The notes under the pieces were generated by a model. It was not told where the DNA came from. It made no database searches and saw nothing but the letters and a program-made list of their open reading frames with translations. This document shows positions 1 through 56,542 of a stretch of 56,542 nt of DNA, piece by piece (position 1 is the stretch's first letter; every line of letters starts with the position of its first letter). The position numbers and the translations under genes were made by a program. Source of the DNA: a virus (lineage: Duplodnaviria > Caudoviricetes); IMG/VR virus record IMGVR_UViG_3300017765_000004, positions 1-56,542 of that record; one strand, written 5' to 3'.

Positions 1-2
1 AA

Positions 3-3000
3 GATCAACTTCTTGATGTTGAGAGTGCTTCAATAGGTATAATTCAAAATAATCAATTCAATTCTAACAATATTGGGTTTGGTTATCCATCTGATAGAAC
101 TTTAAGACCAATTGCAAATCTTCCTGAAATTCTGAGAATACAACCACTAGCATCATTTGGTAGAATTGGAATCACATCATCAGGAAATAATTATCTGATT
201 GCTCCTGATCTAGTAGTATTTGACGTAGTATCTAATAGAGTCATCACAAGTGTTGACCTAGAGTTTAATCTTGGTGATCCAGTAGTAAATATTCGTAAAA
301 ATACTACAGGATTGAATGATGTCAATCCAAGAATTATTCCTATTAATAATACTAATGGTGTAGGTGTCAATACACTAAGTTTTGACTCCAGCACTAATAG
401 AGTTAAACTTTATTTAAATACAACATTTAGCAACCAAGAAGATTTCCCATTCACAGTTGGTAAAAATGTACTTGTGGAAAAAATAGATGTAGGATTGAAC
501 ACTACAGGCAAGGGATACAACTCTGAAGATTATTCATATTCATTATTTGAAGTTACATCAGTTAATCCAAAACTTGGAGGAACTGGTGCCTATGTTGAAT
601 ATTCATTAGATGAGGTTCTATCAGTTGGAGAGACACCTGGTGCAGTTATAACTGCACAGTATGGTAAAGTTGTGCCTGAACATCAGTTCCCCACATTTGA
701 TATTACTCTTTCTAAAAATAATTACATTGTTGGTGAAAAGGTTTCAATCAATGATGATCCCTTAAATCTTGGAGTTGTTGAATCCTGGGATCCTCTATCA
801 GAAATGCTAAAAGTTTCCATTGGTAAGGAGTTGCAGGTAAACGATATTGTAAGAGGATTAAGTTCTGATACTCAGGGAGATATAAGAAGTAAAGATGATT
901 TTGATTCAGAGATTTTAATTGGTGCTGGAACCACAATTATTAATGGTTGGCAGAGAAGTGCTGGATTCTTCAATGAAACAACTCAAAGAATACCAGATAA
1001 TCAATATTATCAAAAGTTCTCATATTCTATTAGATCAAAAGTTCCATTTAAGCAATGGGATTCTACAGTAAGTGCCCTCAACCATGCTGCTGGATTTGCT
1101 AAGTATGCTGATTTGCAGATTATAAGTGAATTAGAGAATTCATTTGCAGCTGTAGTTAAACCAGATGATTCAAATATTGAAACTATTGTTGATATTATCA
1201 GTACCAGTGATACCAACTGTGATTATAATTTTGATTATGTCAGAGATAGAACCGTATTCATAAAAGGTGAAATTCATTCAACAGAGATAGTTTTCCAAAA
1301 TAAAATAATTGCTGATTATTTTGAGTCAGTGGGAAATAGAGTTCTTTCTATTGATGATATTAGTGCTGAATTCAATAGCAATGAAAGACCTGACAGATTC
1401 TCAAGTACTGGAAGTTTTGAGAATACTTTCAAGTTCAACAAAATGTTGACATTTGCTAAAGACATTCAGTTTACTGATGAAAAACAATTCTCAGTTGTCA
1501 ATCTAATTCAGGATTCTGAAACAGGTTATATTAGAGAGTATTCTATTTTAGAAAGTGTTGGTAGAAACTTAGGATCTTATGATTATTTGGTGACTAGTGA
1601 TGGTTGGGATTTAACTTTTAATCCAGTGCTCTTTGAATTCAACAATTATACCACATCAGTAATTTCATTCAGTGGTTTAAGTGATTATAGTGGAATAGGA
1701 TCAGTTCATGCAATTGGAACTGCTGTAAGCACATTTAGTGAGCAGCACAGTGTACCAACAGGCATTGCAACTACAATAGCAACAATACCTCTTACTTCCA
1801 GATCTGCTAAAGTTCTTGTAATGCTGCAAGATTCAAGTGACAACTATGTTGGAAATGAATTAAATATCATTCATGATGGAACAAATGTAAGTCTTCTTGA
1901 ATATGGAAATAGTGCTGACTCTAACTCAACCAACTATGTTGGATTTGGAAGCTTTGATGCAAATATTGTTGGTGGAAACATTATTGTCAATTACACATCC
2001 AATGCTTCATCTACTCTCACAGCAAACACCCAAGTAGTTTCTGTCTCTGATACAGCAACAGGGATTGGAACAATTACATTAGATGTGGGAAGACTTAAAT
2101 CATCTTATGTGAGCATTCCTGTCTCTGGAGCTGGTTTAGCAAATACAATCACATCATTTGATTTGCCATATCAAAGTGGTTACTACTATGTAACTGTAAA
2201 GGATACAACAAATAATGTATATGAATCTTTTGAAATTGCTGCAGTTGATAGTGGCAGTGAAACAAGAGAATTGTTTGTTGAATTTGCAAATATATCTACT
2301 GGAAGTAGTATTGGACAAGTTGGCATATCAACTGCTGGAACTAGCAATCTTGACATAGTATATACTCCAAATGCAAGCACTGCTGTTGAAGTAAGAACAT
2401 TTGGAATTGAACTGCAACCTTATGATGAAAATGAAAACTCAACAGAAGTTGATTACTTTAATTGGAAGCTTAAATCATCCAGAGGATCTTATACAGGAAC
2501 AAAATTTGAAATTAGAACAGATTTTGATCTTAAACATGAAGGACTTCCAATATTTAAGAGAATTATTGATGGCAGTAATCCATCAATAGCAGATACATCA
2601 TCAAATTTAATTAAAGTTCCAAATCACTTCTTTGTTACTGGAGAAAATATTTCTTACAGTAATTCTGGGGCTGGAACAACACAATCTCTTGGAATTACAT
2701 CTACAAATATCTCAGGTGTGGTTACAGATAAATTACCTGATAGTTTATTTGTAGTCAAAATTGATGAGAGTTCAATTAGATTTGCTGATACTGCAGAAAA
2801 TGCACTTAAAGTTATTCCTCAAACACTTACTCTTGATTCTGTTGGTATTGGAAACTCACATGTATTCACATCCAAGAAACAAAACACCAAAGCTCTTGTA
2901 GCGATTGATAATATGATACAATCACCAATTGTAGCAACTGGTGTAACTGCTGCACTTGGTCAGGATATCATTTTTGCAACAAGTTTTAGTGTTACTGGAG

Positions 3001-5786
3001 TCAATTCAATCTTCTCTAGTGATGTTATACAGGTCAATGATGAAATTATGGTCATCAATGATGCAGGTTCTGGTGGTAGTGCTACTTTCAATGTTCAGAG
3101 GGGTAAATTAGGCACAACAATTCAGTCTCATGGTGTTGGATCAACAATTACCAAACTGGGTGGTAATTATAATATTGTTGAAAATAGAATCCACTTTGCT
3201 GGAGCACCTTTTGGTAAAAATCCAATAGGCACAGTTACTAATCCACCTGACTCAAGAGATTTTAATGGAATTACGACTAGTTCATCATTCCAAGGAAGGA
3301 CATTCCTCAGAAATGCTGCTTTAAGAACCAGTTCTGAAACATATGATGATAATTACATTTTTGATGATATTTCAACAGACTTCACTGGTGTAACTAGTTC
3401 ATTTATATTAAAATCAGGTGGTCAGAATGTTACTGGAGTAGCAACTGGTAATGGTGTAATACTAGTAAATGGTATATTCCAACTTCCTAAAGGAGTGCAA
3501 CCAGAAGATAATAATTATAACATTATTGAAAGTGTTGGTGTATCAACTATAACATTCCAAGGATCTGTAAATCCACATGGTTATGATCCAGGTGCTGGAG
3601 AGTTCCCAATGGGAGGAACAATAGTATCTGTAGGATCAAGCAGTGGATCTGGATATCAATCACTCGTATCAGCAGGTGGAACAGTGAATGTTTCCATTGC
3701 AGGAACAGTTTCATCCATCAGCATAGGTAACAGTGGAAGTGGATATAGATCTGGCATTCAAACTACCGTGAATGTTGCTGTTACAACAGCATCTACAGGG
3801 ATTCCAAATCTTGAATTTATTGGAACAGCAACTGTAAGTGGTGGAATTGTAGTTGATGTTAATATTACAAATCCAGGTTCTGGATACACATTTACAAACC
3901 CACCATTAGTTGTATTTGATGATCCACTTTCCTACAGTGATATTCCTTTAGAATACACTTCATCATCAGTTGTAGGTTCTGGACAAAGTGCAACAGTAAA
4001 TCTTACAGTGGGGAGAGGAACTGGAATTATTGATTTCTCAATAAACAATAGAGGATATGGATATGGTGTAGGAGAGGTCTTAACAGTTGATGTTGGTGGT
4101 GTCACAGGTATCCCAACTGACATTTCAAAATCATTTGAAGAATTCTCACTTACCATTGAAAGAACACAAACTGATTCATTCAATGGATGGTCACTTGGTC
4201 AATTCACTGTTCTTGATTCATTTGAAAATGAATTTGATGGATTTAAGAAAACATTTAGATTAACAGAGAATGGTGAAACAGTTTCAATAGTTGCACAAAG
4301 AGGTTCAACAATTAATATTGAAGAAACTCTTGTTATATTGATCAATAATATCCTGCAAAAACCAAATGAGGCATTTACTTTTGAGGGTGGCAGCATTGTT
4401 GAATTTAAAGAAGCACCAGTATCTGGTCAGACTGCACAAATATTATTCTACAAAGGAAGTGGTGACGATATTGATGTTGTCTTTAGAGATGTTGTTGATA
4501 CTGTAAAAGTTGGAGATTCTCTGGATATTAATCATAATCCAAGATCTGGTCAATCAATTATTCTTGATCAAGATAAGAGAATTGTTACAGGCATTAACAC
4601 CATTGATACTGTTGAAACTAATCTTTACAATGGAGTTGGTATTAATTCTGATGGAACAATCATTAGACCAGTCACATGGTGTAAGCAAACAAGTGATTTA
4701 GTTGTAAATGGTGCAAAAGTTAATAAGAATAGGGGTGAATATGAACCAATAATAAGACCATCTTCTTATTTAATTAATAATGTTTCTACATCATCTACTG
4801 AGATTTATGTTAATAATCTTGTGCCATCATTTAATCCAATTAACGAAATATCTAATTCAAATGTAAGAAATGCATATCAAAAAATTGTTCAAATTTATGA
4901 GCAGAGCAATTTTGTTGGTGCTGCAGCCACAGCTATAGTTTCTGTTGCTGGAACTGTATCATTATTGAATCTTACTAATTCTGGTCTTGGATATACTGTG
5001 GCACCTAATGTGTTTATTTCAAATGTGAGTGGTTCTGCTTCTACAGAAGGTAGAGCAGAGGCAACTGCATCCATTGGGGCAGGTGGATCTATCACATCTA
5101 TTGTGGTTTCATATGGTGGCACTACCACAGGGACTGCATATACAACAACAAATCCACCATCAGTTCTGATTGAACCTCCTGCATCTGTTAATGAAAAACT
5201 CAATGTAACAGAATTTTCTGGAGATTATGGGATGATTGTTGGAATTAATTCAACAAAAGTTGGAGCACAGCATAGATTGATATTTGATACCTTCATTCCA
5301 AAACATTCTCTCATGAGAGATACTAATGTGGTAGCAACTGCATCCACTATAAGTGGTATTTCAACAAGTGATTATTTCACTATTTTTGGAACAAATATTT
5401 CAATTGGTGATACATTTGCAGCAAGATCTACAGATGGAACAACCACAGTAGGAATAGCATCAACAGCACTTGATTGTGTTTATCAGGTTCAATCTTATGA
5501 AGATGTAAATGTTACATGTTTTGTTGGAGGAAATACTGGATTTACAACAACAGTAAGAAGAGTGTCAGTGAATGTTGATAGAATTGCTGTTGGATTTGCT
5601 AGCACCTCCACATCTGAACTTGGTGAGTACAGTTGGGGTAAATTAACTTTAGATGATAGAACAAGACCTAGAGACTTCAGTGCTCACACAATGAGTGGTA
5701 TTGGATCTGCTTATTCTAATAGTGGTATTTCAACTTCTGCTGTTGTTAAGAGATTTAATGCTCTTAAATCTCAAAGTTATTCATAA
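3..5786 (+). CDS. gp7: Giant baseplate wedge protein (gp7-like wedge initiator), 5'-truncated by the window edge
   Basis: The frame is open from base 3, so the TTG at 312 is not the real start. It contains the cyanophage wedge motif 'QRIPDNQYYQKFSYSIRSKVPFKQW...LNHAAGF' and many 'GSGY' beta repeats, and lies directly upstream of gp8. Confidence 0.65.
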   Translation, partial: DQLLDVESASIGIIQNNQFNSNNIGFGYPSDRTLRPIANLPEILRIQPLASFGRIGITSSGNNYLIAPDLVVFDVVSNRVITSVDLEFNLGDPVVNIRKNTTGLNDVNPRIIPINNTNGVGVNTLSFDSSTNRVKLYLNTTFSNQEDFPFTVGKNVLVEKIDVGLNTTGKGYNSEDYSYSLFEVTSVNPKLGGTGAYVEYSLDEVLSVGETPGAVITAQYGKVVPEHQFPTFDITLSKNNYIVGEKVSINDDPLNLGVVESWDPLSEMLKVSIGKELQVNDIVRGLSSDTQGDIRSKDDFDSEILIGAGTTIINGWQRSAGFFNETTQRIPDNQYYQKFSYSIRSKVPFKQWDSTVSALNHAAGFAKYADLQIISELENSFAAVVKPDDSNIETIVDIISTSDTNCDYNFDYVRDRTVFIKGEIHSTEIVFQNKIIADYFESVGNRVLSIDDISAEFNSNERPDRFSSTGSFENTFKFNKMLTFAKDIQFTDEKQFSVVNLIQDSETGYIREYSILESVGRNLGSYDYLVTSDGWDLTFNPVLFEFNNYTTSVISFSGLSDYSGIGSVHAIGTAVSTFSEQHSVPTGIATTIATIPLTSRSAKVLVMLQDSSDNYVGNELNIIHDGTNVSLLEYGNSADSNSTNYVGFGSFDANIVGGNIIVNYTSNASSTLTANTQVVSVSDTATGIGTITLDVGRLKSSYVSIPVSGAGLANTITSFDLPYQSGYYYVTVKDTTNNVYESFEIAAVDSGSETRELFVEFANISTGSSIGQVGISTAGTSNLDIVYTPNASTAVEVRTFGIELQPYDENENSTEVDYFNWKLKSSRGSYTGTKFEIRTDFDLKHEGLPIFKRIIDGSNPSIADTSSNLIKVPNHFFVTGENISYSNSGAGTTQSLGITSTNISGVVTDKLPDSLFVVKIDESSIRFADTAENALKVIPQTLTLDSVGIGNSHVFTSKKQNTKALVAIDNMIQSPIVATGVTAALGQDIIFATSFSVTGVNSIFSSDVIQVNDEIMVINDAGSGGSATFNVQRGKLGTTIQSHGVGSTITKLGGNYNIVENRIHFAGAPFGKNPIGTVTNPPDSRDFNGITTSSSFQGRTFLRNAALRTSSETYDDNYIFDDISTDFTGVTSSFILKSGGQNVTGVATGNGVILVNGIFQLPKGVQPEDNNYNIIESVGVSTITFQGSVNPHGYDPGAGEFPMGGTIVSVGSSSGSGYQSLVSAGGTVNVSIAGTVSSISIGNSGSGYRSGIQTTVNVAVTTASTGIPNLEFIGTATVSGGIVVDVNITNPGSGYTFTNPPLVVFDDPLSYSDIPLEYTSSSVVGSGQSATVNLTVGRGTGIIDFSINNRGYGYGVGEVLTVDVGGVTGIPTDISKSFEEFSLTIERTQTDSFNGWSLGQFTVLDSFENEFDGFKKTFRLTENGETVSIVAQRGSTINIEETLVILINNILQKPNEAFTFEGGSIVEFKEAPVSGQTAQILFYKGSGDDIDVVFRDVVDTVKVGDSLDINHNPRSGQSIILDQDKRIVTGINTIDTVETNLYNGVGINSDGTIIRPVTWCKQTSDLVVNGAKVNKNRGEYEPIIRPSSYLINNVSTSSTEIYVNNLVPSFNPINEISNSNVRNAYQKIVQIYEQSNFVGAAATAIVSVAGTVSLLNLTNSGLGYTVAPNVFISNVSGSASTEGRAEATASIGAGGSITSIVVSYGGTTTGTAYTTTNPPSVLIEPPASVNEKLNVTEFSGDYGMIVGINSTKVGAQHRLIFDTFIPKHSLMRDTNVVATASTISGISTSDYFTIFGTNISIGDTFAARSTDGTTTVGIASTALDCVYQVQSYEDVNVTCFVGGNTGFTTTVRRVSVNVDRIAVGFASTSTSELGEYSWGKLTLDDRTRPRDFSAHTMSGIGSAYSNSGISTSAVVKRFNALKSQSYS

Positions 5787-5793
5787 AAAGTCT

Positions 5794-5801
5794 AATAAAT
5801 A
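5794..5801 (+). promoter_or_regulatory. T4-type late promoter (AATAAATA) for gp8
   Basis: TAAATA core in the short intergenic gap just upstream of ATG 5819; gp55 is encoded in this window. Confidence 0.65.
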
Positions 5802-5818
5802 AAAAAAAGTCCTAAAAA

Positions 5819-7375
5819 ATGGCTGCGATAATAACTGATCAACTTCGTATTCTAAATGCTAAGAATTTTGTTGCTGGAATTCAGTCTAGTAGCAATTCTT
5901 ATTATTCATTTATTGGACTTCCTAATCCTGCTTCATATCAAAGCACGTGGAATCAAAATCCACCATCCCCACTCGATAGTCTAGATCAAACTAATCAGTA
6001 TTGGGATACAATGCTGGCAATGAAAAAGATTAATAGTAGTGATATTACTCAGGTTGTAAGGAAGAATACATGGCAGTCTGGAACCACATATGATATGTGG
6101 AGAAATGATATTACAATTGATAATCAATCTCAACCATCTGGTGCAGCAGATATCTACTCAGCAAATTATTATGTAATGAACTCTGATTTCAGAGTTTATA
6201 TCTGTTTGTATAATAATGCAAATCCTGAAAACAGTTTTGAAGGTGGACCTTCTTTAGATGAACCAACATTTACAGATTTAGAACCAAGAACTGCTGGTAG
6301 CAATGGTGATGGATATATTTGGAAATATCTTTACACCATTAAACCAAGTCAAGCTATCAGATTTGATTCAACTAATTATATTCCTGTGCCTAGTAATTGG
6401 TCAACCAGCACTGATGACTATGCTGTAAGACAAAATGCTGATGTTAGTGGTCAAATTAAGATTATTACTATCAGAGAAAGAGGTGCTGGACTTGGAAATG
6501 CACAAACATATTCTAATGTTCCTATAAATGGAGACGGAATAGGTGGAAAGGCAACTGTTGTTGTAAATGCTGATGCTAAAATTGAGTCAGTTTCTGTATC
6601 AAATGGTGGAACTGGATATACATATGGAACATTAGATCTAAAGGCTGGTGGAATACCAACTGGAACTACTGATCCTGTTTTTAATGTTATTATTCCACCA
6701 CCTGGTGGTCATGGAAAAGACATTTATAGAGAGTTGGGTGCATACAATGTTCTTGCTTATGCAAGATTTGAAAATGACACTGAAAATCCTGACTTTATTA
6801 CTGGTAATGAATTTGCCAGAGTTGGTCTCATTGAGAATCCAACTGTCTTTGATTCATCTGGTATTTTTGAGCAAGATAAAGGCAGTGCCACTTATGCTCT
6901 TAAATTAGTTGGTACAGGATATAGTAGTGCAACATTTACAGCAGATAGTATAGTAACTCAGACTGTTGGTCTTGGATCAACAGCAGTTGGAAGAGTTGTA
7001 TCCTATGATCAGACCACAGGAGTATTGAAATATTGGCAAGATAGGTCAAATTCTGGTTTCAATACCAATGGTACACAGAATTCATCACCAACTTTTGGTT
7101 TTTCTGCCTTAAGATTTACACCAGCAATTACAAGTGGTGGAAGTTATAGCATTGTCCCTACTTCTGGTAATACATTATTCATTCAAACATCATTTACAGG
7201 TATATCGACAGTAATAAATAATAGAGATTATTACTTGGGTCAGCAGTTCACAAGTGGATTTGCTAACCCTGAGGTTGAAAAATACTCTGGAAATATCATA
7301 CATGTTGATAATAGACCAGCAGTAACCAGGTCATCATCTCAAAAAGAAGACGTCAAAATCATTTTGCAGTTCTAA
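5819..7375 (+). CDS. gp8: Baseplate wedge subunit gp8
   Basis: 'MAAIITDQLRILNAKNF', 'YYVMNSDFRVYICLYN', 'DGYIWKYLYTI' and C-terminal 'QKEDVKIILQF' are typical of cyanophage gp8; synteny agrees. Confidence 0.85.
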   Translation: MAAIITDQLRILNAKNFVAGIQSSSNSYYSFIGLPNPASYQSTWNQNPPSPLDSLDQTNQYWDTMLAMKKINSSDITQVVRKNTWQSGTTYDMWRNDITIDNQSQPSGAADIYSANYYVMNSDFRVYICLYNNANPENSFEGGPSLDEPTFTDLEPRTAGSNGDGYIWKYLYTIKPSQAIRFDSTNYIPVPSNWSTSTDDYAVRQNADVSGQIKIITIRERGAGLGNAQTYSNVPINGDGIGGKATVVVNADAKIESVSVSNGGTGYTYGTLDLKAGGIPTGTTDPVFNVIIPPPGGHGKDIYRELGAYNVLAYARFENDTENPDFITGNEFARVGLIENPTVFDSSGIFEQDKGSATYALKLVGTGYSSATFTADSIVTQTVGLGSTAVGRVVSYDQTTGVLKYWQDRSNSGFNTNGTQNSSPTFGFSALRFTPAITSGGSYSIVPTSGNTLFIQTSFTGISTVINNRDYYLGQQFTSGFANPEVEKYSGNIIHVDNRPAVTRSSSQKEDVKIILQF

Positions 7376-7381
7376 AAAATT

Positions 7382-10300
7382 ATGCCACAGGAAACTAACC
7401 TCAACGTTGCTCCTTACTTTGATGATTTTGACCCGCAGAGCAATTATTACAAAGTACTTTTTAAACCAGCCTATCCAGTTCAAGCTAGAGAACTGAACAA
7501 TCTGCAGTCAATTCTGCAAGATCAGGTTGAAAATCTAGGAAATCACTTTTTTAAAGAAGGCGCAAAGGTAATTCCTGGGCAAACAAACTATTTCAGCACC
7601 TTTCATGCTGTCCAAATTAACTCATCTTATTCTGGAATTTCTGTAAGTGCCTATTTGGACCAGTTGATTGGCAAAAAAATCACAGGTAGAACATCTGGAA
7701 TTCAAGCAAAAGTTGTATCTTACATAACAGATACAGTTTCTGAACTTGAAAATTACACTTTGTATGTAAATTACATAACTTCTGGGTCAGATTCTGATGT
7801 TGAACAGTTTTCTGATGGAGAAATTTTAAATACTGATGAAAATATTTCATTTTTAGATACTTTTATATCATCAGGAGAGGGTTTTGCACAAACTTTGTCA
7901 CAAAATGCAACTGCAATTGGTTCTGCATTTGGAATTAGTCAAGGAATTTACTTTTTAAGAGGACATTTTGTTGATGTTTTTGATGAATTGTTGATTTTAG
8001 ATCAATATTCCAATAAACCAAGTTATAGAATTGGTTTTTTTGTAAAAGAAGAGTTAATTTCTTCAGCAAATGATCAAAGTTTAACTGATAATGCACAAGG
8101 ATTTAATAATTACACTGCTCCAGGTGCTGATAGACTTAAAATTTCTGCAACTTTAACAAAAAAAGCACCTGATGACTTCAATGATCAGAATTTTGTTCAA
8201 ATTGCTGAAGTAAAAAATGGTATTTTAAGAAATATCAATAAAAATACTAATTTTAATAACAATTTAAAGGATGAATTAGCAAGAAGAACCTTTGATGAAT
8301 CTGGTCATTACTACATCAAAGAGTTTTTGACTGTTGCAAGAGAAAGTTTGAATAATGGATATGGAAATAAGGGAATTTACAGTGTAGGTCAATTAACTGA
8401 TTCTGGTAATGTGCCAAGTGATGATCTTGGAGTTTATAAAATATCACCAGGAAAAGCATATGTAAGAGGATTTGAGGTTGATAGGCCAAGAACTACATTT
8501 CTAGATTTTGTCAAACCAAGAACCACAAAAAAATTAACAAGTCAAGGTATAAACTTTGGATTTGGTCCTACTATTGCTGTTAATAGAGTAAGTGGATCAC
8601 CAAATATTGGTTTTAATACTGATTATACAATCTCTCTAAGAGATCAAAGAGTAGGTGTTGGTTCTTTTGTATCACCAGGAACAGAAATTGGAATGGCAAG
8701 AGTATATGATTTTTCTCTTGAGTCAGGTTCTTATGAAACCAACTTGAATATCAACAAATGGGATTTATCACTTTACGATGTTCAGACATATGTTGATGTT
8801 AGGATGAATCAACCTCATACATTGACTGTTCCAACGTTTGTTGAGGGACAATCAAGTGGAGCTACAGGATTTATAAGATATCCTGTTGAAGTTGGTGTTG
8901 CAATGACAGTATATGGTGTTAGTGGTGATTTCCATATTGGTGAGAAACTTGTTTTTAATGGAATTGGTACTGATGCTAGAACTTCTACTGCAGTCACAGC
9001 ACATACAATATCTGATGTTCAATCTGTATTTGGTATAACAGCAGTTGGATCAACATTCACTGCAGATATTGTGCCTACTGCTGCAAGAGTCATTGGCATT
9101 GCATCAATTACAGCTAGAACTGGAAATCCACTCACATCAACTGTAACATCTCCTGGATTGGCATTTGCAGGAATTACTACAATTGGTGACTTGGTCAGTT
9201 TTAGTGTTCCTGGACAGTCAAACAAAAACTTTGCTAGAGTTACTCAAGTAGATACAGCTTCTATTGGAATAAGCACAGTAGCATCAGTAGCAGGTATTTG
9301 TAGTGGACTATTAAATGTTGATTCTGTAAGTGTTTCTGACTTCACAATATTAAAATCTAATTTTGTAGATCAAGCACCTCCTGGCAATATTGCTGGTAAT
9401 AATTCACTTTATAGTGTTTTTCAGAAAAAAAATATTGAGTCAGTTGATGTAAGTGATGTAACTCTTGATATAAGAAGATCATTTACTTTAACTCTTAATA
9501 CCTCTGGAGAAAGCTCTACAGTGAGCACAGGGACTGATGAAGTATTTTTAGCATTTGATGAGGAGAGATATTCATTAACGAGATCTGATGGTGGTATTGA
9601 ACCAATCACATCAAAAAATCTTGTTTTTACTTCAGGTAATCAAACACTCAGATTTGTAGGTCTAGAAGGAATTGAAGATCCTGATGCTCTTTTAATTGCA
9701 ACAATAAGAAAATCAAAGATTAAGTCAAAAACAAAGGTTAGAGTTCCAGCAGCAACTGTTCTTATTGACAAATCTTCTAACTCTTCTTCTGGATCAACTC
9801 CTACCAGTTTAAATGATGGACTAACATTTGGTAATTATCCATATGGAACTAGAGTGCAGGACAAAATTATTTCATTAAATGTTCCTGATGTTAAGTGGAT
9901 TTACGGTATTTTTGAAGCAAATGGAACAGAGACCCCTACATCACCAAATATGACTGTAGGATCATTAGATGGTCCAACTTCAAAAACAGATGATTTAATT
10001 ATTGGTGAAGAATTTATTGGTCAAACATCAGGTGCTCAAGCTGCATATGTTGGCAAGAGGGCTGATAATTCAATTGATTTCATCTATGAAAATCAAACAA
10101 GATTTTTTGAAAATGAAATAGTCAATTTTCAATCATCAGGCATTAATGCAATTGCATCTGATGTTAGTAATGGCAGCAAAAATATTACATCTGACTTCAA
10201 TCTTAATGGAGGATTTACTAAAAGTCACTATGATTATTCAAGAATTGTAAGAAGACCTGGAGCTTCAATTCCAACAAGAAAAATAAAAATATATGTTTTA

Positions 10301-13300
10301 AAGGCAAATTACAACTCCTCTGACACTGGTGATATCACCACAGTAAATTCATATAATGAATTTGATTACACTAGTGAGATATCTCAGACTGCAGGAATTA
10401 GACATACTGACATCATTGATTTAAGACCCAGGGTGAATGACTATTCAGTTACAGAGGGATCTAGATCTCCTTTTGAGTTTTTGGGAAGATCTTTCCTTAA
10501 TGGAAATCACAGTTCTGCTGATATCGTTGCTGATGGTGAATCAATATTACTTGATTACTCATACTACCTACCAAGAATTGATAGAATTTATCTGACAAAG
10601 GATGGAGCTTTTGTTGTAAAAAATGGAACACCTGCTGATATTCCATCTCCACCAGGAGAACTGCCTGGAGCACTGAACATTGCTAATATTACATTACCAG
10701 CATATCTCTATAGTGCAGAGGAAGCACAAGTCAAGTTTATTGGCCATAAGAGATATCAAATGAATGATATTGGTAGAATTGAAAAAAGATTATCAAATGT
10801 TGAATATTTTACCTCTCTCAGCAGACTTGAAACAAGTGTACAATCTCAATTTGTTCCTGATGCAAATGGATTAGATAGATTTAAAAATGGATTCTTTACT
10901 GATAACTTTTCAGATAGAACAGGACAAGATTCTGGAACAGGTGTAAAAAACAGTATTGATAGAGCAAATAATATTTTAAGACCTGCTCATCACTGTACAT
11001 CTATCAATCTTCAACTTGGTACTGATGCAATCGCTGGAATTGGTACAACATCCTTTGCAAATGATCCAAGATATGCAAATATTTTAGGAAACAACATTGC
11101 TAGAAATATAAAGAATGATGGTGATGTTTCAAATGTCATTTCACTCAATTATAGTGAAGTTGAATGGTTTGACCAACCATATGCAACTAGAACTGAAAGT
11201 GTGACACCTTTCCTTGTCAGATTCTATCAAGGAACAATATCACTTGATCCAACAGCAGATGTTTGGGTTGATACAAATCAACTTGAAGTAAATGATATTA
11301 CAATGATGGGATCTCTTGATGGAGTAGCATCAGCACTACAAGTTGAACTCAGAGATAACGCTGATGGCACAAGATCTGGGGTTAGTCCAATAATATGGGG
11401 ATCATGGGAAACTACTGGTGTAGATGTTGATTTTGATCTTGATGTTAGTAATGATACTGAAACTGCTGCAAACTCACTTAGAGAAGCTACTGCCTCTGAA
11501 TTTGAAAGTTTGTTTGAGGGTGGTGCGCAAAATGGTAGAGATGCTCTTGCTAGAAGAGGTGGTGTTGTTCCCAGTAATTTTGCAGTTGAAGTCACTGGAG
11601 AAACAACATTAACAACTACAGTAAGTGGATCAGTGGGTGTTGATCTTCAGCAAAGGAGAAGAGGAACTAGGAATAGTGTAAGTGAAGTATTCCCTAGACC
11701 AACTAGTTCTTTTGGTAACAGAGTTGTAAGAAGAGAGATCATCCATAAGATGAGATCAAGAAATATTGAATTTAATTCTAAAGGAATGAAGTCCTTTACA
11801 AGGGTGTATCCATTCTTTGATAACATCAGTGTTTCAAGATTCTGTACTCCTAAACTTGTTGAAATAGAGATGGTATCTGGAACTTTCCAGGTTGGAGAAG
11901 AGGTATTTGGTACTGTTGGAATAACCACAGCAAATTCTGATACTACAACAAATGCTCGTATAAGATGTGTTGTCTGTCAATCAAATCACAGATATGGTGA
12001 CAGAACAAACCCATCTGATACTTTCACTCAGAATCCATATGATAGAAATAATACTGTACCTACCACTTATTCAGAATCATCAACTATTCTGAATATTGAC
12101 ACTAAGGATCTTTCAGATGAATCATCTGATTTAACAGGTGGTTATGTGGTAACTGGAATGAACCTTGTGGGGCAGACCAGTGGTGCTCAGGCAAGAGTAA
12201 GTGATGTAAGGTTGATTACTGATCAAATAGGTGTAATTATTGGATCTTACAGAGTTCCAGATACATCTGCTGATTCAGCACTTCCTATGTTTGATACTGG
12301 TAGAAATACTTTTAGACTTACCAGTAGCTCAACAAATAGTAAAGTTGAAGGATTATTTAATACTGCTGCAGAGGAGATTTTCTATTCACAAGGAGATCTT
12401 GATCAAACTCAAGAGGTAACTCTTGCATTAAGAAATGCTACTGCTAGTATTGACAATAATGCTGACCAACAGACTAGATCATTAGATGATACTGCTTCTG
12501 CTACAGCAACATCAGAAGCTGTTACTGTAGATAGTGGTGGTGATTTAACAGGCAACTTCAGAGACCCTCTTGCTCAAACATTTGACATTGATGACAAAGA
12601 AGGTGTCTTTATTACAAGTATTGACATTTTCTTCCAATCTATTGATTTTGATGGACCAATGGAAGTTGAACTTAGAGAAGTTGAACTTGGACTCCCTGTT
12701 ACTAAGAGAATTGCAGGATCATTAGTTCAACTTGATCCAGGCACATCTCAAAATCCAAAAATTCAAGTGTCTAATGATGGAACAGTGGCAACAAATGTAA
12801 AATTTGATTATCCAGTATACCTATCAGGGGAAAGAGAGTATGCTGTTGTTCTACTTGCTAATGTAACTGATTATAGAGTATGGATTTCAAGACTGGGTGA
12901 GATTGATATTACAACTGTCAACAATAACGAATCAGCACAGACATTAGTTTCAACTCAACCACTTCTTGGATCACTATTCAAGTCACAGAGTGGATCAACT
13001 TGGACACCAAGTCAATATGAGGACCTCAAGTTCAAACTCTATAGAGCTGACTTTGTTTCAAATGGTAATGTTCAATTCTTTAATCAGAATCTTCCACAGA
13101 AAGAGGAAGCAATAAGTCAAAATTCTATTGAGATCATTAGAAATGAGGTAAGAGTAGGATTAGGAACCACTCTGGCTGGAAATATTGGTTTAGAACCTGG
13201 TGTCACAATCAAACAAAAAAATACACTTGGCACAGTTCTTGGGAGTGGTAAACTCATATCCCTTGGTTCTTCAATCACTAGTGATTTAGCAATTACTAAT

Positions 13301-15058
13301 GCAGGTATTGGATACACACCACTTGTTAATGCAGGTCAATTATTTGAGAATGTTTCTTTGACATCACTAACTGGAAGTGGTAGAAATGCAACAGCAGACA
13401 TTACAATTCAAAATGGTGTTGCTGTTGGTGCCACCATTAATAATGGTGGAATTGGATATCAAGTGGGTGATGAATTGACACCTACAACAATTGGTGCAGA
13501 CAATCTTGGAATAGGGTTAAGATTAAGTGTTGTAAATGTGCTTGGTGATAATGAACTAAGAATTACAGACGTACAAGGACAATTTAATACTACAGCAAAT
13601 AATTTCTTATACTTTGATGGTGTTGGTGTTGGTCATACATTACTTAATGGTAATGTCGGTGGAAGTGTTGTTCCTTTATCTCCTATTACGCAAGTGTCTG
13701 ATGGAAATCATATTAAGATTTTCCATAGAAATCATGGGATGCATCAATCAGGAAATGTAACACTTAAGGATATTGGGACAGATATTGATGGATCCAAACT
13801 AGTAGTTGCTTATCCAAATACATCTAGTGGTGGTGATGCTATTTCTGTATCACCTGTAGGTATATTTACTATGTTTGAAAATGTTGATGTAAGTGGTACA
13901 AATCCTGGATACATCAAGATTGGTAATGAAATAATTTCTTATTCAGGCATATCTGGTAGCACCTTAACAAGTATTACAAGAGGTGTAGACAATACCACAG
14001 TTGAATCACATGCTGCTAATGATGCAGTATTCAAGTATGAAATAGGGGGTGTTTCTCTGAGAAGAGTGAATAAAACTCATTCATTATCTGATGCCACAGT
14101 AAGCAATCCAATCACACTTGATTCTTATCATGTAAAAGTTGGTATGAATACTGATGGAACTAATAGGTCAGGATCTGGTACACTTTCTGCCTTAAAATTT
14201 ACTGAGACTAAATCAGTTGGTGGTGTTAATGGAAAAGCATCATACAATATTCCTTTTGAAATTGCTATTCCAAAAGTAAATACAATCACTCCAACTGATA
14301 CTAGTGTTACTGCAAGTATGAGAACTGTGAGTGGAACTAGTATTGATGGTATTGAATCATCATATGTTGATCAAGGATTTGAAGAAATCACACTTAATAG
14401 TAAAAATTATTTTACTTCAACAAGAATAGTTGCTTCAAAAATAAATGAAACAACTTATCTTAGTGGACTTCCTGGATCTAAATCTTTGTCAATGAATATT
14501 AATATGTCCACTGCTAATCCAAAACTGTCTCCAATGATTGATTTGGATCAAGCATCAGTACAATTGATTAGCAACAGAATTAATTCACCTATTGCTAATT
14601 TTGCTACAGATTCTAGAGTGAACAATATTAGTGATGATCCATCAAAATTCATTTACTGCACTAATCTCATATCACTTGAAAATCCATCTACTTCATTGAA
14701 AGTAATTCTTGATGCATATGTTAATCAATTTAATGATATTAGAGTTTTATATGCAGTGAATCAGGACAGACCTCTTAGTGAAACTGTATTCACACCATTC
14801 CCTGGATACAATAATATTGATCCTAACAGAATTGGAGTTATTATCAATCCTGATAATAATGATGGAACACCAGATAAACCATTCACTAAGAAAGATCTAA
14901 TAACACCCAATCCAGGGTCTCAATCATTTAGTGAAATGCAATTTACTATTGACAGATTGTCAACATTTAACAATTTCAGAATTAAGATTATTGGAACAAG
15001 CACAAATCAAGCTTATAGTCCATATATTAAAAATCTGAGAGTATTGGCACTTGCATAA
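7382..15058 (+). CDS. Large virion structural protein, DUF4815/VrlC-like
   Basis: N-terminus 'MPQETNLNVAPYFDDF...YKVLFKPAYPVQARELNNLQSILQ', plus 'APGADRLKI', 'LARRTFDESG', 'DPLAQTF' and 'GSLFKSQ'; usual position between gp8 and gp13. Confidence 0.8.
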   Translation: MPQETNLNVAPYFDDFDPQSNYYKVLFKPAYPVQARELNNLQSILQDQVENLGNHFFKEGAKVIPGQTNYFSTFHAVQINSSYSGISVSAYLDQLIGKKITGRTSGIQAKVVSYITDTVSELENYTLYVNYITSGSDSDVEQFSDGEILNTDENISFLDTFISSGEGFAQTLSQNATAIGSAFGISQGIYFLRGHFVDVFDELLILDQYSNKPSYRIGFFVKEELISSANDQSLTDNAQGFNNYTAPGADRLKISATLTKKAPDDFNDQNFVQIAEVKNGILRNINKNTNFNNNLKDELARRTFDESGHYYIKEFLTVARESLNNGYGNKGIYSVGQLTDSGNVPSDDLGVYKISPGKAYVRGFEVDRPRTTFLDFVKPRTTKKLTSQGINFGFGPTIAVNRVSGSPNIGFNTDYTISLRDQRVGVGSFVSPGTEIGMARVYDFSLESGSYETNLNINKWDLSLYDVQTYVDVRMNQPHTLTVPTFVEGQSSGATGFIRYPVEVGVAMTVYGVSGDFHIGEKLVFNGIGTDARTSTAVTAHTISDVQSVFGITAVGSTFTADIVPTAARVIGIASITARTGNPLTSTVTSPGLAFAGITTIGDLVSFSVPGQSNKNFARVTQVDTASIGISTVASVAGICSGLLNVDSVSVSDFTILKSNFVDQAPPGNIAGNNSLYSVFQKKNIESVDVSDVTLDIRRSFTLTLNTSGESSTVSTGTDEVFLAFDEERYSLTRSDGGIEPITSKNLVFTSGNQTLRFVGLEGIEDPDALLIATIRKSKIKSKTKVRVPAATVLIDKSSNSSSGSTPTSLNDGLTFGNYPYGTRVQDKIISLNVPDVKWIYGIFEANGTETPTSPNMTVGSLDGPTSKTDDLIIGEEFIGQTSGAQAAYVGKRADNSIDFIYENQTRFFENEIVNFQSSGINAIASDVSNGSKNITSDFNLNGGFTKSHYDYSRIVRRPGASIPTRKIKIYVLKANYNSSDTGDITTVNSYNEFDYTSEISQTAGIRHTDIIDLRPRVNDYSVTEGSRSPFEFLGRSFLNGNHSSADIVADGESILLDYSYYLPRIDRIYLTKDGAFVVKNGTPADIPSPPGELPGALNIANITLPAYLYSAEEAQVKFIGHKRYQMNDIGRIEKRLSNVEYFTSLSRLETSVQSQFVPDANGLDRFKNGFFTDNFSDRTGQDSGTGVKNSIDRANNILRPAHHCTSINLQLGTDAIAGIGTTSFANDPRYANILGNNIARNIKNDGDVSNVISLNYSEVEWFDQPYATRTESVTPFLVRFYQGTISLDPTADVWVDTNQLEVNDITMMGSLDGVASALQVELRDNADGTRSGVSPIIWGSWETTGVDVDFDLDVSNDTETAANSLREATASEFESLFEGGAQNGRDALARRGGVVPSNFAVEVTGETTLTTTVSGSVGVDLQQRRRGTRNSVSEVFPRPTSSFGNRVVRREIIHKMRSRNIEFNSKGMKSFTRVYPFFDNISVSRFCTPKLVEIEMVSGTFQVGEEVFGTVGITTANSDTTTNARIRCVVCQSNHRYGDRTNPSDTFTQNPYDRNNTVPTTYSESSTILNIDTKDLSDESSDLTGGYVVTGMNLVGQTSGAQARVSDVRLITDQIGVIIGSYRVPDTSADSALPMFDTGRNTFRLTSSSTNSKVEGLFNTAAEEIFYSQGDLDQTQEVTLALRNATASIDNNADQQTRSLDDTASATATSEAVTVDSGGDLTGNFRDPLAQTFDIDDKEGVFITSIDIFFQSIDFDGPMEVELREVELGLPVTKRIAGSLVQLDPGTSQNPKIQVSNDGTVATNVKFDYPVYLSGEREYAVVLLANVTDYRVWISRLGEIDITTVNNNESAQTLVSTQPLLGSLFKSQSGSTWTPSQYEDLKFKLYRADFVSNGNVQFFNQNLPQKEEAISQNSIEIIRNEVRVGLGTTLAGNIGLEPGVTIKQKNTLGTVLGSGKLISLGSSITSDLAITNAGIGYTPLVNAGQLFENVSLTSLTGSGRNATADITIQNGVAVGATINNGGIGYQVGDELTPTTIGADNLGIGLRLSVVNVLGDNELRITDVQGQFNTTANNFLYFDGVGVGHTLLNGNVGGSVVPLSPITQVSDGNHIKIFHRNHGMHQSGNVTLKDIGTDIDGSKLVVAYPNTSSGGDAISVSPVGIFTMFENVDVSGTNPGYIKIGNEIISYSGISGSTLTSITRGVDNTTVESHAANDAVFKYEIGGVSLRRVNKTHSLSDATVSNPITLDSYHVKVGMNTDGTNRSGSGTLSALKFTETKSVGGVNGKASYNIPFEIAIPKVNTITPTDTSVTASMRTVSGTSIDGIESSYVDQGFEEITLNSKNYFTSTRIVASKINETTYLSGLPGSKSLSMNINMSTANPKLSPMIDLDQASVQLISNRINSPIANFATDSRVNNISDDPSKFIYCTNLISLENPSTSLKVILDAYVNQFNDIRVLYAVNQDRPLSETVFTPFPGYNNIDPNRIGVIINPDNNDGTPDKPFTKKDLITPNPGSQSFSEMQFTIDRLSTFNNFRIKIIGTSTNQAYSPYIKNLRVLALA

Positions 15059-15285
15059 TGTCACAAATACCAGTAAAAGATCACAGCGGTTTGTTCAGAG
15101 ATAGCAATACAGGAGCTATCATCAATAATAATAAAAATGATTTTCAAAAATATATTGAAAATAAAAATAGAATGCTTAATCAATCAGAAAAGGTTGAAAA
15201 CCTTGAAAAAAATCTTGATGAATTAAAAGATGATATAAATGATATAAAATCACTTCTCACTAAATTTTTAGAATCAAATGGCTAA
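15058..15285 (+). CDS. Small conserved hypothetical protein with C-terminal coiled coil
   Basis: TAATG overlap with the upstream stop; 'LFRDSNTGAIIN' followed by a heptad-rich tail. Confidence 0.75.
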   Translation: MSQIPVKDHSGLFRDSNTGAIINNNKNDFQKYIENKNRMLNQSEKVENLEKNLDELKDDINDIKSLLTKFLESNG

Positions 15286-15664
15286 TAACACAATTACTTT
15301 TGATCCAAATGCAGGAGTGGCATATGGTGTCAATCTTACTATCAACACTGGTGCTGATTTCAATTCAACATTTAAAATCCTTGAAGTTGATAGAAGTGAT
15401 TTTGATTTAACAGGATATAGTGGATCATCACAGATGAGAAAAAGTGCAGCAGTGGGATCCACCACAATTGCTGCTGCAACATTTACTGTTGGATTTACAA
15501 GCACATCAGAAGGTGAATTCAAAATATCACTTGGATCTACTGAAACAAGATTGCTGAAAAATGGAAGATATGTTTATGATATATTGGTTGGTTCTGCATC
15601 AACTGTTTATAGAATTGTAGAGGGAAATATACTTGTTCAGACAGGAGTATCATCTGCTCCATAA
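15278..15664 (+). CDS. Conserved hypothetical virion protein (Ig/BppU-N-like beta sandwich)
   Basis: 'NLTINTGADF', 'FDLTGYSGSSQMRKS', 'GRYVYDILV...RIVEGNILV' pattern; overlaps the upstream stop. Confidence 0.7.
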   Translation: MANNTITFDPNAGVAYGVNLTINTGADFNSTFKILEVDRSDFDLTGYSGSSQMRKSAAVGSTTIAAATFTVGFTSTSEGEFKISLGSTETRLLKNGRYVYDILVGSASTVYRIVEGNILVQTGVSSAP

Positions 15665-15667
15665 ATA
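15662..15667 (+). promoter_or_regulatory. Late promoter core TAAATA upstream of gp13
   Basis: Overlaps the upstream stop codon, about 20 nt before ATG 15688. Confidence 0.6.
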
Positions 15668-15687
15668 GTATTAAATTGTAGCGTATA

Positions 15688-16536
15688 ATGGCGCAACCAG
15701 CATCTCGACAAGGACTGATTGATTATACCCTAAGACAACTGGGCGCTCCTATGTTGGAAATCAATGTTGCTGAGGAACAATTAGAGGATCTACTAGATGA
15801 TGCTCTCCAGTTCTTCCATGAGAGACATTTTGATGGAGTATCACAAGTATTTTTAAAGTATCAAATTACATCACAGGACATTAGTAGAGGTAAGGCAAAA
15901 CCTCCTAGTGTCACTAGTGGTCAGAGCGTAGGTATAACTTCAACTACTGTTACTGAAAATGGCACAGACTATATTTTTTATGAGAACAGCAATTATATAC
16001 CACTTCCTCCATCAATCATAGGTATTAATAAGATATTTCAATATGATGATGCTCATTCAATGAGTATGAGTAATATGTTTAGTTTCAAGTATCAATTATT
16101 CTTGAATGAAATAGGATACTTTGGAAGTTTTGAATTACTGCAATTTGCCATGTCAATGACATATCTTGAGACAATGAACTTCTTGCTGAACACTCACAAG
16201 GCAATTAGATTTAATCAAAGACAAGATAGATTATATATTGATGTTGATTTTGGAAATATTAATGAGGGTGATTTTATAATCATAGATTGTTGGAAGACAG
16301 TTGATGGTAATGATTATGCTGGTGTTTGGAATGATTCATTCTTGAAGAGATACTTCACAGCACTAGTCAAAAGACAGTGGGGACAAAATCTTATCAAGTT
16401 TCAGGGTGTCAAATTACCAGGTGGAATTGAATTTAATGGTAGACAATTATTTGATGATGGGCAAAGAGAAATTGATGAAATAAGAACTCAAATGCTCAGC
16501 ACTTATGAGATACCACCTTTGGATTTAATAGGGTAA
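15688..16536 (+). CDS. gp13: Neck protein gp13
   Basis: 'LRQLGAPMLEINV', 'ERHFDG', 'KRQWGQNLIKFQGVKLPGGIEFNG', ending 'PPLDLIG'. Confidence 0.92.
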   Translation: MAQPASRQGLIDYTLRQLGAPMLEINVAEEQLEDLLDDALQFFHERHFDGVSQVFLKYQITSQDISRGKAKPPSVTSGQSVGITSTTVTENGTDYIFYENSNYIPLPPSIIGINKIFQYDDAHSMSMSNMFSFKYQLFLNEIGYFGSFELLQFAMSMTYLETMNFLLNTHKAIRFNQRQDRLYIDVDFGNINEGDFIIIDCWKTVDGNDYAGVWNDSFLKRYFTALVKRQWGQNLIKFQGVKLPGGIEFNGRQLFDDGQREIDEIRTQMLSTYEIPPLDLIG

Positions 16537-16542
16537 GATCTT

Positions 16543-18009
16543 ATGCTTAATCCATTTTCCCTTAATGGGTCAGTAGGAGAACAAAATCTTATACAGAGTC
16601 TGGTCAATGAGCAGCTCAGGATGTATGGAGTTGAAGTCTATTACATCCCCAGAAAGTACATTACTAAGAATACTGTTATAAGAGAAGTTATTGAATCTAA
16701 GTTCAATGATGCTTATCCAATTGAGGCATATATTGATAATTTTGAGGGATATGGTGGACAGGGCACTGTGCTGTCTAAGTTTGGGATACAAGAGCAAGAC
16801 GATCTAACTCTGATTATTTCAAAAGAGAGATATGAGACATATATCTCACCTTTGATGAAAAATCTTGTAAATGTTGAATTATCATCAAGACCAAAAGAAG
16901 GAGATCTAATATTCTTCCCTCTTGGAGATAGATTATTTGAGATCAAATATGTTGAGCATGAGCAACCATTCTATCAACTCAAGAAAAATTATGTTTATGA
17001 GTTGAGATGTGAACTCTACAGATATGAGGATGAGGTCCTTGATACTGGTATTGATGATATAGATGATGAGATTGCGCAACTTGGATACATTCAGACACTT
17101 TCTCTGATAGGTCCTGGTGCTGCTACAACAGCAACTGGTACAGTTACATTATCAGATACAGGTGCTCTTAGCATAAAATTGTCAGATGCTGGTGCTAATT
17201 ATGATACACTACCAACAATTGGCATTTCATCATCACCTGATGGAGGAACATCTGCTGTTGGAATAGCATCCTTCTTGACAGGATTTACTGGTGGTATAGA
17301 TGGCAGGATTGCTTCTGTATTACTTACTAACACTGGTGCTGGATATACAGTGCCTCCATCAATTACATTTGATAGTACAACAGGTGTAGGTGCTGCTGCT
17401 TCTGTAAGTTTGATCAGTAATGCAGTATCTAATGTTGTTGTTACTAATGCTGGATTTGGATATACTGGAAATGTTGGTGTTGCATTCACCTTCCCACAAT
17501 CACTTATTGATAGCATTGTTGATATGTCTAATAATGCACTTACCATGGATTCAACATCAACATCATATGACTCTGGTAGTCCATTTGGAGTTGGATTTGA
17601 AGATGCTAGAGGTATTGCTTATGTTAACACTGCTGGTATTGTTACCTTTGTTGCTTTAACACCAGGACAAGGATATCTGAATGCACCTGATGTACTATTT
17701 GAGACACCACCTGGTATCACTGCTACTGGCACATTCAAGTTTAATGAAATTATAGTTGGTGCTGCTAGCTCTGCAACAGCAAGAGTTAAAGAATGGGATG
17801 CATCAACTAATAAACTTGAAATTTCTATTATTGATGGTGAATTTGGTCCAGGTGAACAAATTATTGGTCAAGAATCTGGAGCAACATATACAATATTTAA
17901 TTCTGTGTCAGATGACCTTGTTGATCCTTTGGCTGACAATGATACCTTTGAATCAACTGCAGATTCAATCATAGATTTCAGTGAAACCAATCCATTTGGA
18001 ATGCCCTGA
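16543..18009 (+). CDS. gp14: Neck protein gp14 with internal insertion
   Basis: 'EQNLIQSLVNEQLRMYGVEVYYIPR', 'RPKEGDLIFFPL...LFEIKYVEHEQPFYQL', ending 'IDFSETNPFG'. Confidence 0.9.
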   Translation: MLNPFSLNGSVGEQNLIQSLVNEQLRMYGVEVYYIPRKYITKNTVIREVIESKFNDAYPIEAYIDNFEGYGGQGTVLSKFGIQEQDDLTLIISKERYETYISPLMKNLVNVELSSRPKEGDLIFFPLGDRLFEIKYVEHEQPFYQLKKNYVYELRCELYRYEDEVLDTGIDDIDDEIAQLGYIQTLSLIGPGAATTATGTVTLSDTGALSIKLSDAGANYDTLPTIGISSSPDGGTSAVGIASFLTGFTGGIDGRIASVLLTNTGAGYTVPPSITFDSTTGVGAAASVSLISNAVSNVVVTNAGFGYTGNVGVAFTFPQSLIDSIVDMSNNALTMDSTSTSYDSGSPFGVGFEDARGIAYVNTAGIVTFVALTPGQGYLNAPDVLFETPPGITATGTFKFNEIIVGAASSATARVKEWDASTNKLEISIIDGEFGPGEQIIGQESGATYTIFNSVSDDLVDPLADNDTFESTADSIIDFSETNPFGMP

Positions 18010-18020
18010 TACAATTTTGT

Positions 18021-18026
18021 TAAATA
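18021..18026 (+). promoter_or_regulatory. Late promoter core TAAATA upstream of gp15
   Basis: Intergenic TAAATA about 27 nt before ATG 18054. Confidence 0.6.
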
Positions 18027-18053
18027 GTAGTATTACCCCACCATGATAAGGCG

Positions 18054-19055
18054 ATGTTTGAGTATTTTTATAACGAGGTTTTTAGATCTGTTATCATAGG
18101 GTTTGGTTCTCTTTTTAACGGAATAGAAATCAAGCATAAAGATTCTTCAGATGACAGTGTTAGCATTGTCAAGGTTCCCCTCGCCTATGGACCTACTCAG
18201 AAATTTCTGGCAAGATTAGAACAGCAACCTGATCTCAATAAACCTGTTCAAATGACACTACCTAGAATCTCATTTGAATTTATTGGTGTTCAGTATGATG
18301 CTTCAAGAAAAACAACTCAAACACAACAATTTTTTGTTGAAGATCCAGCATCTGGTTCTAAAATAAAAAAGGGATACTTACCTGTCCCATATAATATGTC
18401 AATTGAATTGAGCATTATGTCAAAGTTGAATGATGATGCTCTACAGATACTTGAACAAATTATACCATTTTTTCAACCTGTTTATCACTTACCAATTAAT
18501 TTTCTTGGTAATTTAAAAGAGAAAAAAGATGTGGCAGTTCAACTTGATAGTATTAGTATGGAGGATGATTATGAGGGTAATTATGATACAAGAAGAGCAC
18601 TTGTCTATACACTAAGATTTACTGCCAAGACTTATGTCTTTGGTCCTATTCCTGATGTTACTGATCAAGTTATCAGAAGAGTTCAGGTTGGTTACATTGC
18701 TGGAGAGAGTTCCAGATCATATGATAGAGATCTTACATATAAAGTTGTTCCTAGAGCTACAAAAGATTATGATCAATCCCAAATTTCACAACTCAGCGAG
18801 GATATAGATCTTACAGAGACAATTGTTACTGTAAGTGATGGATCTAAATTTACTGTCAATACTCACATTGATATTGATAATGAGAATATGAAGGTCACAA
18901 AGATCAGTGGTAATGATATCACTGTTAAGAGAGGTCAGGATAACACCAAGGCAGCAGAACATGTTTTGGGTGCTCCAATATTCAGTATCACTGCTGCTGA
19001 TGCAGAATTGATTGAAGTTGGTGATGACTTTGGTTTTGATGGTAATGTAATCTGA
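18054..19055 (+). CDS. gp15: Tail sheath stabilizer / tail terminator gp15
   Basis: 'FGSLFN', 'KVPLAYGPTQKFLARL', 'TLPRISFE', 'PVPYN', 'QILEQIIPFFQP'. Confidence 0.92.
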   Translation: MFEYFYNEVFRSVIIGFGSLFNGIEIKHKDSSDDSVSIVKVPLAYGPTQKFLARLEQQPDLNKPVQMTLPRISFEFIGVQYDASRKTTQTQQFFVEDPASGSKIKKGYLPVPYNMSIELSIMSKLNDDALQILEQIIPFFQPVYHLPINFLGNLKEKKDVAVQLDSISMEDDYEGNYDTRRALVYTLRFTAKTYVFGPIPDVTDQVIRRVQVGYIAGESSRSYDRDLTYKVVPRATKDYDQSQISQLSEDIDLTETIVTVSDGSKFTVNTHIDIDNENMKVTKISGNDITVKRGQDNTKAAEHVLGAPIFSITAADAELIEVGDDFGFDGNVI

Positions 19056-19441
19056 TGGAGGATAATATGATTGATGTGACCCCAACTGACAAAAAGATTG
19101 AAAAGAGAAGATCTCAATCTGAAGATATTAAAAAAGATTATGAATACACTCGAGGAAATTTATACTCAATAATTGAGAAAGGTCAGGAAGCTATCAATGG
19201 CATACTTGAACTTGCTCAGGAAAGTGAAATGCCTAGAGCATATGAGGTTGCTGGTCAATTAATTAAAAATGTTTCTGATGCCACTGACAAATTGATGACT
19301 CTTCAACAGAAACTTAAGGAGGTTAATGCTGAAGAGACAAAAGGTCCAACAAATGTCACTAATAATGCCCTATTTGTGGGTTCAACTGCTGAACTTCAGA
19401 AGTTGTTAAAGAAAAACTCAACTGAAGACTCAAATAAATAA
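19055..19441 (+). CDS. gp16: Terminase small subunit gp16
   Basis: 'DYEYTRGNLYSIIEKGQEAINGILELAQESEMPRAYEVAGQLIK', 'NNALFVGSTAELQKLL'. Confidence 0.92.
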   Translation: MEDNMIDVTPTDKKIEKRRSQSEDIKKDYEYTRGNLYSIIEKGQEAINGILELAQESEMPRAYEVAGQLIKNVSDATDKLMTLQQKLKEVNAEETKGPTNVTNNALFVGSTAELQKLLKKNSTEDSNK

Positions 19442-19494
19442 AGATAAATGAAATGGAGATGTTAAGTATCAAAATAAGCACTTTTATGGTCCAA

Positions 19495-19504
19495 TAAATA
19501 AATA
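19495..19504 (+). promoter_or_regulatory. Tandem late promoter cores (TAAATAAATA) at the start of the variable island
   Basis: Two overlapping TAAATA just before ATG 19518; another at 19435-19440. Confidence 0.6.
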
Positions 19505-19517
19505 AAACCCACTTAAA

Positions 19518-22500
19518 ATGGCTAGACAAGGCATAAATACTGGGTCAGCACCTAATGATGGAACAGGTGATAGTCTATTAGTTGCTGCCAGAAAAATTAA
19601 TGAGAATTTCAGTGAACTCTACGGGGTTGTTGGAGATGGCACGACTGTAGGCAGTGCTTCTTTCACTCAAATTGTCGCCAGTGGGATTATTACTGCGTCA
19701 TCTTTTAAAGGTGATGGTTCAAATCTAACTGGTGTTACTGCTGAAAGTTCAGGAATCAGAATTAATGATGATGGATCTTTAGTTGGTGTTGCAGCAACAC
19801 TTAATTTTGGTACAAATATTTCTGTATCACCACTATCTGCTGGTATTGTAACCATAAGTGCCTCTGATACAGGCATCACAAGCATTTTTCAAGATTCCAC
19901 ACCTAGACTTGGTGGAAATCTTGATGTTAATGGAAAGGAAATATCTGGAACTGGTAATGTAAATCTCACTGGAGTAATTACTGCTACAAGTTTTGTAGGT
20001 GATGGCACTGGATTAACTGGTGTTGCATCAACAGATAACATCATTACAGGCACTGCTGCTACATTTACAAATGTTGTAAAAGTTGGCACAGCAATTACTC
20101 TTGATGCTAGTAGTGGTATCATCACTGCCACTAGTTTCTCAGGTGATGGATCAGGACTAACTGGTGTAGCATCTACTGAAAATATTATCACAGGCACTGC
20201 TGCCACATTCACTGGTGGAGTTGATATAACAGGTGCTAGTGAGATAAGTGTAACTGGTGTCATTACTGCTACCAGTTTTGATGGTAATGTATCTGCCTCT
20301 AATCTCAATGTGGGCACAGTGCCTGCTGGCAGGTTCCCCACCACTTTACCTGCTGTCAGTGGTGCTGATTTAACAGGAATTGTCACAAGTATTGCTGCTG
20401 GATCTAATATCAGCATTAGTGGTGCTACTGGTGCAGTCACTATTACTGGATTAGCAAACACTGCTAATATTACAGCAGATAGTTTAGTAGTTAGTGGTGT
20501 CTCTACATTCCAGAATGTTTCAATTGCTGGAACTCTTACATATGAAGATGTAACTAATATTGATTCTGTTGGTGTTATTACTGCCAGAAAGGGTGTAGTT
20601 TCCTCTGGTGTGGTAACTGCCACTGTTTTTGATGGTTCTGGTGCAAGTTTGACAAGCATTCCTGCAGGTCAATTGACTGGTGCTCTACCTGCCATAAGTG
20701 GTGCTAATCTAACTGATCTACCATCATCTGGTGTTGGCACTCAAGGAAGTATCAATACATCAGGTATCATCACAGCTACAAGTTTCTCAGGTGTTGGTGG
20801 ATCCATGACTTTAGGAACACCAACAGATAGTAGTTTTATCACATCAGGTGCTCTTAATACATTCTCATCATCCACTAAGATTGTTGATGGTATTGATGAT
20901 CTGAATGAGGTTATCTTCAATGTCATCAAGAATACAGCAGTCACAGATGTAGATTTTACTGGTGATGTTGTTGCTGGTGGTTCTCCGCTGAATGTCACTC
21001 TAACAATCACTTCATCTGGTAATGCAAACAGATTTGATATTGATTGGGGTGATGGTAGTGCTGATAATGGAACAACTGATTCAACACCATCACACACCTA
21101 TAATCAATCAGGAGGAGCAAATAATACTGTTGCTGTAACAGCAAGAAATAATTCAGGTGTGGGTGCTGGTCATAGTCAAAGTATAACTAAATCTAATTTC
21201 ATCACAGTATTCACTCCAAATCCTGGTGTTGCATTCTCTATGTTTGCTGCTGTGGCTGGTGGTTCTTCAATTTCAAACTGGGATAGTGGAACACCAGTAT
21301 ATCTGGAAAACTCAACAACTAATGTTGCAGGATTTGCAGTTACTTACTCTCTGAATTGGGGAGATAGTACAACAGAATTTATTGCTTCAAATGCTGCCCC
21401 TGGTGGTGTTGGTGGTGGAAGAACAATCCACACTTATAATAATGCATCAGAAACAGACACAGCGTATAATGTCAATCTTCAACTGAGCAGTCATCCTGCA
21501 GCAGACCCAAGTCAAATACCAACATCATCTACCAACACATTCAAGGTATATGCAACTCATACACCCACTTTTACTCAAACAAATATTATAGGTATCAATA
21601 CATCATCTTCCTCTGGATTTGCTGTCACCTTTACAAATACCACTGAGAGCACAATTGGTAGTTTTGCTGCCTTTGGTAACACATACAGATGGACTTATGG
21701 TGATGGATCTACTGATAATGTAAATGTTGGAAGTGGAGCAGCTGGTGATACAGGAAATGCAATTGCCCATACATTTACTCTTTCTGACAATTCAGCAGGC
21801 ACAGCATCAACATTTGCCACAAACTTAAGAGCAATTACTGACCACTCTTCTTCACCATTTATTTCACCAAATATTGTTATCACAGTAGAACCTGAGGTAA
21901 GATCAATATTTACTGGTATAGCAACAATCGCTAGTGATAGAACTGGTGATACAAATAGAGATCTTTATGATGGAACAGATTTATTTGGAAGAAATAGAAG
22001 AGTTGGCATCTTTACAAATACTTCTCATAATGCCTCTGATTATGTTTACAGTTATGGTGATGGTAGTTCTAATGACACTATTGCTAATAATGGTGTTCCT
22101 GGTGGAACAAGTTCACCAATCTTACATACATTCCAAGGAAGTACAGGTAGTAAAGTTGTAACACTGACTGCTAATGGAACACCTGTAACCATTGTGCAGA
22201 ATGGAAAACAGAGTTCAGTTACAATGACATTGAAAGCTGTACCAACAGCTCCAACAGCAATCACTGCATCTTCATTATCAGTGTCAACTGGATCTCAAGG
22301 AACCAGTCCATCACTTTGTGCTAACTTTACAGGCAATCAGGCTGGTTCTGGTATTGCCACTGGAACATCAGTGAGAAGAATTGCAACTACCACGCCAGTG
22401 GTCACTAATAGTATATCCAATATCAATGGTTCTCATAGTGGAAATCTGTCAGCACAAATTAATGGTGTTGGTATTGGGACAACAACATTCACCACTGCTG

Positions 22501-23840
22501 TTAGTGAAACTGGAACATTCAATGATCTGATTGTCTCAGCAGAGGGTGATGCACATGACAGAATCTCTGCCAATACATTCCCTACTGGATTCTATCAAGT
22601 ATTCACTGCCAACATTTCTAAACCACTGAATGAAATATCTACAGGATTAAATGATTTTGGTTTAAATTTATCAACAGTTGGTAGTTGTGGTTTTACTACC
22701 TTTGTTAAAGATAACCTAAATACTACACCTACGTTGACAGCAGGAACTTTGTCTGAGAGTTCTGGAGGAACAAAAAGATTCATATCAGGAATCCCATACT
22801 ACAATACAGGAAGCCCCTCCTTATCTCTAACAGGTGTTACAGTAACAAACTTTACTGGTCAGACATTCCAAAATACATCAGCACCTGTTGATCTTGATCC
22901 TGCCACAAATTCAGAATCTACATCAGGAAATGTCATTTCCTCAATTGACTACACCTATGCAAATTTAGATGGTGCATCAACATTCTTATCAGGTGGTGTA
23001 CCTGTAGCCAACACTGGAGTGGGGGGTGCTTACACTTTTGGAACATTAGCAGTCCCATTGACTTCAAGTAGCATGAGGTCTGTACAAACTATAAGAATAA
23101 GAGGTAAGAATCCTGCAGGGACAGGATCTTATGCAACAAATGCCACCAAGGTGCAAGTTCACACAGCAGCACAGAGTAGTATAAGTGAGATTGCAATCGC
23201 TGTTTCAGATTCACTAGGTTCTGGATTTACTGATGATGGTGTTAGAATTTCAGATTTTAAATCTGAAACCACTAATACTCCTTCATTCAATGGTTCTACT
23301 AACTTCTATACAGCAAATCCATATACTGAGTCTGCTGATCCAGGAGTCTCTGGCACCAAAGAGGCAACAATTAGACTTGGAAAATTAGAACATAATGTTG
23401 TTGATTACTCATCAGGATTCCTTCCTGTTGGTCCAGACAGGAGTGGAGATACTGGTACTCAGTATTTCACTTTTGCTTTTAGAAGACAAACTGTTGCCAA
23501 CTTTGATATCAATATTACATCAACTGGTATAGCAGGACTCTTTATTGCTGCTCCTGGAACTAATATAGATAGTACTAGTGGATTAAATGGTTGGTTAAGA
23601 GCAGATCAACAATATGCAGGTGCTGGTACACCAGGTAGTGGAGTGGGTGGTAATGGAAGTGATGGTTGTGCATCAACAGGTGCTGATGTCATAGCAACCT
23701 CCACATCATTAAGTGGTGGATACACTATGACTCTGGGTGATCAGAATATGAGTAGTGCCACTGGTAATGTTGTTCTTGTTAGGATAGCATTGACCTCTGG
23801 TCAATCAGTAACAGCACTGAGCATAGGGGAGGCAGCATAA
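19518..23840 (+). CDS. Tail fibre/adhesin-like structural protein with gp9/gp10-like N-terminus and PKD-like domains
   Basis: N-terminal 'PNDGTGDSL...KINENFSELY'; repeated 'GIITATSFxGDGSxLTGV'; four PKD-type W/Y-GDG/S motifs (DIDWGDGS, LNWGDST, WTYGDGS, YSYGDGS). Confidence 0.75.
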   Translation: MARQGINTGSAPNDGTGDSLLVAARKINENFSELYGVVGDGTTVGSASFTQIVASGIITASSFKGDGSNLTGVTAESSGIRINDDGSLVGVAATLNFGTNISVSPLSAGIVTISASDTGITSIFQDSTPRLGGNLDVNGKEISGTGNVNLTGVITATSFVGDGTGLTGVASTDNIITGTAATFTNVVKVGTAITLDASSGIITATSFSGDGSGLTGVASTENIITGTAATFTGGVDITGASEISVTGVITATSFDGNVSASNLNVGTVPAGRFPTTLPAVSGADLTGIVTSIAAGSNISISGATGAVTITGLANTANITADSLVVSGVSTFQNVSIAGTLTYEDVTNIDSVGVITARKGVVSSGVVTATVFDGSGASLTSIPAGQLTGALPAISGANLTDLPSSGVGTQGSINTSGIITATSFSGVGGSMTLGTPTDSSFITSGALNTFSSSTKIVDGIDDLNEVIFNVIKNTAVTDVDFTGDVVAGGSPLNVTLTITSSGNANRFDIDWGDGSADNGTTDSTPSHTYNQSGGANNTVAVTARNNSGVGAGHSQSITKSNFITVFTPNPGVAFSMFAAVAGGSSISNWDSGTPVYLENSTTNVAGFAVTYSLNWGDSTTEFIASNAAPGGVGGGRTIHTYNNASETDTAYNVNLQLSSHPAADPSQIPTSSTNTFKVYATHTPTFTQTNIIGINTSSSSGFAVTFTNTTESTIGSFAAFGNTYRWTYGDGSTDNVNVGSGAAGDTGNAIAHTFTLSDNSAGTASTFATNLRAITDHSSSPFISPNIVITVEPEVRSIFTGIATIASDRTGDTNRDLYDGTDLFGRNRRVGIFTNTSHNASDYVYSYGDGSSNDTIANNGVPGGTSSPILHTFQGSTGSKVVTLTANGTPVTIVQNGKQSSVTMTLKAVPTAPTAITASSLSVSTGSQGTSPSLCANFTGNQAGSGIATGTSVRRIATTTPVVTNSISNINGSHSGNLSAQINGVGIGTTTFTTAVSETGTFNDLIVSAEGDAHDRISANTFPTGFYQVFTANISKPLNEISTGLNDFGLNLSTVGSCGFTTFVKDNLNTTPTLTAGTLSESSGGTKRFISGIPYYNTGSPSLSLTGVTVTNFTGQTFQNTSAPVDLDPATNSESTSGNVISSIDYTYANLDGASTFLSGGVPVANTGVGGAYTFGTLAVPLTSSSMRSVQTIRIRGKNPAGTGSYATNATKVQVHTAAQSSISEIAIAVSDSLGSGFTDDGVRISDFKSETTNTPSFNGSTNFYTANPYTESADPGVSGTKEATIRLGKLEHNVVDYSSGFLPVGPDRSGDTGTQYFTFAFRRQTVANFDINITSTGIAGLFIAAPGTNIDSTSGLNGWLRADQQYAGAGTPGSGVGGNGSDGCASTGADVIATSTSLSGGYTMTLGDQNMSSATGNVVLVRIALTSGQSVTALSIGEAA

Positions 23841-23841
23841 G

Positions 23842-24822
23842 GTGGCCATATCAAATGACCAGAAGATTGATTATCTATTCAAGAAGGTTGGTTTTGGTAG
23901 AGCCAAGACAGATACCAATGCCAATAAATCTGCTGTCAATGAGGCAACCTCTAGTGCATTATTTGTACAGGGCACCAATGTATGGGCAGAATCAAATTTA
24001 ATACCTACAACAATACCAGGTAGCACTAGTGGTGTAGTCAATGTAAGACCTACATCTGCTCCTGTTGAAACCACAAATGATGGAACAGCATCAACAAACA
24101 GAACCTGGAAGACTGGATTAATAGATTGGATTCCACCAGAAGTTGGTGCTACTTATCTTATTAAAGTTTATATTCACACCTCTGGTGATGCAGCAAATGC
24201 AGCAAGTTCTGGAACTCAGGTATTCCCTGCAGGTTCAGGTAACAATGATGAATGGTTCTTTGATTATCCTTCAGGCACTTTAAACTTCATTGGCACTAAT
24301 CTGCCTAATGGAGTTAATTTTACTGGAAAGAGTGTCTATATTAGTGGTGCATATTATACAGGTATAAAAGGTGTTGCTGGTCCTGGTACTGCAACAACCT
24401 TTACATCACTGGCAGTATCTGGCATTACAACTTCTGAGGTGCTCAAAGTTGGAACAGCTGTTACTATCAGTTCTGGTATTGTTACTGCTACATCTTATGA
24501 GGGTGATGGTTCTAATTTATCAGGAATTATTACTCAACTTGGAGCACTTAGCACATTAGCAGGATTACTCACCACAAATTTTAATGATGGTGATATCATA
24601 ATGTACAATGCCTCACAAGGCAAGTTCATTGCTACTGCACAGAGTAATCTTACTGGAGCTGGTAGAACAACTCTGGTCACATTGGATGATGTTACTGGAA
24701 CACCATCTACCAACAATGTTCTCATATTCAATGGTAGTGACTTCACATTCACAACACCATTTGAGATTGTTGATAGAAGTGATGGTGTTGATGATGACAT
24801 TGTAGATCATGGTACATTTTGA
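23842..24822 (+). CDS. Putative fibre-associated structural protein
   Basis: GTG start after GGGGAGG; 'KIDYLFKK', 'EWFFDYPSGTLNF' and fibre motif 'GIVTATSYEGDGSNLSG'; ends DHGTF. Confidence 0.7.
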   Translation: MAISNDQKIDYLFKKVGFGRAKTDTNANKSAVNEATSSALFVQGTNVWAESNLIPTTIPGSTSGVVNVRPTSAPVETTNDGTASTNRTWKTGLIDWIPPEVGATYLIKVYIHTSGDAANAASSGTQVFPAGSGNNDEWFFDYPSGTLNFIGTNLPNGVNFTGKSVYISGAYYTGIKGVAGPGTATTFTSLAVSGITTSEVLKVGTAVTISSGIVTATSYEGDGSNLSGIITQLGALSTLAGLLTTNFNDGDIIMYNASQGKFIATAQSNLTGAGRTTLVTLDDVTGTPSTNNVLIFNGSDFTFTTPFEIVDRSDGVDDDIVDHGTF

Positions 24823-24883
24823 TACTTGAAATTTTTCTAAATAATATTACGAAATAATATTTAAACGGTAATAGGAGGCGAGC

Positions 24884-27592
24884 GTGGCTGCACCAACCCT
24901 TAAGTTAAAGAGAGGCTTACAGTCCGCTCTTCCAACACTGGCAATAGGTGAACCAGGGTTTACCACTGATAGCTATCAACTTTATGTTGGTGCTCCTGGT
25001 GGAAACAAGTTTATTGGTGGAAATAATAACTTTACTCTTGAAACTGCCACTGTTGGTGGTGGAGTAAATTTATTTGAAGGAACCAATAATGGTGATCACT
25101 TTATCCAACTGAAATCACCCAATTCATTAACTGGAGTAACAACATATACTTTTCCAGCAACACCTGTTGCAGGTAGAAAGTTACAGACAGATGGTTCTGG
25201 TAATTTATCCTGGGTTGCTGATTCTGCATCGCAATTCAATATTCAAGGTGATTCTGGTGGATCACAGACATTCTCACTTGGCGATACACTGTCAATCATT
25301 GGAACAAACCTTGAAGTAGAGACCACATCATCATCTGACCAAATTCAGATTGGCCTACCAAATGCTGTTACTGTCACAACATCAGTAACAACACCAACAA
25401 CCGTTGTAGGTTCTGCTGTAACATCAAATGCTACAGGTATTAATGTCTCTGGTGGGGTAACACTCAGCCCTAATCCTGCTGTTGGTATTTTGACTGCTGC
25501 ATCAGTCAAAGCAGGTGCTGCTTCCACCCTTGATGTTACTGGTCTTGAAGTACAAGGCGGAGTTAAGGCAGTTGGTGTTATCACTGCTACTTCTTTCAGT
25601 GGCAATCTTGCTCTTAGCAACGTAACTGGCATTGATTCTGATGTAGTAACATTCTTAGGAACCCCAAGTTCTGCTAATCTGGCAGCATCTATTGATGATG
25701 AAACTGGAACTGGTGCTCTTGTATTTGGAACAAGTCCATCATTAACAACACCAAATATTGGCACCCCTTCTGCAGGCACACTGACAAACTGCACAGGTCT
25801 TCCAATTTCTTCAGGTGTATCAGGTCTTGCTGGCAATGTTGCCACATTCCTGGGAACACCAAGTTCTGCCAACCTTGCTTCTGCTGTAACTGATGAGACA
25901 GGATCAGGTGCTCTGGTATTTGCTAATTCACCAACCTTAGTATCACCTGCTCTTGGCACACCTGCCTCAGGCACACTAACAAATTGCACAGGTCTGCCTA
26001 TGGCAGGTCTGAGTGACCTTGATGCTGATGCTAGAACCTTCTTAGGCACACCTAGTTCTGCCAATCTTAGAGGTGCTATTGATGATGAAACTGGTTCTGG
26101 TGCTTTGGTGTTTGCCAATACTCCAACACTTGTAAGTCCTGTTCTTGGTGCTGCCACAGGAACCAGCATTGCTGTTGGTGCTGCATCCACCATGGATGTC
26201 ACTGGTCTTGAAGTCCAAGGTGGAGTCAAAGCAGTTGGTGTTATCACTGCCATATCATTCTCAGGAAGTGGTTCAGGTCTGACAGGGGTTGCTGCTGACT
26301 CTGTTTCAGTAAGAAAACTGACCAATGCTGGTACTGGTGTAACAGTATTCCTTGAAACTCCCTCTTCTGCTAATCTTGCCTCTGCAATAACAGATGAGAC
26401 AGGATCAGGTGCCCTTGTATTTGCCACATCACCAACTCTGGTCACTCCTGTTCTTGGAACTCCTGCCTCAGGTACACTGACCAATTGTACTGGTCTTCCT
26501 ATCTCATCTGGTGTTTCTGGTCTTGCTGGCAATGTTGCCACATTCTTAGGAACCCCTTCATCTGCTAACTTAAGAGCAGCAATGACTGATGAAACAGGAA
26601 CTGGTGTTGCTGTATTTAATGACACACCAACACTTATCACACCTGTTCTTGGTGCTGCCACTGCTACAAGTGTTGTGGTTGGAAGTGGATCAACAATTGA
26701 TGCCACTGGTCTTAAGGTTTCTGGTGGTGTAAATGCAGTTGGTGTTATCACTGCTTCTTCATATTCAGGAAGTGGTGCTAATCTGACCAATGTTAATGCT
26801 GTAACAGCAACAGTTGCTGATGAGTCATCTGACACAACTTGCTTCCCACTATTTGCTACAACAGCAACTGGTGATCAAGCACTGAAGTCAGACTCAAGTG
26901 CATTAACATATAATTCAGGCACTGGTAATCTGTCTTCTACACTTCTGACAGGTACACTCCAAACTGCTGCACAAGGCAATGTAACATCACTTGGAACTTT
27001 AACTTCTCTGACTGTTAGTGGAGACATTGCTGCAAATGGTGATATTAATGGTGATGGTTCTACTGCCATCACAGCAATGGCAAGTGCTGCCATCACAGCA
27101 GTAACTGCTACTACAGTGAATGCCACTAACTACAGAGCAAATGATGGCACTGCTTCAATTGTAATTACAGACAGCACAGGTGCTGTCTCAATGGCACAGA
27201 ATCTGACTGTTGGTGGAAATCTAACTGTTAATGGTACAACCACTCAGGTTAATACCACACAAATGACAGTTGAAGATACACTGATTCAACTGCAGATGGT
27301 TGATGGATCTGCTCCTGGATCTGATACTAACAAAGATGTTGGTGTTCTTCTGAACTACTATGATGGTTCTGCTAAGAAGGCAGCAATGTTCTGGGATGAT
27401 TCTGCTGCTAGAATTGCATTTGCATCAGAGGCAACAGAAACAACTGGAGTTCTGGGAAGTATTACTTACTCAACTATTGAGGCTGGTGGATTAGTAATTA
27501 GTGACTCAACAGGAACTGCTGAAGATGTAATCTCAGTTGATGGTTCAAACAGAGTTCTTGAGAACATTCTGATTGATTGTGGAGCATTCTGA
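24884..27592 (+). CDS. Tail fibre-like protein with Mtd-N-like N-terminus and internal tandem repeats
   Basis: GTG start with AGGAGG SD and TAAATA at 24838-24843; 'LKLKRG...LAIGEPGFTTDSYQLYVG'; five 'FLGTPSSANL...DETGSGALVF' repeats; 'GNLTVNGTTTQVNT'; ends IDCGAF. Confidence 0.78.
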   Translation: MAAPTLKLKRGLQSALPTLAIGEPGFTTDSYQLYVGAPGGNKFIGGNNNFTLETATVGGGVNLFEGTNNGDHFIQLKSPNSLTGVTTYTFPATPVAGRKLQTDGSGNLSWVADSASQFNIQGDSGGSQTFSLGDTLSIIGTNLEVETTSSSDQIQIGLPNAVTVTTSVTTPTTVVGSAVTSNATGINVSGGVTLSPNPAVGILTAASVKAGAASTLDVTGLEVQGGVKAVGVITATSFSGNLALSNVTGIDSDVVTFLGTPSSANLAASIDDETGTGALVFGTSPSLTTPNIGTPSAGTLTNCTGLPISSGVSGLAGNVATFLGTPSSANLASAVTDETGSGALVFANSPTLVSPALGTPASGTLTNCTGLPMAGLSDLDADARTFLGTPSSANLRGAIDDETGSGALVFANTPTLVSPVLGAATGTSIAVGAASTMDVTGLEVQGGVKAVGVITAISFSGSGSGLTGVAADSVSVRKLTNAGTGVTVFLETPSSANLASAITDETGSGALVFATSPTLVTPVLGTPASGTLTNCTGLPISSGVSGLAGNVATFLGTPSSANLRAAMTDETGTGVAVFNDTPTLITPVLGAATATSVVVGSGSTIDATGLKVSGGVNAVGVITASSYSGSGANLTNVNAVTATVADESSDTTCFPLFATTATGDQALKSDSSALTYNSGTGNLSSTLLTGTLQTAAQGNVTSLGTLTSLTVSGDIAANGDINGDGSTAITAMASAAITAVTATTVNATNYRANDGTASIVITDSTGAVSMAQNLTVGGNLTVNGTTTQVNTTQMTVEDTLIQLQMVDGSAPGSDTNKDVGVLLNYYDGSAKKAAMFWDDSAARIAFASEATETTGVLGSITYSTIEAGGLVISDSTGTAEDVISVDGSNRVLENILIDCGAF
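25640..26780 (+). repeat. Intragenic degenerate tandem repeats (5 core units)
   Basis: The 'TFLGTPSSANL...DETGxGALVF' core begins near 25649, 25844, 26036, 26345 and 26540; copies differ mostly at synonymous sites. Confidence 0.85.
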
Positions 27593-27616
27593 TAAGTAAA
27601 TATAACTCAATAAATA

Positions 27617-27640
27617 GGGGGGATATACCCCCCTTTTTTT
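27617..27640 (+). terminator. Rho-independent terminator overlapped by a late promoter
   Basis: GGGGGG-ATATA-CCCCCC followed by T7; TAAATA at 27611-27616 abuts the stem. Confidence 0.75.
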
Positions 27641-27946
27641 ATGGAAGATGATGCAAAGTTTTTATTAGGAGCATATCAAAAAAAGTCATTTGATTTGTTC
27701 AATCAAGTAATTGCTACAGAAGCAAGAGTACAACAATTCAGTGAGATTATTGAGGCACAGAAAGCAAAAATAGAAGAATTTTCTGCAGCTAATAAGGGAC
27801 TTGCAGAGGAGGTTCAAAGATTAGAAAATCATATTAGAGAAACTCATGAGCAAGAAAATTCTGCTCTTCCTACAAAACCTGTAACAAGAAAAAGAAAGTC
27901 TCCACCTAAATCTTCTGTGATTCTTCAGGATGCTGGACAGTTCTAA
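27641..27946 (+). CDS. Small coiled-coil hypothetical protein (possible fibre assembly/adaptor)
   Basis: 101-aa ORF filling the gap between two fibre genes; heptad-rich middle; ends QDAGQF. Confidence 0.7.
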   Translation: MEDDAKFLLGAYQKKSFDLFNQVIATEARVQQFSEIIEAQKAKIEEFSAANKGLAEEVQRLENHIRETHEQENSALPTKPVTRKRKSPPKSSVILQDAGQF

Positions 27947-27994
27947 ATAAAACAGTATGTCTGATATATATCAGATTCTTTAGGTAGATACCAA

Positions 27995-30346
27995 ATGGCA
28001 AGTCCAAATATTAAGTTAAAGCGATCTGCTGTCGCTGATAAAAGACCAGCATTAAGTGGATTAGAGTTAGGCGAGGTAGCTCTTAACACTTATGATGGTC
28101 ATCTTTTTGTAAGAAGGGACACTAGTGGTGTTGGAATAGCGACCACAGTAACACTTCTTACACCATGGCAAGAAGCATATGCTGGTGGGACCATTGCCTA
28201 TAGTGGAAATGCTCAGGTTACTGGTATTTCTTCTGCTGGAGAACTTTCAGGTTTTACAAGACTTACAGCACCATTTGGATCTGTAGAGGAAATAATTGTT
28301 AAAGTAGTATCAAAAACTGGTGCTCATAGGTATAATGGGCAGGGGAGTGGATTAGGATATCTTCTTAATGATGTAGTATCACCATTTCTAACACTTACCC
28401 CTGGAAGAACATACAGATTTAATCAATCAGACTCTTCAAATAGCACTCATCCATTAAGATTTTATCTTGATGCAGCAAGAAATAATTCATATACTACAAA
28501 TGTAACAACTAATGGCACTGCTGGTAGTTCTGGTGCATACACTGAAATTGTTGTATCTGATGATACTCCATTAGTATTACACTATCAGTGTTCTGCTCAT
28601 GGATACATGGGCAATGCAGTCTACAATAATTCCAATCTTGTAAGTACTACTTTCCAAATCACTGGATTAGGTGGTGCTAATATCACTGGTGTTGTCACAG
28701 CTACAACTTTTAGTGGTTCTGGTGCGTCATTAACAAATTTAAATGGTTCAAATATCGCTAGTGGGACTGTTGCTGCAGCAAGAGTAGGTAGTCTCCCTGC
28801 CAGTAAAATTACAACTGGGACATTTGATGCTGCAAGAATCCCAACTCTTAATCAAGATACAACAGGAACAGCAGCTCTTGCAGAAGGACTGACAGGAACA
28901 CCAAGTATTTCTGTAACTAATGTTTCTGCTGCATCATCTGTTACTGCCACAAAGTTAGTTGTTAATGGCAACTCTACAATCACAGGAATTCTGACTGTTG
29001 GTACATCATCACTTAAGTTTGATGGTAGCAATAATATTATAAATGTTGGAACAGGTATAACAATAAATCATAGCTCTGGTATTTTTGTTGGTGGTAATGA
29101 CAATAATCTTCACTCTGCTGGTTTTGATGTAAGACAAATCAATGCTGCAGGTGTTGTTACTGCCACTACATTTAGTGGATCTGGTGCTTCACTGACTAGC
29201 ATACCTGGTGGTCAGATTACTGGTACAATTGCTGCTGTATCAGGTGCTAATCTAACTAGCCTTAATGCATCAAATCTTGGTTCTGGAACTATCCCTGATG
29301 CTAGATTCCCTGCCACCTTGCCTTCAGCATCAGCAGCAAACCTGACAAGTATTCCTGCTGCTAACTTGACAGGAACTGCTGCTGCGATTAATGGTTCAAA
29401 TATTACCAGTTTGAATGCATCAAATCTTGGATCTGGTACAGTTCCTGATGCCAGATTCCCTGCTACTCTACCTGCAGCATCTGGTGCTAATCTTACAGCA
29501 CTTAATGCATCAAATATTGCTAGTGGAACTCTTGCTGCAGCAAGAGTGGGTGTTCTTCCTGCTAGTAAAATTACATCTGGAACATTTGACGCTGCAAGAA
29601 TACCAACTCTTAATCAAGACACCACAGGTTCTGCAGCAACTCTGGTTGGCACATCAGTCACAATCACATCTAGTGGTATTCATCAGAACACTGGTGTATC
29701 TACATTCTATAGATTAGATGTTGATGGACTTTCACCTGATGCCACTGATTTTGGATCAGCAAATTTTGTTCCTATTGCGGATGGATCTGGTGGATGGTCA
29801 TGGGGATCTGTAGATTCTGCTGGTGCTGGATCTATTGATGGTATTACTGTCAGAGAAGAAGGTAGTGTAATTGGCACTGCAAATAGTATTTCTCAACTTA
29901 ATTTTGTAAGCAGCAATATTACAGCTACTGCAGTTGCTCTTGGTGCCACTGCCACAATCACTCTGTCTGATACTCCCTCATTCACATCAGGTGCATTTGT
30001 TAATGTAACTGCCACTGGTGGAGTTAATGTGACTGGTGTAGTCACAGCATCATCATATAGTGGTTCTGGTGCAAATCTCTCAGGCATCACTGTTGCTGGT
30101 ATTAGCACTCTTGGCACATCTGGATTTAAAGATGTTGTGATTTCAGGTGGTGCGACAGTTGGTGTTGCCACTGTCAGTACAGCACTTTATATGCCTCAGT
30201 ATACAACAACAGCAAGAGATGCTGCATCTTTTAATGAGGGTGCCATGATTTATAATACTACTACAAAGAAAATGGAGTTCTATAATGGAACTACATGGAC
30301 AAGCCTGCCAGGTGTCACACTGGGACTGGGAATGGGAGTCTTCTGA
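27995..30346 (+). CDS. Tail fibre-like protein with cupredoxin-like insert
   Basis: 'IKLKRSAVADKRP..LELGEVALNTYDG' N-terminus; 'TYRFNQSDSSNSTHPLRF...YQCSAHGYMG'; 'LNASNLGSGT' repeats; C-terminal 'GAMIYNTTTKKMEFYNGTTW'. TAAATA at 27944-27949. Confidence 0.78.
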   Translation: MASPNIKLKRSAVADKRPALSGLELGEVALNTYDGHLFVRRDTSGVGIATTVTLLTPWQEAYAGGTIAYSGNAQVTGISSAGELSGFTRLTAPFGSVEEIIVKVVSKTGAHRYNGQGSGLGYLLNDVVSPFLTLTPGRTYRFNQSDSSNSTHPLRFYLDAARNNSYTTNVTTNGTAGSSGAYTEIVVSDDTPLVLHYQCSAHGYMGNAVYNNSNLVSTTFQITGLGGANITGVVTATTFSGSGASLTNLNGSNIASGTVAAARVGSLPASKITTGTFDAARIPTLNQDTTGTAALAEGLTGTPSISVTNVSAASSVTATKLVVNGNSTITGILTVGTSSLKFDGSNNIINVGTGITINHSSGIFVGGNDNNLHSAGFDVRQINAAGVVTATTFSGSGASLTSIPGGQITGTIAAVSGANLTSLNASNLGSGTIPDARFPATLPSASAANLTSIPAANLTGTAAAINGSNITSLNASNLGSGTVPDARFPATLPAASGANLTALNASNIASGTLAAARVGVLPASKITSGTFDAARIPTLNQDTTGSAATLVGTSVTITSSGIHQNTGVSTFYRLDVDGLSPDATDFGSANFVPIADGSGGWSWGSVDSAGAGSIDGITVREEGSVIGTANSISQLNFVSSNITATAVALGATATITLSDTPSFTSGAFVNVTATGGVNVTGVVTASSYSGSGANLSGITVAGISTLGTSGFKDVVISGGATVGVATVSTALYMPQYTTTARDAASFNEGAMIYNTTTKKMEFYNGTTWTSLPGVTLGLGMGVF

Positions 30347-30347
30347 T

Positions 30348-30803
30348 ATGCGCTCTTTTAACCAGTTTATATCAGAAACAGCAACATCATCAGCTACGAA
30401 TAGTGTTGGCACTGATGGATTTACTAATGACTCAAATCCATCAGGACCTGTTGCTGGTTTTGATAAAAAATTGTTTAGGGGTGATGAAGATCTTCTATCA
30501 CAAGATTATCAGACAGCTGCAGAGACTGGTGAAAATAGATATAGATTTTCAAACATATATCCTGTAATGAAAGTTACTCTTGGTAATAATATGGGTGATG
30601 GCCCATCAATTGACTCCATGGTTGCAGCATCAAAAGAATTTGTCAATAAGATGGAGCAAACATCCCATGATACAGTAAAAAAGTATTTTACAGAGTTTAA
30701 AGAAGAGTGGAGTAATAAATATAAAAAGAGTATTGACTGCTCTAATCCTAAGGGATTTTCTCAAAAAGCACATTGTGCTGGTAGGAAAAAGAGATCAAAA
30801 TGA
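30348..30803 (+). CDS. Candidate internal head protein with capsid-targeting-like N-terminus and gp23 N-arm-like segment
   Basis: Start moved from 30285 to ATG 30348, 1 nt after the upstream TGA, giving MRSFNQFISE; contains 'SSATNSVGTDGFT...GPVAGFD' and a basic Cys-containing C-terminal module. The function is inferred. Confidence 0.65.
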   Translation: MRSFNQFISETATSSATNSVGTDGFTNDSNPSGPVAGFDKKLFRGDEDLLSQDYQTAAETGENRYRFSNIYPVMKVTLGNNMGDGPSIDSMVAASKEFVNKMEQTSHDTVKKYFTEFKEEWSNKYKKSIDCSNPKGFSQKAHCAGRKKRSK

Positions 30804-32656
30804 AGTGTAAACCAGGTTACTATTATTGTTACACTGATAAAAAGTGTAAAAAAATGCCAATGGGATATCACATTGGACGTGGTGGATATCTTGCTAAAGA
30901 TGATAATGAAAACAGTGAGAATGGTAAGAAAAATGGTAATGGTAAAAATGGTAATGGAAATGGTCACTCAAATGGCAATGGTGGTGGAAATGGAAATGGA
31001 GGAGGTAATGGTGGTGGAATGAGTGAGGCATCCAATCCTCGCATTCCCAGAAAACCAGGACAACCTGCAAATTCTAAAAAACACTCTGATCTCTACACTG
31101 ATGAGAATCCAAAAGGCACCATTCATGGTCTTGGATTTAAAGATGTTGCTACTGCAAAAGCATCTGTAAGTAAAATACGTAATTCATCAAGATCTCATGC
31201 TCATAAAATTCAGGCAGCTGTTGCCATGGAACAAAGAGCAAGAGAGATGGGTAAAACTTCAGAGGCAGCAGTTTACAGAAAGTTTATCAACTCAATGAAG
31301 GAGAAAACTAAGAAAATGAATGAATCTCACATTGATGAAGATCTAAGAGATTGGTTTGGGAAATCTAAATCAAAAGATGGAAAACCTGGTTGGGTTCAAT
31401 CAGATGGGTCTCCATGTGCAAATGAAAAAGGTGAAACAAAAACCCCCAAGTGCTTCTCATCTCAAAGATTAGCAAGTCTTAAAGCACAAGGTTCCAAGGG
31501 AAAAGCAAAAATTGCTGCAGCAGTCAGAAGAAAAAGAGAACAGGATTCAGGACAACAATCAAAGTCTGGAGGAGCTAAACCCACCATGGTTAAAACATTT
31601 GCTAAAAAAGATGACTATAAGAAGCATCCTTCAGGAGATAGATCTGAATCAACAAACTATGATCATCTTTCACCCATCTCAAGAAAAATTCTTGAGCAGA
31701 TTGATGGTGAGAGAGAACTGCAATATCTAGAGGAAAAGAATAAACCCACAAACCCATCACTGTGGTCAAGAGCAAAGGCACTGGCAAGATCCAAGTTTGA
31801 TGTGTATCCATCTGCTTATGCCAATGGTTGGGCTGCAAAGTGGTACAAGAAGAGAGGTGGTGGATGGAAATCTGTCAGTGAAGAAGTTGAAGTTAGTGAA
31901 GAAAGAAAACCAGGTGAGTCTCCTAAGGAATATGCTGCTAGAATGACCAAAAAGCATTCTGGTGGTAAGTCAAAGACTTATGATCCTATGAAGGACAAGA
32001 ACTTTGATCATGATAAGGCTGAAAGAACTCGCGGTTCTATGGAGGAAGAAGTAGTCAGTGAAGAAACATGTCCAGTCTGTGGATGTGATCCATGCCAGTG
32101 TTTGGAAGGAAATATTAAAGAGTCAGTAAGAATACCTGCACAAACAGGAAATGTCTATGCTGTGATCTTCTCGTGGAGAGCAAAGATGTATATGCTCAAA
32201 TTGTTCTTCCCTGAGATAAGAAAACCAAAGAGATCTGAAGTTGAGGATGCAATTCGTAAATTATATCCTGGTGCTACATTAAGGAGTTTCAATCTTACAC
32301 CATACCAACCAGGTGATTCATATCTTCATGCTGGAATGGATGAAGATATGGAGGAAGACAGCCTGGGAAAGCTTGAAGAGGGAACACCTGCATGGCAAAG
32401 AAAAGCAGGTAAAGACCCCTCAGGTGGTTTAAATCAGAAAGGTGTGGATTCTTACAGAAGAGCAAATCCTGGTTCAAAACTTCAAACAGCAGTCACTACA
32501 AAACCATCTAAATTAAAGAAAGGTTCCAAAGCTGCAAATAGAAGAAAGTCATTCTGTGCTAGAATGAAAGGTATGAAAAAGAGATTAACATCTGCTAAGA
32601 CTGCAAGAGATCCAGATAGCAGAATCAATAAGTCATTAAGAAAGTGGAATTGCTGA
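30800..32656 (+). CDS. Modular basic hypothetical protein (candidate protease-processed polyprotein)
   Basis: ATGA overlap with the upstream gene; K/R-rich modules separated by acidic [ILMV]xE linkers; Asn-Gly low-complexity tract. Confidence 0.75.
   Translation: MKCKPGYYYCYTDKKCKKMPMGYHIGRGGYLAKDDNENSENGKKNGNGKNGNGNGHSNGNGGGNGNGGGNGGGMSEASNPRIPRKPGQPANSKKHSDLYTDENPKGTIHGLGFKDVATAKASVSKIRNSSRSHAHKIQAAVAMEQRAREMGKTSEAAVYRKFINSMKEKTKKMNESHIDEDLRDWFGKSKSKDGKPGWVQSDGSPCANEKGETKTPKCFSSQRLASLKAQGSKGKAKIAAAVRRKREQDSGQQSKSGGAKPTMVKTFAKKDDYKKHPSGDRSESTNYDHLSPISRKILEQIDGERELQYLEEKNKPTNPSLWSRAKALARSKFDVYPSAYANGWAAKWYKKRGGGWKSVSEEVEVSEERKPGESPKEYAARMTKKHSGGKSKTYDPMKDKNFDHDKAERTRGSMEEEVVSEETCPVCGCDPCQCLEGNIKESVRIPAQTGNVYAVIFSWRAKMYMLKLFFPEIRKPKRSEVEDAIRKLYPGATLRSFNLTPYQPGDSYLHAGMDEDMEEDSLGKLEEGTPAWQRKAGKDPSGGLNQKGVDSYRRANPGSKLQTAVTTKPSKLKKGSKAANRRKSFCARMKGMKKRLTSAKTARDPDSRINKSLRKWNC
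30920..31018 (+). repeat. Asn-Gly low-complexity coding repeat (AATGGN)n
   Basis: Encodes NGKKNGNGKNGNGNGHSNGNGGGNGNGGGNGGG. Confidence 0.8.
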
Positions 32657-32663
32657 TTGGTCT

Positions 32664-34310
32664 ATGTCTGATAATGTATATCTTGGTAATCCTAATCTAA
32701 AGAAAGCTAATACTGCTATTGAATTTTCTCAAGAGCAGATACTAGAATATGTAAAATGTAAAAATGATCCAGTCTATTTTTCACAAAATTATGTGAAAAT
32801 TGTAAGTCTGGATGAAGGTCTTGTACCTTTTAGACCATATGATTTTCAAGAAAAACTGATTAATAATTTCCATGAAAATAGATTTAACATCTGTAAAATG
32901 CCCAGACAAACTGGCAAAAGTACTACAGTTGTGTCTTATCTGCTTCATTATGCTGTCTTCAATGACTCTGTTAACATTGGCATACTCGCTAACAAAGCAG
33001 CAACTGCTAGAGAACTTCTAGGAAGATTACAAACTGCATACGAAAACTTACCAAAGTGGATGCAGCAGGGTATCATATCATGGAATAAAGGATCTCTGGA
33101 GTTAGAGAATGGCAGTAAGATATTGGCAGCTTCTACATCTGCAAGTGCTGTCAGAGGCATGTCGTTCAATATCCTATTCCTCGATGAGTTCGCCTTTGTC
33201 CCTAATCACATCGCTGACTCCTTCTTTGCATCTGTTTATCCTACTATTACTTCTGGTAAAAACACAAAAGTAATCATAGTCTCAACACCTCATGGCATGA
33301 ACCACTTCTACAGAATGTGGCATGATGCTGAAAATCACACCAATGAATATATTCCTACTGATGTTCACTGGTCAGAGGTTCCAGGGAGGGATGAGAAATG
33401 GAAGAAACAAACTATTGCCAATACCTCAGAAGCACAGTTTAAGATTGAGTTTGAGTGTGAATTCCTAGGATCTATTGATACTCTTGTTGCTCCAAGCAAA
33501 CTCAAGACTCTTGTCTATGAAAATCCTCAGCAATCAAATGCGGGTCTTGATGTATATGAACAAGCAAAAGAAGGTTGTGATTATGCCATCACAGTTGATG
33601 TGGCAAGAGGTGTGGGAGAGGATTACTCAGCATTTATAGTTGTTGATATTACTCAGTTTCCCCACAAAGTTGTAGCAAAATACAGAAATAATGACATTAA
33701 ACCAATGTTGTTCCCAAATATCATTTATCAGATTGCTAAACAATATAATGAGGCTTTTATTTTATGTGAGGTAAATGATATTGGTGACCAAGTGGCAAGT
33801 ATTCTACAGTATGATCTTGAATATCAAAATCTACTCATGTGTTCCATGAGAGGTAGAGCAGGTCAGATTGTAGGACAAGGATTCTCTGGTAGCAAGACAC
33901 AACTTGGTGTCAAGATGTCTAAAACTGTTAAAAAAGTTGGGTCTCTGAATTTAAAGACACTAATTGAAGAGGAAAAACTAATTTTCAATGATTATGAAAT
34001 CATATCTGAGTTGACAACATTTGTATCAAAACATAATTCATTTGAGGCTGAAGAGGGTTGTAATGACGATCTAGCAATGTGTTTAGTCATCTATGCATGG
34101 TTAGTAGCACAAGACTACTTCAAAGAATTGACAGACCAAGATGTTAGAAAAAGATTGTATGAAGAACAGAAAAATCAAATAGAACAGGACATGGCACCAT
34201 TTGGATTTATAAATGATGGACTTGATACTGCAAGTTTTGTAGATAAAGAGGGTGACAGATGGTACACCGATGAGTATGGTGATATGTCACACATGTGGGA
34301 TTATAGATGA
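32664..34310 (+). CDS. gp17: Terminase large subunit gp17
   Basis: Walker A 'PRQTGKST', Walker B 'LFLDEFAF', 'VSTPHGMNHFY', nuclease motifs 'VDVARG' and 'NDDLAM'; no intein or intron seen. Confidence 0.97.
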   Translation: MSDNVYLGNPNLKKANTAIEFSQEQILEYVKCKNDPVYFSQNYVKIVSLDEGLVPFRPYDFQEKLINNFHENRFNICKMPRQTGKSTTVVSYLLHYAVFNDSVNIGILANKAATARELLGRLQTAYENLPKWMQQGIISWNKGSLELENGSKILAASTSASAVRGMSFNILFLDEFAFVPNHIADSFFASVYPTITSGKNTKVIIVSTPHGMNHFYRMWHDAENHTNEYIPTDVHWSEVPGRDEKWKKQTIANTSEAQFKIEFECEFLGSIDTLVAPSKLKTLVYENPQQSNAGLDVYEQAKEGCDYAITVDVARGVGEDYSAFIVVDITQFPHKVVAKYRNNDIKPMLFPNIIYQIAKQYNEAFILCEVNDIGDQVASILQYDLEYQNLLMCSMRGRAGQIVGQGFSGSKTQLGVKMSKTVKKVGSLNLKTLIEEEKLIFNDYEIISELTTFVSKHNSFEAEEGCNDDLAMCLVIYAWLVAQDYFKELTDQDVRKRLYEEQKNQIEQDMAPFGFINDGLDTASFVDKEGDRWYTDEYGDMSHMWDYR

Positions 34311-34537
34311 TGGATATTGATGGTCAGCTGAAATTAGGTCATTTACTTCTTAATGATAGAAAGTGTAGAACATGTGGAGAAATAAAGAATTTAGTAGATG
34401 AATTTTACAGGACAAGAAAAAATAGAGGTGCTGTGCCATCTTCATACTCTTATGAATGTAAAATATGTACTGTGAAAAGAATACTTGAATCTAAGAAAAA
34501 AGACAAAATTGTTGATATTTACTACCCAGATTGGTAG
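34307..34537 (+). CDS. Small CxxC...CxxC zinc-finger protein
   Basis: 'RKCRTCGEIK...FY...YSYECKIC'; ATGA overlap with gp17. Confidence 0.7.
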   Translation: MMDIDGQLKLGHLLLNDRKCRTCGEIKNLVDEFYRTRKNRGAVPSSYSYECKICTVKRILESKKKDKIVDIYYPDW

Positions 34538-34575
34538 TTCACTCCATGTTTCCCCACTCAAAGTGCCATAAATTC

Positions 34576-34581
34576 TAAATA
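34576..34581 (+). promoter_or_regulatory. Late promoter core TAAATA upstream of gp18
   Basis: Intergenic; followed by an AAGGAG SD and ATG 34616. Confidence 0.65.
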
Positions 34582-34615
34582 ATTTTAGTAAAATTTGAGA
34601 ACTAAGGAGAAGAAT

Positions 34616-36802
34616 ATGGCAACTCCTCAATTGTCTCCTGGCGTACTAGTCAGAGAGATTGACCTAACTGTAGGAAGAGTTGAAAACGTTGTCGATACTA
34701 CTGGTGCTCTTGCTGGACCATTTAGATTAGGTCCTGTAGAAGAACCAATCAGAATTACAAGCCAACAGCAGTATATTGATACTTTTGGAAAACCAATCTC
34801 TACTGATAGACAGTATGAGTATTGGATGACTGGATCAGAATTCCTGTCATATGGTGGTGTTCTTTCTGTCACAAGAGTAGATGGAACAACACTAAACAAT
34901 GCCAATGCTGGCACTGATGAAGCATCTTCTTCTTCTCTGAAGATTAAGAATTTTGATGAGTATGAAGCATCATACTCAGAGTCAACTGAGTACTATTATG
35001 CTGCCAGAAATCCTGGTACATGGGGTAATGGAATCAAGGTTTGTCAGATTGATGCTCAAGCTGATCAGAGGTTGACAATCAACACTGCAAACCCTGCTGG
35101 TGCTGGTGTCACTATTGGTTTTGGTGTTACCATGGCAATTGATACAACTATTCCTGGAAGTGGAACAACCTCTACATTCTCAGGATATCTTAAAGGTATC
35201 ATCACTGGAATTAACACAATTTCAGATGGAAGCAGCACAATTGATGTTAAAGTTGTCTCTAGAGTAGAGCAATCAGGAACTGGAACAACTGTTACCAATG
35301 TAGATTATGAACCAAACAATCTTGGTGTATCATTCCCATCATCAGGAACAATCAGTATTGTCAATACTGGAACAGATGCTTCACCAGTTGCTTCTGCTAC
35401 AACAGCTGTGACTGCTCAAGTTGATTGGTACGATCAACAAACTCTGGGATTAACAAATTCTACAGTTCTTTGGAAGAGTATTTCTCCAAGACCAAGAACA
35501 AGTAATTTTGCTGCTACAAGAGGTGGTAGATTTGACACTATGAATATTGCTGTTGTTGATGACAATGGCGGAATTACTGGTGCTGAAGGTAACATCCTTG
35601 AGAAGTATAATGGAATATCAAAAGCAGCAGATGCCACATTTGATGCTGCAAATCCAGTAAGATCATACTACAAGAAGTATATTTCTAACAATTCATCATA
35701 TATCTTTGTTGGAGATAATCCTTCAGTTGATGCTGATACAACACATGGCACAGTTCCTACAGCATCTGGCTTCTCTGCTAACTTTACAGCAAATACATCT
35801 TCATCTGGTCTGTGGGGACAAAATGCTGAATCAAAAGTCTTCTCTGGACTTGGTGCTGTCACATATTCATTAGCTGGTGGTGTTGATTATTCTGCCAATG
35901 GTGGGATGACTGCTACTCTTGGAAACCTCAAGACAGCGTATGAATTATACAGCAATAAGGATGAAGAGCAAGTTGATTTCCTCTTGATGGGTCCTAGTTG
36001 CAGCACTGAACTTGAGTCACAAGCAAAGGCAAATCTCTTAATTTCTCTTGCTAATTCAAGAAAGGATTGTCTTGCTGTAATCTCACCACATAGAGCAAAT
36101 GTTGTTAATGTCACAAGCAGCACAACACAAACTACTAATGTTGTAAGATTCTTCTCTGCTCTTACTTCCTCATCATTTGCTGTATTTGATTCTGGATACA
36201 AGTATGTTTATGATAGATTTAATGATGAGTTCAGATATCTGCCATGTAATGGTGATGTAGCAGGTATCATGGTTAGAACAGGAATCAATTCATTCCCTTG
36301 GTTCTCACCTGCTGGAGCACAAAGAGGTGCTCTGAATAATGCTGTTAAACTTGCATACAATCCTAGCAAGGATCAAAGAGATACACTCTATTCTGCAAGA
36401 ATCAACCCAATTGTAAGTCAAGGTTCTGGTCCTATCCTCTTTGGAGATAAGACTGGTCTTTCATATGCTTCTGCCTTTGACAGAATCAATGTTAGAAGAC
36501 TCTTCATTTCAGTTGAAACTGCACTTGAGAGTGCAGCTCAATCTCAACTCTTTGAAATTAATGATAGTGACACAAGAGACAACTTTGTCAATATTGTAAC
36601 TCCATTCCTGAGAGATATTCAGGCAAATAGAGGAATTGAAAACTTCAAAGTTGTTTGTGACTCTTCCAATAACACCCCTTCTGTTATTGATAACAATGAG
36701 TTTAGAGCTGACATCTTCATTCAACCTACTAGGTCAATTAACTACATCAACCTGACCTTTGTTGCCACAAGATCAGGAATCACTTTTAGTGAGTCTGTTT
36801 GA
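34616..36802 (+). CDS. gp18: Tail sheath protein gp18
   Basis: Start at ATG 34616 (MATPQLSPGVLVREIDLT); 'PWFSPAG', 'GDKT', 'AFDRINVRRLF', 'PTRSINYINLTFVATRSG'. Confidence 0.96.
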   Translation: MATPQLSPGVLVREIDLTVGRVENVVDTTGALAGPFRLGPVEEPIRITSQQQYIDTFGKPISTDRQYEYWMTGSEFLSYGGVLSVTRVDGTTLNNANAGTDEASSSSLKIKNFDEYEASYSESTEYYYAARNPGTWGNGIKVCQIDAQADQRLTINTANPAGAGVTIGFGVTMAIDTTIPGSGTTSTFSGYLKGIITGINTISDGSSTIDVKVVSRVEQSGTGTTVTNVDYEPNNLGVSFPSSGTISIVNTGTDASPVASATTAVTAQVDWYDQQTLGLTNSTVLWKSISPRPRTSNFAATRGGRFDTMNIAVVDDNGGITGAEGNILEKYNGISKAADATFDAANPVRSYYKKYISNNSSYIFVGDNPSVDADTTHGTVPTASGFSANFTANTSSSGLWGQNAESKVFSGLGAVTYSLAGGVDYSANGGMTATLGNLKTAYELYSNKDEEQVDFLLMGPSCSTELESQAKANLLISLANSRKDCLAVISPHRANVVNVTSSTTQTTNVVRFFSALTSSSFAVFDSGYKYVYDRFNDEFRYLPCNGDVAGIMVRTGINSFPWFSPAGAQRGALNNAVKLAYNPSKDQRDTLYSARINPIVSQGSGPILFGDKTGLSYASAFDRINVRRLFISVETALESAAQSQLFEINDSDTRDNFVNIVTPFLRDIQANRGIENFKVVCDSSNNTPSVIDNNEFRADIFIQPTRSINYINLTFVATRSGITFSESV

Positions 36803-36836
36803 TTTAAACTAAACACAACAAAGGAGGACATTTAAA

Positions 36837-37538
36837 ATGGCAAAGACAAAGACAATCACTGAATTTAAGACCAAACTAGCTGGAGGGGGCGCACGCCCCA
36901 ATCTATTTGAAGTGCAGATGCCAAACTTCCCTCAAGGGATTTTGGATCAGTATAGTGAATCACCATGGGGCAAACCAGAAACTGAGGACTTTCAGTTTAT
37001 GTGCAAGGCAGCGCAGTTGCCTTCATCCAATGTTGCTGAAATACCTGTTCCCTTTAGAGGTAGAATCTTAAAGGTTGCTGGAGATAGAACATTTGAGCCA
37101 TGGACTGTAACTGTCCTTAATGATGAGGACTTCAGACTGAGAAATGCCTTTGAAAAGTGGGCTAATGGTATCAGCAAGTTAGATGATGGAACTGGTATCT
37201 CTAACCCCTCATCTTATATGGCAAATGCCCAAGTTAAACAACTTGGTAGAGGCAATGCACTTGAGAATACTGATAACAGAAAAGGAAAAGGTGACAGAAG
37301 CGTTGCTTTAAAGTCATATACATTTATTGATATGTTCCCAACTGAGATTTCATCTATTGATCTCAGCTATGATTCTACTGACACAATTGAAGAATTTACT
37401 GTAACATTTGCTTTCCAATACTATGTTGTTGGTTACAAAGCAGATGGTCTTACAGAGCATTCTTCTTCTGGACTTATTAGCAATAAAGGTTCTGTACCTG
37501 CTACAGGTTCATTAGCAGGTGTTGATACTGAATTCTAA
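36837..37538 (+). CDS. gp19: Tail tube protein gp19
   Basis: 'GGGARPNLFEV', 'FMCKAAQLP', 'PFRGRILKVAGDRTFEPWTVTVLND', 'IEEFTVTF'. Confidence 0.95.
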   Translation: MAKTKTITEFKTKLAGGGARPNLFEVQMPNFPQGILDQYSESPWGKPETEDFQFMCKAAQLPSSNVAEIPVPFRGRILKVAGDRTFEPWTVTVLNDEDFRLRNAFEKWANGISKLDDGTGISNPSSYMANAQVKQLGRGNALENTDNRKGKGDRSVALKSYTFIDMFPTEISSIDLSYDSTDTIEEFTVTFAFQYYVVGYKADGLTEHSSSGLISNKGSVPATGSLAGVDTEF

Positions 37539-37560
37539 TAACTAATAATTAATGAAGTGA

Positions 37561-37591
37561 TAAATACTAGGAGCACAGACTCCTAGTATTG
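37561..37591 (+). promoter_or_regulatory. Late promoter overlapping an 11-bp perfect hairpin upstream of gp20
   Basis: TAAATA at 37561-37566; AATACTAGGAG-cacaga-CTCCTAGTATT at 37563-37590; ATG at 37597. Confidence 0.7.
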
Positions 37592-37596
37592 TAATA

Positions 37597-39270
37597 ATGG
37601 CAAGATTATTTGGATTCTCTATTGATGATTCAGAGAAGACACCACCCAGTGTTGTATCGCCAGTTCCACCTAATAATCAGGATGGTTCTGAGCATTACGT
37701 AAGCACTGGGTTTTATGGTTCGTATGTGGACATTGAGGGGGTATATAAAACAGAATCAGATCTTATCAGAAGATACAGGTCAATGGCACTTTATCCAGAA
37801 TGTGATAGTGCTATTGAAGATATTGTTAATGAAGCAATTGTATCAGATACAGATGATAGTCCTGTAACAATTGAACTCTCCAATCTTAATGCAAGTGATG
37901 GTATAAAAAAGAAGATTAGAGAGGAATTCAAGTATGTTTGTGAATTACTTGATTTTGATAAGAAAGCTCATGAGATATTCAGAAATTGGTATATTGATGG
38001 AAGACTATTCTACAATAAAGTAATTGACCTCAAAAAACCAGAAGAGGGAATCCAAGAATTAAGATATATTGATTCATCAAAGATGAAGTATGTCAGAAAG
38101 ATAAGAAAGAATAAAGATAAACTACAAGTTGTTCAGAGACCTGGTGCTGAGACAGATCCAGAAACTTATAAGTTCCCTGAAATAGATGAATTTTTCATCT
38201 ATACTCCACAAAGCAATACTGGAGGAGCAGGTAATTCATATGGTGGTGGTGGATCAAAAGGTGTGAAGATGACACGTGATTCAGTCACCTATTGCACCTC
38301 AGGATTAGTTGATAGAAATAAAGGTGCAACATTATCTTGGTTGCACAAATCCATCAAACCACTGAATCAATTGATGATGATTGAGGACTCATTGGTAATC
38401 TACAGACTATCAAGAGCACCTGAAAGAAGAATCTTCTATATTGATGTTGGCAATCTTCCAAAAGTAAAAGCAGAACAATATCTGCGTGATGTGATGATGC
38501 GTTATAGAAATAAACTTGTCTATGATGCAAACACTGGTGAAGTCAGAGATGACAAAAAATTTATGTCCATGATGGAAGACTTCTGGCTTCCAAGAAGAGA
38601 AGGTGGCAGAGGAACTGAGATCACAACTCTACCTGGAGGTCAAAATCTTGGTGAAATCACTGATATCAATTACTTCCAAAAGAAACTTTATAGATCACTG
38701 AATGTTCCTGAAACAAGACTACAGGGAGAAGGTGGATTTAGTCTTGGTAGATCATCTGAGATCTTAAGAGATGAAATTAAATTCAGCAAGTTTGTTGGTA
38801 GACTAAGAAAAAGATTCTCACATCTCTTCAATGATATCCTTAAGACACAATTAGTTCTAAAGAATATCATTACACCAGAAGATTGGAATAAGATGTCAGA
38901 TCATATTCAGTATGATTTCTTGTATGATAATCATTTTGCAGAACTTAAGGATGCAGAACTGCTGACTGAAAGATTGAATCTTGCTGTTACTGCTGAACCA
39001 TATATTGGTAAGTATTATTCTAAGGACTATGTAAGAAGGAAGATCCTTCGTCAAACTGACACTGAAATTCTGGAGCAAGATAAAATTATTGATGCAGAAA
39101 TCAAAGCAGGAATAATACCAGATCCTTTTGCACCAGTTGATCCTGCCACTGGTCAACCGTTAGATACTGCAACTGGTGCTATTGATCAACCACCTAACAT
39201 GCCTTCATCACCTAAATCACCAGAGGCATCTGGAGATGAAATTGAAACACCATCTGGTGGTGAGATATAA
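37597..39270 (+). CDS. gp20: Portal protein gp20
   Basis: 'YRLSRAPERRIFYIDVGNLPKVKAEQYL', 'MEDFWLPRREGGRGTEITTLPGGQNLG'. Confidence 0.98.
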   Translation: MARLFGFSIDDSEKTPPSVVSPVPPNNQDGSEHYVSTGFYGSYVDIEGVYKTESDLIRRYRSMALYPECDSAIEDIVNEAIVSDTDDSPVTIELSNLNASDGIKKKIREEFKYVCELLDFDKKAHEIFRNWYIDGRLFYNKVIDLKKPEEGIQELRYIDSSKMKYVRKIRKNKDKLQVVQRPGAETDPETYKFPEIDEFFIYTPQSNTGGAGNSYGGGGSKGVKMTRDSVTYCTSGLVDRNKGATLSWLHKSIKPLNQLMMIEDSLVIYRLSRAPERRIFYIDVGNLPKVKAEQYLRDVMMRYRNKLVYDANTGEVRDDKKFMSMMEDFWLPRREGGRGTEITTLPGGQNLGEITDINYFQKKLYRSLNVPETRLQGEGGFSLGRSSEILRDEIKFSKFVGRLRKRFSHLFNDILKTQLVLKNIITPEDWNKMSDHIQYDFLYDNHFAELKDAELLTERLNLAVTAEPYIGKYYSKDYVRRKILRQTDTEILEQDKIIDAEIKAGIIPDPFAPVDPATGQPLDTATGAIDQPPNMPSSPKSPEASGDEIETPSGGEI

Positions 39271-39273
39271 ATA
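39266..39273 (+). promoter_or_regulatory. Perfect T4 late promoter TATAAATA
   Basis: Exact T4 gp55 consensus overlapping the gp20 stop, upstream of ORF 39307. Confidence 0.75.
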
Positions 39274-39306
39274 CATTTTAGTAACCAAGTAAACACTTTT
39301 TAGAAC

Positions 39307-39510
39307 ATGGAAGAATTAATTGATTTACTAGTCAAAGATGAATCACCATCAGAAATTAGTGACGCTATCAAAGACATGCTTTTTGCTAAATCAGCAGAAA
39401 GAATTGAGGCATCTAGACCAGATGTAGCAACATCACTGTTTGGTGATTCAGAGGAAGAGTATGATGAAGAGGAAGTTGAAACTGAATCAGAGGTAGAAGA
39501 AGAGGAATAA
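39307..39510 (+). CDS. Small acidic prohead core-like protein (gp67-like by position)
   Basis: 67 aa with a very acidic C-terminus, directly after the portal as in T4-like head modules. Confidence 0.7.
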   Translation: MEELIDLLVKDESPSEISDAIKDMLFAKSAERIEASRPDVATSLFGDSEEEYDEEEVETESEVEEEE

Positions 39511-39549
39511 TTACTAAATAAGTAATATAGACAATGTCAATCAGGAATA

Positions 39550-40092
39550 ATGAGCGCCCTTAATCCAGTTGGAGTTAATACTATACTAAATGGTCCTGGC
39601 GTTAGTAGAACGTCATCACCAATCCCACATCAAAGTGACACCATTAGAGTAGTTGCTAAAATTGATGGAGTTCATATTGCTTTTGGAGCAAATCCAACAG
39701 CTACTGATTTAAATTTTTATGTTGGGACAACAGGGGCAGAAGAGATATCCATTGGACGTCCATCCTCACAAAGAGTTGTTGGTGTAACTACTGGTACAGC
39801 AACAATTATTGATTTCCCTGAGGGCACAGGGTCACCATTTGGTGTTGGTGATGCAGTAACATTGACTGCACCTGGTCAAACTGACTTTAATTTCACACAT
39901 AAACTTGTCACTGCAATTGATAGTTCTTCTGGGCCATCAGGTTATTTCAGTGAAAGAATCACCATTGATCATAATTCAGCATCTGTGACTGATACTTTTG
40001 ATTCAAGTTTACATGCAGAATTAAGAGGATCACTTAAATTCAATGTGTCAGGTTTAGGCACAGCATATGTCCAACAAGTTCAAGTTTCCTGA
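39550..40092 (+). CDS. Conserved hypothetical protein between portal and prohead protease (probably virion-associated)
   Basis: 180-aa beta-rich ORF preceded by TAAATA at 39515-39520. Confidence 0.75.
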   Translation: MSALNPVGVNTILNGPGVSRTSSPIPHQSDTIRVVAKIDGVHIAFGANPTATDLNFYVGTTGAEEISIGRPSSQRVVGVTTGTATIIDFPEGTGSPFGVGDAVTLTAPGQTDFNFTHKLVTAIDSSSGPSGYFSERITIDHNSASVTDTFDSSLHAELRGSLKFNVSGLGTAYVQQVQVS

Positions 40093-40098
40093 GGTACT

Positions 40099-40749
40099 AT
40101 GAAACTAATCAGAGAAGAAATAGAATCAGTTGATTTTCTTGTAGAAGAAAGAAATGGCAAGAAATCAATGTATATTGAAGGTGTCTTCTTACAAGGAGAT
40201 ATCAAAAATCGTAATGGCAGAATGTATCCAATGGAGACTCTGAGAAAGGAGGTCCAAAGATACACTGAAAACCACGTAAACTCAGGAAGAGCACTTGGTG
40301 AACTGGGACATCCAGATGGACCAACTGTAAATCTTGACAGAGTATCACATAAGATTGTTTCATTGAGAGAAAATGGAAGCAATTTTATTGGTAAAGCAAA
40401 AATTCTTGGCACCCCTATGGGTAAGATTGCACAAAATCTTATTGATGAAGGTGTCAAACTGGGTGTTTCATCCAGAGGCATTGGTTCTCTGAAACCTACA
40501 AGAGAGGGAGTCAATGTTGTAGGTGATGATTTCATGCTGGCAACAGCAGCTGATATTGTTGCTGATCCTTCAGCACCTGATGCATTTGTTGAAGGAATCA
40601 TGGAAGGAAAGGATTGGGTATGGGATGGTGGTGTGCTTCGTGAGAAGTATGCTGCAAAAACATACAAAGAGATTAACACACTTGTCACTCAACAACAACT
40701 TGATGAGAAGAAGTTGGATCTCTTCAATAAGTTCCTGAATAACCTTTGA
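40099..40749 (+). CDS. gp21: Prohead core protease gp21
   Basis: 'YIEGVFLQGDIKNRNGRMYP', 'ALGELGHPDGP', 'LGVSSRGIGSL', 'DIVADPSAPDAFVEGIME'. Confidence 0.96.
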   Translation: MKLIREEIESVDFLVEERNGKKSMYIEGVFLQGDIKNRNGRMYPMETLRKEVQRYTENHVNSGRALGELGHPDGPTVNLDRVSHKIVSLRENGSNFIGKAKILGTPMGKIAQNLIDEGVKLGVSSRGIGSLKPTREGVNVVGDDFMLATAADIVADPSAPDAFVEGIMEGKDWVWDGGVLREKYAAKTYKEINTLVTQQQLDEKKLDLFNKFLNNL

Positions 40750-40803
40750 GGTTGTTAAATTACTAAATAAATATAGATTAAATAAGGTAATCGGAGAGTT
40801 CAA

Positions 40804-41889
40804 ATGTCTCGTGGAGATTTACAAGAAATGGAGGCAAGCACAAAGCAATCCAAGACTGCTGTGAATGCCAATGCGAAACCTGCTGATCCTATGCCCACTA
40901 TGGCTGATCCAGGAACACAACTGGGTTCTGTAGAGGACCTTGGAGGACCAACACCTTATAACTACAAACCTGATGATGACTCTGCTAAGCTCAAAGAGCC
41001 TAAGCTTGCCACTGTCAAGGATGTAGTTACCAAAGGTGCTAAGCCTGCTGATCCTATGCCTAAAGGTATGAAGGAAGACGGGGAAGTAGATACTGAAGCA
41101 ACTATTGAAGAAGATCAAGAGATCACTGATGAAGTTGTAGAAGAATCTGAGGAGACAGTTGAAGAGTATGATATTGAAGAGGATGTAGATGCCCTCTTTG
41201 GTGGTGAAGAACTCTCTGAGGAATTCAAAGAGAAAGCAAGAACAATCTTTGAAGCTGCTCTTGGAGCAAAAGTCAAAGAAATCCAAGAGTCTCTTGAGGC
41301 TCAGTATGCTGCCAGAATTACTGAAGCAACTGAGGAACTGAAAGGTTCACTCCAAGAGAGAGTAGATTCCTATCTTGAGTATGTTGCTCAAGAATGGATG
41401 GTAGAAAATGAACTTGCTGTAGAGCAAGGACTTAAAACTGAGATGACTGAATCATTCCTTTCAGGAATGAAGGGTCTTTTTGAAGAACATTATGTAACAA
41501 TCCCTGAAGATAAGTATGATGTCCTCGAGAATATGGTAGACAAACTTGATGAAATGGAAACCAAGCTCAATGAGCAGATCAATAAGAATATTACCCTGAA
41601 CAAGAGACTTGCTGAGTCTTCTGCTCAAGGAATCTTAGATCAAGTTTCTGATGGTCTTGCAGACACTCAGAAAGAGAAGCTCGCTTCACTTGCTGAAAGT
41701 GTTGAGTTTGAAAGTGAGCAAGAATATCGTGAAAAGCTGGAAACCCTGAAGGAGTCATACTTCTCCAGAACAACCACATCTAAGGCAACACCTGAGACCC
41801 TCTCTGAGGGTGTAGATAGCACTCCTTCTCCTACTACTAGAAGCATGGATGCCTATCTCAGAACTCTGGGTGCCTTCAAAGGTAACTGA
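40804..41889 (+). CDS. gp22: Prohead core scaffold gp22
   Basis: Acidic and helical; 'LSEEFKEKARTIFEAA', 'VDSYLEYVAQEW'; located between gp21 and gp23; TAAATA cluster at 40764-40784. Confidence 0.93.
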   Translation: MSRGDLQEMEASTKQSKTAVNANAKPADPMPTMADPGTQLGSVEDLGGPTPYNYKPDDDSAKLKEPKLATVKDVVTKGAKPADPMPKGMKEDGEVDTEATIEEDQEITDEVVEESEETVEEYDIEEDVDALFGGEELSEEFKEKARTIFEAALGAKVKEIQESLEAQYAARITEATEELKGSLQERVDSYLEYVAQEWMVENELAVEQGLKTEMTESFLSGMKGLFEEHYVTIPEDKYDVLENMVDKLDEMETKLNEQINKNITLNKRLAESSAQGILDQVSDGLADTQKEKLASLAESVEFESEQEYREKLETLKESYFSRTTTSKATPETLSEGVDSTPSPTTRSMDAYLRTLGAFKGN

Positions 41890-41932
41890 ATTTAACATTA
41901 ATTCAAACGTAAACAAATTAAGGTAAACGCAA

Positions 41933-43378
41933 ATGTTCCAATCAGAACATCTGCAGGAAAAGTGGAGTCCACTTCTCGACTATGAAGGTCTTGATCCAAT
42001 CAAAGATTCACATAGAAGAGCAGTAACCGCTGTCCTGTTAGAGAACCAAGAAAAATTTTTAAAAGAAGAGCAAGCATTTGGATCAGGTATGAACCTGATG
42101 GAAGGACCTCCTGCTTCATCTGCTGCTAATAGTGCAGGCACAGGTGGATTCACTGGTGGTGCCACTGCTGCTGGTCCAGTAGCAGGTTTTGACCCTGTTC
42201 TGATCTCCCTGATCAGACGTGCAATGCCTAACCTGGTTGCATATGACCTGGCTGGTGTTCAACCAATGAATGGTCCTACTGGACTGATTTTTGCAATGAG
42301 ATCCAGAAAGGATTCTCAATCTGGCTCAGAAACCTTCTTTGATGAAGTAGATACAGCATTCTCTGGGCAGAATGTTGGACTGGGTCTTACTGCTGCCAAC
42401 TCTGCTGCACAGCAGGCTGTTGGTATGGGTACAACTTCACAAGGTGGAACTAATCCATCTGTACTGAACCCTGTTGGTGGTGCTGGTGATAACCAGGCTT
42501 ATAACACAGGCACTGGCATGACCACTGGTGAGGCAGAAGCCCTTGGCACAGTAGATGCTGATGGTGCCTTCAACCAGATGGCATTCTCAATTGAGAAAGT
42601 CACTGTAACTGCCAAGTCAAGAGCCCTGAAGGCTGAGTACTCACTGGAGCTTGCTCAGGACCTCAGAGCCATCCATGGTCTGAATGCTGAAGCAGAACTT
42701 GCTAACATCCTCTCTACTGAGATCCTTGCTGAGATCAACAGAGAAGTCATCAGAACAATCTACAAGGTTGCTGAGCAAGGTGCTGTTTCTAACACTGCCA
42801 CTGCTGGCATGTTTGACCTGGACATTGACTCCAATGGTAGATGGTCTGTAGAGAAGTTCAAGGGTCTTCTGTTCCAAATTGAGAGAGATGCTAATGCAAT
42901 CGCTCAAAGAACAAGAAGAGGAAAGGGTAACATGGTTATGTGCTCTGCTGACGTTGCTTCAGCACTGACCATGGCTGGTATCCTGGATTACACCCCTGCC
43001 CTGAACTCCAACCTGAATGTTGATGACACTGGCAACACATTTGCTGGCACCATCAATGGTAAGTTCAGAGTTTACATTGACCCATATGCTGCTAACCTGA
43101 CTTCAGCAAATGCTGCCTCTGCCTCTGGCAACCAGTATTATGTTGTTGGTTACAAAGGCACATCACCTTATGATGCAGGTCTCTTCTATTGCCCATATGT
43201 ACCTCTGCAGATGGTACGTGCAGTTGGAGAAGATACCTTCCAGCCCAAGATTGGCTTCAAGACCAGATATGGTCTGGTTGCCAACCCATTTGCTGAAGGA
43301 ACCACCCAAGGTCTGGGTAGACTGCAAGTCAATAGCAACCGCTACTACAGAAGAGTTGCTGTTAAGAACCTCATGTGA
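41933..43378 (+). CDS. gp23: Major capsid protein gp23
   Basis: 'LQEKWSPLL', 'AGFDPVLISLIRRAMPNL', 'GVQPMNGPTGLIFAMRS', 'KSRALKAEYSLELAQDLRAIHG', 'FYCPYVPL', 'QPKIGFKTRYG'. Confidence 0.99.
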   Translation: MFQSEHLQEKWSPLLDYEGLDPIKDSHRRAVTAVLLENQEKFLKEEQAFGSGMNLMEGPPASSAANSAGTGGFTGGATAAGPVAGFDPVLISLIRRAMPNLVAYDLAGVQPMNGPTGLIFAMRSRKDSQSGSETFFDEVDTAFSGQNVGLGLTAANSAAQQAVGMGTTSQGGTNPSVLNPVGGAGDNQAYNTGTGMTTGEAEALGTVDADGAFNQMAFSIEKVTVTAKSRALKAEYSLELAQDLRAIHGLNAEAELANILSTEILAEINREVIRTIYKVAEQGAVSNTATAGMFDLDIDSNGRWSVEKFKGLLFQIERDANAIAQRTRRGKGNMVMCSADVASALTMAGILDYTPALNSNLNVDDTGNTFAGTINGKFRVYIDPYAANLTSANAASASGNQYYVVGYKGTSPYDAGLFYCPYVPLQMVRAVGEDTFQPKIGFKTRYGLVANPFAEGTTQGLGRLQVNSNRYYRRVAVKNLM

Positions 43379-43401
43379 TACAGGGTATATCCCACACACA
43401 C

Positions 43402-43426
43402 AGACCCCCAGATGGGGGTCTTTTTT
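43402..43426 (+). terminator. Rho-independent terminator after gp23
   Basis: AGACCCCC-agat-GGGGGTCT followed by a T run; late promoter TAAATA at 43438-43443 follows. Confidence 0.85.
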
Positions 43427-43455
43427 ATGCGTTCAAATAAATAGTCAAAAAGGAT

Positions 43456-44067
43456 ATGACAAGTAGTAATCCTGGCACTACTAGACCAAGGCAAGAGCCA
43501 AGTAGTGGCACACTGAAGAAAGCATTTCTAAATCAGATAAAGGATAGAAACTTTCTTGCACCAACTGGTTTTCAATTCAGTGTCACAAGATCACCAAAGG
43601 TGAGTTATTTTGGTAATATGATCAATATTCCAGGTATCACACTTGGTGTAGCAAATCAGTCATCATACTTAAAGATGATCCCCAGACCAGGTGAGATTAT
43701 TGATTTTGAAGATCTTACTCTTAATTTTCTTGTAGATGAAAATTTAGAAAATTATATTGAAATACAGAATTGGATCAGAGGAATTGGTTTTCCTGAAACA
43801 CTAGAACAAATCTATGATTTTCAAGAAGAGAAGGATCCTACCACTGGTGTTAACAGAGAGAAAAATCAAGAAATAGATTTATTTTCTGATGGCACACTTA
43901 CAGTGATGAATAATTTGAACATTCCCAAGTTTCATGTTAAATTTGAGGGATTATTTCCATATTCTTTATCATCTCTTCAGTTTGATGCAACTCAGACTGA
44001 TCTTGACTACTTTACAGCGCAGGTAAGTTTCAAGTATAATATATACAATATTGAAACTATAGAATGA
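43456..44067 (+). CDS. gp3: Tail completion / tube terminator gp3
   Basis: 'RNFLAPTGFQF', 'FEDLTLNFLVDENLENY.EIQNW', 'SDGTL', 'FPYSLSSLQFD'; follows gp23. Confidence 0.88.
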   Translation: MTSSNPGTTRPRQEPSSGTLKKAFLNQIKDRNFLAPTGFQFSVTRSPKVSYFGNMINIPGITLGVANQSSYLKMIPRPGEIIDFEDLTLNFLVDENLENYIEIQNWIRGIGFPETLEQIYDFQEEKDPTTGVNREKNQEIDLFSDGTLTVMNNLNIPKFHVKFEGLFPYSLSSLQFDATQTDLDYFTAQVSFKYNIYNIETIE

Positions 44068-44498
44068 TTGACTTGGAGGGAATCCAAGAAATGTGGAAAA
44101 AGGATTCCAATATTGACCCTGATAATCTACATACTGAATCTCTGAACATACCAGTCCTTCATGCAAAGTACTTTGAGATGTTCAACACTATTCTGCTACT
44201 CAGAAAAAAAGCAGAACAACAAAGAAAAAATATTAGACACGAAAGGTATGAATATTACTCTGGAAAAGCAGATCCAGAAGTTTATGTAATCAACCCTTTT
44301 CCCAAAAAGATCAGAGATAAAGATACAATGCAGAAGTATCTTGATGCTGATGAAAGACTTTCAACTGTATCATTGAAAATAGAATATTATGATACAATGA
44401 TAAAATATATTGAAGAAATTCTTAAACAGATAACTAATAGAACATACCAAATTAAAAATGCAATAGAATTTATGAGATTTACATCAGGATTGGGATGA
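44064..44498 (+). CDS. uvsY: Recombination mediator UvsY
   Basis: 'W.KDS.ID', 'IPVLHAKY', 'YYSGKA', 'RTYQIKNAIEFMRF'. Confidence 0.9.
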   Translation: MIDLEGIQEMWKKDSNIDPDNLHTESLNIPVLHAKYFEMFNTILLLRKKAEQQRKNIRHERYEYYSGKADPEVYVINPFPKKIRDKDTMQKYLDADERLSTVSLKIEYYDTMIKYIEEILKQITNRTYQIKNAIEFMRFTSGLG

Positions 44499-44532
44499 CT
44501 TATCATAAAAGTACACTTATAAAAATCAATCT

Positions 44533-44739
44533 ATGGAAGACAACTTAGAAGAACCAAGTTTTACAGTTACACTCACACCTGCTGACATGTTTCTTTTATA
44601 TGATTCTGTTAAGACAAAAATACAATATTGGGCAGGAGGTAATCCCGAAGAGCAGGAAAGACTTTTTCTTTTAAGAGATGAACTTTATAGGGGAGTTCTT
44701 GAGTATAAGTATGAACATATTCATATTGATAGAGAATAA
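44533..44739 (+). CDS. Hypothetical protein
   Basis: 68-aa ORF filling the uvsY-uvsW gap; 'WAGGNPEEQERL' motif. Confidence 0.65.
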   Translation: MEDNLEEPSFTVTLTPADMFLLYDSVKTKIQYWAGGNPEEQERLFLLRDELYRGVLEYKYEHIHIDRE

Positions 44740-44764
44740 ATAATTGTAGGTCAATTCCTACATA

Positions 44765-46228
44765 ATGGCAGATTTGAAAATACAAAAGATAAACGAAGTA
44801 TATCTGCAAGTACAAACTGAACCTCATATTGAATATGAGCTGAGAGATAGATTCACTTTTGAGGTTCCTAATAAAAAATTCATGCCCCAGTATAGATCAA
44901 GATACTGGGATGGATTTGTGCATCTTTTTAATATGAAGACCAAAAGAATCTATGTTGGACTTTTGGATAAAATTGTAGCATTCTGTGAAACATCAGGATA
45001 TTCTTATGAATTTGAAGATAATAAATTTTATGGACTACCATTTGAAGTAAATGATTTTGTATCTCACAATGGTGTGAAAGATTACATGAAATCAATCACC
45101 AGTTTCAAACCTAGAGACTACCAGATTGATGCTGTATATGATGCACTGAGATATAATAGAAAGTTACTTATATCACCAACTGCTTCAGGCAAATCTCTGA
45201 TGATATATTCTATTGTTAGATATTTTGTTGGTTTAAATAAAAAAATTTTACTGGTTGTTCCAACAACATCTCTTGTTGAACAAATGTTCAAAGACTTTCA
45301 AGATTATGGTTGGGATGCAGAAAACCATTGTCATAGGATCTATGCTGGTAGAGAAAGAGTCAATACTAATGAGGTTACAATCACAACCTGGCAATCAGTG
45401 TATCAATTGGATAGAAAATTCTTTGAGGAGTATGATGTAGTCATTGGTGATGAGGCGCATCTTTTTAAGAGTAAGTCACTTATAGGTATAATGGACAAAT
45501 TACATCATGCAAAATATAGATATGGATTTACAGGAACTTTGGATGGCACACAGACCCATAAGTGGGTGTTAGAGGGTCTCTTTGGTCCATCATACAAAGT
45601 CACACAAACTAAAAAATTAATTGATGAAGGACATCTTGCTACACTTGATATACAATGTTTAGTATTAAAATATAAACCACAAAAATTTGATACCTATGAA
45701 GATGAAATACAATTCTTAATAGGTCATGAAAAAAGAAATAATCTTATTACAAATCTAGCACTTGACTTGAAAGGTAATACATTAATACTTTACTCTAGAG
45801 TAGAAGCACATGGTGCTGTAATTTTTGATAAGATAAATAAAAATGCTAGTGACAAAAGAAAAATATTTTTTGTCCATGGTGGTGTAGATGCTGAAGATAG
45901 AGAGCAAGTTAGAAGCATAACTGAGCAAGAAAATGATGCTATTATTGTCGCTTCTTATGGCACTTTCAGTACAGGTATAAATATTAAAAATTTACATAAT
46001 GTAATCTTTGCCTCTCCATCAAAATCTCGTATTCGTAATCTTCAGAGTATTGGTAGAGTCCTAAGAAAAGGCAAAAGTAAAGTGAAAGCAAAACTTTATG
46101 ATATTGCTGATGATCTATCAACTAGATCAAGAAAGAATTACACACTAAATCACTTCATTGAAAGAGTGAAAATTTATGTTCAAGAACAATTCAATTATGA
46201 GATTACATCAGTTAACATAAAAGACTAG
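44765..46228 (+). CDS. uvsW: SF2 DNA helicase UvsW
   Basis: 'PRDYQ', Walker A 'SPTASGKS', 'DEAH', 'GFTGT', 'STGINIKNLHN', 'QSIGRVLR'. TAAATA at 44737-44742. Confidence 0.96.
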   Translation: MADLKIQKINEVYLQVQTEPHIEYELRDRFTFEVPNKKFMPQYRSRYWDGFVHLFNMKTKRIYVGLLDKIVAFCETSGYSYEFEDNKFYGLPFEVNDFVSHNGVKDYMKSITSFKPRDYQIDAVYDALRYNRKLLISPTASGKSLMIYSIVRYFVGLNKKILLVVPTTSLVEQMFKDFQDYGWDAENHCHRIYAGRERVNTNEVTITTWQSVYQLDRKFFEEYDVVIGDEAHLFKSKSLIGIMDKLHHAKYRYGFTGTLDGTQTHKWVLEGLFGPSYKVTQTKKLIDEGHLATLDIQCLVLKYKPQKFDTYEDEIQFLIGHEKRNNLITNLALDLKGNTLILYSRVEAHGAVIFDKINKNASDKRKIFFVHGGVDAEDREQVRSITEQENDAIIVASYGTFSTGINIKNLHNVIFASPSKSRIRNLQSIGRVLRKGKSKVKAKLYDIADDLSTRSRKNYTLNHFIERVKIYVQEQFNYEITSVNIKD

Positions 46229-46241
46229 ACAGGAGGTAAGT

Positions 46242-46643
46242 ATGATAGAAGATGATTTCTACTGTACCATCAAATTAAAACATAGTGGTGAAGAAATATT
46301 TGCCAAGGTAGCAGCTAGTGAAGAAGAGGATAGAACAATGTTGATTGTATCCAATCCTGTCTGCATTGAAGAAATAAAAATGAGAGGTAAGACTTGTGGT
46401 TACAAGTTTGAACCATGGTTAAAAACAACAAGAGAAGATATGTTTATCTTGAAGATGGAAGATGTTTTAACAATGAGTGAATCTGATGATATTGATTTAA
46501 TTGTATACTATCAAGATTTCGTTAGAAAAGGGCAAAAAGGCAATAAAACAAGACCTAATAGACAAATGGGATATATATCTAGTGTGCATGAAGCCAAAGA
46601 GGTACTAGAAAAGATCTTTAAGTTAGATTCGTATAAAAGCTAG
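46242..46643 (+). CDS. Conserved hypothetical protein (Sm-like fold suspected) between uvsW and gp55
   Basis: GGAGG SD; 'IKLKHSGEEIFAKV...NPV...EPW' pattern; conserved position. Confidence 0.75.
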   Translation: MIEDDFYCTIKLKHSGEEIFAKVAASEEEDRTMLIVSNPVCIEEIKMRGKTCGYKFEPWLKTTREDMFILKMEDVLTMSESDDIDLIVYYQDFVRKGQKGNKTRPNRQMGYISSVHEAKEVLEKIFKLDSYKS

Positions 46644-46669
46644 TTTCTTTCTTTCAACCAGACAAACCT

Positions 46670-46698
46670 AGTCTAATGCTGATTCATAGGGTTGTCAA
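46670..46698 (-). promoter_or_regulatory. Putative antisense sigma70 promoter
   Basis: Minus strand reads TTGACA (46698-46693), 17-nt spacer, TAGACT (46675-46670). Confidence 0.5.
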
Positions 46699-46720
46699 GT
46701 CTTATTAAATTTGATATAAT
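46692..46720 (+). promoter_or_regulatory. Sigma70-type promoter for gp55
   Basis: TTGTCA (46692-46697), 17-nt spacer, TATAAT (46715-46720), with a TG extension. Confidence 0.8.
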
Positions 46721-46744
46721 GTTTTAAGAACATTATTCATTACT

Positions 46745-47293
46745 ATGCCATTCATTAAAAATGCCTATGGAGTTATGAGTAGTCCTAAGAAGTCTGAGCA
46801 TTATGTGAATAATAAGGATTTCCTTGCTGCTCTGATTGACTATCGCAGTGATGTAGAGTTATCCTTTTTTAAACTACATGGTAGAGAACCCACCAAAGAA
46901 GAGAGAGCAAAGAGGTGGGAAACCAAGCCAGTTATTCCAAGTTACATTGGAGAATGTTTTCTGAAGATTGCTAATCACCTATCATATAAACCAAACTTTG
47001 TGAACTATATGTTCAAGGATGATATGATCTGTGATGGTATTGAGAACTGTGTAAGATATATTCACAACTTTAATCCTGAGAAATCAAAGAATCCATTTGC
47101 TTATTTCACTCAAATCATTTACTATGCATTCTTGAGAAGAATTACTCAAGAGAAGAAGCAACTTGAGATTAAAAATAAAATCTTAGAGAGAACTGATTTT
47201 GATGAGGTCTTTGATGCCAATGACCTTGACAGCAGCAACTATTCTGAATATAATAGCATCAAGGATAATGTTCACTCTAAGTTGAGAAACTGA
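46745..47293 (+). CDS. gp55: Late-transcription sigma factor gp55
   Basis: 'EHYVNNKDFL', 'YIGECFLKIANHLSYKPNFVNYMFKDDMICDGIENC', 'NPFAYFTQIIYYAFLRRI'. Confidence 0.96.
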   Translation: MPFIKNAYGVMSSPKKSEHYVNNKDFLAALIDYRSDVELSFFKLHGREPTKEERAKRWETKPVIPSYIGECFLKIANHLSYKPNFVNYMFKDDMICDGIENCVRYIHNFNPEKSKNPFAYFTQIIYYAFLRRITQEKKQLEIKNKILERTDFDEVFDANDLDSSNYSEYNSIKDNVHSKLRN

Positions 47294-48333
47294 TGCGTCT
47301 TGCTATTATCACTGATACTCATTATGGTGCAAGAAAGGGTTCTAAACTCTTTCATGACTATTTTGAGAAGTTTTATAATGATATCTTTTTTCCATCTTTG
47401 GATGAGAATAAGATTAAAACAGTCATCCATATGGGTGATGCCTTTGATAGCAGGCGTGGAGTAGAATTTAGATCACTTGAGTGGTCCAAAAGAGTTGTCT
47501 TTGATCCTCTCAAAGAAAGAGGTATTACTGTTCATCTTATGGTGGGCAATCATGATGCATATTATAAAAATACTAATGATGTCAACTCAGTGGATCTACT
47601 TTTGAGAGAGTATGATAACATTAATGTTTATTCTTCTCCAACAGAGGTGAAGATAGACAACCTTGATATTTTATTCATTCCCTGGATTTGTGAAGAAAAT
47701 GAGAAAGAAACTTATCAACTTATTGAAAGTACAACTTGCAACATCGCGATGGGGCACCTTGAACTCAGCGGATTTAGAGCTCATAGAGGCTGCATCATGG
47801 AGCATGGTCATGAGAGCAAACTATATCAGAAGTTCAAGAGGGTGTTTTCGGGTCATTACCATACAAGATCTGATGATGGAAAAATCTTCTACCTAGGTAA
47901 TCCATATGAAATATTCTGGAATGATGTCAATGACACCAGAGGATTTCATATCTTTGATACAAAAACATTAAAGCACACACCTGTTGATAATCCATATAAG
48001 ATGTTTTACAACATCTATTATGAGGACACTGACTATCAAATGTTTGATGTTAGAGAGTATGAAAACAAGATTGTAAAAGTCATTGTGAGAAAGAAGACTG
48101 ACTCTCATAAGTTTGAAAAATTTATTGATAAACTTTATTCTGCTGGAGTTTCTGATCTTAAGATCGTTGAAAACTTTCAACTACAAGAGTCAGAAGACTT
48201 TGAAGTTGAGGAATCAGAAGATACAATGTCTATCCTTGAAAGATATATTGAGGAATCTGAGACTGAACTGGATAAAGCATTTATCAAAAGTTTGATGAAG
48301 ACTACTTACCAAGAAGCATGTGAGATGGTATAA
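47293..48333 (+). CDS. gp47: Recombination endonuclease subunit gp47 (Mre11/SbcD-like)
   Basis: Phosphoesterase motifs 'TDTHYG', 'GDAFD', 'GNHD', 'GHL', 'SGHYH'. Confidence 0.95.
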   Translation: MRLAIITDTHYGARKGSKLFHDYFEKFYNDIFFPSLDENKIKTVIHMGDAFDSRRGVEFRSLEWSKRVVFDPLKERGITVHLMVGNHDAYYKNTNDVNSVDLLLREYDNINVYSSPTEVKIDNLDILFIPWICEENEKETYQLIESTTCNIAMGHLELSGFRAHRGCIMEHGHESKLYQKFKRVFSGHYHTRSDDGKIFYLGNPYEIFWNDVNDTRGFHIFDTKTLKHTPVDNPYKMFYNIYYEDTDYQMFDVREYENKIVKVIVRKKTDSHKFEKFIDKLYSAGVSDLKIVENFQLQESEDFEVEESEDTMSILERYIEESETELDKAFIKSLMKTTYQEACEMV

Positions 48334-48605
48334 TGTACATACTCACTATACTTGGAAAAGAAAAAGAGGGTGCATATTCTGTAATAGATGAAGATGGGGA
48401 GAATGTTCTTTATCTCTTTGAAGAGGATGATGATGCTATGAGATATGCCATGCAGTTGGAGGAAGGTGGATATCCAGAGATGCATGTGCTAGAAATAGAT
48501 GAAGAGATGATGTTGAAGACTTTAGAACTGCATGATCACAAATATGCAGTTATTTCAAAAAATGATATTGTAATACCTCCTGAAAACGCAAATGATTATC
48601 TTTGA
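48333..48605 (+). CDS. Conserved acidic hypothetical protein between gp47 and gp46
   Basis: Overlaps both neighbours; 'EGAYSV...LYLFEEDDDAMRYAMQLE...DIVIPP'. Confidence 0.75.
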   Translation: MYILTILGKEKEGAYSVIDEDGENVLYLFEEDDDAMRYAMQLEEGGYPEMHVLEIDEEMMLKTLELHDHKYAVISKNDIVIPPENANDYL

Positions 48606-50304
48606 AAAAATTTCTTGGAAGAACTTCCTTAGTACAGGTAATCATTCAACAGAAGTCAACCTGAGTTCAGATCCAACAACACTGATTGTTGGATCTAATG
48701 GTGCTGGTAAGTCAACTATTCTTGATGCACTTACATTTTCTTTGTATGGAAAATCATTTCGTAAGATCAACAAAGCACAGTTGATTAATAGTTCAAATGA
48801 AAAGGATTGCTTTGTCTCTATAGAATTCTCAATTAATGGTGTGAATTGGAAAGTTGAAAGGGGTATTAAACCAAATATATTTAAGATTTACAAGAATGGG
48901 GAAGAATTAAATCAAAGTTCATCTGCACTTTATCAACAAAAGTGGTTAGAGCAGAGTGTGCTCAAGATGAACTATAAATCATTCACACAGATTGTAATTT
49001 TAGGTAGCAGCACTTTTGTACCTTTCATGCAGTTACCTGCTGCCAGTAGAAGAGAGGTGGTAGAGGATCTTCTTGATATTAAAATATTCTCATCCATGAA
49101 TTTTTTAATCAAAGATAAGATTAGAGTTATCAAAGATGAAATTAGAACATTAGAACTCAAGAAAGAATCTTTAAATGAAAAAGTTCACATGCAGAGAGAG
49201 TTCATACAAAAGGTTGAGAATGAAGCAGAATCAAATATAGAATTTAAAAATAAAAAAATTGATAAACTGGATGATGAAGTTGCAAGTCTAATGAAGAAGA
49301 CTGAGTATCTCGATGAAGAGGTAAAAGCACAGCAACTTGCACTTGAGTCATATAAAGGGTCTTCTGACAAGCTCAAAGAATTCAATACAATCAAAGGTAA
49401 AATAACACAAAAGATATCTAATATTGTTAAAGAGCACAAATTCTTCTCAGAGAATAGGGTTTGCCCTACCTGTGAACAGGATATTGAAGAATCATTTCGT
49501 TTAAATAGAATTGATGACTCCCAAAATAAAGCAGAAGAATTGCGTAAGGGTTTTGAGGAACTCCAGGATGCAATCAAAAAAGAGGAATTGAGGGAGTCCA
49601 ACTTCAAACAAACTTCAGGAGAAATAAGTAACCTACTTAATGGCATTTCTAAAAACAATACTTTTATCTCTACCTGCCAAAAGCAAATCAGAGATCTTGA
49701 ACAGGAAATTCAAAGAATTACCGATCAACTTGCAAACAGAAATACTGAAAATGAAAAGTTAATTACTTTCCAAGAAAGTTTAGAAGACACATACAAAAAA
49801 CTTGCAGATAAGAAGGAAAGCATTTCTTACCATGACTTCACTTACAGTCTTCTCAAAGATGGTGGGGTAAAAACAAAAATTATCAAGAAGTATCTCCCTC
49901 TTATCAATCAACAAGTTAATAGATTCTTACAGATCATGGACTTCTACATCAACTTCAAGCTTGATGAGGAGTTCAATGAAACTATAGAATCACCCATTCA
50001 TGAAGATTTTTCCTATGCTTCATTCAGTGAAGGAGAGAAATCCAGAATTGATCTGGCTCTTATCTTTGCATGGAGAGAAGTAGCAAGATTTAAGAATTCA
50101 GTCAACACAAATCTGATGCTATTTGATGAAGTATTTGATTCATCACTTGATAGTTTTGGGACAGATGAGTTTCTCAGGATCATTAGATACATAGTCAAAG
50201 ATGTAAATGTATTTGTTATCTCTCATAAGAATGGGATGGAAGACAAATTTGAGAAAGTCATAAGGTATGAAAAGGTCAAAGGGTATAGTAGAATAGTATC
50301 CTAA
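48592..50304 (+). CDS. gp46: Recombination ATPase subunit gp46 (Rad50/SbcC-like)
   Basis: 'KNFLSTGN', Walker A 'GSNGAGKST', zinc hook 'CPTC', signature 'FSEGE', 'FDEVFDSSLD', 'ISH'. Confidence 0.96.
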   Translation: MIIFEKISWKNFLSTGNHSTEVNLSSDPTTLIVGSNGAGKSTILDALTFSLYGKSFRKINKAQLINSSNEKDCFVSIEFSINGVNWKVERGIKPNIFKIYKNGEELNQSSSALYQQKWLEQSVLKMNYKSFTQIVILGSSTFVPFMQLPAASRREVVEDLLDIKIFSSMNFLIKDKIRVIKDEIRTLELKKESLNEKVHMQREFIQKVENEAESNIEFKNKKIDKLDDEVASLMKKTEYLDEEVKAQQLALESYKGSSDKLKEFNTIKGKITQKISNIVKEHKFFSENRVCPTCEQDIEESFRLNRIDDSQNKAEELRKGFEELQDAIKKEELRESNFKQTSGEISNLLNGISKNNTFISTCQKQIRDLEQEIQRITDQLANRNTENEKLITFQESLEDTYKKLADKKESISYHDFTYSLLKDGGVKTKIIKKYLPLINQQVNRFLQIMDFYINFKLDEEFNETIESPIHEDFSYASFSEGEKSRIDLALIFAWREVARFKNSVNTNLMLFDEVFDSSLDSFGTDEFLRIIRYIVKDVNVFVISHKNGMEDKFEKVIRYEKVKGYSRIVS

Positions 50305-50315
50305 GCAGGAGAGTC

Positions 50316-50453
50316 ATGAAGGTCCCAAACTGGCAACAACACTCCAACAAGGAGCAGAAGAGGACTCTCAAGCCTCAGAAATTGCGTCAGTCTAAACAAA
50401 GATTACAGATGTTAAAGAAAAGATTACAATTTACCAAATCTTCATTAAGTTAG
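50316..50453 (+). CDS. Small basic hypothetical protein (45 aa, below the ORF-track cutoff)
   Basis: AGGAG SD, then MKVPNWQQHSNKEQKRTLKPQKLRQSKQRLQMLKKRLQFTKSSLS*. Confidence 0.65.
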   Translation: MKVPNWQQHSNKEQKRTLKPQKLRQSKQRLQMLKKRLQFTKSSLS

Positions 50454-50491
50454 CATACGCTGACTATATAATACAGTGAATGGAGGTTACT

Positions 50492-50662
50492 ATGCACAAC
50501 CTGATTTCACATAATGAACTCGCATCGTGGAAGTGGGATCAAAAACAAACTGTTGAACAAAAATACGACCAAGTATCCGACTACTTCCAGTGCATCTCAG
50601 AATGTGGGATTATTGACCATCAAGCAAGGAGATTCTGCAGACACATCCTAACCACTGATTAA
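50492..50662 (+). CDS. Small Cys-containing hypothetical protein (56 aa)
   Basis: The GGAGG SD favours ATG 50492 (MHNLISHNELASW...DYFQCISEC...FCRHIL); TATAAT at 50467-50472. Confidence 0.7.
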   Translation: MHNLISHNELASWKWDQKQTVEQKYDQVSDYFQCISECGIIDHQARRFCRHILTTD

Positions 50663-50690
50663 AATTTAAAAGGAGTAATGCCCACCAAAG

Positions 50691-50724
50691 TCCCCCCTAG
50701 ATCTCTCTAGGGGGGATTGGTTTT
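50691..50724 (+). terminator. Rho-independent terminator
   Basis: TCCCCCCTAG-atctct-CTAGGGGGGA (10-bp stem) followed by TTGGTTTT; TAAATA at 50727-50732 follows. Confidence 0.75.
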
Positions 50725-50753
50725 AATAAATAAAATATAGGATTGTAGAAGAG

Positions 50754-51392
50754 ATGAAAACTTTTTCAGAATTCATTGCAGAATCAGAACAACAGTCAGG
50801 TGCTCTTGCTGCACACTTAGCTAGAACTGCTGCAGATAGAGCATCACAGTCTGGAACTGTTGGTGGAACTGAAAAGAAGTTTGAGAAGAGACCTTCACTT
50901 GGTTTAAAACGACCATCATTTAAGAGAAAGGATAAGATAAAAGTTAAAGGACCAAGAAAACCAGCACCATATGGAAGTGGACCAAGACCACAAAAGGCAT
51001 TACCTGGATCACGTGATGATGTGCAAAAGGTAAATGTGAAGGTTGAAAAACCAGCAGAGAAGAAACCAGCACTGAAACCTTCTACCTCAAGCACATCCAT
51101 TGCTAAGAGATCATCACAAAGTATTAGAAATGCTGGTAAGAATACAGCAGGATCTGTTCAGAAAGCAAGAGTCAGAGTTGAACCTCAACAAAGACCTGCA
51201 CTGCAACCTGCTGCTAAGAGGCCAGCATTAAGACCTGCAGCAGAAAGAGGTAAGATAAAACCAGCAGCATCAAGACCTGCACTTCCTCCTGGATCAGGGA
51301 ATCCAATATCACCAATGGTAAAAGCAGCAGCAAAACAAGCAGCACTCAAGGCAGCACAACAGAGAAAGGCACTACCTCCTGCCAGATCATAA
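50754..51392 (+). CDS. Candidate internal head protein (capsid-targeting N-terminus; K/R/P/A-rich)
   Basis: Begins MKTFSEFIAE; very basic, low-complexity body with RPAL repeats; has its own late promoter. Confidence 0.7.
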   Translation: MKTFSEFIAESEQQSGALAAHLARTAADRASQSGTVGGTEKKFEKRPSLGLKRPSFKRKDKIKVKGPRKPAPYGSGPRPQKALPGSRDDVQKVNVKVEKPAEKKPALKPSTSSTSIAKRSSQSIRNAGKNTAGSVQKARVRVEPQQRPALQPAAKRPALRPAAERGKIKPAASRPALPPGSGNPISPMVKAAAKQAALKAAQQRKALPPARS

Positions 51393-51435
51393 AGTGTCCA
51401 GCACCCTCTGAAACCAGAGAGTTTTTTGGTATGAT
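51381..51435 (+). promoter_or_regulatory. Putative early/middle phage promoter (dyad ending TGTCCA plus extended -10)
   Basis: GCCAGA-N6-AGTGTC-CA, then TG-g-TATGAT at 51427-51435; the same layout recurs at 53727. Confidence 0.55.
51406..51427 (+). terminator. Short rho-independent terminator embedded in a promoter spacer
   Basis: CTCTG-aaac-CAGAG-ag-TTTTTT. Confidence 0.55.
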
Positions 51436-51456
51436 GTGGGGACACAGGCAAAAACT

Positions 51457-53553
51457 ATGGTCAATTACGTAATCAAGTCCCAACTTGCCAAACTTCTTGC
51501 CACTGAAGATATTGTTGTAGAGCACAGGAGTGTTCGCACTGCTCAGTTTGATGTGGAGAAGCGTATTCTGACACTCCCACTATGGAAGAAGGCATCAGCT
51601 ATTGTATATGATATGTTGGTTGGTCATGAGGTTGGTCATGCACTCTTTACCCCCAATGAGTGGGACTATGAAGTGCCTCGTCAGTTTGTTAATGTGACAG
51701 AGGATGCACGCATTGAGAAACTCATGAAGCGTAAGTATCCTGGTATCTCCAAATCTTTCTTTGGTGGATATGAGGAACTATCTGATGATGACTTCTTTGA
51801 ACTTGAGGGGCAAGATATCAGCAAAATGAATTTGGCTGATCGTGTTAATCTTTATTTTAAGATTGGTAATTTCATTAATATCACTTTTAACTCTAAGGAA
51901 CAAGACATTGTAGATATGGTTGCAGAGGCAGAAACTTTTGCTGATGCAGTTCTTGCTGCTGAGATGATGTACAAGTATTGTAAAGATGAAGCAAAGTCAG
52001 AATCTGAGGCAAAGGAAGATGAATCTTCCCCAGTGCCAGGATCACAACCACAGTCCAGTCCATCAGGTGGAGTTCAAAATATTGATGATCCTAATCCTGA
52101 TGAGTCTGATCAGATAGAAGAGGAAAAGCAACAGCAAAAGAAAAAAGGTGAAGAGGATGTTGATGACTTTGAAGATGATATACAAGTAGAAACTGATGAT
52201 GCATTCTCTCAGGGAACTCAAGATCTGAATGATCTTGATTCAAATCATATTGATAATATTTACTGTGAAGTCCCAGATGTTATTCTTGATAATGTGATTG
52301 TATCCAATCAAGAGATTAAGGATACTCTCAAAGACTATTGGGCAGAGCAACTTAAGCCTATGACATTTCCCAATGGTCATGTAGGTGTTGTTGCATCTTT
52401 TGAAAACTGTGATGATATCTATAACAAATTCAAAAACTCAGCACAAAAGGAGGTAAACTACCTTGTCAAAGAATTTGAAACCCGCAAGTCTGCAGATGCT
52501 TATGCTCGCTCTTCTTCTAGTAGGACTGGAGTGCTTGATACAGCTAAATTACATACTTATAAGTTTAATGAAGACCTGTTCAAGAAAGTCACAGTAACTC
52601 CTGATGGTAAAAATCATGGATTGATCTTTATCCTTGATTGGTCTGGATCTATGGGTGAGTATCTCATTGATACTCTTAAGCAGATGTACAATCTTATTTG
52701 GTTCTGTGACAAGGTAAACATTCCCTTTGATGTTTATGCATTCACCAATAATTTTGGGAATCCTGATCCTGATTCTCCTAATATGAAGATAGAAATTGGT
52801 AAACTTTATGTTGATGATCATTTCAAGTTACTCAACTATGTGACTAGTGGTGGTACAAAAGCAGATTTGAATACTCAGTTGCTCAATCTGTGGAGGTTGG
52901 CATATGGATATTGCTACTATGCTGGATTTACAACTCCTGCTCAATTTGGTCTCTCTGGCACACCTCTCAATGAGTCAATAGTTTGCCTTCACAAGATCAT
53001 TCCTGCTTTTAAGAAAAAGCATAATATTCAGAAAGTTCAGTGTGTGGTCCTTTCTGATGGTGAAGCAAATGCTCTACAATTTCTTGATACATATAATCAC
53101 TTTGCGACTGGTGAACTTAGAATTGCTCCAAAGCAAATGAGAAGTCATGTTCATATTCGTAATCGCAAAACAGGTTATACCTATAAGGTTGGATACACTC
53201 ATCATGGATTTACACAAATGTTGCTTGATGATTTGAAGCAATCCTTTCCTGACACTAACTTAATTGGTATTCGTTTGATTACTCCAAGAGATTTCAGAAG
53301 CTTCATTTCTAGGTACAATCCTGTTAATGAGGAGCAAATTAAGAAGCACAGGAAAGATAAATTCTGCAGTATCAAGGGATCTGGATATCATTCTTATTTT
53401 GCTATGTTAACTAGTGCATTGAGCAATGATGTAGACTTTGATGTTGATGAGGGTGCATCAAAGGTAAAAATCAAGAGTGCATTCATCAAGAGTTTGAAGT
53501 CCAAATCTCTAAATAAGAAAGTATTAGGAGAATTCATTTCTTTGGTGGTGTAA
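51457..53553 (+). CDS. HExxH metallopeptidase-like / VWA (CobT-like) protein
   Basis: Likely start ATG 51457; 'VGHEVGHAL', 'NVTEDARIE', acidic linker, MIDAS 'LDWSGSM', 'GTPL', 'LSDGE'. Confidence 0.85.
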   Translation: MVNYVIKSQLAKLLATEDIVVEHRSVRTAQFDVEKRILTLPLWKKASAIVYDMLVGHEVGHALFTPNEWDYEVPRQFVNVTEDARIEKLMKRKYPGISKSFFGGYEELSDDDFFELEGQDISKMNLADRVNLYFKIGNFINITFNSKEQDIVDMVAEAETFADAVLAAEMMYKYCKDEAKSESEAKEDESSPVPGSQPQSSPSGGVQNIDDPNPDESDQIEEEKQQQKKKGEEDVDDFEDDIQVETDDAFSQGTQDLNDLDSNHIDNIYCEVPDVILDNVIVSNQEIKDTLKDYWAEQLKPMTFPNGHVGVVASFENCDDIYNKFKNSAQKEVNYLVKEFETRKSADAYARSSSSRTGVLDTAKLHTYKFNEDLFKKVTVTPDGKNHGLIFILDWSGSMGEYLIDTLKQMYNLIWFCDKVNIPFDVYAFTNNFGNPDPDSPNMKIEIGKLYVDDHFKLLNYVTSGGTKADLNTQLLNLWRLAYGYCYYAGFTTPAQFGLSGTPLNESIVCLHKIIPAFKKKHNIQKVQCVVLSDGEANALQFLDTYNHFATGELRIAPKQMRSHVHIRNRKTGYTYKVGYTHHGFTQMLLDDLKQSFPDTNLIGIRLITPRDFRSFISRYNPVNEEQIKKHRKDKFCSIKGSGYHSYFAMLTSALSNDVDFDVDEGASKVKIKSAFIKSLKSKSLNKKVLGEFISLVV

Positions 53554-53559
53554 ATTGTC

Positions 53560-53739
53560 ATGAAGCAATCCAAACTCAGGTTAAAGCACATTGTCCTTGA
53601 AGACACCAAAGAAGTGTTAGTTGTAGTTAAAAGTGCCATCACAGCTATGGGTGTTAGTGCCATGGTCAAACAACACTATCCTGGATACACAGCCAAGATC
53701 ATTTCTGAAAGTTATTACCAAGAGCAGTCAGTCAACTAA
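53560..53739 (+). CDS. Small hypothetical protein (59 aa, below the ORF-track cutoff)
   Basis: MKQSKLRLKHIVLEDTKEVLVVVKSAITAMGVSAMVKQHYPGYTAKIISESYYQEQSVN* fills the gap after the VWA gene. Confidence 0.65.
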   Translation: MKQSKLRLKHIVLEDTKEVLVVVKSAITAMGVSAMVKQHYPGYTAKIISESYYQEQSVN

Positions 53740-53782
53740 CTGTCCACTGGGGGGTCACAAGACCCCCTTTCTGCTGTATTAT
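53727..53782 (+). promoter_or_regulatory. Putative early/middle phage promoter with embedded hairpin
   Basis: GTCAGT-N6-ACTGTC-CA, hairpin GGGGGTC-acaa-GACCCCC-TTT (53750-53770), TATTAT at 53777-53782. Confidence 0.55.
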
Positions 53783-53805
53783 TATTCTATTGAGACAAAC
53801 AACCA

Positions 53806-54918
53806 ATGGGACTTTCCACTGAGTCAATCAAAGCATCACTTCAAAGCACATATGGTAGTGAGTTTGTAACAGCAGACATTCGTGCCTGGTGTGCCATGAA
53901 TGATGTATCATATCAGACAGTTGCTAAAAAGTTAAAGGAATATAATGTTGGACGTGGTAAGTGGAATCTAGAAGTTACTAAGGATGCTGTAAAAGAATTG
54001 GAAGTATCATTTAACTCTCCTTCTGTAGAACCACCAACTCAAGACAATCTTATTCCTCAAAAAGATGATACCTTCGTCAAGTTTGGTCCTTTCAGTGATA
54101 TTAAAAAAATTATTGAGTCCAATCTATTCTATCCAACGTTCATCACAGGTCTATCTGGCAATGGCAAAACGTTCTCTGTTGAGCAAGCATGTGCCCAACT
54201 CAAGAGGGAAATAATTCGTGTAAACATCACCATTGAAACTGATGAAGATGATCTTATTGGTGGTTTTCGTCTTGTTGATGGGGCAACTGTATGGCATAAT
54301 GGACCTGTCATTGAAGCACTCCAACGAGGAGCAATCCTGCTACTGGATGAAATTGACCTTGCTTCAAACAAAATCCTCTGTCTCCAATCCATTCTTGAAG
54401 GCAAAGGTGTGTTTCTGAAGAAGATTGGCAAGTATGTCAGTCCTGAGAGGGGTTTCAATGTCATTGCCACTGCTAACACCAAAGGTAAAGGATCTGATGA
54501 TGGGCGTTTCATTGGCACCAATGTTCTCAATGAAGCATTCCTTGAGAGGTTCCCTGTGACTCTGGAACAAAACTATCCTTCTCCTGCTACTGAGGTAAAG
54601 ATGCTGCTTCTTCACTCTGCTAGTGTTGGTTGTCATGATGAGAAGTTTGTTCAGAAGTTGGTTGATTGGGCTGACATTATTCGCAAGACCTTCTATGATG
54701 GTGGTATTGATGAATTGATCAGCACACGTCGTCTCGTTCACATTGTTCGTGCCTATAGTATCTTCAATGATAAGGCAAAGGCAATTCAAGTCTGTGTGAA
54801 TCGCTTTGATGATGAGACCAAGCAAGCATTCTTGGAACTTTATGATAAGGTTGATGCAGACTTTGAGATGCCTAGTGAAGATAAGCAGAAGCAATGCCAT
54901 GACGAACACAATTTCTGA
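53806..54918 (+). CDS. cobS: MoxR/CobS-like AAA+ ATPase
   Basis: Walker A 'GLSGNGKT', 'ETDEDDLIGG', Walker B 'LLLDEID', 'ATANT', 'NEAFLERF', 'ISTRRL'. This is the phage gene usually labelled cobS. Confidence 0.9.
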   Translation: MGLSTESIKASLQSTYGSEFVTADIRAWCAMNDVSYQTVAKKLKEYNVGRGKWNLEVTKDAVKELEVSFNSPSVEPPTQDNLIPQKDDTFVKFGPFSDIKKIIESNLFYPTFITGLSGNGKTFSVEQACAQLKREIIRVNITIETDEDDLIGGFRLVDGATVWHNGPVIEALQRGAILLLDEIDLASNKILCLQSILEGKGVFLKKIGKYVSPERGFNVIATANTKGKGSDDGRFIGTNVLNEAFLERFPVTLEQNYPSPATEVKMLLLHSASVGCHDEKFVQKLVDWADIIRKTFYDGGIDELISTRRLVHIVRAYSIFNDKAKAIQVCVNRFDDETKQAFLELYDKVDADFEMPSEDKQKQCHDEHNF

Positions 54919-54928
54919 TGATAAAATT

Positions 54929-55528
54929 ATGACAAATGCCTGGAGTTTCTTACACGATGAAATTATGAATGACTCACCACCTGCCTCTAGTGCATCAAAT
55001 GACAGAATCATTGATGCCACTGAAAAAGATTACAAAGATTTCTGGGAGAGTAATGGAGTGACTGTCAGTGAATCTGGTAATCTCTTTTTAAATTCAGAAT
55101 ACAAGATTGATAGTTTGGGTGTAGACAGTATTTCACTCAATGAATTCCAAATTGACTTGAATAATGAAGAATCAAATATGATCAACTCAGTTTGCATTCC
55201 TGATCTTCCTAATGCACCAAGTAATAGTAATGGTTTTTGGAAGTACCATGAGGATGTAATCCTTAAAGAGATTCGTGACTATCTTGGAGGGACCTATCGT
55301 TCGCATTATGCTTCTCCTGAATCAAAGACTCAAACACTTGATTTGATTGAAGGTATTGGTGATGCAGAACCATTCTGTAGATCTAATGCTATCAAGTATC
55401 TTTCTCGCTTTGGTAAGAAAGATGGAAAGTCTAAACAGGACATTCTAAAAGCCATCCACTATTGTATTCTCCTTTACCACTTTGCTGGACTCTGTAATGA
55501 AAATTCGCAACCATATGAAACTTTCTGA
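54929..55528 (+). CDS. DUF3310-like protein
   Basis: C-terminal 'TYRSHY...QTLDLI...FCRSNAIKYLSRFGKKDG..QDILKAIHY'; start uncertain (54899 or 54929). Confidence 0.7.
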   Translation: MTNAWSFLHDEIMNDSPPASSASNDRIIDATEKDYKDFWESNGVTVSESGNLFLNSEYKIDSLGVDSISLNEFQIDLNNEESNMINSVCIPDLPNAPSNSNGFWKYHEDVILKEIRDYLGGTYRSHYASPESKTQTLDLIEGIGDAEPFCRSNAIKYLSRFGKKDGKSKQDILKAIHYCILLYHFAGLCNENSQPYETF

Positions 55529-56180
55529 TAAAACAACACTTCTTCTCAAGAATTTCTCATCTATCAATCAGTCAATTCTATTCAAGAGTGGTAACAAATT
55601 GCGCTCTATGTCTGTGATGAAGAATATTCTTGCTGAGGCAACTATTCAAGAAGAAATTCCAAAAGATTTTGGAATTTATGATCTCAATCAGTTCCTTAAT
55701 GGATTGTCTCTTCACCAAAGTCCTGAACTTGACTTTGCTAATGATGAGTATGTCCTTATCAAAGAAGGTAAGATGCGTTCAAAGTATTTCTTTGCTGACC
55801 CATCTGTGATTGTTGGTCCTCCTGACAAACCCATTGTCCTTCCATCTGAGGATGTTTGTTTTGTCCTGTCATCTCAACAACTTGAGAAACTGAGGAAAGC
55901 ATCATCTATCTACCAACTGCCTGATGTATCAGTCATTGGTGCAAATGGTGTGATCAAGTTGGTTGCTAGAGATAAGAAAAATGACACCTCTAATGATTTC
56001 TCTATCATTGTTGGTGAGTCTGATGAAACATTCACATTTAACTTTAAAGAAGAGAATCTGAAGATTATTCCAGATACTTACAATGTTGTGGTATCATCCA
56101 AACTTCTCTCTCGCTTCAGTAGTCAGAATTATGATCTCACCTACTATATTGCGCTTGAACCTGACTCCACCTTCGGTTGA
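55515..56180 (+). CDS. gp45: DNA polymerase sliding clamp gp45
   Basis: Start at ATG 55515: 'MKLSDKTTLLLKNFSSINQSI', 'FGIYDLNQFL', 'YYIALEPDS'. Confidence 0.95.
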   Translation: MKLSDKTTLLLKNFSSINQSILFKSGNKLRSMSVMKNILAEATIQEEIPKDFGIYDLNQFLNGLSLHQSPELDFANDEYVLIKEGKMRSKYFFADPSVIVGPPDKPIVLPSEDVCFVLSSQQLEKLRKASSIYQLPDVSVIGANGVIKLVARDKKNDTSNDFSIIVGESDETFTFNFKEENLKIIPDTYNVVVSSKLLSRFSSQNYDLTYYIALEPDSTFG

Positions 56181-56379
56181 TGTAATTTTAAGAATCATAG
56201 GCAGTACTGGTGTCATTATTGCCTATTTTATTGTTCTACATGTTAATGTAGTACTAGGAGTCGCATTGCATTTTGTTGCAGATTTAATATCAATTCCATA
56301 TTTCATCAAGACAAAATCTTGGGATGTGGTTATAATGTTATCATTCCTACTGACAATCAGTCTATCCAAATTGCTATGA
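56131..56379 (+). CDS. Small hydrophobic membrane protein, start codon uncertain
   Basis: Frame filling the gap between gp45 and the next gene encodes about 3 hydrophobic segments ('LRIIGSTGVIIAYFIVLHV...PYFIKTKSWDVVIML'). Confidence 0.55.
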   Translation: MISPTILRLNLTPPSVDVILRIIGSTGVIIAYFIVLHVNVVLGVALHFVADLISIPYFIKTKSWDVVIMLSFLLTISLSKLL

Positions 56380-56542
56380 ATATCTTTGTGACTGACCCAA
56401 ATCCAAGGGTTTGTGCTCAGGCATTGCCTGATAAGCACATAGTCAAGATGCCTCTTGAGACCTGTCAGATGCTGTCTATAGTGGCATCAGAGAAGTGGGG
56501 TCATGGATTTGGAACCCTACCTAAGATTGATGGGACACCCTA
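56376..56542 (+). CDS. Pyrimidine-dimer DNA glycosylase / endonuclease V-like protein, 3'-truncated
   Basis: MNIFVTDPNPRVCAQALPDKHIVKMPLETCQMLS...; the 'MNIF...DKHIVKMPLE..QML' N-terminus matches the DenV-like family; ATGA overlap. Confidence 0.7.
   Translation, partial: MNIFVTDPNPRVCAQALPDKHIVKMPLETCQMLSIVASEKWGHGFGTLPKIDGTP

Follow-up and report, generated by a model that had tools for sequence, protein, structure and literature searches.

Leader-bearing internal head proteins are an already known class, and the members used for comparison here are IPI, IPII, IPIII and Alt of bacteriophage T4. According to the consulted parts of the T4 literature (PMC9026906), these proteins begin with a leader in which positions 4 and 7 are hydrophobic and positions 8-10 form a protease site. 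Residues 4 and 7 of this capsid-targeting sequence serve targeting and residues 8 and 10 serve processing; the first 10 residues of IPIII suffice for head targeting, and an Asp at position 10 stops processing. The T4 internal proteins co-purify with the scaffold protein gp22, and varied cargo is carried behind the one leader (same parts of PMC9026906). They are small and partly basic, they do not belong to the core gene set, and the phage that makes them has both the prohead protease gp21 and gp22. How non-essential proteins are recruited to and placed in T4-type proheads was still called mysterious in the consulted portion of a 2023 review (PMC9958956).

[quoted passage not shown] As far as the available sections of PMC9546572 go, gp23 residues 66-105 are disordered and lie inside the unexpanded head, where they probably touch the scaffold core, and three of the head-length mutations discussed there, A66D, A94V and G97S, map to the same residues. 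Expansion shifts the region to the outer surface, where it forms the N-arm and the N-fist and helps to bind Soc, which attaches only through the N-fist region of gp23 in its expanded state (same sections of PMC9546572). The N-fist contacts four neighbouring subunits (PMC9958956, in part), and the five subunits that face the portal have disordered N-fists because a partner is missing there (PMC7136217, in part). Cyanomyoviruses do not have g24, gp67 and gp68 (PMC2984593). In phage P1, the accessory internal proteins DarA-Hdf are fixed at defined shell sites, the penton-hexon junctions, and leave with the DNA; they are an analogy only, since P1 belongs to another phage group and the consulted part of the source makes no mention of capsid-protein mimicry (PMC12810830).

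Here we analysed a stretch of viral DNA of 56,542 nucleotides (the window) that contains a small gene whose product resembles the T4 internal head proteins in its leader, size, partly basic composition and varied cargo, in its non-core status and in its occurrence in a phage with gp21 and gp22. Unlike them, it has no sequence relation to a named family (no Pfam match), its predicted mature N-terminus copies that of gp23, which the T4 accounts do not mention in the parts consulted, and some members of its family have no leader. We estimate at roughly 0.5 the probability that the small gene encodes an accessory internal head protein that is targeted to the core, cut by gp21 and placed through the N-terminal contacts of gp23.

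The window and its leader-bearing small gene

The window is from a T4-like cyanomyovirus. Its gp23 (41933-43378) has its best identity, 83.6%, with gp23 of Synechococcus phage S-B43, and the T4 gene order is kept for the large terminase, sheath, tube, portal, prohead protease, scaffold and gp23. The features that matter for the analysis are as follows.

30348..30803, plus strand: small gene of the candidate head protein, 151 amino acids plus stop
30348..30377, plus strand: leader of the capsid-targeting type, 10 residues, ending in Ile-Ser-Glu, with the predicted cut after Glu10
30378..30464, plus strand: copy of the mature gp23 N-terminus (N-fist-like), residues 11-39
30465..30701, plus strand: conserved family core, residues 40-118, with 14 invariant positions in a 40-sequence alignment
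30702..30800, plus strand: basic C-terminal module, residues 119-151, with 10 Lys/Arg against 1 Asp, swappable in the family
30800..32656, plus strand: downstream gene, 618 amino acids, with DUF6321 at residues 537-616 and a match to phrog_727
40099..40749, plus strand: prohead maturation protease of the gp21 type (phrog_207, E = 7.9e-84)
40804..41889, plus strand: head scaffolding protein of the gp22 type (phrog_237, E = 1.9e-113)
41933..42103, plus strand: gp23 propeptide, residues 1-57, ending in Leu-Met-Glu, from the alignment to T4 gp23
42104..42193, plus strand: gp23 N-fist region, residues 58-87, which the copy reproduces, from the alignment to T4 gp23
[quoted passage not shown]
50754..51392, plus strand: second open reading frame (ORF) with a like 10-residue leader and no N-fist copy, 212 amino acids

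The small gene begins one base past a tail-fibre-like ORF (27995-30346), and its stop overlaps the start of ORF 30800-32656 as ATGA, an overlap that is conserved, being present in 11 of 15 window-type loci when the window itself is counted. Fusion to this next gene by a -1 frameshift, through an A-rich heptamer located 14 nt before the stop, was considered and rejected, because the -1 frame, open in the window, is closed by stops in loci L011 and L029 and its codons vary there. In the window the small gene starts about 11.6 kb upstream of the start of gp23; in L049 (with its near-duplicate L051), L056 and L083, which represent three arrangements, the small gene is found 174-1713 nt downstream of gp23.

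The leader of the window protein has Phe4, Phe7, Ile8 and Glu10. A T4-type capsid-targeting leader had been claimed from the sequence, and these four residues obey the rules for positions 4, 7, 8 and 10 given in the accessible parts of PMC9026906. The gp21-type processing context assumed along with it is likewise present, the prohead protease (phrog_207) and the scaffold (phrog_237) both being encoded in the window. Among 40 aligned family members, 31 possess the 10-residue leader and the targeting-residue pattern at positions 4 and 7. In the best 120 homologues, the leader ends in hydrophobic-hydrophobic-x-Glu in 105 cases, 11 homologues are leaderless (about 9%) and start almost at the copy, three are of another kind and one is truncated. 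The 11 leaderless proteins imply that a cleavable leader directing the protein to the core can be only part of the explanation. L049 has Asp at position 10, together with another hydrophobic-x-Glu site immediately ahead of the copy, an arrangement consistent with selection for cleavage at this place.

A scan of all six frames of the window with the leader pattern returned two matches, namely the small gene and ORF 50754-51392. The latter has the leader without the copy, so the copy is no general requirement of leader-bearing proteins; another leader-bearing ORF without the N-fist segment occurs in L150. Searches of main-text literature found no virion proteome of a phage bearing the gene.

The N-terminal segment and its relation to gp23

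The DNA at 30387-30464 is identical to that at 42116-42193, within the gp23 gene, at 54 of 78 positions without gaps. At the protein level, BLASTP aligns residues 14-43 of the small protein with residues 62-91 of gp23 (18/30 identical, E = 0.021 for a single comparison). The resemblance between these two stretches on which the sequence-only reading was built is real, and the 17 of 26 identical residues that it counted are contained in the BLASTP alignment. The register that it gave, directly behind a hydrophobic-x-Glu site in both proteins, is also as stated, the copy setting in 3 residues past Glu10 of the small protein and, in gp23, 4 residues past Glu57. Taken alone, the window pair is of marginal significance, because of the high Gly, Ser, Ala and Thr content of the segment.

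Stronger matches come from other comparisons. In Synechococcus phage S-SM2, the nearest isolate with the gene (SSM2_108, annotated as hypothetical), the same comparison gives 22 of 32 identical residues with E = 2e-12. The PHROG family phrog_696, 'major head protein', matches residues 14-42 of the small protein (E = 4e-4). A hidden Markov model (HMM) built from gp23 N-fist segments only and run on the 16762 ORFs of 262 loci found 247 matches, comprising 142 gp23, 95 small-family proteins and 10 others; in the opposite direction, the small-family profile matches the gp23 N-fist in 20 of 25 gp23-bearing contigs. Judged by these alignments and profiles, the copy is paralogous to the first ~30 residues of mature gp23. 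Unlike gp23, the small protein shows no HK97-fold body (A and P domains, E-loop): it has 151 residues, and its likeness to gp23 ends at residue 42 or 43.

Residues 58-87 of the window gp23 align on the T4 N-fist (gp23 66-91). In 96 gp23 N-termini this segment is hypervariable between lineages, and the rest of gp23 is ~80% identical across phages. The segment in gp23 and the copy lie directly behind the gp21 site and have the same start and end motifs, Pro-Thr-Asn just after the cut and a common motif at the segment end, and their lineage-specific variants are the same. The copy is variable and in most aligned members opens with Pro-Thr-Asn; the leaderless members have no Pro-Thr-Asn part, and in the window it is missing from both proteins, which share an unusual start. 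Conservation of the end motif GPVAGFD among homologues had been named as a check on the original proposal; the segment end is indeed kept, with Ala36, Gly37 and Asp39 conserved at 90% or more in 40 sequences.

The relation of each copy to the gp23 of its own phage was examined in 14 non-redundant phages with both genes on the same contig or genome, a small number of pairs of which some share ancestry. The segments were cut by alignment columns, and all 14 x 14 combinations of small protein and gp23 were globally aligned. Mean identity is 0.521 for cognate and 0.386 for non-cognate combinations (permutation p = 8e-6, 500,000 permutations), and the permutation test on alignment scores gives p = 9e-5 for the 14 pairs. 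Segment lengths correlate as well (Spearman 0.63, p = 0.016, 14 pairs), and the cognate excess stays when only the long-long pairs are compared (n = 10, p = 1e-5). The closest pairs are those of S-SM2 (19/22 identical residues), L083 (22/25) and L196 (19/28), and in S-SKS1 and L210 the segment is short in both proteins.

The co-variation predicted by the sequence-only reading therefore holds as a cognate excess over the 14 pairs (p = 8e-6), but it is uneven. The phage's own gp23 ranks first for only 4 of the 14 copies, the copy of AG-345-O18 is closer to the gp23 of L083 than to its own, and two pairs are discordant in length, with 24 residues in the copy against 12 in gp23 in L056 and 20 against 13 in L059. 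Paralogues that predate the divergence of the phages should show no such within-genome excess, so the excess means concerted evolution between the copy and the gp23 of the same phage.

Codon use was then examined for signs of how this likeness persists. Among identical residues, the fraction encoded by the same codon is 0.38 in non-cognate combinations (270/710), and the individual loci compare with this baseline as follows.

L196: same-codon fraction 0.63, read as fairly recent DNA exchange
Window: same-codon fraction 0.53, read as fairly recent DNA exchange
L041: same-codon fraction 0.50, read as fairly recent DNA exchange
L083: same-codon fraction 0.36, read as a peptide maintained by selection
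S-SM2: same-codon fraction 0.26, read as a peptide maintained by selection

S-SM2 and L083 have the most similar peptides (86-88% identity), yet their codon identity does not exceed the baseline, and a peptide kept without codon identity indicates selection on the peptide in both genes. These values point to upkeep of the likeness by DNA exchange in some lineages and by maintenance at the protein level in S-SM2 and L083. The variable middle of the segment is of low complexity, and it could be a mere linker that is homogenised by conversion between conserved flanks.

Exchange at the DNA level can also be seen in one lineage whose segment is long. In two contigs from two samples, L186 and L190, gp22 and the gp23 propeptide are joined to the small-gene core inside the copy. 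Their proteins are 86% alike over the first 113 residues. From the onset of the copy, L186 and L187, a normal small-gene locus, have 98.9% identity, and the exact words shared with L187 measure 44 nt in L186 and 30 nt in L190. The candidate gene that they suggest (P0049, with gp23 propeptide, N-fist and small-protein core) was rejected as a genuine gene. It lies in a gene order expected from a circular shortcut (gp20, gp21, gp22, the join, TerL), none of the contig pieces listed for four public runs bridges the join of L186, and in two of the four runs contigs track L186 through the copy and then continue into a translated, genuine gp23 coding sequence. P0049 is taken to have arisen across near-identical direct repeats, either as an assembly chimera or by rare recombination.

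A widespread accessory family with variable cargo

A scan of IMG/VR gave 166 relatives of the small protein, of which 80 loci were kept. A profile search of a protein collection scored 7999 candidates, and at least 1360 clusters reached an E value of 0.001 or better. Among the 120 best homologues listed, none has a functional name, the few labels being 'hypothetical protein' or gene-call descriptors. In the isolate collection, the N-terminal part is matched only in S-SM2, S-SKS1 and two single-cell viruses, and 15 of the 21 phage records match the C-terminal module only. The family core has no match in any of the 25 gp23-bearing contigs, which are fragments. The family is accessory and not universal.

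The layout common to the family consists of the leader, the N-fist copy, an invariant core of ~80 residues and a swappable C-terminal cargo. In the 40-member alignment the core (window residues 40-118) contains 14 invariant positions, and the N-terminal unit occurs in fusion with four or more different C-terminal modules. The C-terminus may be the basic module of the window protein, nothing at all, another basic tail or a fusion. Three of the fusions are to a Cys-rich and Asn-Gly-rich stretch, and L082 and L085 continue into a further domain, taken to be PF02643 from precomputed assignments on related proteins. In L041 and L088, the small core is fused to the module that the next ORF of the window carries; altogether, modules of the downstream gene are fused to the small-protein core in L041, L088, L081, L082 and L085.

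Searches for known folds and families returned little beyond the copy. The window search against Pfam assigned no family to the small protein at E up to 0.1, its only PHROG match is the major-head-protein match on the copy, and the sequence search of the PDB with the small family gave nothing meaningful (best E = 0.15, a designed protein). The corresponding PDB search with gp23 found no cyanomyovirus capsid structure. AlphaFold2 run on the 40-member alignment reached a mean pLDDT of 59, with residues 16-78 mostly below 50; it predicts helices at 4-13, 88-129 and 137-149, and residues 40-87 without a stable fold. Searches of main-text literature on cyanophage internal proteins, capsid-targeting sequences and capsid structures of T4-like cyanophages met no description of the family, nor of a capsid N-terminus copy that co-evolves with the capsid protein.

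The combination of leader and copy is not confined to this family. The 10 other matches of the gp23-only HMM are the L190 chimera, two fragmentary gp23 sequences at the ends of contigs, and members of a second family of unrelated, basic proteins of ~100 amino acids, listed in L052, L053, L054, L064 and L065. Its proteins consist of a 27-residue leader ending in Glu-Glu, an N-fist copy and a basic tail, and they occur in contigs where the small-family member has no usual leader.

Possible roles of the gp23 copy

The reading that we prefer, at the probability of about 0.5 given above, is that of an accessory internal head protein placed through gp23 N-terminal contacts. While the shell is still open, the leader would carry the protein into the scaffold core, and gp21 would remove the leader after Glu10. 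The new N-terminus would then act like that of gp23 and use the contacts of gp23 residues 58-87, its partner being the scaffold core in the prohead, the N-fist docking surface upon expansion, or both. This contact would hold the core of the small protein and its cargo at the shell, the cargo being fused to the small protein or, as may be the case in the window, encoded by the overlapping next gene. A complex prediction with two copies of gp23 88-481 and the small protein 11-118 scored 0.00 and is uninformative either way.

The alternatives differ in what the copy is for. A tentative possibility is that the segment is an extended signal for core targeting or protease docking, held by the scaffold core or by the protease in both gp23 and the small protein, so that the copy would serve incorporation and the timing of cleavage and not binding to the mature shell. 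The T4 data are compatible with such a role, in that gp23 66-105, with A66D, A94V and G97S in it, is inferred to contact the scaffold (PMC9546572, in part) and the internal proteins co-purify with gp22 (PMC9026906, in part). Both proteins have Pro-Thr-Asn after the cut and the same end motif, and leaderless members could enter the head through the segment signal alone. These leaderless members, however, have no Pro-Thr-Asn part, and ORF 50754-51392 and L150 possess the leader without the segment, which indicates that the segment is not needed for targeting or cutting.

It is more doubtful whether the cleaved copy mimics gp23 in the shell itself, filling N-fist or N-arm docking sites left free of gp23, such as those at the portal or vertices of these gp24-less phages, and riveting the protein to the shell. 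Suitable sites can be pictured from T4, where each N-fist touches four neighbouring subunits (PMC9958956, in part) and the five portal-facing subunits with disordered N-fists would leave their partners unused (PMC7136217, in part). Cyanomyoviruses have no g24 (PMC2984593), and the DarA-Hdf proteins of P1, fixed at penton-hexon junctions, provide a precedent (PMC12810830, in part). On the side of the cyanophage sequences, the copy co-varies with gp23 and correlates with it in length, the peptides of S-SM2 and L083 are kept without codon identity, and the leaderless members resemble an already processed form. Against this stands the position of the docked T4 N-fist, which is outside after expansion, whereas a leader-targeted protein starts inside (PMC9546572, in part); the T4 segment being externalised on expansion, a socket on the inner shell, as the sequence-only reading imagined it, is not what the T4 structures show. 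Furthermore, the long and short partners in L056 and L059 cannot fit one socket, and hypervariability of the segment, when the rest of gp23 is ~80% identical, is unexpected for a conserved socket.

A role like that of Soc could fit only the leaderless subfamily (11 of 120), whereas the window protein has a leader and matches no Pfam family. Soc has no leader and is added from the outside, and we know of no Soc counterparts in cyanomyoviruses.

It seems improbable that the copy is an evolutionary by-product, that is, a partial duplication of the 5' end of g23 placed on another body and kept by conversion between two nearby direct repeats, without a role of its own. DNA-level exchange is evident, the middle of the segment is of low complexity, and the two genes lie only 0.2-1.7 kb apart in L049/L051, L056 and L083, with ~11.6 kb between them in the window. 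Conversely, 40 diverse members conserve the segment end at 90% or more, and a neutral by-product is disfavoured by the codon result (86-88% peptide identity in S-SM2 and L083 at or below the codon baseline), by retention of the segment in the leaderless subfamily and by the presence of the leader and copy as a unit on the second, unrelated protein family.

A chance likeness of low-complexity stretches, or a non-coding ORF, has a negligible probability: the window pair reaches only E = 0.021 in a stretch rich in Gly, Ser, Ala and Thr, but the S-SM2 pair, phrog_696, the gp23-only HMM and the reciprocal profile make chance resemblance untenable, as do the size and conservation of the family and the co-variation.

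The boldest form of docking in the shell would make the copy, once gp21 has cut off the leader, a working surrogate of the N-fist, which docks with gp23 N-fists or replaces them at unused portal or vertex positions and so pins core and cargo to the shell. We consider this form unlikely. If it were true, contact with the hypervariable gp23 N-terminus, or with a lineage-specific socket, would force the two segments to be alike, which would explain both the repeated fixing of conversion products and the constant peptide in S-SM2 and L083. The leader together with the copy would in that case act as a portable tag, of natural origin, that anchors proteins of at least two unrelated families to the capsid.

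In a very common and functionally nameless family of marine phages, a known leader is joined to a copy of the N-terminus of the capsid protein. The repeat shared by the two genes yields chimeric contigs in metagenome assemblies. If the copy is a placing signal, it would constitute a second head-targeting rule that can be read from sequence, the assembly role of the N-fist would be testable in the cultured phage S-SM2, and the copy would provide a naturally occurring tag with which cargo could be loaded into cyanophage capsids. The pair of genes also illustrates cleanly how, within one phage genome, an accessory gene and an essential structural gene can undergo concerted evolution.

The small gene and its downstream neighbour

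Two features lie at the 3' end of the small gene or start there:

30786-30791: slippery-type A-rich run 14 nt upstream of the small-gene stop; relative to the small gene, the following ORF is read in the -1 frame
30800-32656 (+): 618-aa ORF, its start overlapping the small-gene stop (ATGA)

The N-terminus of the 618-aa protein is rich in Cys; the protein also has a run rich in Asn and Gly, a match to phrog_727 and, at its C-terminus, DUF6321. Relatives of its C-terminal part are present in 480 phage records, Pelagibacter phages among them. Other phages carry modules of this protein as fusions with the core of the small protein (L041, L088, L081, L082 and L085). A fusion of the small gene to this ORF by -1 frameshifting was also considered; the slippery run is not conserved, and L011 and L029 have a closed -1 frame, which makes such a fusion unlikely.

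Leaders and N-fist-like segments in related phages

The following genes begin with a leader or a leader-type stretch:

L052:6394-6696, L053:9059-9370, L054:9307-9618, L064:2597-2905 and L065:12219-12527: basic proteins of ~100 aa, second family
L150:5237-5977: ORF downstream of gp23, with a leader-type N-terminus

Proteins of the second family begin with a leader of 27 residues whose last two are Glu-Glu; they also have an N-fist-like segment and a tail rich in Lys and Arg. On these contigs the small-family member lacks the usual leader. In the L150 ORF, the leader-type N-terminus is followed by a stretch rich in Lys and Glu. Behind it come the module that in the window belongs to the 618-aa ORF, a basic module of the window type and, internally, another leader-like stretch; the product looks like a head-cargo polyprotein cut by the prohead protease gp21. 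The homologue L049:4619-5017 carries Asp at leader position 10, which is non-cleavable under the T4 rule, and a second hydrophobic-x-Glu nine residues further on, directly before the copy. A second, weaker N-fist-like stretch was seen by eye near the C-terminus of S-SKS1 SWZG_00088 (L002:2932-3390), behind an internal Ile-Lys-Glu; the gp23-segment HMM gave no match for it.

Other candidate head genes and joined contigs

Two further ORFs of the window and two joined loci in other contigs concern known or candidate head genes:

50754-51392 (+): 212-aa ORF with a near-canonical 10-residue capsid-targeting-type leader, without the N-fist copy
39550-40092 (+): 180-aa ORF (phrog_682, function unknown), flanked by the portal and protease genes
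L186:4439-5317 and L190:4168-4509: gp22 and gp23 propeptide joined to the small-gene core

The leader of the 212-aa ORF ends in Ile-Ala-Glu, and the product is probably another internal head protein. The 180-aa ORF has a counterpart at this place in both L186 and L190 and may encode a cyanophage-specific prohead component. In both of these contigs the join falls inside the shared segment and TerL comes next; they have the look of chimeras made in assembly, or of recombination products, across a pair of direct repeats ~11.5 kb apart, and they are a warning for metagenome assemblies of such phages.
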